Shown here: one piece after another, positions 1-64,000 of the stretch
Layout of the letters: each line of letters begins with the position of its first letter
Position numbering within the stretch: position 1 is the first letter of the stretch
Source: Mytilus edulis
Lineage: Eukaryota
Assembly (NCBI RefSeq): GCF_963676685.1
Contig: NC_092356.1
Location: forward strand, 26,412,001 to 26,476,000
Reading direction: 5' to 3'
DNA length: 64,000 nt
The notes under the pieces: generated by a model
The model's database searches: none
What the model was told of the DNA's origin: nothing
What the model saw: the letters and a program-made list of their open reading frames with translations, nothing else
Position numbers and translations under genes: made by a program

Positions 1-412
1 GTCCGTTCGTCCGTCTGTTCGTTCGTCCGTCCGTCTGTCCCGCTTCAGGTTAAAGTTTTTGGTCAAGGATGTTTTTGATGAAGCTGAAGACTAATTTACT
101 TGAAACTTAGTACACATGTTTCTTATGATATGATCTTTTAAATGTTATAGCCAAGTTAGACTTTTGACCCCAATTTCACGGTCAACTGAACATAGAAATT
201 GAAAGTGCGTTTTTCAGGTTAAAGAGTTTGGTCAAGGTAGGATTTGATGAAGTTGAAGTCCAATCAACTTGAAACTTAGTACACATGTTCCCTATGGTAC
301 GATCTTTCTAATTTTAATGCCAAATTAGAATTTTTCCCAATTTCACGGTCCATTGAATATGGAAAATGATAGTGAGAGTGGGGCATCTGTGTACTTTGGA
401 CACACCATCTTG
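1..412. mobile_element. Non-autonomous Helentron/HINE-like repeat, cut by the window edge
   Basis: (GTCC/GTTC)n microsatellite at 1-40, two ~170-bp internal repeats starting TTCAGGTTAAAG (~44 and ~213), and a short terminal palindrome followed by a T-run. This layout is typical of bivalve Helentron-associated elements. Confidence 0.6.
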
Positions 413-2236
413 TTTTGTTGTTGTTTAGAAAAATGGTATAAAAGTTAAATAATATCTAAGCCCTCAATTAAATATTTAAGACAAAGACCGAATGAAAACA
501 AAACAGGCCACAGGAAAAGCATACGTCAAGTAATGTTACCCTAGCCCCTAAAATACAAAGACATCATCAGAATGATATTAAGATGTATGCAACTCTACTT
601 TTATAAGTAGTGATATAATTGCGCAGTCTTTGGTTCCTATGTTTTTAGTTTGTATCGTGTTGTTTGTCTTCCCGCCGTGGCGTTGTCTGTTGTCTTTGGC
701 TGAAGAGTTTGAATATATTTTGGTATCTTCCGGACCTTCCTCTCACTCATTGTTTAATTAGATTGAAAGATATAATGACATGGGACAACTCTATCATATT
801 TAAAAATGTCAATTTAACTCAGACATCAGTTTCTATGAAATAGGAAGTAATATTTTTACCAGTGCATACCAAACTTATAAAAATCGCGTGCATGGTATTT
901 GTATTTTTAAAACTGAAGCTGGTCTGAGACGAATAATTTGGTCTATCTATATTTGCGTACAACTATTTATAAGTTTTAATTAATGCCGATATATATATAT
1001 ATATGTATGCGTACGCTAAACTATCATTAGCATTGAATTTCTCTTAGAATTTGACATTAAACAGCACCAACAAAGCTAATGCTGTCTGATTTAATTACTT
1101 CGAAAACATGAAACTACAAAACTTCGTTTGAAAACTATGAATAAATTTTATGATGTTTTAATTTAATAAAAACTTTGACTTAATTGTCTGATTATCTTGA
1201 TTACATTGCATTAAGCTCGACATGCAAACATTGTTTTTTTCTTAATTGATATGGAAATTCGTTTCGGAATGATCTGCTTTCCATGAAGTTCAACTTTAAT
1301 TAGAGTCCTCTCCCGGTAATGCAAAATAAATGTTTGCTAAATGAAGAGAAAAAGTCTATTCAGAAACAGCGATAACATTATGTGCGCAGTTAGAAATAGA
1401 TATTACAATCGATTGATGCAGTTTGGGAACTTTGGGATTTTTTTTTCCAAATGACTTTGAATATAATTGAAAATGGAAATGGGTAATGTGTCAAAGAGAC
1501 AACAACACGTTCAAAGAAGAAAAAAATTGCTACTTGCATCTCTTTAACACAGCGTGAACATCCTGCACCGGATGCATGTTATACTGAAATGTATTTTAGG
1601 TACTACTGAATATTTATAGATATGATAATTATCTTCTTATAGGAAATTTCATGGGAAACATAACTATTCACGCATCAGTGTCATCTGTTGTTTATTTACT
1701 CATTTTAACTATACAGAATATTCAATTTCGACAAGGAAGTCAGTAATCACCACTTAATTCAGCTATAAAATATACACACAGGCAGTATACAATTTCTTTT
1801 ATATAAAAACGAGTCAAATCAAGTAGGCACTGCCATGTTAAGTGATAGTTACCATTGAAGCGCAAAGAAACAAATATCAGTCTATTGGCATGCTTCAAGA
1901 AGATCAAACGAATGAAATTCACATTTTATTATCAACTTAGAAATAAGAAGATATTAGATACGATATGAATTGTTTACCAGAGACAGTTGTCTTTACAGTT
2001 CATCGACATATCTGTATTATAAGAAACCAAAACATTTATACATCCAATTGAAACAGTACACATACACAATTCGCCGCTAACGAAATAAAAAAAAAGTTTA
2101 TGTGTTATTGTATTGTTTGTTCACAAATTAAAATTTACATTCGGTGAATGGTTAAATATAAAAAATGATTAAAGATCACAGAGCATTATCTAATTAATTA
2201 AATGCATATTAAACTTTTGGCTACGCGTATGTATCA

Positions 2237-2530
2237 AAATTGAGAATGGGGAATGTGTCAAAGAGAAAACAAACCGGAAATAGCCGAAAGCCACAAAATG
2301 GTCTTCAATACAGCGAGACGTGCTTCAGCTCTCCCCTAAAAAGTGTACTAGTTCAGTGATAATGGACGTCATACATATTGGTGGCCTTCGGCTGTTGTCT
2401 ACTCTATGGTCGGTTTGTTGTCGCTTTGACACATTCCCCATTTCCTTTCTAAATTTTACGTCATACTATACTCCGAAAAATGAACTTAAATTAAAAATCA
2501 TACAAGACTTACAAAGACCAGAGGCTCCTT
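2237..2530. mobile_element. SINE-like dispersed repeat (family B) with a nested inverted copy of itself
   Basis: The motif AAATTGAGAATG(GAAATG)GGGAATGTGTCAAAGAGACAAC recurs at ~1465, ~25625 and ~50967, and inverted at ~39530-39718, ~52240-52506, ~56200-56290 and ~59810-59885. The inverted insert at 2375-2457 is flanked by ACGTCATAC direct repeats. Confidence 0.7.
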
Positions 2531-2949
2531 AGCGCATTATGAGGCTTGGTTAAACATATTTTTTGAGATTCTAACCCTTCCCATTGTCCCACAAATTTTC
2601 TGTCGATCCTGTATTATCCTTTCCGCTACGTACAATGTGTCAGGTAATCTGATAAACAAATATTTACAACAGATTAGTTTTTTCTTATCCAAAAAGTAAA
2701 ATGTTGCATTATTTGAAATTTTACGGGAGGATCTTTTAACGGTGTATTAAAACAGCTCACCGTATACCAAAGGTCTCACCGTATACCAGAGGGTGTACGT
2801 ACTCGAGCGAATGTATTTTTTAGATTTTGTAATCAGGTTTTATACTAATTAAGTTCCAATAGTCTGATTTGAATAACAATACAGAAAGACGTTTCAACTA
2901 TAAGTCTCAAACTACATATTAGCTTATGCAAAAACTCAACAAAGAGATA

Positions 2950-4150
2950 ATGCTGATATAATTTAATTCAACAGAAACGGATGTCGTCTACATAAGAATC
3001 CTCAGTGATGATCGGATAAAAGTATGAAAATAATTCAAATTCGACGATTTGCTTTAAAAAAAAAATACAAAATTAATACAAACACAAGTGCTTAATATGA
3101 CTAATTGCACGTACACCTGGGTGTAGAAAAACGTATCGTTTCGAATGATTCAACATTTAAGAAACAGCCAATTTACTGATTCTGTCAACACAAAAGAATA
3201 TTATTTATATCTTACATCAGTCTCAAATAACGTAATTGCAAATGAACCGAGGCGTAGAGCTGAAATTCCCAAACTGTAATTTTCACCTTAGAGCAGGTTT
3301 TATTTCACAACAGTCTTTTCGACCCCTACTTCTGGTTGATTTAGTCCACATACTTTGCAGTTCGTCAAATAACCTTCATATGTTAGAAATGAACTCATCA
3401 TATATATCAGTATTGGAATTTTGTTTTTGCGCCAGACGCACGTTTCGTCTACAAAAGACTCACTATTGACGTTTGAATAATAGCATTGAGGACAAAAAAT
3501 TCTTAAAAAAATTGCCAAATACAGCTAAGGTAATCTACTCAGTAAATTTACTAAAATAACCATATCAATGATATTTCTGCCAAAACAAAAATGCTATATT
3601 CATATCAAATATCTGTACCAAACAACATATTCACAAATGAACCAAAGAGTAGAGCTGCTATTGTCATCATGCAATTTCCACCCTAGAGCAGGTTTAATTT
3701 CACAACAGTCTTCTCCACCCCAATCATCAGGTTGATTCAGTCCCTATGCTTGGTGGTTAGTCAAATTCCCTTTATATGTTGAAAGTTAAGTCAGCATAGA
3801 TACCAGGACTAAAATTTTGTTTTTGCGCCAAACGTGCATTTCGTCTACAAAAGACTCACCAGTGATCATTTTGAAGAACATTGAGGACAAACAATTCTTA
3901 AAAAATTTTTGCCAAATACAGCTTAAGTAATCTATACAGCATATTTACTAAAATAACCATATCAATGATATTTCTGTCAAAACAAAAATGCTGTATTCAT
4001 ATCAAATATCAGTATAAAACGACGTATTCACATATGAACCAAAGCGTAGAACCGCAATTGTCATCCTGTATTTTCCACCCTAGAGCTGGTTTTATTTCAC
4101 AACAGTCTTCTCCACCCCAATCGTCAGGTTGATTCAGTCCCCATACTTCA
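2950..4150 (-). repeat. ~397-bp tandem array; each unit is the 3' half of the last lectin exon plus a retrozyme fragment with a degenerate HHR
   Basis: GATT(C/T)AGTCC anchors at 3338, 3734 and 4131 (spacing 396 and 397). Degenerate HHR motifs lie at ~2975-3015, 3429-3472 and 3825-3868. Confidence 0.85.
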
Positions 4151-4241
4151 TTATCGTTTGCTAATTCTGTCCCATCTCTCCATTCAAATGTTCCTTCAAT
4201 TACCTGGTCATTTGCTCCAGTCCAGTAATTCTTTGTGTTAT
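4009..4241 (-). CDS. PAN/Apple + C-type lectin gene, exon 3 (C-terminal half of the C-type lectin domain)
   Basis: Acceptor cttcttcag, phase 1. Translates (D)NTKNYWTGANDQVIEGTFEWRDG...WGLNQPDDWGGEDCCEIKPALGWKIQDDNCGSTLWFICEYVVLY*, with WTG, QPD and FICE motifs. Confidence 0.93.
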
Positions 4242-4357
4242 CTGAAGAAGAATACTTAAGCTGGAGAAATTATCTTACAGAAAAAATCAAATAACTGTTT
4301 ACGGCTGGGTTATAATGCAGCAGAGGCCCGTCTATCAAATTTCACTGGTATGTTATA

Positions 4358-4804
4358 CAGTGAAAGTCGATTTAAGAGACCACTAAAGGGAGAACAAAAT
4401 AATTGTCCCTTTAGACAGGTGATCTTTTAAATTATATGAAATTTACTACAGATTGATCTAAAATTTATGGTCTTATAATACAGGATTTTGCTTAAGGTGG
4501 TACCCAACACTTTCACTAAAATTAATTTGGCTCGTTTAATTTTCATAAAATTTTTACAAAGTATTTAGTTTGACCCTTTAACAAAAATATAAAAAAAAAT
4601 GAAAAAATTTGAACCAAGCGTTTTATCAGAAAAATTACACTGGTTTTATAGCAGTTTGACAAACACTAATTTTTATCATTGAGAAGCTTTATATTGCCTT
4701 CACAACGCAACGTAATTAAAACGTTAAGCTGATATTACAGAGTTATCTCCCTGTAGTGTTAGGTACCACCTTAATACAAGTGGTGTCTAAAGCAGGCTTG
4801 ACTG
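4358..4804. mobile_element. TA-flanked MITE (CAGT...ACTG termini, Tc1/mariner-like) hosting a nested element
   Basis: TA|CAGTGAAAGTCG ... GGCTTGACTG|TA with imperfect terminal inverted repeats (TIRs). Confidence 0.55.
4496..4770. mobile_element. TTAA-flanked MITE (Kolobok/piggyBac-type target site)
   Basis: TTAA|GGTGGTACCCAACACT ... AGTGTTAGGTACCACC|TTAA. A second copy lies in the opposite orientation at 33417-33693. Confidence 0.85.
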
Positions 4805-5039
4805 TATATCATTTTTGGAAATTATTCGATGACAGCAATGTGTCAATATGGTTAATTTATAAAAACATTTGTTTTGTCAATATACAGATTTATGCATTTA
4901 AAGAGAAACAACCAATTACACAGAAAAGATAAGTTTCACTACTCGCAAGTCATGAACATTATCAGAGAAATATAGATTCCACTACTGCAACAAGTGGGTT
5001 ACGATATTTAAAACAGTTAGATTTTAATATTTGAATATA

Positions 5040-5306
5040 AAAAAGAAAATGTGGTATGATTGCCAATGAGACAACCATCCACAAGAGACCAAAATGACAC
5101 GGAAATTAATAACTATAGGTCACCGTACGGCCTTCAACAATGAGCAAAGCCCATACCGCATAGTCAGCTATAAAAGGCCCCGAAATGACAATGTAAAACA
5201 ATTCAAACGAGAAAACTAACGGCCTTACTTATATAAAAAAAAATAAACGAAAAACAAATATATAACACATAAACAAACGACAACCACTGAATTACAGGCT
5301 CCTGAC
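5040..5306. mobile_element. Dispersed SINE-like repeat (family A)
   Basis: ATGTGGTATGATTGCCAATGAGACAAC...CAGGCTCCTGAC recurs at ~17830-18108 and ~21490-21606, inverted at ~20900-21160, with variants at ~44436-44870 and ~58790-59230. Confidence 0.7.
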
Positions 5307-6382
5307 GTAAAGCATAGGCTTTTTTTAAAGTGTGAAAGCAGAGGGGAAAAGAGAACTTATGATGACCAATGGGCTTATCTTGGGAGGGTATCAGGTACCT
5401 ATATTTTACTCATTATATGCTGAGAGGGACAGACACGAGGGAAATCCATACCTAAGGGATTTGGGTCAAGTATTGAATTTGACTTACACTGATGAGTTGA
5501 GAGAAATGCTAGTCTATTTAAGAATTTTCAAGTCTAGAACTGAGTATGGATCTTTATATCTTAATGGTCAATCAGGCATATGAATAGAATAAGTAATGTA
5601 CATGATCAATAGTACAACAATCCAGTAAGACATGAAACAACCGAAATATTCCCAGTCGTCAATACTATTGAATATACTGTTTCTGACGACAATATGTAAC
5701 AATTGTCGTAACCACAACCCCGTCTTCTTTCCCCCAAATGTGATCTTCAGAATTATACTTAGGTAGCAATCATGTAACTTTATGGGGTATTATGGATTTT
5801 TGTTTGAGTCAAACGCAAACGTTTACCTTTTCTTTTAATTTTTCGCCGCCATCAATTCATTTTTAATTTAACACTATAAGAAATGGGGAAAATCTGGATT
5901 CAGAATTGTTTTTTTTTTGTCATCTGCTTGACCACAATATTTTGTGAAAAAAAACCATAACCCAATCCCCCCTTTGAAGTTAAATGGTCGTTCCCTTATC
6001 ACCAAATTTTTACTTACATAAGCAATACGACGGGTGCCAGATTCCGAAAAAGACCGCTACAATTCCGGAGCACCACATGAAATCACGCCCGGTTTTGCTA
6101 AGTCTTTGAGTATTGTATAATGTTGTTTTGTCTTTTGGTCTTTACTGCCATAGGTTGGCAGTTCATTGTCAACTTATGAGTTTGAATATCCATTTTCCTT
6201 CTCTTTTTCAACATTTGAAAATCTTAATATCCTCTAGTTAAGAAATGATATGATAGTGATGATGAGTAAAATATGCATATGACAAATATATAAATCAGAC
6301 AACTCTACATCTAAAATAGTTTACTGTATATAAAATATATCAAGCTCTCTGCCGCTACTACTTTCAAAACGCTGTACATATA

Positions 6383-6575
6383 CTGTGGATTCATTTATTT
6401 TCGTGGATTGAGGAAAACTCGCATTTTCGTAGACATTTGATCTCGTGGTTTTGCGAATCTCTACATGCCAAACCTATAGAAAATTTGTTTTTCGTTGAAC
6501 ATTTGAATTCGTGGCTTAACTGTACATACGAAACCCACGAAAACTGGTATTCAACGAATAATAATGAATCCACAG
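6383..6575. mobile_element. TA-flanked MITE
   Basis: TA|CTGTGGATTCATT ... AATGAATCCACAG|TA. A related partial copy ends at ~7554. Confidence 0.8.
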
Positions 6576-6637
6576 TATTTACAACTATCAGAGATTCGCA
6601 TTCAGTTTTCAATTACCTAAATATCAGTACTCTGTCA

Positions 6638-6775
6638 TTTACCTGTAACAGAATTATTCTGATAGATTAGCTTCTCCATGGTATTTACCTGTAACAGAAC
6701 TATTCTGATAGATTAGCTTCTCCATGGTATTTACCTGTAACAGAACTATTCAGATAGATTAGCTTCTCCATGGTA
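6638..6775 (-). repeat. 46-bp tandem triplication spanning the lectin exon 2 splice donor
   Basis: The unit TACCATGGAGAAGCTAATCTATC(T/A)GAATA(G/A)TTCTGTTACAGGTAAA (minus strand) occurs three times. Confidence 0.95.
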
Positions 6776-6911
6776 TCTACTTTAACCAATTGACCTCTCT
6801 CTCCAGCACAAACACCCTGGGCAGTGAACCAGGTGAGCCATTGTCCATGTACCAAGTAACAGAAGTCCATACTTTTTTCATAAGTATAACCAAGTGATTT
6901 AGGGCAACGTT
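6735..6911 (-). CDS. PAN/Apple + C-type lectin gene, exon 2 (N-terminal half of the C-type lectin domain)
   Basis: Acceptor ttttacag and donor ACAG|gtaaat; 177 nt, phase 1-1. Translates (E)RCPKSLGYTYEKSMDFCYLVHGQWLTWFTAQGVCAGERGQLVKVDTMEKLIYLNSSVT. Confidence 0.92.
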
Positions 6912-7832
6912 CTGTAAAAAAAAAATAATATGAAGGGAACATATAAAAATAAATAGAAATGAAAGCTTAATGAGAAAAATTATCAAACATGCACATTGTT
7001 GGTGAGCCAAATTGATAATATAATACTGTAGATTCACAATTCAAATATTAGATTAGCATATATTTAATTGCATTAACATAGATAATAATTAATTTGCTAA
7101 TCTCACTGACAATGACGAAGTTATATATTTACTTAACCCTTCTACACCAACACAAGTGAATAAACTAGGATCCTTTATAAAAGAAAAGTCAATGGAACTG
7201 ATGACAGGGGACCCTTTAATATTCACCTGAATTTGTATATATATATTGAGTTACTTAGTTATTGTCTTTATTTGTTTTTGTTGTTGTTATATGTCACAAA
7301 CTGTAAAGTTTATATGGCAATAAAACTTTGAATTTGAATTTGAATTGAATTATTTTTCGTAGGATACCAAATCCTCGTTGATTTCATGGGTAAAGGTGAA
7401 CCTCACAACTAAATGTTCAACGAATGCCAAATTTCCCAAAGGCCTGTATGCAATCTTCGATAAAAACCTCGAAATTAAATATAAACGATTATTCAAGTTT
7501 TCCTAAATCCACGAAATTTGATTGGTACCCATGACAATAAGTGAATCCACAGTATTTTAACTTACTATTGATTACAAAACAGAAGTTACAAAAACATGTA
7601 ATAACTTAGCAACACAGTGGAGCTGGTTTTTCGAAACAATATGAAAATCAATTCAAAGTTCAATAAAATTCAAAGCACAGACCACTACATATGATACGTG
7701 ATTATAAAGATACACAAGAAGTAATCTGATATCAAACGAATTGACATTGCGCTCAGAAGTTTATAAGCTATTTTAAATAGTTTGGTAAAAATCTGCTTCC
7801 ATTTATTTCCATTATTTTATTTAAATATTTGA

Positions 7833-8483
7833 TTTTTGTCGAGCATTCGACTTCAGTCGAAAAAGCGAGACATAATGATCCTACATTCCGTTGTCGGCGG
7901 GATCCACAAATATTCACTCTGTAGTAAAAGTTTTTGAAATTTTAATAACTTTCTTAAACTATTCTGGATTTCTACGAAACTTAGACATAAGCTTGTTTAT
8001 GATTATAAGATAGTATCCAATTTTGTAAAAACAAAATTCCATTTATTCCGTATTTTACTTATAACTGGACTTAGTTTTTCTGCTGGGAAACATTACATTC
8101 ACTCTGTGGTTAAAGTTTTTAAAATTTTAATAACTTTCGTAAACTCTACTGCATTTGTTCCAAACTTGGACAGAAGCTTGTTTATGATCAAAAGCTAGTA
8201 TCTAGAAGGAATTTTTTTAAAATTTTGTACCTGTTTATCTGTATTTCACTTATATATGTTATATATATAACATTACATACAGTCTGCTGTTAAAGTTTTA
8301 AAACATTTATTAGATTCATAAACTATTCTGGATTTTTACCAAACATGGACAGAAGCTTCTTTCAATCAAAAGATAGTATCAAGAGGAATAATTTGATGAT
8401 TTTTTTCCTCATTTCTGTTGAGTCTGCGATTAACAGCAAAAGTAGACGAGACACTGGGTTCCGCGGAACCCTTACAACTTTTT
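7833..8483. mobile_element. Non-autonomous Helentron/HINE-like repeat
   Basis: T-run start with a TCGAC..GTCGA inverted motif, ~185-bp internal tandem repeats, and the terminal palindrome GGGTTCCGCGGAACCC followed by a T-run. Confidence 0.65.
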
Positions 8484-10758
8484 ACAGAGAGTGACTAAAT
8501 TATTTTTTGAAGACATCGAATCCGAAAAAAATAAAAATAAAAACAGCTTAAAATAATATATTTATCATTGTTCCGGAGCACCGGAAACCACCCTCATTTG
8601 TTTGTGGGGTTCGTGTTGCTCAGTCTTAAGTTTGATTTTTTTGTGTGTTGTAAATGATTGTCTGTTTGTCGTTTTTTCTAATCATGGCGTTGTTTTATAG
8701 TTGATGTGTTTCCTTCGGTTTTATTTTATAGCCTGGATTTGTTTTCTTTCAATATATTTATGACTTTTGAAACCCAGTATAATACAGTTGCCTATATTTA
8801 TACTTATCTTACCTCCTATAGATTTATAGAGATATGATTGGTTAAAGGACTACACGTGGTGACTGTGTATATTTGATATAGGGTGTCCTAAAAATATAGG
8901 GTTAGCAACAATACATGATTAGTTACCATATGGGGTTAGTAAGATGTTACTTCCCTTTCAAAACAAAAAAGATGCCACAACCCTTTATAAAAAAACACGG
9001 TGTTGGAGAAAAATCTGAAAGGATTCAACAAACGAAGAAACTGATGGTCAAAGGTTGAAATAAGTTCATAAAACATAATTAAAGCTAACAAGTTGTTATT
9101 GTTGGCATAACGGAGTTACTTCCCTTTCATTAACCAAAAAAAAAAAAGAAATTGAAAGGATTCAACAGACGAAGAAATTGATACATGTAATGAACGATTG
9201 AAATAAATTCATAAAACAAATTTAAAGCTAAACAGTTGTTATTGTTGGCATTTGTTTTCTGTATAGACAAATGGAAGTAGGATCTTAATACTAAGTATTG
9301 AAGACTTGATCACTTTGATAGGCCGCTAGTCAAAATATCACATGTGAAGAAAGTCGGTAAGATAAATGCATTACACGGTGTGCTAGTGACCTAATACGAT
9401 ATATATATCGTATTAGGTCACTAACACTCCATGTTACTAATAATATAATTTAATAATCAAAACGAACGCTTAAAATTGGACATACATTTTAAAACTATTA
9501 TTTTCAATTACGAAAGGTACAAAACAATACAAACATATATACCACATATACCATATTGTCCTGAAACTATACCCTTTTCAACTTTGTGTTACATAAATTG
9601 AGGTTCTTGACATTTCTGCCCTATGTCTTTTCTTTCAAATGATCATACAAAAACGCTTATTGGATTAAATGTACAAAACCTGTCAACTCCGTCAGACAAG
9701 TCTGACTTTAATTTAATTTATATATTTCATAATTGACTTTAATTTAGTAATTTGATTTGGTTCCATAGTATTATTAGTTATATGGTTAACACTGATGGCT
9801 TCACCTTGTAAACTATACCATAACTAATTATCTATATTTTGTTTTATGATGTTGAATTGACTTAACTTAGTTTATTTCAATAGTTCAAATCATAATTGGT
9901 CGACTCAATTACACTATTAGTTTTAATTCAGTCAAACCATTAAATCATTCTTTCCTCGAACGAGCAAGTTCATTTTGAGTTTTTCAAAAACTACGTTATA
10001 TAAATAAAAATCAAAGACAAGTCAAATTATTCTGTATATCAATTAGTATTTTTATTGAAGCTTTTAAGCATCAGAAAATACTTAAAAAGTAAAATCACAA
10101 AAATACTGAACTCCGAGGAAAATTCAAAACGAAAAGTCCTTTATCAAATGGCAAAATCAAATGATAAAACACATCAAACGAATGGACAACAACAGTCAAA
10201 CACGTAATTGATCCCTGAAAGCAATTCATGTCCACTGAGCATAAGGGTTCTTAAGATTTATCACAACTTATTCTCTTATCGCGAAAACAATATCGCATAA
10301 AGAGCAAATTTCCACCTCAGTACATTTACATCTTTCCGCATTAAAAAGTATCTCAATTCTTGCTACGAAACGTTGCATGACGAATTCAAGTCTGTATTAT
10401 GTATTAATTAAACGAAATAATGCCAATTAATATATTAAACATTAAATGGTAAAAATGAATACTGAAAACTAGTTATATAATTTGTTATTTTTGGGGTTTG
10501 AATAATTACAGCAAAAACCGATATTTCAAACAAAGTATGTTATCAAATCAAATGAACTGCTTTGTCTATCTAACCACTTTATTATATAAAAACCTTGAAT
10601 TGAGCTTTTCGCCTGTCTAGTTGAATCTTCGAAAAAAAATCCCTGTCATACAAGTGAGAGGTTTAGTTACCTATAAAACCATGTTCAATCCACCATCAAT
10701 CTACGTAGGAAAACACCTGTTCCAATAGTTATCAAAGGTACAATGATTATAATTTAGT

Positions 10759-10804
10759 ACGCCAGACGCGCGTTTCGTCTACATAAAGACTCATCAGTGA
10801 CGCT
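10759..10804 (-). ncRNA. Type I hammerhead ribozyme, intact core, within a retrozyme fragment (~10724-10990)
   Basis: Minus strand reads AGCGTCA-CTGATGA-GTC-TTTATGTA-GAC-GAAA-CGCGCG-TC-TGGCGT. Confidence 0.9.
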
Positions 10805-13800
10805 CATATTGAAATATTTATAAAGCCAAACAAGAACATAGTTGAAGAGCATTTAAAATCCAAAATTCTAAAAAGTTGTGCCAAATACGTCTAAGGTAAT
10901 CTATGCCTGGGATAAGAAAATCCCTAGTTTTTCGAAAAATTCAAAGTTTTATAAACAGGAAATTTATAAAAATGACCACATTATTGATAGCCAGGGATAT
11001 TACAGTTGTTATCTATTCGTTTGATGTGTTTGAGCTTTTTGAATTTTCCTCGTAGTTCATTATTTTTGTGATTTTAATTTAAATTTCAGTTCCAACTTCC
11101 CATTTCTCAGTTAAAAATGAAAGAAAGCAACGCTTTTTTGATTACATGCGTTTGAATAACTTTTGTGAATTTACCTTTATTTAGAACTCTCAAAGCGGAA
11201 TATTTTAAAACAATGAATGTGTAAGAACTGAAAAAGGGGAAGAGTTAGACATGTATGACTAAAACGGGGAGTTGAACATTTGTATCTTAATAAATTGTAA
11301 ATTTATAAACGGACAAGTAAAGAAAGAATTTGACCTTTGCTCTATTAGAAGAGGGAGAGATATATGCAGGGGACATTTAAAAATAAGTAAGTTAAAGAGG
11401 TAGATCTAGGAAATAACTCTTAAAATCATCAGTACGTTTGTGACAACTAATTTCAACATAATATGCTAAGCTTATAGGTTACATAGATTATTTCGAATGT
11501 ATTTTATGTAAATGCTGAAAATACATTTTTGAAATTTGACTTTTACAAAGGCATAACTGATTTAAAGAGTTATCACCCTGAACCAAGGTCTTTCCCCCTC
11601 AATTTATCCTGACCACGCCATTGCTAAACACTAAAGACGATGACAAGACAAGTTGACCAAACACTACATGTTAAACTGGGGAATAAATAACACAAAGTTG
11701 ACTTAACTTGCGGTCCTCATGTTCAGATCATGATTCACTAGTGGAATGATACACTGAACATGATATATGTGGGTTTTTTGCTAATTAGACTGAAGACATC
11801 TGGCATTGAGTGTTCCTTGTGAGATTTAAACATGCTCATCGATAAGTCAGAATCCTTGCATTTTACCACGAATTAAATACAAAAAAAAAAAACACATTTA
11901 TAAGTACATTTCTATAAAGAGTTTACGAAGTTGTACTACATTTTTGTATTATTTTATTCTATACGTTTTTCCAAGCTATGAATATAGATTCTTTTTATGT
12001 AAAATTATTACCCGGAAGACTATATTCTTTTTTTTGGAAGTGTTGTGAATGAAACTCTGTTCCTTAAAAATTATATATTGTCCATCAACTTAAACAGTTC
12101 TTTGTTTTCACACAACGTCCTCGAAAAAATATATACTTCGGGTCAAAAGTCGGTAATATAAAAGTAGTCTATTGCGCTATTGAATTATCCATAAAAAAAT
12201 GACATTATTCACAAAAATGTATGCAGTTTTGATTTGTTAAGAAACAACAGTGACAGGAATGAATGCTAATTGAATCATTTCAAAGCACCATCGTCATTTT
12301 GAGGTTTTAGAGCCATGATGGAAAAAAATTTACGGACATAACTATAAAACAAGGTTTAATCTACCTTTTATACATAACAACCATGTCTGTACGAAGTCAT
12401 GAATAAGATAAGATAAGATAATTTTATTAACCAATCATAGTGCCCAAAATTTGAGCTATACAATCAAATGAATTACAAAATAAAGCTCAGAAAATGATTA
12501 GAATGATTAGGATTAAAGTACATTAAAACTAAAAACAAAACATGAATGCACATTTACACTAAGTAATCTAATTATAAACCAAGTTATTGACAAAACATTA
12601 AGTTATTTTTGGTGCCACTGTGACCTGGAGATATAATTTTTATAGTTCTAGGTCTATGGGAGACAACTATGGGTCTATAGGGGAATATGAAACTTGTTAA
12701 CCATACGTTTGATGTAGATGAGCCTTTGATTTTGTCATTCGATTAGAGACTTATCCTTTTAGAATTTTCCTCGGAGCTCAGTATTTTTTTGGATTTTAAT
12801 TCGGTGATATGTTATTAAAAAGCGTTTTTTTCTGATTTGCAACGCCGATGAAACATTTAAATTTGCTAAACACAACCATCACACTTGACACCAAAAGTTT
12901 TGATAGACAGCAAATACTGGTATAGCCTAAACATATACTAGATAGTTGCTTTTTGTACACAAATTAAATACATCAGATGAATAAAATATGCAGCACACAC
13001 CAACACTACTGCAATAAAATATGCCTGACAACGAAAACCAACAACAAAACAAGATATTCCTTCAACTAAGTTCAAGGTCACTAAATCATGCTGATGTTCT
13101 GTGACAGTTTATACAAATAATGTTAACTGCAAGTTTCAATTCAGAAAAAGAATGAGCATACCAAGATCTAAAATAAAATGTTATTAAAAAGAGAGATCAA
13201 CATTTTAAATTTGACGCTACACTTTTCTGTTTCAAAATAGTAAGCTTTTTAAAAGCATGTTCTAAAATAATAGTATATAAATAATGGAACTAAAAAATCA
13301 GAAAAAAAAATAATTGTTGGTCCGTGTGCTTGTTTTCAAGATATAAGCTATTGGAAATTTGGCGGAAAATTATTCTCTCTAGATTTTTCCTACTTTAACA
13401 TAGGCTGCTTTTTTTTTTAAAAACAAGGACAACAAAAAATAACTTTAAAAGAGTTTCAATTATGGCTTTTTTAAGCTTTATGTTATCAATTTATGTTAAG
13501 AGAAGTAGTTGTTGATGGTCATATGGCAATACATAGATAAAACCATAGGCAAAACAAGAGAAGAAAACATCCTTAATGCATTCTTTTTTTTTTTTTTAAC
13601 AACATAATAAATATTTATTTCAAATATTAATGCATTCTTACAATTTCGTATGTGAAGGTTTTGGTCAAACGGTTAATGAACCAACATCTATGGTAAACGA
13701 AACGCTCTTCCAGATTTTTATTTTGTGGACTCACATGTCAACTGTACATGTAAAGCATGAAAAGCATATAAAAACCATGCTTCATTTATTTTCGAGTTCA

Positions 13801-13871
13801 TGTAATTCTCTTTTTGTTTGACACATTGATATGAGATTTGTTCGATTTCCTAAATACTAGTATATAGTACA

Positions 13872-13995
13872 AAAGAGGGACGAAAGATACCAGATGGACA
13901 GTCAAACTTATTAATCGAAAATAAACTGACAACGCCATGGCTAAAAATGAAAAGACAAACAGATAAACAATAGTACACATGACACAACATAGCAA
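13872..13995. mobile_element. Dispersed repeat (family C)
   Basis: AAGAGGG(A/G)(C/T)GAAAGATACCAGA..GGAC..TCAAACTC recurs at ~19121-19340 and ~57655-57820, and inverted at ~53015-53080. Confidence 0.65.
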
Positions 13996-14512
13996 ACCCT
14001 GATCAGGAATTGAAGTTTTGGTATCACTTGTCGACACACATTTCAGAATATCAATTGGTTTTACTTTTTGGTTCATTCAAGAACTAAACATACATATTGA
14101 AAAAAACTGCATAATTATTACAAACATCCATCAATAAAAATTATGGTAGCGTTTTCATACATGTATACCGTCTAGACTTTATTCGTGATGTTCGATAATT
14201 TACATTAAGATTACTGTATTTCCAGTAGAGCCAAAGTCGAGCAAAACTTGTATAATTATTTCAGATTATTCATTATGCTTTATATTTAAAAAAAACCCCA
14301 GCTAATTCAAAGTTCTCTTTTCTTTTAAACTGTCATGAGATAGCAGAAAGATGAAGATCTTCAAACAAATTTGAAAGTCATTTAAGAATTTGTTAATAAT
14401 GTATCGGTTATATCAATGTTACAGTGCTTAATTAATGGCAAATGAAGAGGTTGGTGATTTCGATCTCTATGCAAATAAACTCATCATAGATACCAGGATT
14501 AAAATTGTATTT

Positions 14513-14557
14513 ACGCCAGACCAGCGTTTCGTCTACAAAAGACTCATCAGTGACGCT
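14513..14557 (-). ncRNA. Type I hammerhead ribozyme, intact core, altered stem III (retrozyme fragment ~14473-14606)
   Basis: Minus strand reads AGCGTCA-CTGATGA-GTC-TTTTGTA-GAC-GAAA-CGCTGG-TC-TGGCGT. Confidence 0.85.
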
Positions 14558-15795
14558 CGAATCCAAAAAAGTTAAAAAGGCCAACTAAAGTAGTTGAAGA
14601 GCATTAGTAATTGAATAGAGAAAAACGATTGGCGTTAATAAGATATCGTGTCATTTCCCAGACTATAAATCATTCATTCTATTTTATAAAATTGATGAGT
14701 TGACATTGTTGTATGCCTTCTAGTTCTTGTACTTTTTGGCTATGTAAGGTTTTGCAAGAAAATTAAAACATAACTGATTGTAATCAGTATCTTGTGTCTT
14801 TTGTCTTTATGTTAATTGTTTTTGTGCTTGATTACATTCTCCACTATGTTATACAGTTTGGTCTTTTGTTTTGTTGTTACAACATTTGACGTAGTTAGAA
14901 GGAGAGTTGAACGCTAACAAACATGTTTGACCATTCCATATTATATGTGCACATGTCCACATTCAGGATCCTGTAACTAAATGCGCAATAATTTATTTTT
15001 TCATGTTCGTAATATTAAAGAATACCCATTATAATACGGTAGCTAGGGGGTCTCTGTAAAACGCGGCGAAGGTTAGAACATCGTGACCACAGGAAGTTAC
15101 GACGACAATCATGATTGCAAAATATGTGGACAACTTTCGAGTTCAATGCATTTCCGTCAAAAAGTCAGGTTTTAGTGAAAATCATTCGTGCGTTTGGCAT
15201 CGTCACTTCCATTCCAATGTTGAGCGAGTGGCCGGGAAAACTATAATGTTATATTGCACGAATTATTCGGCAAATTAAATTCTAATAATTGTAATAAGCA
15301 CTGCTGTCATTAGGGCATTGTAATTAAGTTCTTACAAAACAAAAAATCTATTTCTTGTTGATCCTGCACAATGACAATTACAAAGACGCTTGATGAACAT
15401 TAATAGTGCAGGGATATAGGCGATCCCCTCTATCTGGTAAATGACGTCATAAAGGCTCTCATAATTGACGAGTTTTTTTCCGGTGATGGATGAACTCGAA
15501 AGTGGTCTATTTTGTAAATAAATTGAGACGTGTTGTATTCCGTTAACTTAAAATCCTTAACCAAATACCGCTTATGACACTGTGACCCTACTATAAGTAT
15601 TGTTGCATTTTTGAAACAAAAACATGAATTGACCAAAAAAAAGACTTCTTTTCAAAATCTTGTCAATATTTGCTTCAGATATCAGCAACGTTAACGGCTT
15701 AACTGAAAGTGATGATTTGCTTATCAACATTGTTAACAATTGTTAGTGTGAGAAAAACAAAAAAAGGTGCGTTTCTTTATAACTATTTTGATATG

Positions 15796-15840
15796 AGCGT
15801 CACTGATGAGTCTTATGTAGACGAAACACGCGTCTGGCGT
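15796..15840 (+). ncRNA. Type I hammerhead ribozyme (retrozyme fragment ~15775-15874)
   Basis: AGCGTCA-CTGATGA-GTC-TTATGTA-GAC-GAAA-CACGCG-TC-TGGCGT. Confidence 0.88.
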
Positions 15841-17163
15841 ATCAAATTATAATCCTGGTACCTTTGATAACTATCTATGTTCATTTTATTTCCAAACCTG
15901 TAGTATTGGACAGCATACATCTTTATTGATGGCAAGTATTTATCTATTTTAAACAACGACAAATTCTGCCAAAAAGAACTAGATACTAGATAAATGTCAC
16001 TGCCGAAATGTCCCAAGATGTGGTCAAGGAGCAAATTTCATCAAAACTCCAATGAGTATATGTCTCATATTTGCCTTTCACATAAGAGCAGAAATCTGTT
16101 TACGAGTTGTAGCAAATACAGTTTGTGATCAGATCTTTCAAACGACCATTTATTTTAAATTAATGGACACATTAAGTAATGATAATACAAAATGACAATA
16201 ATGATATCATTTCTGAGTTTATTGAATACAAAACTTTGCTTTTTTTTCTTATTGATGTCGTATTTTAAAAGCATCATGAAACGATTACTGACTTAAAAAA
16301 TAAAGATGTTATACATTGAATTATATGGATACAATACAAATACAGAGATTTCAAAATTAGAGGTCATAAGTGTTTTTTTTATGTATGTATATCTCTAAAG
16401 AATAGCAGCAGGATTTGTATCGTTGTATCTCGATTCCAGTAAAAAGATCTAACGAACGAAACATCTGAAGAAATAATGCATTAGTTTATCAAGAATCGCT
16501 TAGTTTACTCGGATTTTATCTAGACTAATGGACGCGGTATACATCATCACTGTTAATATTAGGATGTGCAACTTGTTTTCCACTGACAAAGTTAAACTTC
16601 CAAACGAAATTGGAATATCTATAAAAGAATTCAGAAAAGGATTTAAATTATTTGTAGGAATGAAATCCTTGACTTAATAATTTGCCAGTAAAACAATGAT
16701 CATGTTCATTAAATTCCAGGAGACACTGCAAAAAAGGTTAGGCGAATGAAATGGGATATATAAACACCGTACAATGATGCTTATAGAATATATCCGTCCA
16801 TAAAAAGAAAACAAAAAGATATATATATTTATTAAAGGTATTAAAGTCACATGATGTTGTAACGGTCAAGTGATTGTTCACTATAAACACGTGTGTATGT
16901 TTATATCAAGCACATGGTGTGTGTTTACGTTCAATTTGATTGCATGGCATATACCCGTATTGCCGGTTTAACGGTATATGCCCTCATGATTTTCGCGAAA
17001 AGCCTGATTAAGTATTACTTAAGGGGTTAGTTTAAGAAAATTAAGTTATTCGAAGTTTGCCTATAGTTCAACGTAGCAGCATTCATTATTATGTTTACCC
17101 TCCACCCCCCCCCCCCCACCCCCCTTTTATGAGATGGTTATCGTCAATGGGAGTATATGCATA

Positions 17164-18340
17164 TCTATACTATTAAACGAGAAGACCTCATTTTGTGTGT
17201 CGCTTCTCTTCTTTCCACAATAAAGTAATCATCATGCCTCTGTGTCCTATAGGTACAGTGCATAGTCGCATTTGTCATCCATTTTTATGATTATTCAGAT
17301 TGAGTTATTTTGGGAGAAAAACAAGAAAAAAACGCATCCGGATATTGATTCCGTCATTGGGCGAAATTTTAAGTCATATTAGACTTCCGGTTTGCGTTTT
17401 TCTGTATTCTTTGAACATGCATATACTACGAATTAATATCTTTTCTATTTGCTATTTTTTTCAAGTTTACTATCCACGGCGGTCACAGAGTAAACTAAAA
17501 ATAGAGATTGTCTGTATAATATAGAAATGACTGCCGTGGATCGATAAGTAACCTGAGAATTGAACAATGTTGAAAGTAAAAAACAAATACACTTTATTTA
17601 TAGTAATGAATGTTTACTATTTACAGTTAAGCGCTAAAAGTATGCATGTTTTATTAATGTAAATACAAATAAAAAAAATGGGATTTTTTTTCAAAAATAA
17701 AGGAGGAGCAGGGCTATGAAAACAATTGTCCTGTCCCAAAGCACCTGACTTTTGATACCTTTTCTGAAATTCTCCATCAATTAAATCTTTTACATTATAA
17801 AAATAAAAATGCATTATAACAAAAACAAAAAAAGAAGGTGTGGTATGATTGCCAATGAGACAACTCTCCACAAGAGACCAAAATGACACAGAAATTAATA
17901 ACTATAGGTCATCGTACGGCCTTCAACAATGAGCAAAGCCCATAACGCAAAGTCAGCTTCGAAGGCCCCAAAATGCAATGTAAAACAATTCAAACGAGAA
18001 AACTAACGGCCTTATGTATGTACACAAAAAAAAAAAAGAACGAAACAAAAATATGTAAGGATTAGACATAAACAAACGACAACCACTGAAGCACAGGCTC
18101 CTGACTTGAATGTTCCTAATATACTACATGTATGTTCATTTTGAAATTAATAGAAAACAAAAAAAATGGGAATTTGGGAAATAAAGGAGGGATAAAAAAA
18201 AACCAACATTTTCCTGTCCCCAAGTACCTATCACTTTTGATACTTTTCCTGAATTTCTCCAGTCATCTTTTGCAAAATTCTTCCTGCAACACTTTACATA
18301 CTTTCAACCACGCTTTCGCGATTTCGCGGGTGTGTTCTAG
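17164..18340 (+). mobile_element. Non-autonomous Helitron (contains a nested family A repeat)
   Basis: 5' end A|TCTATACTATTAAA; subterminal hairpin CGCGATTTCGCG; 3' end GTGTGTTCTAG|T; inserted between A and T with no target-site duplication (TSD). Confidence 0.75.
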
Positions 18341-19458
18341 TATTACATTATATTAATATGAATTTTTCCTCTTTTGTAGATAGTTTTTGATTGTTTTTTC
18401 GAAAGGCTGCTACAGCTGTAGGCACACTTATCCTATTTATGTGTTGTTTTATTTATTGAATAATTTATATTCGTTTGAGTTGGCGAATTAGAATAAAAAG
18501 GGAACAAAACTCGTTTCTTGGCTTGTAAATTCTTTGAAAAAATTTCCCGTGTACAACTTAAAGATACCTAAACACAGGAAAGAACAGTTGTTGCTGTTTA
18601 TTACGGGTTTATTTTGTGTTCATGTCGTTTGTCAATGTTGGCAGTATTTTCAGAGATATATTGAATATTCAACAAGTAAATATCATCACGATAAAGGTAA
18701 TTAATACATGTCTTTACAGAAATTAACCTTACACTTTCGTACAGGAACAAAGCTAGTAAAGGGGTAAAATTGCTGCCAATTGGAGTACATACAACCCGTC
18801 GTTAGACTTTGTTGTCGAAATGAACAGAGATGTTGTCAAGGAGAAAATTTCATCACAACTCGATTACGTATATCAATCATATTTGTCCTTCTCATACAGA
18901 AGAAGGCTTATATGAATTTTTATTCAGATGTTTCAAACAACCATTTAATTCAATAGATAAACTGTATAAAAATTTAGTTTACTCGAAGTCTTTTTCTTCC
19001 CACGAAAATTTGTAGGATTACAGTATAATGTTCACTTTAAAGGTACTGAAGTCAATTGAATATTATCAAAATAATCAGTGTAAGTCAATGAAAACATCTA
19101 CACATCAGTTCAATTTTTAAAAGAGGGGTGAAAGATACCAGAGGGACTTTCAAACTCATAGATCGAAAACAAACTGACAAAGCCATGGCTAAACAGAAAA
19201 AAAAGCCAAACACAGACAAATAAAAGTACACAAGACACAACTAGAAAACTAAAATCAAAGCAACATGAACCCCATCAAAAACTGGAGGTGATCTCATGTG
19301 CTCCCGCAGGATAAGCATATTCTGCTCCACATGTGGAACCTTTCTTAGTTTTTCTTAAGTTTTGATTTCTGTTAATGTAAACATGTTTCTGAATTGTGGA
19401 TTGTATGTATCGTACTTGATAACTGTATTAACTTAATTTTAAACAAATGTATACGTAC

Positions 19459-19732
19459 CACCAAACATCGATGTATGATCATTTGTAGATGGATTAATTC
19501 CAAACTCATTATACAACTTACAATCAAAAGTTAAAGTATTATATTCCAAAGAACTACAAAGAGGAGTCTCCATGCATACATATGAACAACGAATATGTGT
19601 TATTCCATTTATTGTCCAAATTGGCGTAGCAGTTCCACTTAGCCCCTTTAATAAATGATAAAAACCTTCCTTATAGGATGAGGAAATGTGAAATTCGCCC
19701 AACAAAATTAATAAAATAAACGTCCTGCGCAT
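19459..19732 (-). CDS. PAN/Apple + C-type lectin gene, exon 1 (signal peptide + PAN/Apple-like domain)
   Basis: Hydrophobic leader MRRTFILLILLGEFHISSS and a C-x3-C-x5-C...C pattern (CSYVCMETPLCSSLEYNTLTFDCKLY). Donor GGTG|gtacgt is phase 1 and matches exon 2. The three exons total 684 nt (227 aa + stop). Confidence 0.85.
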
Positions 19733-20382
19733 GTTTACGAGATAGAAAAGTTTCTAGAACTACCATGGAAGTAGGTATTAATATTATCCTCTTGGCTATT
19801 TTGTTGAAATCGTGACTTAGTTATAACAGTTCATTCGAATAAAAGGTATTGCCACTTTAACGGTAATTCCAGGATTACTTTATGAACGTTAAAATCATTC
19901 TACAACAAGCCTTCTAACATCTAATCAAAATCAATTAATGCAGATATAACTGGTTGGATGATATTCAGAACTTCAAAGTTTTTTTCTTATCAAATGAACA
20001 TTACGTATTGGAATTTTAAAATGAATTAGCTCATGAACTTCATTGAATCAATATTTCTTTGATTTTGTAAAGTGTTTTGACCATTGATTTAGGTGTAATC
20101 TTTTAAATATGTATGACCGTTTTAGATACGTATACATTGTAAGTTTCTATTTCTTAAAACTATTAAATTGTTCGTCGCTCTTTCTTTGTATTGATGGCCG
20201 GCAGCACAAGGCAATGGACTGAATTATTGAACTTTTACTGCAAATAATATAACACATAAGTTCATTTACACAAGACTTAACAAAAACTACCGTAAAATTT
20301 ATTTTGATCTCGGCCTCTGTTGATCTACTTCTTATCTCTGAGTATTAGTTCCTTGACTATTTAACTATCAAAGATCTTATCA

Positions 20383-20544
20383 TACACCTTATCGCTATTT
20401 GTCCGCCATTGCTGGATATCACACAGGTTCCCGTAAAATTTTGACGTCAGAAAACAAAATATCTGACGGCACAATGGAAAAGTGATTGTTGTATGCGTCA
20501 AAAGTTCAAGCGGCCGGGTCAGCCGGGATTAGCGATAAGGTGTA
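20383..20544. mobile_element. MITE with TACACCTTATCGCTA terminal inverted repeats
   Basis: Perfect 15-bp inverted termini; a diverged copy lies at ~51985-52125. Confidence 0.8.
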
Positions 20545-22601
20545 TTAAAGTTTGCAATGCAACAAATGAAATAGTCCAGTTAATTATTATTGGACTCAAT
20601 GATTTTGATACTTTACGTGTTTTAGCGTTCATACAATCTGTCGATATCTGTATTTAAGCATTGAACAAGGCAATTCTTTTCTCTGAATGTTAATGGCATA
20701 TGAACAATGAATCAAAATTCTTTTTGGGTGTGTATTGATTGATATTTTGTCTTAAAAATAATGTCTTATAAGTTGTTATTGGTTTTGAACTAGCTGTCGG
20801 TAACTGCGATTCGTTGTAGATTTGTACTCTGTATCGTTCTTGTTGTGGGAATGTATAAGTATCCTGTTACACCAATGTTCCAAGTTAAGAGAACATGACT
20901 AACCCCGCTTCATAATGTATGTGCCTATCAAAAGTTAGGAGCCTGTAGTTCGGTGGTTGTCGTTTGTTGCTTTATTTCAGATTTTTTTTGTGTAATATTT
21001 CGAACATAAATTAGGCCATCAGTTCCATTATATTTGACTATGCAGTATGAGTTTAGCTCATTGTTAAAGGCCGTACGGTGTCCTTTATTTGTTAACTGCT
21101 ATGTCTTATAGTCTCTGGTAGCGAGTTGTGCCATATGCAACCATACATCGTCTTTTAATTTTAATATATACAATATATACATGCAATTAGAGATTGAACA
21201 GCATCGCTTGCATAAATGCTTTTTTTTTTATATAAGGCTGACAAAGTCATCTCTGATATTTTTACATGTGTTACTCAGTTGTACTAAGTTAAATAGTTTT
21301 TTTTCAAAAAAAAAGTAGTGGGTTAAACTTGGTTTTATAAGAAGCAAAAAAAGAAGGCCACATATATAAGAGAATATTTCAACCCATCAAGAACATAAAA
21401 CGACGAAAAAGCAGTACACAACCACAATATAGAAAATTGGAGACAATAAGCCGAGATTTGGAGCCACCAATAAGCTATTTATTGAAAAATGAAGATGTGG
21501 TATGATTTCCAATGAGACAATTCTCCACAAGAGACCAAAATAACACAGAAATTAACAACTATAGGTCACCGTACGGCCTTCAACAATGAGCAAAGACCAT
21601 ACCGCAAAAGCTTTGAGTCATGAAGCTCGGAAATTAACTAACGTTTGTAAAAAAAATGGCACTAGCAAATATGTTATTAAAATAATGTTCAACACAAACT
21701 TTAAACAACATCAATTAATGAAAAACAATGGAGAAATTATATGATATCTTTCAATAAATAGTGACAATCTAATTAAAACATATTGACTATATCGAGATAT
21801 TGTATAATAAACAATGAATTAGCTATCCTTTGGGGCATTGGGATGTTTGTTACTTTTTGGTTATGTTGTGATATCTTTGACACATTTCCCGTTTAAATTC
21901 TTCTCAATTTCATCCTATATTTACCAAAAGGAAATATGGGGAATAATACAGGAAACAAAACAGCCTTCAAAAATTAGAATGAAAACAAAGAGTAAAGAGT
22001 ATGCAAAATCTACTTAACCAATAAAATGACAAATACTAGCTACCCCGAAACGTCTTACAAAGACATAGGGAAGATTTGGACAATGCATGTACAAACAATC
22101 GATCAATACAGGAAATGATATGTTGCTATCCGGAAATAATTTAATTTTGAATGTAACCCGTCTTCTGATTGGCTGACATTGTTTTGTTTATCAGCTCATA
22201 GACATAATTTTGTCATTTGATCGTGACGTCATCAACGTTTTTCCATGATTTACTTCGGCTAAAAATGAAATTTAGAATTAATGATAAGAAATGATTGTAA
22301 TAAATTTTCGGTCTATTTGAAATAACATAAACAATGTGGTGCACACTTTTCAATAACCCGCTACGCGCGTTATTCTGTGTACACCACATTTTGATGTGAT
22401 TTCTTCATAGACAGAAAAAATATAACAGTCATTCCTTAAGTGTTTTAAAAACTGTTTATTGTAAACTTTGTATATCTCGTTTATTCATAAGATAAATTTC
22501 ATTCATTTTTGAATTAAAAAAAAACAAAGTTAAGTTCACATTTATATGTATTCGAAAACACATTTGTAAGGTCTTAATAAATCGTATTTCATTTGGACAA
22601 A

Positions 22602-22900
22602 TTAATCATCGTCATTATCATGATTTTGGTAAATCGGTCTCAAAATCGGTTTGATTATCGGTCTCAAAATCGGTTTGATTATCGGTCTCAAAATCGAGAG
22701 AATATCCTTTATATACTTTTTGAATAGATTTAAGCAACGACGTCGTTGTATTCCAGACTTCCAACCAACACCACAATCAGATGGAATGGGTTTAATACAA
22801 TTGGTGGTAACAACCCTATGATTGAGTGTCTGAGGCATTCTAAAGTTGTTAATCAGATCCATGGTTGCATGTGTTTTTCCTAAACTCGGAATTTGTTAAG
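22602..22900 (-). pseudogene. Alpha-carbonic anhydrase-like gene, terminal exon (frameshifted)
   Basis: Acceptor tattttacag|CTT AAC AAA TTC CGA (LNKFR), then a 1-nt shortfall before SLGKTHATMDLINNFRMPQTLNHRVVTTN. This matches the alpha-CA C-terminal LxxFRxL...NxRPxQPLNxRxV motif. Confidence 0.8.
22633..22696 (-). repeat. 24-bp tandem repeat encoding ILRPIIKP
   Basis: ATCGGTCTCAAAATCGGTTTGATT at 22633 and 22657, with a partial copy at 22681. Confidence 0.95.
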
Positions 22901-23654
22901 CTGTAAAATAGATTTAAACTGGTTTTCAGTTATAACATGAGCTTAATCGGTCAATATCATGTTTAAACAAAGCAAGCCATTTTGTGCATAATGTTAAAAA
23001 GAGATTTACATGATTTGGAAGGCAATTATAAAATATTTGTTACACATATGGTCTCATTGTATATGTAGTTCCGATATGACTTTTCTCATTGACGGTTTCA
23101 TTGACAGCGACCTAAATGTTCCCTGTAATGACCAAAATGATTTGGGGCATCGCATCCATCCATAGCATCGAAATTCATAGTCGGGCGCGTAATGATCAAG
23201 GATTAAGGATTAAGTGTTAAGTGGTGGTACATTGACATATTTACACTTTTATTTTAAAAGAATTCAGAATATCTGGTATGATTTATCCGTTAACGCATGG
23301 CCCCTCTGTCACCTTTATCGTATGATCCTCCATGTCAATTTGTACTGGAATTATTATCATATTACTAGAAACCAACTTATCTACCGATATTTTATTTTAT
23401 TTCGCGCAAAGCCCGTTCTAGCCGAATTCGTGATTTATAAAAAAAATATTGATATATTGATGAAAGGGTTTCCGTTTTTAACAAATTCGAGACGATTTAC
23501 ATTCGCCTTATTTTATTCTCGCCATATAGTTTTATATCCCAACATCAAACTTTTGTATTTAATATAGAGATGCTTTATAGTCTGTCATTCATCCGTTGTC
23601 TGTGGCCTTGGTTTGTTTTTCGCGTTAAGCATGATAAGGTCAATTTAGATGCTA

Positions 23655-24218
23655 TTAAGAAGGCTAGAAGGCTAGAGGGTAGAAAATTTCGGGAAAAAAT
23701 TATCATTTATTTTTCATTACAAATTTTATTTATTGCCTTTATTAGTTGTAACTTTATCATATTGTTCAAAAATCATTAATAGAATCAATTCGTGTTGGCC
23801 ACAGATGACTTTTAAAATGTATGTGTCATTGAAAAAGCTCCATATTATCTCCCTTTGGTGAAAAATACCTTTTTTTGGCAATAAAATTGAAATATCTCTT
23901 TTAACTCATCGGTGACCTATATTTTTTATTATAATTTTCAAATAAGCTGTACTAAAACTAAACTTTTGTAAAATTTAGTTGTTTTTTTTTTATTTCGATA
24001 TTAACTATATTTCTCCTATTAGTTCAACAGAAAAAAAAGTACCTGTACAAAAATGTATGCTTCTTTCGAAGGCAGATTGTGAGCGTAAATGAACGGTGAC
24101 CCCATTTTTTTTATATCATTTTCCTATTTAGTATAAAATTTAGTTCATTAATAGAAAAAAATATAGAAAAATCCTCAATTAAAATTAAATTTCGATTTAG
24201 ACCCGCAAGCCCCCTTAA
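23655..24218. mobile_element. TTAA-bounded non-autonomous DNA transposon (Kolobok-like)
   Basis: TTAAGAAGGCT... and ...AGCCCCCTTAA imperfect termini. A similarly built element lies at ~60271-60670. Confidence 0.5.
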
Positions 24219-25073
24219 TATTAAAAAAAAAAAAGAGGAAAATATAACAATTATATGATGTACATATCCATCTGTAGTCCTAACATCTGACTTTCATCTA
24301 ATGTTCAAGGTTCATTGATGAACGTAAATGGTTAATGATGTGGTCCGGTAAGGGCCGATTTTGGCCTTAAATTTAAAGTTCACCTGACGAAAGATTTTAG
24401 ACACTTTTTAAACGCTTAATTGTCTATTTCAGTTGATTCAATTAGTTTATGTGAAAGATTTTAACTGATTTACTCATTAAAAACGCTCCGATTCTAGCTT
24501 AAATATGAAAAATCTATCGAATATGCCAAACAATGTCACTTTTCAGATGGTTTTTGTCAAAAATGAAAGTGGCCGCATCCGTGTTCATCCTCAACCTTTA
24601 TATATGTTATGTATTATCAACAAATACAACTTGCATTTCAATATAAAGAATGAACACAAATGCGGCCACTTCCATTTAAGACGGAAACCGTCTAAAATTT
24701 AACTAAAATGCTAAAATTGTGAAGATTTCAGTAATTTAGCATGACTTAATGATGCTAGTACCCGATATATGTACATTGTATTGTCAAAAACTGCCCGTAT
24801 TTATGTAGCAGAAGCGTTCTAGTTTCCAATAAATAACTCAAAGATTACATTTTAACAATTTTGTAAAACTGCTGTATTTTGGGGCCAAAACGTGGTCTTA
24901 CTGAACCTACTCCATTCCAGTTTACTAATCTTTGATTTTTTTTCGAAAAACTAAGAGTTTTCTTATCCCAGGCATAGATTACCTTAGCCGTATTTGGCAA
25001 AACTTTTTGGAATTTTGGATCCTCAATGCTCTTCAACTTTGTACTTGTTTGACTTTATAAATATTTTGATATG

Positions 25074-25118
25074 AGCATCACTGATGAGTCTTATGTAGAC
25101 GAAACGCGCGTCTGGCGT
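25074..25118 (+). ncRNA. Type I hammerhead ribozyme (retrozyme fragment ~24925-25152)
   Basis: AGCATCA-CTGATGA-GTC-TTATGTA-GAC-GAAA-CGCGCG-TC-TGGCGT. Confidence 0.88.
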
Positions 25119-26576
25119 ACTAAATTATAATCCTGGTACATTTGATAACTATTTCATGGTTACGTCAGTTTTAAGATTTAATGAGAAACAAACCAACTAG
25201 ATATTTAGTGTGCATAATCATGTCTGTCACAAAATGTTTCAGTTGCCAATGCACCGTATTAGTTGGTTCAATATTGATCAACGTTCTTGTTTGATAAATT
25301 CTACTTTCGTTGATACGATGAGTGCTTTGGTGTATGAAACAATTTCGTCCGACTTGGATAACTGCCCTTTTGCTAGATCCATCATTCAGTTTCTCGTTTA
25401 TGCAAAACAATAATAATCTCATCACTTCAAAAGAAATAGGTCAACTATAATTGATTTTTAGAATAATTGTACGATGAATATTTTTGACAAGGTTCATCTT
25501 ACCTTGACATCCTAACCATTGCTATTTCGTCAACGTTGAGTGTTTTTGATTATGTCAATTTTTTAGATATAATAAGTTACTTTATCCTGTGTCATAAATT
25601 ATTGATAGGTGTGCATTTAATATAAAGAATGGAAACGGGGACTATGTCAAAGAGACAATAAACCGACCAAAGATCGGAAAACAACCCGATACAGTCAAAG
25701 GGTTGTCAATACAGTGAAACATCCACACCAGAAGCAGGCTTCAGCTGGCCACGGGACAATAATGTAGTACAGAATACATATGTATAGTTCAGCGAAATGA
25801 ACGCCACACTCAAACTCTGCAACTTATAAATTAACCAAACTTTTTTTTTAAATACCACTCAATACTTATAAAGGCTAGAGATTCCTGGCTTAAGACAGTG
25901 ATCGAACGATTTCAACCTTCTCCTATACATCTAGCCAATGTTGAATGAACAAACAATCAGCAACACGCACACTAAAAGACAGTTTAAAAGAAGTCCGATG
26001 GTAGAATAAGTAATAGATGAAACAAAGCAAAATGACAATGATCAACATAAAGTAATAAAGGACTACTGTAGTTACTAGTATATCAGCTCCAGACCTCAAC
26101 TAAATTGTTAAGTGTGGTAACAGTTTCTATATGTGGAAATTTCGAATGGGTCTAGTGTTTGCCCAAATTTATGTCTATCGGGGATCATTTTCACTTCTTT
26201 TTAATCTAAAATTTACAGTATAACGGATGGATGTGAATATTTTGACGCTAAAAAAATCTAGTCGATTTTTTACAATTAATGCGTAAACATGACGACACAA
26301 ATGCATTCATTGATGTTAATGTTTATGATAAAGAAACAAAGGCAACATTATGATGCGCCTGTCGTACAAGTGAGAGGTTAAGCGCTATAAAACCAGGTTC
26401 AATCCACCATTTTCTATATTTGTACCAAGTCAGGAATAAGACAGTTTTTGTCAATTCGTTTGATGTGTTTTATCTTATGATGTTGCCATTAGATAAGGGA
26501 CTTTCGTTTTTTGAATTTTCCTCGAAGCTCAGTATTTTGTGATTTTACTTTTTTATTATTTATTTTTTATACTTAC

Positions 26577-26746
26577 CATTAGTCCGTTGTTCTGGATTGT
26601 TACTTTTACATCTCTATGCAATACAAGGTCAGTAAAATTGAATTTTCGTAGTCTTGGGTCAAACTTGACATTGTCTGTCTTAATATCTATCGGAGACTGT
26701 TGCTCTCCACCACATGCGGGGAAGTCTTTCTTCCAATGCTCTGGGT
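26577..26746 (-). pseudogene. Alpha-carbonic anhydrase-like gene, N-terminal domain exon
   Basis: ttag|AC CCA...ATG|gtaagt. Translates (N)[21 protein letters not shown]...TIQNNGLM, with the QSPIDI and NNG motifs. Confidence 0.88.
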
Positions 26747-27494
26747 CTAATTGAAAGCAAAACAAAAACGAAGATTTTGATTGTGACAAAACAAAAGCGA
26801 ATGTCAGTTCTTCGCAAATGATTCATAATCACAAGGATAAATACAGAACTGAAATCAGACTTATTTTTTCGACGTTCGCGAGTAGAAATAATAACACATA
26901 TTTACCTCGTCGTGAATATATAACACATACAAGTTTGATTAACTTGTCTCTCATCCCTTTTGCACATTTAAGCAAATAAAATATGTTTTTAAACAAATTA
27001 AACACTTAGGTCTTTTCATAATGAAATACATCAAGAAAGTTTGAAAACTGCGACAATAAATTGCTGCGTAGTTTGCTCAAAAGGGCTCATCGCGAAGTAA
27101 AGTACCCTAAACATACTAAATACATCCCTGTTTCACGGCAAAATATTGACAGTATTAGTAATTGAAGTTGAAAGCAACAGCGATAATAAAATTCAATAAA
27201 TATCACCAAAAAAGCATGCAAAATACCCTTCATCGTCGTTTTAAGGTTCATGTGAACCCCATGACTTTAATGGTTGTGTTTTCACCTCAAAATTTACTCT
27301 GAGTACAGACAAACTTGAGAATCCGGAAAAGTTTTAAGGCATAGCATGCCCTAGATAAATAAAATTCAAATGCATAATCATTGTATGATTAAGAAAATTA
27401 AAAACTTAACTGGATGCAAATTGCTGCAAAACCATAAAACAAAATTACTTAACTCAACTTTGTACTTCTTTGGCTTTATAACTTTTTTTATCTG

Positions 27495-27539
27495 AGCGTC
27501 ACTGATGAGTCTTATGTAGACGAAACGCGCGTCTGGCGT
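27495..27539 (+). ncRNA. Type I hammerhead ribozyme, perfect consensus (retrozyme fragment ~27454-27572)
   Basis: AGCGTCA-CTGATGA-GTC-TTATGTA-GAC-GAAA-CGCGCG-TC-TGGCGT; predicted cleavage after GUC at 27533. Confidence 0.92.
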
Positions 27540-29917
27540 ATTAAATTATTAGCCTGGTACCTTTGATAACTAATTAGAGAAATTTGGAAGAAGAATTCCT
27601 AAATAGGCTATGATCTAACTTTTTTACGAGCTGTCTGTCTCTCGGGGTTTGATTTGCCACGGATTTCGGTAAACTGAATGGTTTTGATAAAATTTGTAAA
27701 AGAAAATATTTGTCCATATGTGATAGTGATAGAAGTTGATATTCGACACAGAGATTTCCTTCAAGAAATCAGAGAAAACAGAGAAAATGAAGAAACATTA
27801 GTTCGGGTTAACACTTTGACCCAAGTTTAAATATACAACAAAATCTGTTTCAAGCTTTGGTAGGTTAAAAACGATACCGTACTCATAAATAACACAAAGC
27901 TTTAGATTTTACACTACAATGTATATACATGAACGTTTGTTACAAAAATCTGATATCGAAAAGTTACAAAAATGGTTTTTCGTTTCGGTGAATTTCTAGC
28001 AAATTCCGGTTCGGTTTCGAGTTACCACTTTTACCCGACACCGTTTTTTCTTTTGCTATTGGTGGTATGTCTTTCTTACATATGAGTTTTAATTCCCCTT
28101 TAGAACTCAACCACCTTTGACGTGCATCCTAATTTCTTTAGTCTAGTGAACGTATGATGGGCCTGGAATTTAGTCTTGACATATTAATCACTTAATCAGA
28201 TAGGTAGCTTTCAATGGTATTTCAAAAGATACCTATTTTTCTAAGCGCGTTGTGTCTTAGTACAGTGCCGATAATGAAATCCTTTTATTTGCATGAGAAA
28301 ACAGCAAAATAAATAAATGTGCTATGCCATTATCATAATATTATGATGTAAAATTTGATTTTCTTCCGTTGTATGACCAGGAGAAAATAAATTAAAGATT
28401 TTCAAAGGTCTTTTCACCTTAATCTTTATAAGATTTTGTTAAGTATTTGACAACTTTATTGATATCTAACATCGAATATTGAATCATGATATCTACACAA
28501 CACTTTTTGAAGAATTATCGATTAGTAAGAGGACATCTATATGACAATAGTCTGAAGTTCGTATACGTTTATGGAAACTCTGTACTATAGTTTGTACATA
28601 ATTATATATTTTACACATTCATCTTACGTCACAGACTATATAGATAAATGACAATACATCAGTTTTACTTAATTTATAAATTATTCGTATCTAATAATTT
28701 TTCTATTTTGAAATAGTGCATATGTTTTGTATAAAGCATGTATCAATATTATACATTTAGTTAGATGTAAGAAACTTTACATTCGGTGTGAGCCAAGACC
28801 TATAATGTTTTTCTTTTACAAATTGTAAATTGAATAGAGAGTTGCCTCATTGGCACTCATACTAAATCTTCTTATATCAATGTGAACCTCAATAACGACA
28901 TTTACGTTAAATGCAATCATTTCCAGGCAATCATTTCCAGGCAATCATTTCCAGGCAATCCGTCTTTCAACAATAAAAAAGGCCGCCACGATATATCGCA
29001 AAAGTGTTAAATGTGATGTGAAAAACTAATCAATCAATCTATCAGTCATTGTCGATTTTAATGGTTTAAATATAAGATTGGGAAATGAGGCAATGACTAA
29101 CATTAAAGATAAGGCTTCGGTGAAACAAAACAAAAAACAATAATTAAGATGTCATGTAAGTGCGTTCAAGGGTAAGAAAAATAAATTGAATAATGTTGTA
29201 GTTTTATTTTTGGTAATGCATAAGAATGTCCTGTTGGCCTTAATTCGTTTTGCAGAAATCATTGTATGCATTATTCATAGAAGAAACTTCATGACCGTGC
29301 AAGATACATAACATGCATTTCTTCAATAAACACATTCGATAATTATTAAGAATGGAAGGTTAAAAATCCATCAGTAAAAAATTAACTAGTATAGAGATAA
29401 AAAAAAACTCATAAAAGCAGATAAATAAAAATAAAACTCAATCAACCTTCTACTGTTGCATGAATAATTTGACCTTATCGATGTGGGTAGCTATCTAATT
29501 GTTGTAACAAAGGGTATTATCACCTGTATTGAGGGCAGAATAGATACAAATGAAAAAGAGAAGGTATGATAGGATTTATTGTTAAAAACATGAAATCGTA
29601 AACCTAGTTAAAATTATTGAAATCTTTCGAAATTATGATAATCGTATTGATGAACAAACAGGTGGCAAAAACTGGACAAGACAGGTTTGGTTGTGATATA
29701 ACTTTGACATGTAAGACGACATAATAATTATGTTTAAAGTTACATACATTGCCATTTTAAACACACTTTAATGACAAAATAAAGTAAATAAGCAAACTAT
29801 CGTTTGGGATAACGTTTGGCTATATATACAAATGTTAATTACTGTCTGAGAATGAAACTAATTCAGATGTTATTGTAGTTTGTCGAACATTCAATATGTG
29901 TGTAGCCTTAATACACA

Positions 29918-30836
29918 CTAGAACACACCCGTGATATCGCGGGTCCGTGACTGAATTAAACATGTTAAAGTATATAACTATGCGCAAGCCTTATATTAGT
30001 ATTAGTATTGTCATCTGATAAAGTCATACCGATTATAAGATACACAGTTTTCTCTGCTTTCAAATCCTTCTGTTTATACCCGTCGAACTGGAACTTATTA
30101 ATTATTGGTAATATTAATTATTTGGAAAACAAAAGGTCCTGGAATGGAGTATTTTTTAATCAACAGCATTGTCCTATATTAGTTATAAATAAAGTTGAAT
30201 TATTTGATTCGCTGTTTTACGTCATGGCTGCTAACAAATTGAAAACTGTACCTATACGCCTTATTTTTAGTCCAGATTTTTAGTATTCGTATTGTAATCT
30301 TAGAAAGTCTTACTGATTAAAATACTACAATAGGTAACAATTTGACAATTTAGTAGTGTCAACCCTGTGATTATCACCCGTGTATATAGCATATTAATCA
30401 ATTCTGAATACACCGTTTGGTGGTGCGCCTGTCAGATGCGGAACGTACAGATAAGGTAGAGAGTCTTACTGATTAAAATACTACAATAGGTAACAATTTG
30501 ACTATTTAGTATTGTCAACCCGGTGATTATGACCCGTGTATATAGCATATTAATTCTGAATACACCGTTTGGCGGTGCGCCTGTCAGATGTGGAACGTAC
30601 AGATAAGCTTATAGGTAACAGGTGAATATACTATTGGTATCGGTATCGGACTCGACCCGGAACTTCTTAATTTTTGGCAATATTAATTACGTGGAAAACA
30701 AAAGGGCCTGGAGTGGTGTAATTTTTAATCTACACCTTTGTAATATATTAGTTATATATAAAGTTGAATTCTTTGATTCGTCGTTTTTACGTGTTGACGG
30801 CTGACAAATTGGACCTCGTCATTTTAGTATTATAGA
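29918..30836 (-). mobile_element. Non-autonomous Helitron with internal duplications
   Basis: Minus strand A|TCTATAATACTAAAA ... CCCGCGATATCACGGGTGTGTTCTAG|T. Internal ~155-bp tandem duplication at ~30304-30610. Confidence 0.8.
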
Positions 30837-31053
30837 TATGGAAGTCAAAATTTATCGCTATCTATTCCGATATCTGACATGAGAAATTCTTCTATGTATT
30901 ATTTCAAGGGTTTTAATGCAGAGATGTTTATTGCTTCATTTTCTAATTATCTTTAATATCAATGAAAAACAAAGAGCTTTCATACTTCTTTAATTGAAAT
31001 TCATTTATATTTCTTTTTCAGCAGTAAAACGTTTGAAGAAATGTTTGCTCGCC

Positions 31054-31088
<35 letters not shown>

Positions 31089-31526
31089 TTTTTTTTTATA
31101 TTGTTCTTGTCTATATGAGGGTATTAGATAATTTCCAGAAATGCAAGGCGAATATCAATAGAAATTGTTTGTTTACAAAATTCGAAGTAATTTAAGTGTT
31201 CATTCGCTATGAAGATGATAATCAGTTGCATGCGTAGTTATAAAAATATGTTTTGGTAAATACTTCGATAAAAAAGGACATTCGTGTACAAATATCCCGG
31301 CACAAAAACAATTTACCTTTAAATTTTCAAAATTATTGAAATACAAAATATATGATAAATTTATGCTTGTAATGTTTACCACTGTATGTTAATACTTATC
31401 ATCTACAACAGAAGCAGTAGGCTTCATCAATGTTCTTGTTAATCTTCATGATTTGTCATCTAACCCACAATTAAAAAAATCAAAAATGTTGCAAATACCA
31501 ACAATGTTTAATGTTAAAATACTTAC

Positions 31527-31559
31527 TCTTGCCATGATTGTATCCCCAGTCATCATGAA
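31527..31559 (-). pseudogene. Alpha-carbonic anhydrase-like gene, 33-nt exon (xHDDWGYNHGK)
   Basis: Poly-T acceptor and gtaagt donor, phase 1-1. Contains the WGY motif and joins in frame to NPEHW. Confidence 0.75.
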
Positions 31560-33416
31560 CTAAAAAAAAACAAAAATAGGAGATCAACAATTAATATAGT
31601 CATTATATATCATTTATGTTAATCAGTATTACATGATAGAAATTAGGGAAAGCAGATGTCTACATCATATGCGATATTTTCCCTATAAGAAGAACATCCA
31701 TATATGCGTTAAACATGAAGTATATCAGTGACTTATTTGATAATGTTTCACATGGTACATCTAATATATGGAGCGTGATTTCAAAGGAACATCTCGACGA
31801 CACAATAATAATTCGAAGACAAAAAAATATTCGGAAAAGCCAAACGCAATAAATCAGAACATGTGTTCTGGAAAATACATGGCATCAGATTGGCACTGAT
31901 CATGGAATTTTCTACTAAATAGTAAATGTCTATTATATCATTAACTTGTTAAAGAATGTCAAAATTGAAATTGAAATGCAGTCGTGAAATGAAACAGGAT
32001 ATACTGTATTACTAATGGTGCCAAATTACAAAATAAATGTATCTTCATTTTCAGGAAACAGTGGACGTACTTTATGACGGTAAAGAGATAATATTTCCGA
32101 ACGTAACAATGTTTCACATTCAATTTGGTAGCAACCAAATACGCTATAATAGTGTTTCGTCAACTTTCTATTTTTAGGTTCGAAAAAAATTTAAATGCTT
32201 TTTTCAATAAGATTAAATTGATTAATTCAAATTTCATTTTTTTTAAATATTGGCACAAATTACCTGCACCACTTGCAAAATTTGATCCAACTAGAACAAT
32301 AATACACTTAGCAAATGTTGAAAGTTCCATTTTTGAATAGAAGCCCAATTCTTTAGATTTTTCTTTTATACTTTGTCATATTGTCATGTAAGACGGACTA
32401 GCGATACAATATTTTGCAACATTTTAATTAAGTATTGTCAATAGGGTTAGGTTCGTGTGCACTTATGATTTACACTATTGTTGTAAGTTGTAAATGTTTG
32501 AAACGTATATTAAAGTAGTTTCGCATAACTTTTTTACACTTGTCGACTGACAAAAAATAAATGCGCACAGGCATGCTTTATTTAGATTTGATGTATAAAA
32601 TAAGTACTCTTATTGTGTAAATCACTAAAAAACAGCGATGCTCAGCCTTGTGATAATAATTAATATCATATATCAATTTTTTACATATTGATGTTTGCAA
32701 ACGATATCCAGTACAGTGAACACCGATATAAAATATGGAAACATTTCTAAGGATTGCTTCCTTCTTATCTCTTTTTCTAAGTTAAAAGATCATTAAAACC
32801 TTCCTTGTGGTTTCGTGGTAGTATGCTGGAACTGCGGATTTGAGTTCGTTGGTCAAAACAAAACCTAATATGTATGCCAGACGCGCGTTTCATGTACAAA
32901 AACTCGAATAAAAAAGATTAAAAAAGGCCAATAGAAAATGACGTTGAAGAGCATTTCGATTGCTGAACAATAAGCAGCGACTAAACCGTACATTAAATGC
33001 ATATGCATTAGAGTTTACGTGCAACCGTCAACATCATCCTAATATGACTGCTTTTAAAATCATGTCATGGATTGATCGGGCATAATATCTTCCATAGGTT
33101 TTTCACTTGTCCCATTCGCTAACGAATATATGAAGTTTTAATTTTATTTATTACAATTTGGATGATTCTATTACTATTGGTAAACTGTTGGTCCCCAATA
33201 ATGTCATCAGTTCAAGGGTGGTCAGTACTGCGTCGTTGACATGATTTACAACGTGTTTTTAAAAAATACTCTTTACAAATTAAAAAAAAAATGTTGGAAC
33301 ACTTACTAGGTTTCAACCTACTCCTCCATGCAAAGTTTTCCCTGTGATGAATTTTGATTTTGATTTTTTCCTGCAACTCTTACTATTCTATGTGTTTATA
33401 CTTCACTGGCTGTTAA

Positions 33417-33693
33417 GGTGGTACCTAACACTACAGGGAGATAACTCTGTAAAATCACATAAACGTTTTAATGACGTTGTGTTTTTAAGGAAATATTAAG
33501 CTTTTCAATGATCAAAATTAGTGTTTGTCAAACTGCTATATAACCCGTCTATATATTTTTTCTGATAAAATGCTTGGTTCAAATATTTTGAAATTTTTAT
33601 ATTTTTGTCAAAGGGTCAAAGTAAATACTTTATCAAAATTTTCAGAAAATTAAACGACCAAAATTAATTTTAGCTAAAGTGTTGGGTACCACC
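33417..33693. mobile_element. Second copy of the GGTGGTACC-TIR MITE, inserted in a diverged retrozyme-like relic
   Basis: TTAA|GGTGGTACCTAACACT ... AGTGTTGGGTACCACC; the internal sequence is the reverse complement of 4496-4770. Confidence 0.85.
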
Positions 33694-34467
33694 TAAAATA
33701 TTTGGATTTTAGCGTTCCCAGTGAAGAATAATCTAGAAGAGAAGCAACCAACAATCAATCAATCAATCTAGAAGAGCACACAAATTTACATTATTCAAAG
33801 AACTAAGATTTGTGACACTCAGGTTTAGATTGCCCTATCCCCAACTTTATTTATTTTTATGTAAACAAAACTCACGTCTGATGAACAAAGTTATATGCCT
33901 GATTTCTTTGATCATCTTTTTTAATTCATTTTCATTTACTTATATCAACATGGCCAACCAAATAACTGAATTCAAAATATATTATTGTCTGCGCGTACTT
34001 CTGTATCATATGCCGACATAGGACAACTTCAACTGTATCCTACAATAAGTCTCCTACTACAGTATTGTATACCATGAGTCATCCCCACCGTATTGTTTGC
34101 GATGAGACACATGAAACAGAAGCCAAAACGTCACTAGAAGGAAACAGGGAGATAACTCCTACGAAATGCCAAGATGAACCTGAGGGGATCGCGATCGCCA
34201 ATACTATCTTCTCTTAATCAACGACAGAGGCAAGCGATGTCGGATTGACTACGCCGAGGGATATGACCTGGATGATCCCGAATTACCCCGGACACAACCA
34301 CAAACATACTAATGCAATCTCCAGAGGCAGAAACAATAGCAATATTGATCTTTGAACGGCAAAGTGAAAGCAAAACGGTCAACAAATCGGTTACTGTTCA
34401 ATAGAAGGTAGAAGTAAGTCCGCGATTTCCTTTGGATAGTCGGACTATAAAACCGAAACGAACGAAA

Positions 34468-35190
34468 AGCACCTGCTACCAAATTAATTGCCATTAGGCG
34501 CCTTCTACTGTTTTGTTTGCCATAAGTAATCTGCTACCGTATTCTTTGTCATCTGGCATCTAATACCAAATTACTGTATTGTGAATCATAACATACCTGC
34601 TACCCTATTGTCTGCCTAGGGAATTTGCTACCGTTTTCCATTAGGCACTTTCTACCGCGATGTTTGCCTTAAAATATCTGCTACCGTATTATTATCCATA
34701 AGACACGTACTACCGTATCATATTCTCTAATTGGCCTACCGCTACAGTATTTTTTGCTTTTAGGCACCAACTACCGATTTGTTGGCCATAAGCTATTTGC
34801 TATCTGTGTATTTGTCATAAGATAGCTGTTACTGTGGTGTTTGCTACAAGGTACTTTCTACCTTACTGTTTGCCATAATACACCTGCTACCGTATTGCTT
34901 CCCTGAAACACCTGTTTATATAGCATATCCTAAAAATGCACCCCTGCTGTATTGTTTGCACCTGTTATTGTATCGCATGTTTTAACATTAGCCTATTACT
35001 GAATCTCATGCCCAAATGAGACACATGCTACAACTCGTACGCGCTTATGAGACACCTGCTACCAAGCGTATATATTGGTTAGACAAATGCTTCCTTGCGA
35101 ATGTACTAATGAAACACATACTACAAAGCGTATGTTCTAATGATATATCGTTTCATATCCCTTTAAAACACGTGCTACTATATTTTATCC
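34468..35190. repeat. Degenerate ~28-bp minisatellite
   Basis: Recurrent CACCTGCTACCGTATTGTTTGCCATAA-like units. Confidence 0.8.
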
Positions 35191-35530
35191 CATAATCATC
35201 GAATAAGTACGTGCAAATGTACTTATGCACTTATTCGTTTATACCCAAAAACAATTGATTACCGTATCAAAACTGTCATTTCGTCGTTACCTTTGGGCTA
35301 CAGACTGAAATTGACATATAATTATTATAGTTGATCCAAAATGTATTTCATTTAATCTTAAATGTCTATTTTTGAACGAGAATGTAATGGATTCTTTGTT
35401 TTCAAATTCAACATCATGTTTAATTAGTGACATCAGTGAGAGCAAAACCATTACTAATTACAGTCTTTTCATTTGGACATGTATCAAGTATGCGGTTTTG
35501 ACAATTCAACACTAATCAGAAATACGTTAT

Positions 35531-35690
35531 AGATAATGCATATTTTAAGGTTTTTCTTGTCGTAGAACACACTGAGGGGTGTCAGGATTGATCAAATGAA
35601 AGACCGACCGTAGGGAGGTCTTTCTTTGAGCAATCCTGACACCCCGAGGTGTGTTCTACGACAAGAAAAACCTTAAAATATTCATTATCT
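35531..35690. repeat. 160-bp near-perfect palindrome (foldback)
   Basis: AGATAATG..TATTTTAAGGTTTTTCTTGTCGTAGAACACAC...GGGGTGTCAGGATTG is mirrored by CAATCCTGACACCCC...GTGTGTTCTACGACAAGAAAAACCTTAAAATA..CATTATCT. Confidence 0.92.
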
Positions 35691-38600
35691 GACTTATATA
35701 CCGTCAAAAAAATATTATTTTTTATAAAGATTTGCAAAACTTAGTATCCTATTTTACCGACAACACTAAAGTGGGATATTCCTTTCTAATGCGTTCAGGT
35801 TTTAATACGCCCTACGGCTCATTTAGAATAAGAAATAAAACTCACTAATGAATCTATATATAAACCTTTTAAAAATATTATCCATACACAATAAAAATAT
35901 TACTGTAACTGCATGAAGTAAGACACAAATGTATTGTTACCATCCGATAACGGTGTATGACAAATACAAGACACATTGTAAGTAATTTATTGTACCACTT
36001 AGTTTATGGAAACGGGGGAGGGGTATGTTTTTTGTTCTATTTGTAATGTCATTTCTATCGCGGAAAAGTTGTTATTTTTTTTAACAATTTTAATTAAATC
36101 GAATGTAAAATTCAGAAAGATTGTCCTTTGACCGAAAAGCAATACATTTTATTAACAGATAATCAGGATATAATTATATACCCTCCGCACCCGACCCTTT
36201 TCTGAGTTACGTTAATGTTATTCAACAGAATATAAGATTATCTTATTAGTTGATTATTTGATAGAGTAAAAGTATACATAAATTTTAAAAAAGTTAAGAA
36301 CTGACACGAAGACGAATATAAATACATGTAGGTCACAGTATGATTTCCTATTCAGCGTTTATGTCCTGAACATGCATGAAATATTTGCCACTGGACGTTA
36401 AGCAAGCAAAAATCAATCAACATATTCAGGACTCAATAAAATTTTCAAAATCTTACACACGAATATGTTAAATCTGGCTTTTTATTTATGAAGGTCTATA
36501 TTAAAATTCATCTCACATATATGACAATGTTTCTTTATTGTAGCGACAAATTAACAAAACTTCACGTTATTTGTTTCTAAAATTAAAATTCGGGCAATGA
36601 AGGTTTTTTTTTTACATCTATCATCGATTGAACTTTAGAAAATAAATTTCCAAATCGGTATATTTAATTGAAACATGGTATCGTCCGGGTTGATTCTGAA
36701 AAAGAATAACCTGTCGTTCTGAAAGAAAATAACTCCATATAGGTATATAAGGAGAAAGAAGATATGTGAAAAAAGTTTGATGCATACTATTTTGTATCCT
36801 GCTATTCGTTTAACGAGGTTTGATGAATTTGCATTTATTTCCTTGAGGTAAAGTTGCATAAACCATCATGTACTAATACTACTTGCATTTCAACACCTTT
36901 AAGACTGTACCATTGTAACCATTACACTTGATTGAAATCGTATACAATGCAGTCACATAACTTCAAAGAATACGTCAGGATAGTTTTATCTTAAACATGA
37001 ACGTCCATTATCTCATTACAGAGATGTATGTAGGTGAAATATTTCGCTTCTTGTTGTGTACGTTAAATTAGTCCGTTGTTGTTGGAGAACTATTTTACAT
37101 TTAGATGGCAAGAAATAACGTTGAACATTTGTTATAAACTATGGAGATCAATGATCGTCGTTAACCAGATAATACACTTTCTACTTCATTAAATACTGTA
37201 GGATAAATGAAAGGCGAAAAAAAGACATTAAAACAAAAGTTGTAAATAAACTGACAATGCCATGCCAACAACAAAAAAACAACCAAATAACATACAACTT
37301 GACCGCTGCAGACTGAGCAACATGAACCGCGCTTAACAACGGGTGAAATATCAGGTGCTAAAGAAGACCCTGCTGTACATGTGGCATCCGTCGTGCTGTT
37401 TTTAACGGTTAAAATGTAAACTTAGTGAGTTATTTTGAGTTTCATAGCCGTTTAATTCATTCTGCCTTTTTACATCTATTTCTTTTAAGGGGTTGAATTT
37501 TGTGTTGGTAATATATTTTGTATATGTGGTCAATTCAACATGTCCATGTTCTAGTAAACACTTAACTTTACATTAAATGATTTAATAATTTAATTTTTAT
37601 TGGAGGGAGGGGGGAGAGAGGAATCACATCAACAGAGTAACGTAAACTGTTGATGCAGAGATATGTCTCGCCTTTCTGTAATCTTGATAGTATAATGGCA
37701 ACATCGAAACCAACTTGTCAGTATTTAAGCATGTAAACTATTCAAAACATGCAAAGTCAATGAAACATGATTTAAGATGCTGGACTAAACAACATGAATG
37801 GAAAAGAAAATTGCCAATGCTTACAAAACTTCATACCAAATACCATTGACGTATCATATGTGTTTCACTAACTTAAACTAAAACTCAAGCTTGCAGAAAA
37901 TGTTAAAGTTTTGAAGTTAAAGATCTATGATAAAGCAGTGGCGCCAATTGATCTCCAAGGTAAATAAGGCTTGTAAATACTAATATAACTGCACACCAAA
38001 TACCGTTGACTCTTAACATTAGTGTTTTCTTCTAAAGCTGATCAGATCGCAAACTCTAACATGTAAATTATACAACCCAATCAAAGTAATAGACAATGAC
38101 TAATGGAACGGAACCAAGTCATCTCTATGATCATAAGATGTACCATTGCTATGATAAAACAACTACATACTAATTAACATTGATATACCACTTGTTGTTC
38201 TCATAACTTTTCAATGTATACATTGATGACACCGATGATGCCGTCGGAAACAGCATACATAAGTCTCGCTTTTTGACTCGGTTAAAGCGACAAAACTCAT
38301 CCGAAAATATTTTTAAAACATCAAAAGTGTGAATAACACAGCAACAAGCAAAGAAGATACACACTTTTATACTTGCTCGGAGATAATTTCTGTAACTCAG
38401 CGAACAATTACTACACTAGTGAATAATAATGTTACGTACATACGTACTCTTCAAAACTCATAACACAATGTTTGCCTTGCAAAATTCCCTCCCTCAAATG
38501 TACCATGAAATGGGTAATTGGAAGAAATCACCACTTAACTACGAAATATTGTTCACATTCTTAATTACCACATGCGACTTCGTATTTGAAATTATATTTA

Positions 38601-39899
38601 AAAAAAAATTGAAAAGCATCAAACCATAGCGAATGAATATTCAAACTCATACATCGATGTTAAAAAACGCATGGCGACAAAAAGATACACCAGTACACAA
38701 AACTCAACAAAGAAAACTAAAAACAATACCACCAAAAGTCGGACAGAAAGGGTAAGCAGATCCTGCTCCACAAATGACACCCGTTTTGTTGTACATGTAA
38801 GTACAAATCCGATAATAAGTCTAACTCGGAAATCACAGAGGAAAAGACGATGGGATTGTTGTTACAACTATTGGAACATATCTGTCGTCATCTGTGAAAC
38901 AGATATTCAATATCGGTTAACCATCTCGTGATGACGTCCGCCAAAACTGCAAAGGGATGAATTCAACTTTATGGTTATCATGGTCATTCCGATTGTTTGT
39001 TGAAATATACGTCAACAAAATGTAACAAATATGTTTTCATTCTAGTATTCAAGCATCATTCTCAGAGATTTTTTAGTTTTAAACAGTGTGAATATTACAA
39101 AGTACGATTTACCCCCCCCCCCCTCCCAAGACAAGGAACTATATCTATGTCGGACTTTGTTTTAAACAAATAAAAAAAAAATCAATAGATTTTAAAAATC
39201 GATGCACAATCGATTGTGTATATTTTATCTGGTCATTTTAATGTTTAATGATTTTCCACTCCTGCGTAGTAATTCATGTGAACTCATCATAGACAGATTA
39301 ACACCACAATATTAAGTTTCCAACATCCTCTATGTATTTACGTACGGGTAAAGGAAACGTAAAAGACAGAACGGATGTCGAACGGACATCCAACGAACAA
39401 GTAACGACTTAACGTAAACATAATGGAAGCGTTCCGGATAAAACATATGAACAAGATCAGCGGAAAATAGAAATCAGCAATTCATATAAATGTACATGTA
39501 ATCATACACATGTATAATTATGATTATAATTCGGAGTTTAGTATGACGTCCATTATCACTGAACTAATCTACTAATTTGTCTAGGGGCCAGCTGAAGAAC
39601 GTCTCCGGTGCAGGAGTTTCTCGATGCATTGAAGACCCTTTGGTGGCCTTCGGCTGGTGTCTGCTCTGTGGTCGGGTTGTTGTCTCTTTGACACATTCCT
39701 CATTTCCATTCTCAATTTTACATATAATATTTAACCCTTTGTCATCTCCTTTCGACAGATTGTAGGTTTAAATTTGCAATATTTGAGTTCAGACTGGCCT
39801 GATTATGAGCTCCTTGATAGTGAATACGTGCTCTTACTCTTATATAAATCATGACTAATAAACATTCATGAAATTAAAAAAAAATTGTTATACCAATAA

Positions 39900-40380
39900 A
39901 TTCTGACGCGAAATTTTTCAATTGGCATTTATCCGTTTTACGTTCGGTACATATCCGTTGTATCCGTTATCCTTCCGTTCACATCCGTTTCTCATCCGTT
40001 CCTCATCAGTTTTATCCGTAATACGTAGGGTAGAAGTCCGTTGGTGAATTGATCTACTCGACATCCAACGTTTGTATAATGGACAAGTAACGGATACAAA
40101 CGGAAACAGAATAGACAAGTACCGTAAAAAACGGACGACTACCGGACGTTCAACGGACACCTAATCCGTTGGACATCTGTTCAAAGTTTTGAACATGCTC
40201 AAAATTATCAACCGGACAGGACCCACGTCGACGGATAAAATGGACGCTGAACGGACATAAAACGGATATTGACGGGCATCTTACGGCTAAGAACGGCGGG
40301 CGTGAAACAGCCATGAAGAGATTGAAAAAAGTTAACCGTTCTGCTTCTGTTCGCGCTACCCGGTAAGCTGTGAGGAGTTC
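39900..40380. mobile_element. Non-autonomous element rich in ACGGA/TCCGT motifs arranged as inverted arrays
   Basis: Many ATCCGT and ACGGAT/ACGGAC motifs on opposite halves; a related fragment lies at ~39330-39440. Superfamily not assignable. Confidence 0.45.
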
Positions 40381-41030
40381 TTTACAATTGTTGTCGACAT
40401 CTGTTAAGGTTGTTTCTGACGAGTTTCTGAAGCGATAAACAGTTTAATAAAGGACATATCAATGACCCTCGATCAATGTCTCGTTGAGCAGCGAGTGGGC
40501 AATTAACGTCAAATCAATATGGTCATTATGATTAACAATTGCATACCACTTATGCAAGAGAATTCAGAAAACACGCTTAGGACGCGTGAAATTAAAAATA
40601 TAGTTGTTTTTCATACACCAGCACTAGGTCGATAAGTGATTTCGTCCGATCAAAGCGGTTTTCTGGAATAAGCTTAATGCTCTCAAATTTTTGTTTTTGG
40701 GGTTATGAGCGTTCCTCCTTCGGGTAAATCCTTGAAAGAGCTTTGAGTGCATGAATTAAACAATGTTTTATTGTTCATTATGTCTACTATATAAAGGAAA
40801 ATTATTCTGAATATATTCGGAAAGACAAATCAAAATCTTAAGATAAATTATTCGCTTAATTCTGCGTTATTGATTTTCAAACTGGTGGTAAATATGCAAT
40901 TCTCTATTGAAGCTTGAATACCAAATGCACATTATTTTATAGTCTATTTGCCAAGACACGTTTTCTTCTTTTCTCATGAATTACACGATGTGAAATAACG
41001 TTAGTAAACGTAAAGTTAACAATGCAGTGT

Positions 41031-42957
41031 TCAATCAGTTTCGCATATAAACACTTTGCCAATTTGATAGCATGTAACAAGGAACTGGTTGATGTTTTTC
41101 TTGAAACGTATAACATATGGTCTTTTTATTCCTATACTACCAACTGGAATAATTCTTACCAGTTTACCATCCTTATCCAGTTGGTGTAAATTACTTGTAC
41201 CATTCCCACATATATAAACATTTCCATCTCGGTCTATGTCTATACCTCTCTGATTTGAAAATTTATCGCTTTTGTAAGTAAAGACTTTCGCATTATTTAC
41301 CATTTTAGATACCGATTTCCCGTCTGTGCAAATGTAATCTTTTCTGCTGTTTGCGTGAATGTAATAAGTGTCCCCATTTGTTGATGTTTGTTCAATTTTG
41401 GCACCAGAGGTAGCATTTATCCAGGTTAAAGTATTTTCATAAGCAAGAATAAATTCCCCATTGACATGGCAAAATCCATGAACGTAATAAAGCACTTCAA
41501 TTTTACGGCACTGAATCATTTTCTGTATATCAACAACAAACAATGTTTTATTTTCTGTTGACACAGCAGCCGTCGTGTCAGTCAATTGAACTATGTCAAA
41601 AGGTTTGTTTGGTAAACTCAGATCTGTGAGACAGCATCCGTTGTGGTTATATTTCAACACTTTCGATAACTTATGGTGGGTAAAGATAAGGTCACTGTTT
41701 ATAAAAATGCCACTTAGATATACATTATTTCCAGTGAGGTCAATAACTCTAATAACATTAATATTTCCCGTGTGAAAATTTACTGTTTTCCTAAACAAAA
41801 AATTCGGACAACTTGCGTCAGTTTCAATCACTTTAACAAGCCCTATAGCTGCGACTTTTTTCGAAAAATGTACAGCTATATCATTAGCTTCTAAAAAAAT
41901 GGAAACATTTTTCATTTCGCTTATACATTTCTTGAGTATATCACCAAAGTTGTCCTTATTTTCGTTTATTCTATTCATTTCTAACAAACACTGCAATTCG
42001 GAACCATGATGTAAACAGGTATCAAATATAGCAATCCAGTTATCAACAGTACTTTTCAGACTTTCGAGTTCTGCAGACTTTTCGAAAAGTTTCAGACCTA
42101 CTTCCTTTTTCGATTTGTTTATTTCGTCCTTTATTTGACCTTCAATAATGTTTAAATGCTTAACAATATTATCCTTTATAGTACTGACTTTTGTAAGAAT
42201 AACTTCAGCCTCTTTTTGGTAATCGGTCCTGAGGTCTTTCCTGTTTTGTATTAAATCGGATAGCTGTTTGCTAGTCTCTTTTAATTCTGTAGACAATTTC
42301 GTTGCTTTTTCTTATTTTTTTATACCTGAGACAGCCGCTTCGATTGTTACGACATCTTCGCATTTCCTGTGTAATAAAGTCGCGCATAATGTACATAAAG
42401 GTTTAGAATGATCAACGCAATAAGCCTGCACCACCTCTCCGTGGTGTTCTTCGCAATATATCAATGACGAAATGTTTTCTGTTTCCTTGTTAGCTACAAG
42501 GTCATTCAATAATATTATCGGGTGTTTTGCTGTCATCTGAAACGATTTGTGACATTGTTCAAAAGATTTACAAAACGCTTCTTCGCATACAATATACCAA
42601 GATAACGCTTTTTTAGTTTTGTTGTTCGCTTTGCAAGAGTCGCATATTTTTTTCGCTTCTTTTTAATGCTTGTCTATCCATCATCGAAGCAACAAAATGG
42701 TTACCTGGTAATTTTTCGGCCCAGGTCTCCGGATTACCTGTTGACTCTCCCATCAAAATATCCTGTCTACATATTGGACACTTAAACGTTGTTCCAATTT
42801 TCTCCTTGTCTACGGTAGACAGAATGTCAGTCTTGATGCATGTCTTGCAGAAAGTATGGAGACATGGTAAATATTTTGGACCTGAAAAGGTCTCCAAGCA
42901 TATGGTACACGTCAATAAATCATCGAAATTGTCTGCTTTGTCCTGTGCAGTCGCCAT
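41031..42957 (-). pseudogene. TRIM-like E3 ligase pseudogene (RING, B-boxes, coiled coil, NHL-like beta-propeller)
   Basis: Collinear with 46179-48113. It has a +1 frameshift in an A-run at ~42650, an in-frame TAA at 42312-42314, and two B-box1 Cys substitutions (WC>WY, ACE>SFE). Confidence 0.9.
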
Positions 42958-43138
42958 CTTTTATGACTGGACTTTAAAAACTTCCTTGTCATGCTAGATA
43001 AACATGTAGGTTATATACGATGTATGTTTAAATATACCAGGTAAACAATTTTAAATGCACTTAGCCGTTATGATATCATTTGAACTTATAATATCGTCAA
43101 CCGTACCAACAACAAAACAAACGACGACAGTTAATGAA

Positions 43139-44430
43139 TGCAGACCGATTATTTCTCAATGTAACCTCTGTCACCGAAAGGGTTACCAAATTTATTAATT
43201 ACTTTTTTATACCTATAGTTAAAAGACAGAACAGTTACATTAGAGATAGTGGGGATTTCATAAATAAAATAGAAAGTTTAAGGCCTGATCGGGATTGCCT
43301 CTTAGTTTCTTTTGACTGCACCAGCATGTATACAAACATGGAGTTCAATGAACTCATTCATTCTGTTGGACGGGCTTATAAGAGTGCAGTAAAAGAAGAT
43401 TATCCGATAAAACTACCTAGCTGTGAAACAATTAAATCGTTAGTAGCCACAGTGATGAAAAACAATTATTTTGAATTTAATGACCGATACTTTGTACAGA
43501 AAATAGGCGCTAGTATGGGAAGTAGATGCAGCCCAGAAATTTGTGATATTAGAGCATTCGAAGTTATCAATGAAATTATTGAAAAATATAAGTATAAAAA
43601 TAATATCTTATTTTACGGAAGGTATAGAGATGATGCGTTTATAATAGCTCATTCATCACGAGAAGAAGTTTCGGAGTTTTTTAAAATAGCAAATGATCAT
43701 CACCCTTTATTAAAGTTTACGTTTGAAATTTCAAACGAAGAAATTATCTTTCTCGATACAGTCGTACATAAAGGGTTGAGGTTCAGGAACACCGGTATCC
43801 TTGATATTAAGAGCTACACCAAACCTACAAATACGTTTCAATATTTAGATAGGACGTCTATGCATAACCCAACACTCTTCTCCGGATTTATAAAAGGGGA
43901 AGCTATTCGCCACCACCGAAACAACAGCAACACGCAAAATTTAAAAGATACTCTTTGTAAATTCAAAGGCCATCTTAAGCAAAGGGGATATAAGGACCTT
44001 GAAATACTTCGTAACTGTGAATCGGCTCTCAATATCGAACGACCAGAGTTACTCCGCTTTAAACAAGAATCTGACAAGCAGATACCACTAGTATTTGTAA
44101 CTAAATATCACTTCTCGTTAGGAAATATAAATAAAGCTTTACGAAAACATTATAAAAAACTAGTTCGCAATGCAAAATATAGGGAGCTATTTCCATAACC
44201 ACCAATGGTGGCGTATAGTAGACATCGGAACTTAAAAGAAATACTGACTAGATCGGTAGTCAAAGCTTAGTACAATATGAAGGATTGGGTCAGGACCCCT
44301 GATGAAGCACCCACCCTTCATATGAGCCACGGAATATTATAGAGTTTGTCCTATTCTGTACTGCAGAAACACGATGTGTTGGGTCCTGGAGAATAGGCAA
44401 ACGTGGCTGATAGATACTTCCAGACCTTCA
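43139..44430 (+). mobile_element. 5'-truncated Penelope-like element (PLE): RT + thumb, no C-terminal GIY-YIG, 3' hammerhead
   Basis: RPIISQCN (one frameshift), LVSFDCTSMYTN, QKIGASMGSRCSP, YGRYRDD, FLD, YTKPT..FQYL...S.H. A premature TAA lies at 44196-44198; reading on gives PPMVAYSRHRNLKEILTRSVVKA* ending at 44270. Confidence 0.9.
44291..44388 (+). ncRNA. PLE-associated type I hammerhead ribozyme with enlarged loop II
   Basis: Stem I CAGGACCC (44291-98) / GGGTCCTG (44381-88); core CTGATGA (44299-305); stem II GCA/TGC; GAAA (44366-69); stem III CAC-GAT-GTG; cleavage triplet GUU ending at 44380. Confidence 0.8.
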
Positions 44431-44610
44431 ACATGTCAAAGTACGGACTTTAATACGGAGCCTTGGCTCACACCGAACATAAAGCTATAACGTGCTCTGA
44501 AAATTGCAAGTTTAAAATCATTTAAACAGGAGATCAACGGTCTAATTAGATAAAACAAAAACGAGAAACACTTATGATAGTTATCAAAGGTACCAGGCTT
44601 ATAATTTAAT

Positions 44611-44655
44611 ACGCCAGACGCACGTTTCGTCTACACAAGACTCATCGGTGCCGCT
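44611..44655 (-). ncRNA. Degenerate hammerhead (core CCGATGA) in a retrozyme fragment (~44577-44700)
   Basis: Minus strand reads AGCGGCA-CCGATGA-GTC-TTGTGTA-GAC-GAAA-CGTGCG-TC-TGGCGT. Confidence 0.75.
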
Positions 44656-46178
44656 CAGATAAAAATAGTTAGAAACCCAAACAAGTACAAAGGACCCAGA
44701 ACCACATAAACAAACGAAAACCACTGAAAATCATGTTCCTGACGCAAACAAATGAAGCGGGATTAAACGTTTTGATATGTACCAACTTTTATCCTTACCT
44801 GAAAAAAAGTGTAAAATCACGATATAGACACACTATAAAATATCAATAAAAATGTTTAACTCAATTAAAAAAAACATGAATATGGAAGATAACAAAATCA
44901 TATATTGACCATGTTTTTGCTGACCATCATATAAAGGAAAATGTGAATCTATAGAAATCAACATTGTATATTAAGTAAATAGTCGTACGTGCAAATAAAT
45001 AAAAATGAATCGATAAAATAATCTAATTGATTCAAATTGTGTAAGTACTAAATAAGTCTCATTTTATCATATAATAATAAGATATATTAAGGCCCCTTGC
45101 TGTTTCATTTATTTCTTTGATTGTATGTTATCGTATTTTGTAATTTACTTCTTGTTTCAATGTGACGGAGTGTTTTTAAAATAAAGCATATTGTATTGTA
45201 TTGTTATACCTTGTTCGCAAATTACAAGGTATCACAACTCATTAATACGACATATTTTGAAATACCTTTAAATAATATTTGGACAAAATAATCAAACTGT
45301 ATCATAAATATGATTTGATAAAATATATAAATGATAATAACAAAATTATCTTTTCTCTTTTTTCCAATTTTATTTAATTTCCAAATTTCACTTCATTTGC
45401 TTAACTCTATACAAAGAGAGATAACTCAAGAATTTCTAGTGTAAAATTTGACATGTTTCAAAATTTCAATTGCTTAACTTTATATTAAGAGAGATAACTC
45501 AAAAACATTTCTAATGTAATTTTTGACATGTTACACTTGTATATAGTTTTGTTCATTTTGGTTTGATTTTTCCCTTTAGATTTTCTCTTTTTGAATAACT
45601 TTTCCCATTTCTCTGTTTACTTCAAAGTTATATAAATTATTGTTGTTTCAATACGCATGATACAATGAGATAAGACCACACTATTTATCTTGTGGTCAGT
45701 GATTAACAGCTGGACACTGGCATCAACAGATGATTGACATATTAGCCCCTCCTAAATGCCTATATATTTAGATTAATTACCATGTGATTTTATTTACATG
45801 AGTTCAGTATCAATGTACTCCCTGTTGCGATATGATAATGATTTTTGGATTTTTACAAACTGTGCAGAATAATACTTACTTCAAAATTATGTGATAAAAA
45901 AAATATCTTAATATAATCACTGCTAGACTGTAGTGCTACTTTAACGCAACTTAACCATTTTTCAATACAGCGAATTTGATTTTACAAGCTGAGATATATT
46001 TACAATGTAAAGTAAACATAATGTAGTTAAAACAACAAATTTTGTCAAATAAAAGACAAACCATTTATTGCTATGGCACAATAATTGATTAAAAAAAATC
46101 TTATTTTGTAACTTGTGTTACAGAAACTTAAACTGCTTTTAATGATAGTTTTAAAGACAATTTCATCTTTGAAATGTC

Positions 46179-48113
46179 TTAAGAAATTTCACAAAGTGCT
46201 ACTCTTCCCGTCCTAATACAAGTTACGAAAAACATTTTGCTGTTGTTTTTGAATCGAATTATCCAAGGTTCTTCTAATCCAATTGCTTTAGCGTCAAATG
46301 TACGAATTAGCTTGCCATCCTTTGAAAGTTGGTGTATGTTTTTTGAATTATATCCACAAATATATATGTTTTCATCACAATCCTTAGAAATACCTCTAGG
46401 CAATGCAAGTGTTTTATTGTTATATACCATTGTTTTATTTCTAGGTTTTGCAATGATTATTTCGTTTCGCCCATTTCCGCATATATAATCGTTTGTGCTG
46501 CCTGCCCAAACAAACCAACTTTCGCCGCTTGTTGTTTTTGTTTTTATTCGTGCTCCTGATGAGGCATTAATCCACGTGATACACGTATCGTTCACGCCAA
46601 TTAATGTACCGTCTGTGTATGCTATACCATAAATTACAGAATCAATGGTAAGTGTTTGTAATAAATTCATTTTCTTCATATCTATTATAAAAACGAACTG
46701 TTCTCCTGTCGACACCACGGCTCTTTGTTTGTCCGTCGGTGAAATGTCATAGGTTTGTTTAGGAAGAGCAAGTGTGCAAAGTGTGGATCCGTTTTGATTA
46801 AATTTTACCACCTTCGAGTCATTATACACGACAAACAATAATTCAGTCTCGAAGAATATTCCACTAGTATGACCAAATCGACATTGGAGTTGAATAGTTC
46901 GCAATAGTTTCACATATTCTGTTGGATAATTTAAAGATTGATTTACTTCTGATTGATGATAAGCACTATCTAATTTACTCTCGGAAATGCTTATGTGACC
47001 AAGAGAATTAATTTTATCTCGAAATTGCACGAAATCTTTGTCATCTGTGAAATTTATGGTCATATCCTGAATTTTAGAAATGTTTTGTGAAAAGTCCTTA
47101 TCGAAAGTTGCTTTGTTGCCAGAAATTTTGTTTATTTCAAACAGACATTGCTGATCAGAACCGTGTTTCAAACATGTTTCCGTTAGCGATATCCAGTTAA
47201 CTATTGTACTTTCGAGGCTTTCTAATTTTGCTGCATCATTTGATACGGCTAATTCTATCTGTTTTTTAGATTTTGATATTTCTGCATTAATTTTGTCTTC
47301 TTTTTCACTGATCTGTTTGAATAAATCTTGTCTAATACATTTAACTTTGTCCTGCATTTCGGATGCGTCATTTTTACATTTTGCTAACAGTTCTTTACGA
47401 TTCTTAATTAAGGCCTTTAATACTTCTCTCTTTTGTTTAAGATTTTCTACAAATTGTGCTGTTTGCTTAGAATCCTTGATACCTGAAGCTGCATTCTCAA
47501 TCGAAATTACTTCGTCACATTTTCTATGCGCTAACGTTGCACATAATGTACATAAGGGTTTACTATGTTGAACACAGTAAATCTTAATTATCTCTTCCGC
47601 ATGTTCTTCACAGCTTAGTATTGTTGAAATGTTCGACTTCTCATTTGTTGTTGAAAATTCTTTCAGTAATACTAACGGGTGTTTTGCACTAATCTTAAAG
47701 GATTTATGGCATATTTCGCACGCCTTGCAGAACGCCTCTTCGCATACTGGACACCACGACAATGCAAGTTCGGATTTATTGTTCAACTTACACGAATCAC
47801 ACATTTTTTCGCTTCTTTTAATTGCTTGTCTATCCATCATTGAAGCAACGAAATGGTTACCTGGTAGTTTTTCGGCCCAGGTCTCCGGTTGACCTGGTGA
47901 CTCTCCCATCAAAACATCCTGTCGACATATCGGACACTTAAACGTTGTTCCAATTTTCTCCTTGTCCAAGGTAGACAGAATGTAAGTGTTTATGCATGTC
48001 TTGCAGAACGTATGCAGACATGGTAAATATTTTGGTGTTGTAAAGGTCTCCAAACATATTGTACATGTCAATAAATCATCTAAAGTGTCTGTTTTGACCT
48101 GTGCAATCGCCAT
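46179..48113 (-). CDS. TRIM-like E3 ubiquitin ligase, 644 aa, single coding exon (RING, B-box1, B-box2, coiled coil, NHL-like beta-propeller)
   Basis: C3HC4 RING CTICL...LPCLHTFCKTC...CPICR; B-box1 CDSC...CPVCEEAFCKACEICH...H; B-box2 CEEH...CVQH...CTLC...HRKC; heptad-rich middle; C-terminal PRGISKDCDENIYIC-type repeats. Confidence 0.95.
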   Translation of the reverse strand: MAIAQVKTDTLDDLLTCTICLETFTTPKYLPCLHTFCKTCINTYILSTLDKEKIGTTFKCPICRQDVLMGESPGQPETWAEKLPGNHFVASMMDRQAIKRSEKMCDSCKLNNKSELALSWCPVCEEAFCKACEICHKSFKISAKHPLVLLKEFSTTNEKSNISTILSCEEHAEEIIKIYCVQHSKPLCTLCATLAHRKCDEVISIENAASGIKDSKQTAQFVENLKQKREVLKALIKNRKELLAKCKNDASEMQDKVKCIRQDLFKQISEKEDKINAEISKSKKQIELAVSNDAAKLESLESTIVNWISLTETCLKHGSDQQCLFEINKISGNKATFDKDFSQNISKIQDMTINFTDDKDFVQFRDKINSLGHISISESKLDSAYHQSEVNQSLNYPTEYVKLLRTIQLQCRFGHTSGIFFETELLFVVYNDSKVVKFNQNGSTLCTLALPKQTYDISPTDKQRAVVSTGEQFVFIIDMKKMNLLQTLTIDSVIYGIAYTDGTLIGVNDTCITWINASSGARIKTKTTSGESWFVWAGSTNDYICGNGRNEIIIAKPRNKTMVYNNKTLALPRGISKDCDENIYICGYNSKNIHQLSKDGKLIRTFDAKAIGLEEPWIIRFKNNSKMFFVTCIRTGRVALCEIS

Positions 48114-48327
48114 TTTAGATTGCTGGACTTTAAACGTCCTTGTAATGTTAGATTAACATGTAGGTTATCTACGATCTATATTTAGATATACCAGATAGAT
48201 AAACTTAAATGCACTAAGCTGATATCATTTGAATTCGTTATATCGCCAAAATGACCCTATAATAAAACCTTGTTTTTTTAAGATATATTTTCTTTTTGTA
48301 TCATATTATCCTTATTATGTAGGTAAT

Positions 48328-50584
48328 CTGGTAAAAAAAGATAGACAGCCTGAATGGTACAATAAAGAAATCTCATATGCAAGAAAAATGAGAGATAAAT
48401 ATCACTCACTGGGAATGTGGGCTGAATATAGATTCTGGAGAAACAGAACAAAACATGTTATTGATAAATCTAAACAGAAATATTATAATGATATGATAAA
48501 AGACTCAAAAGATTCTAAAACACTATGGAAATGTATTCACAGCCTAAATCCATCTAATCCATCAAAACCACATGAACTTATTACAACTGGAGACCATAAA
48601 ACAACCGATAATAAAGAAATTGCTAATACGTTCAATAATTATTTCACCTCATGTGTTGAAAAATTAAGGCATAGTAGGGCACCAATCAACTCAAATTTTA
48701 ATACTCTGACAAACTATGTACAAATGAAATTCTTGAAAAAAAGGCATAATAAATTCATCATTCATCCAGTAAAAGTTTCAGAACTATTTGCTGAAATAAC
48801 TAAACTAGATGTTAAGACATCTTCTGGTACTGACAATATAGGTCCTAAGATTTTAAAAACTTAGTGCTCCTTTCATAGCATCTTCCTTAACATACATTTT
48901 TAATCGAATGATTGATACTGGTATTTATCCATCTGTTTTAAAAAATGCCAAAGTAGCTCCAATTTTCAAATCTGGTGAAAAAAATGTAGCTAGCAATTAC
49001 AGACCAATATCTGTTTTGCCAACATTATCAAAATTAATTGAGAGACATGTATCAAAACATCTTTATAAATATTTAACAAAGTTTGATATTTTACACCCTT
49101 CCCAGTCTGGTTTTAGACCCAACCATTCATGTCAAACTGCCCTCATTAATATTATTGATAAATGGCTACACGAAATGAATAATGGAAATATCAATTTGGC
49201 AGTCCTCTTGGATTTTAAGAAAGCTTTTGATGTTGTTGATCATGAAATTCTATGTAAAAAACTTCTTATTTATGGCTTCCATGAAGATACTGTTAATTTT
49301 TTAAAATCATATTTGAGTGAAAGAACACAGCAAGTCCATATAAATAATCAGTTTTCTAATAAAAAGTTTATAAATTTTGGTGTTCCACAGGGCTCAATAC
49401 TTGGTCCCATTTTGTTTGTTTTGTTCATAAATGACCTTCCATTACACATTAAAAACTGCCATACAAACTTGTATGCTGATGACACAACTATGCATACATC
49501 AGGAAAGACTATTGGTGACATGCAATTAAAAGTACAAGATGATCTCCAATGTGTTGAAAAATGGTGTCATGAAAATAGCATGTTCATAAATTCAGATAAG
49601 ACGAAATGTATGGTTATAGGTACAAGAAAAAGGCTGCGTTTAAATCAAGCAGATCCAGTTCTAACTATTGAGAATAATATTCTTCAAAAATCATCAATTG
49701 AAAAACTTTTAGGTGTTAGAATTGACTCTAATCTGTCCTGGACAGGCCATATTAATTACTTATGTTCATCAATTTCATCAAGAATTTTTTTACTCTCTAA
49801 AATCAAGAAATTTCTAAATATTGATCTAAGAAAATTATTTTATAATGGTTATATTCTCCCACTGATAGATTATTGTTGTATTATTTGGAGTGGTTGTGCT
49901 AAAAATGAGCTAGTCAGAATAATAAAATTGCAAAAAAGGGCTGCAAGACTTATTTTAGATGCTGATCCACTTTCATCATCAGCTCCACTGTTTAAACAGC
50001 TTGGATGGATGACAGTTGAGAACAGAATCTCATACCACAAATCAGTTTTGATGCATAAATGTCTTAAGAATGAAGCCCCTGTATATCTCACTGAAAAGTT
50101 TAAAGAAATGCCAGAAATAAACCAATATTGTTTGAGAAATGCCTCTTGCAAAAATTTACAAGTTCCAAAAGCCAAAACAGAGCTTTATAAGAAATCTTTT
50201 ATATATTCAGGATCTATTTTATGGAATAACTTACCAATATCCCTGAAAAGATCAACCTCAAGTACAAGCTCATTCAAAAAAGATTTAAAAAATTACTTGA
50301 TGGAACATTACGAAGCTGTGCGTTTTTTTATATGCATAATAATTTTCACACACTTACTCAAACTTATGATATTGTTGATGCCAATACTATACATGTCATA
50401 TATGAATTTGTAACTTTTACCTGTTTTGAAAATTGTATATTTCATAACAATTTTTTATTTCATTATTCATGTATGTGTGTCTGTTTGATATTTTGTATTT
50501 GTTTGTTATATTTCATTGTATTTTATGAGGGCCTCAGGGAAGATTAGCTTTACAGCTAACTGTGTAACCCTCTTTAAATAAAGA

Positions 50585-50621
<37 letters not shown>
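48328..50621 (+). mobile_element. 5'-truncated non-LTR retrotransposon (CR1/L2-group LINE) ORF2 with 3' UTR and (TTA)n tail
   Basis: YRPISVLPTLSKLIER, QSGFR, LDFKKAFDVVDH, GVPQGSILGP, YADD. One frameshift in an A-run at ~48860 joins the two ORFs. No endonuclease domain remains. AATAAA is followed by (TTA)n at ~50585-50621. Confidence 0.95.
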
Positions 50622-50623
<2 letters not shown>

Positions 50624-63350: not shown

Positions 63351-64000
63351 ACTCGATCTTCTGCTGAGAATAAATATAATAAATCCAAATGATCTCTATA
63401 TATAATAACGGTATGGTACAACCCATAAGACATGTTTACATTGGTTGCATAGTGGGTGTACGCAAACATCGTACCATTTTAAGTAAACTTTATCAAACTT
63501 TATTTATTTTTTCTATAGAATTGATACAATAAATTGATTTTGTGTTTGTTTGAAGGTTGCCATTGACCGTCAAAGTCATTTCTTTATCACTATTTAACTT
63601 TGCTTTTTCGTTTTGTTAATCTTTTGGTAATTTTTAATTTTTCAATGTCATCTTATCTGAAAGTTTAACTTTATTCTAAATTGTATGCCAATATGTGCCT
63701 TACTCCTGTCATTCGGTTACATTTATCAAACTTTTAGTGGTTTTAAAAAGTCATTTCACCTGCAATTTGTGTTTTATTAAAACTAAATATTAGAATTAAT
63801 GCATGTGTCATACTGATTTGTTTTATTTATTTGTATGTTAAAAGTAAAATGTGAAGAGATATTTTCGTCTTGTCTATTCATAAATGTGTACATACATATA
63901 CAGTATAATCCAAACTAAACTAATATTAAACAATATGCTAAAATATGATGGATCACCAGCTAAGGTTGATATTTCTTCAAAGAAAGATGGTGTCCTCTTT

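What the first reader, a model, noticed from the sequence alone, without database searches (positions are those of the whole stretch)
44275..44408. Hammerhead whose enlarged loop II can pair with both flanks of stem I
Seen: a type I core with a ~50-nt loop II. The 5' part of the loop (ACCCA 44309-13, CCTTCATAT 44315-23) is complementary to the 5' flank (TGGGT 44286-90, ATATGAAGG 44275-83). The rest of the loop (AGCCACG 44325-31, TTTGTCCTATTCT 44345-57) is complementary to the 3' flank (CGTGGCT 44402-08, AGAATAGGCAAA 44390-401, one bulge). An A-A juxtaposition closes stem II, and stem III is a real hairpin rather than a dimer palindrome. Established: PLE hammerheads are usually minimal, and stem I-II tertiary contacts boost cleavage. 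Inference: long Watson-Crick bridges replace those contacts. The 3' bridge would also hold the 3' product after cleavage, which could favour ligation or RT priming, or act as a conformational switch.
Basis: partly seen in the sequence, partly recalled or inferred. Interest (0 to 1): 0.85.

Follow-up and report, generated by a model that had tools for sequence, protein, structure and literature searches.

The report
Pseudoknotted hammerhead ending a mussel retroelement
This is a real hammerhead-ribozyme motif at the tail of a dead copy of an endonuclease-less Penelope-like retroelement in a mussel genome. Its 5' "bridge" is a pseudoknot conserved across the whole element superfamily, so it is a new variant of a known kind, and cleavage is untested.

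Summary

- **Context.** The motif is the 3' end of a 5'-truncated, broken copy (43107-~44433) of a retroelement with at least 42 copies in this Mytilus edulis-like genome. Its reverse transcriptase (RT) is Penelope-like but lacks the GIY-YIG endonuclease.
- **Relatives.** Ten sister families (RT 38-47% identical) carry a hammerhead in the 3' UTR: five type I directly after the stop codon, five in permuted type III form. Stems I, II and III covary across all eleven.
- **5' bridge.** The segment just 5' of stem I pairs with the start of loop II at the same place in all 11 families, with different sequences (Fisher P about 2e-7). This is the known pseudoknot type of stem I/II contact; here it is lengthened to 5+9 bp.
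- **3' bridge.** It appears only in this family and its sister family, with unrelated sequences. It is plausible but weaker.
- **This family's core is the weakest.** Stem II has 3 bp, an A·A sits next to the core, and the site is GUU.
- **Not shown.** Rfam does not recognise the motif.
- Other first-stage notes on this genome, unchecked, describe similar pseudoknotted hammerheads.

Verdict: real, and a new variant of a known kind.

The parts
43107..44433 (+). 5'-truncated, dead copy of an endonuclease-less Penelope-like retroelement (family F1)
   Evidence: At least 42 genomic copies at 86-100% identity. The 3' end is always at 44432-44436 while 5' ends vary. Longer copies continue upstream in frame.
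43134..44270 (+). Remnant of the reverse-transcriptase ORF. It has an 8-bp deletion near its start and an in-frame TAA at 44196-44198. The family stop codon is TAG at 44268-44270.
   Evidence: Pfam RVT_1. Homologues are ~646-aa proteins with no GIY-YIG domain; the nearest endonuclease-bearing kin have it at the C-terminus. Comparison with longer copies.
44275..44290 (+). 5' bridge, flank strand: distal 9 nt (44275-44283) and proximal 5 nt (44286-44290), directly abutting stem I
   Evidence: Exact complement of 44309-44313 and 44315-44323. The proximal part sits where all 11 families have a pseudoknot.
44291..44298 (+). Stem I, 5' strand
   Evidence: 8 bp with 44381-44388. Stem I positions 1-5 are paired in 11/11 families with 2-3 pair types each.
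44299..44305 (+). Hammerhead core CUGAUGA (C3-A9)
   Evidence: Present in 10 of 11 family representatives; one has CUAAUGA.
44306..44309 (+). A44306 (faces A44365), then the 5' strand of stem II (GCA)
   Evidence: An extra nucleotide after A9 occurs in 7 of 11 families; U·U occupies this position in two.
44309..44323 (+). 5' bridge, loop II strand (ACCCA, C, CCTTCATAT)
   Evidence: Pseudoknot partner by position.
44325..44357 (+). 3' bridge, loop II strand: 7 nt (44325-44331) and 13 nt (44345-44357), separated by a 13-nt unpaired stretch
   Evidence: Hairpin B in the minimum-energy fold.
44362..44368 (+). Stem II 3' strand (UGC), A44365, and core G12-A13-A14
44369..44380 (+). Stem III hairpin (A15.1-U16.1 plus 3 bp, loop GAU) and U17. 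The predicted cut lies between 44380 and 44381.
   Evidence: Stem III positions 1-5 are paired in 11/11 families. All F1 copies sampled read GUU at the site.
44381..44388 (+). Stem I, 3' strand (start of the predicted 3' cleavage product)
44390..44408 (+). 3' bridge, flank strand (12 nt + 7 nt)
   Evidence: The sister family F2 has a different helix pair in the same relation.
44381..44433 (+). Tail of ~52 nt from the predicted cut to the 3' end of the element. In two other loci it runs straight into the 5' region of a next copy.
   Evidence: F2 has a 55-nt tail of the same kind.

Best explanation
**What it is.** The stretch is the 3'-UTR hammerhead ribozyme of a family (F1) of Penelope-like retroelements. 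These elements encode a ~650-aa reverse transcriptase and no endonuclease. The window copy is a truncated, dead insertion.

**Superfamily pattern.**
- In five sister families the ribozyme sits directly after the stop codon as a monomeric type I hammerhead. In five others it lies further downstream as the permuted type III form.
- It has a stable stem III, usually an extra base after A9, and a long loop II.

**The 5' bridge.** It is the superfamily's conserved pseudoknot. The nucleotides just outside stem I pair with the first nucleotides of loop II, which holds stems I and II side by side. This is the known pseudoknot way of making the tertiary contact. In F1 it has grown from the usual 4-7 bp to 5+9 bp.

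**The 3' bridge.** It is a younger addition shared with sister family F2. It ties the ~52-nt tail that follows the cut site to loop II.

**Inferred, not shown.**
- In read-through transcripts of tandem or partial-tandem copies, the ribozyme cuts 52 nt before the next copy's 5' region.
- Stem I plus the 3' bridge (about 27 bp) then keep the two ends together. The RNA can therefore still serve as one template or be re-ligated.
- F1's core is weakened (A·A, 3-bp stem II, GUU). The long bridges may compensate for that.
For: **The motif and its copies**
- Core, stems and complements are present as described.
- At least 42 copies share one fixed 3' end.

**The element**
- The RT is homologous to ~646-aa proteins of Mytilus, Pinctada, Saccostrea and Argopecten that have no GIY-YIG domain.
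- The nearest endonuclease-bearing relatives are canonical RT-then-GIY-YIG proteins.

**The hammerhead across families**
- Ten sister families (RT 38-47% identical) have a hammerhead in the 3' UTR.
- Stems I, II and III are paired in 11/11 families at core-proximal positions, with compensatory changes.

**The pseudoknot**
- It lies within 0-3 nt of both stems in all 11 families, with different sequences: TGACAG/CTGTCA, ATATAGG/CCTATAT, TATTGG/CCAATA, ACGTGG/CCACGT, GAGGCTT/AAGCCTT.
- Fisher combined P is 2e-7 for all families and 2e-5 for nine distinct ones.
- Pseudoknot contacts are documented and mutationally tested in hammerheads of all three types (PMC3088659).

**The 3' bridge**
- F1 z = -2.9; F2 z = -3.0 to -3.6, with unrelated sequences.

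**Tandem arrangement**
- Tail-to-5'-region junctions occur in F1.
- Multi-unit arrays with periods of 2566 or ~3800 bp occur in sister families.
- Two junctions in one F2 locus start exactly at the predicted cleavage product.
Against: **Cleavage is unproven**
- Rfam models do not score any of these motifs.
- No genomic F1 copy begins at the cut site.

**F1 has the weakest core of the 11 families**
- It has no G10.1-C11.1 pair, a 3-bp stem II and U17.

**Fold competition**
- Nested folding favours the two bridge hairpins over the hammerhead by 15.3 kcal/mol.
- Having both at once needs a double pseudoknot that closes stems I and II into a four-helix ring. Steric feasibility was not evaluated.
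- In published work, lengthening stem I or II around a pseudoknot lowered activity (PMC3088659).

**The 3' bridge is thinly supported**
- It is absent from F3-F5.
- Within-family changes show no compensatory pairs.
- F1's C-rich loop also pairs well with F2's flank.

**Role in transposition**
- Hammerhead mutants did not affect insertion in vitro in the one Penelope-like element studied (PMC11167929).
Confidence: 0.6

Rival explanations
1. Relic ribozyme. In F1 the hammerhead is no longer catalytic. The two long hairpins (44275-44323 and 44325-44408) are the working structure of the 3' UTR, for example the part the reverse transcriptase recognises. The hammerhead core survives only as sequence inside their loops.
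For: - F1 alone combines A·A at 10.1/11.1, a 3-bp stem II and GUU.
- The minimum-energy fold is the two hairpins, 15.3 kcal/mol better than the hammerhead-enforced fold.
- The bridges are far longer than the 4-7 bp pseudoknots of the other families.
- No F1 copy starts at the cut site.
- The family still spread to at least 42 copies.
Against: - All core nucleotides, stem I (8 bp) and stem III are intact in most of the 31 distinct copies, so the master copy carried them.
- The bridges and the hammerhead stems use separate nucleotides, apart from A44309 and U44290, so they need not compete.
- Non-canonical 10.1/11.1 pairs occur in two other families whose hammerheads are otherwise good.
Confidence: 0.22
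2. Conformational switch. The hammerhead folds and cuts during transcription, before the 3' flank has been made. The RNA then refolds into the two stable hairpins. That shuts the ribozyme off and protects the ligated or circular form, as proposed for viroid-like RNAs.
For: - Order of synthesis: the partner of the 3' bridge (44390-44408) is transcribed only after the whole hammerhead.
- The hairpin fold is thermodynamically dominant in F1 and F2.
- Published work on animal retrozymes notes that circular forms must somehow block their ribozyme (PMC7229834).
Against: - The 5' bridge is the conserved activating pseudoknot, not an inhibitor, in the other nine families.
- Forming the bridges does not remove any hammerhead stem nucleotide, so refolding is not forced.
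- There are no kinetic or probing data.
Confidence: 0.13
3. Chance resemblance: a structured AT-poor patch that happens to contain CUGAUGA and GAAA.
For: Rfam finds no hammerhead here even at E<=10.
Against: - The same architecture lies in the 3' UTR of ten sister families, with covarying stems.
- Shuffle tests argue against chance.
- Rfam also misses those better-formed relatives. Its silence therefore reflects the long loops.
Confidence: 0.02

Closest known systems
Hammerheads of Penelope-like elements (Cervera and de la Pena 2014, PMC4209133; Arkhipova lab work on Athena/Terminon elements)
   Same: - A hammerhead carried by a Penelope-like retroelement, in the terminal repeat or 3' region.
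- Type I topology.
[quoted passage not shown]
- Tandem, inverted and 5'-truncated copies.
- Endonuclease-less elements of fungi and protists are reported to carry monomeric hammerheads with a large helix III.
   Different: - Animal Penelope-like hammerheads are described as minimal, with a 1-2 bp palindromic helix III that works as a dimer.
- Here stem III is a 4-7 bp hairpin and loop II is 37-126 nt.
- A Watson-Crick pseudoknot is present.
- The ribozyme starts a few nucleotides after the stop codon of an endonuclease-less RT.
- Sister families switch between type I and type III.
Pseudoknot-stabilised hammerheads (Perreault et al. 2011, PMC3088659)
   Same: - A 4-7 bp Watson-Crick helix links the stem I side to the stem II side in place of loop-loop contacts.
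- It is reported for all three topologies and shown by mutation and rescue to be needed for fast cleavage.
   Different: - The F1 pseudoknot is 5+9 bp.
- A second 12+7 bp helix joins the other end of loop II to the 3' flank.
- No published case known to me has both flanks of an open stem I paired to one loop II (from memory, not searched exhaustively).
Animal non-LTR retrozymes (Cervera and de la Pena 2020, PMC7229834; 2026 preprint 10.64898/2026.07.22.740005)
   Same: - Type I hammerheads in tandem repeats of mussels and corals.
- Unit-length RNAs are cut out and circularised.
- They are proposed to derive from, or be mobilised by, Penelope-like elements.
- Two canonical retrozyme hammerheads lie in this very window.
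   Different: - Retrozymes are 170-400 nt and non-coding, with compact hammerheads that Rfam recognises.
- The present elements are 2.5-3.8 kb, encode the RT themselves, and have a different, long-looped hammerhead.
Naiad/Chlamys and Hydra clades of Penelope-like elements (Craig et al. 2021, PMC8557442)
   Same: They are abundant in bivalves. That paper notes hammerhead cores or half-cores that do not fit the stem/loop descriptors.
   Different: - Naiads have an N-terminal GIY-YIG, a CxC motif and DKA.
- Hydra elements have a C-terminal endonuclease and DKT.
- The proteins here have no endonuclease on either side, and the representative translated reads DKS at that motif.

Membership tests
Hammerhead ribozyme, type I | Core C3-U4-G5-A6-N7-G8-A9, and G12-A13-A14 followed by A15.1 | tested here: met
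   CUGAUGA at 44299-44305 and GAAA at 44366-44369.
Hammerhead ribozyme, type I | Cleavage triplet N-U-H with the A15.1-U16.1 pair | tested here: met
   G44378-U44379-U44380; A44369 pairs with U44379. H is U rather than the commonest C. All F1 copies read GUU; relatives read GUC, GUA or AUA.
Hammerhead ribozyme, type I | Three helices around the core, with stem I open and stems II and III closed | tested here: met
   Stem I 8 bp, stem III 4 bp, stem II only 3 bp. All three covary across 11 families.
Hammerhead ribozyme, type I | G10.1-C11.1 pair next to the core (near-universal, not absolute) | tested here: not met
   A44306 faces A44365. Families F10 and F11 have U·U there; F2-F5 have an extra U and then G-C.
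Hammerhead ribozyme, type I | Match to the curated covariance model (Rfam RF00163) | tested here: not met
   No hit at E<=10. The control hammerhead at 27496-27539 scores 33 bits against a gathering score of 34. Better-formed relatives are also missed, so the long loop II is the likely cause.
Hammerhead ribozyme, type I | Self-cleavage at the predicted site | not testable with these tools
Genomic junctions give no F1 support and only two F2 junctions at one locus.
Pseudoknot-type tertiary contact of hammerheads | Watson-Crick helix of 4 bp or more between the stem I side and the stem II side, kept by covariation | tested here: met
   Present within 0-3 nt of both stems in 11/11 families with different sequences. 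Combined P is 2e-7.
Pseudoknot-type tertiary contact of hammerheads | Activity depends on the helix (disruption and rescue) | not testable with these tools
   This needs cleavage assays.
Penelope-like element | Penelope-type reverse transcriptase | tested here: met
   RVT_1 domain, plus homology at about 30% identity to RT-GIY-YIG proteins of fish and frog. No phylogeny was built.
Penelope-like element | GIY-YIG endonuclease in the same ORF | tested here: not met
   No GIY-YIG in the 646-659 aa ORFs. The ORF stops where the linker to the endonuclease would begin. Endonuclease-less clades are accepted members of the class (PMC8557442).
Penelope-like element | Partial tandem and inverted copies (pseudo-LTRs) and 5' truncation | tested here: met
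Animal retrozyme | Small non-coding tandem unit expressed as circular RNA | tested here: not met
   Units are 2.5-3.8 kb and encode the RT. Circularity was not testable.

The most novel reading that the evidence does not exclude
These endonuclease-less elements may be autonomous, RT-encoding counterparts of retrozymes.

- The hammerhead cuts unit-length RNA out of tandem copies.
- Stem I plus the 3' bridge (about 27 bp in F1 and F2) clamp the new 5' and 3' ends together, so they are re-ligated into a 2.5-3.8 kb circular RNA.
- Rolling-circle reverse transcription of that circle would produce the multi-unit arrays seen in the genome.

On this reading the enlarged, doubly bridged loop II is a built-in ligation splint rather than a cleavage aid.
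Probability: 0.2. Interest if true: 0.8.

Novelty: new variant of a known kind. Interest (0 to 1): 0.5.

Why it matters
- **A gap in the animal picture.** Animal Penelope-like elements are described as carrying minimal, dimer-dependent hammerheads. The most abundant bivalve clade is reported to lack canonical ones. Here a whole set of mussel families has full-size monomeric hammerheads that standard descriptors and Rfam miss because of their long loops.
- **A natural covariation series.** The set shows one tertiary pseudoknot kept through type I/type III permutation. That makes it a useful comparative series for how the contact constrains stem lengths.
- **A testable link to retrozymes.** If the 3' bridge proves functional, it would be a simple RNA device for keeping or rejoining cleavage products. 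It would also make the proposed link between Penelope-like elements and retrozymes experimentally tractable.
- **Limit.** The window copy itself is a dead insertion with no expected effect on the host.

Tried and rejected
**Searches that found nothing**
- Rfam at gathering and at permissive thresholds found no hammerhead here or in ten relatives. A positive control worked.
- Of 80 metagenome loci encoding relatives, only one (the same family, L081) has this hammerhead. The cnidarian relatives have a different motif.

**Tests that gave little or no signal**
- Genomic copies starting at the cut site: none for F1; two junctions at one locus for F2.
- Within-family covariation of the bridges: copies are too alike, and their changes look like random decay.
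- The swap test for the 3' bridge was not clean. F1's C-rich loop also pairs with F2's G-rich flank.
- Per-family shuffle tests of the short pseudoknots are individually weak. Only the position-constrained combined test is strong.

- Two pattern searches were mistyped by one base and are void.

**Readings rejected**
- Naiad membership: no N-terminal endonuclease and no CxC motif.
- The recurrent 150-bp partial copy starting at 44284 as a structure-driven stop. By that point the reverse transcriptase would already have copied the partner strand.

Full report
**Observation**

- Stem I: 44291-44298 pairs with 44381-44388 (8 bp).
- Core: CUGAUGA at 44299-44305.
- A44306 faces A44365.
- Stem II: 44307-44309 pairs with 44362-44364 (3 bp).
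- GAA at 44366-44368.
- Stem III: 44369-44372 pairs with 44376-44379 (4 bp, loop GAU).
- U44380 is the residue before the predicted cut.

The eight bridge segments are exact complements, with one bulged T. Loop II is 52 nt by my parser.

Shuffle controls argue against chance. Loop II against the 3' flank gives -27.0 kcal/mol versus -16.8 +/- 3.5. Loop II against the 5' flank gives -18.3 versus -11.8 +/- 2.9.

**Context**

- The window is part of a 1.37-Gb genome. A protein hit annotated Mytilus edulis lies on a contig of exactly the length of this genome's contig C8.
- The motif ends a repeat with at least 42 copies at 86-100% identity.
- The 3' end is fixed at about 44432-44436 and the 5' ends vary. 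This is the pattern of target-primed reverse transcription.
- The window copy spans 43107-~44433. It has an 8-bp deletion near its start relative to longer copies and an in-frame stop at 44196-44198. The family's own stop codon is at 44268-44270, five bases before the 5' bridge begins.
- The ORF is a reverse transcriptase. Full-length relatives are ~646-659 aa, have no GIY-YIG domain and, in the representative translated, read DKS where Penelope-like proteins have DKG.
- Their database homologues are uncharacterised ~645-aa proteins of mussels, pearl oysters, oysters and scallops. The nearest endonuclease-bearing relatives (about 30% identity; fish, frog, metagenomes) have RT followed by a C-terminal GIY-YIG.
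- This is therefore an endonuclease-less relative of canonical Penelope-like elements, not a Naiad.
- Copies occur as partial tandems, inverted pairs and multi-unit arrays with periods of 2566 or ~3800 bp. In two loci the F1 tail runs directly into the 5' region of a next copy.

**Family comparison**

I collected the 3' regions of ten sister families from this genome (RT 38-47% identical to F1).

| Families | Topology | Position | Main features |
|---|---|---|---|
| F2-F6 | Type I | 14-27 nt after the stop | Stem I 5-6 bp; CUGAUGA (CUGAAGA in F6) followed by an extra U in F2-F5; 5-bp stem II; loop II 37-126 nt; stem III 6-7 bp; GUC or GUA site |
| F7-F11 | Type III (permuted) | 160-440 nt after the stop | Loop I of 30-80 nt |

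Anchored on the core, base pairing holds as follows:
- Stem I positions 1-5, stem II positions 1-2 and stem III positions 1-5 are paired in 11 of 11 families.
- Each position shows two to five pair types, including full compensatory changes.

The F1 motif is thus homologous to a ribozyme kept under selection while the surrounding loops diverged beyond alignment.

F1 has the weakest version:
- It has A·A where G10.1-C11.1 usually lies, a 3-bp stem II and U at position 17.
- The A·A is not unique. F10 and F11 have U·U there, and seven families carry an extra nucleotide after A9.
- That extra nucleotide matches the bulged base described as usual for hammerheads of Penelope-like elements (PMC4209133).

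**The 5' bridge**

- In every family the nucleotides just 5' of stem I pair with the first nucleotides of loop II, within 0-3 nt of both stems.
- The sequences differ between families: TGACAG/CTGTCA, ATATAGG/CCTATAT, TATTGG/CCAATA, AGGCT/GGCCT, GAGGCTT/AAGCCTT, ACGTGG/CCACGT, GGCT/AGCC.
- A position-constrained shuffle test gives Fisher P = 2e-7 for all 11 families and 2e-5 for nine with distinct sequences.
- In the type III families the same helix is a loop I/loop II pseudoknot.
- Perreault et al. described and tested this contact by mutation and rescue in hammerheads of all three types (PMC3088659).
It is a known principle.
- What is unusual in F1 is its length: a 5-bp proximal helix plus a 9-bp distal one.

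**The 3' bridge**

- Only F1 (z = -2.9) and its sister F2 (z = -3.0 to -3.6) have significant pairing between the end of loop II and the 3' flank. F6 is marginal, and F3-F5 show nothing.
- F1 and F2 use unrelated sequences, which argues for selection rather than inheritance.
- The evidence rests on two families.
- F1's C-rich loop also pairs well with F2's G-rich flank.
- Within-family changes are too few to be informative: a few wobble-preserving changes, several breaks and no double changes.

**Can bridges and ribozyme coexist?**

- The bridges and the hammerhead stems use separate nucleotides, apart from A44309 and U44290.
- Both together would make a double pseudoknot in which stem I, the 5' bridge, stem II and the 3' bridge close a ring.
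- Nested folding cannot represent this. It prefers the two bridge hairpins by 15.3 kcal/mol in F1 and 13.4 in F2, against 0-6.5 in F3-F6.
- By order of synthesis, the 5' pseudoknot and the whole hammerhead are made before the 3' flank. Cutting could therefore precede 3' bridge formation (inference).
- I could not evaluate the three-dimensional feasibility.

**Activity**

- There is no direct evidence of cleavage.
- No genomic F1 copy starts at the cut site.
- In F2, two junctions at one locus begin exactly at the predicted 3' product. This is suggestive but thin.
- In the one Penelope-like element studied biochemically, hammerhead mutants did not affect insertion in vitro (PMC11167929).

**Most likely mechanism**

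- Shown: the motif, its homology, covariation of the three stems and of the pseudoknot, and the tandem junctions.
- Inferred: the ribozyme trims read-through transcripts of tandem copies 52 nt before the next 5' region. The pseudoknot sets the active fold. In F1/F2 the 3' bridge with stem I holds the two products together, which would favour re-ligation or continued use as one template.
- Rivals, in order: a relic ribozyme whose hairpins are the working 3' UTR structure; a cut-then-refold switch; chance.

**Novelty**

Known already:
- Hammerheads in Penelope-like elements.
- Pseudoknot contacts in hammerheads.
- Retrozymes in mussels.

Not found in the papers I searched:
- This endonuclease-less bivalve clade with long-looped monomeric hammerheads in its 3' UTR, in about half the families directly after the stop codon.
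- The type I/type III alternation among sister families.
- A loop II paired to both flanks.

Craig et al. report that relaxed descriptors failed on some bivalve elements that have cores or half-cores (PMC8557442). That fits Rfam missing all of these while finding a canonical retrozyme hammerhead in the same window.

Other first-stage notes on this genome describe type III hammerheads with long loop I and a predicted pseudoknot. They are unchecked, but they agree with what I saw on other loci.

**Verdict**

The finding is real and a new variant of a known kind. The 5' bridge is well supported, the 3' bridge is plausible, and catalysis is untested.

Noticed in passing
window 27496-27539 (+) and 10759-10803 (-); related fragments at 44577-44692, 15755-15876 and 25033-25154: These are canonical compact type I hammerheads of the mussel retrozyme kind (stem II 4 bp, loop 5-6 nt, GUC). 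One scores 33 bits against Rfam RF00163, just under the gathering score of 34, so the default Rfam scan of the window reported nothing.
   Followed up: partly
L082-L160 (coral and other metagenome contigs), the first 40-90 nt after the RT stop codon: Endonuclease-less relatives from cnidarian-associated metagenomes end their ORF at the same point. They have no CUGAUGA. Most share a conserved motif of the form GGGAGTC-N-GTG-N3-4-GGCCTGTC, preceded by AGGC/AGGT right after the stop. There is no Rfam match at E<=0.1. It may be a different 3' RNA element.
   Followed up: partly
L076 (G000:C8:63788290-63788450, minus strand): Two short extra copies of the F2 tail begin exactly at the predicted hammerhead cleavage product (GGGTCC...). 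They are joined to the previous tail by 2 nt or by a short piece of 5' region. This is what would be expected if cDNA synthesis ran to the 5' end of a cleaved RNA and then jumped.
   Followed up: partly
G000:C8:63780921-63787054, C8:78283552-78297888, C12:50110836-50116955, C5:23372275-23380936: These are head-to-tail arrays of three or more complete RT-plus-hammerhead units with periods of 2559-2566 bp (F2) or about 3800 bp (F4).
   Followed up: no
window 44284-44433, and three other loci (C3:20493691-20493840, C5:67587457-67587606, C11:29998597-29998746): A 150-bp partial copy with the same 5' breakpoint at 44284 recurs beside or away from longer copies, in tandem or inverted. 44284 lies in the 2-nt gap between the two helices of the 5' bridge. 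The cause is not established.
   Followed up: no
window 42613-42957 (-), 46179-48113 (-); repeats 42648-43081 and 47804-48235: Two paralogous RING/B-box (TRIM-like) genes have 81-90% identical first exons and upstream regions. Each has a retroelement inserted head-to-head just upstream: F1 at 43107, and an unrelated RT ORF at 48908-50413.
   Followed up: no
L080 (family F9): This type III hammerhead reads CUAAUGA in its core (G5 to A) and is otherwise intact. It is probably an inactivated copy or family.
   Followed up: no
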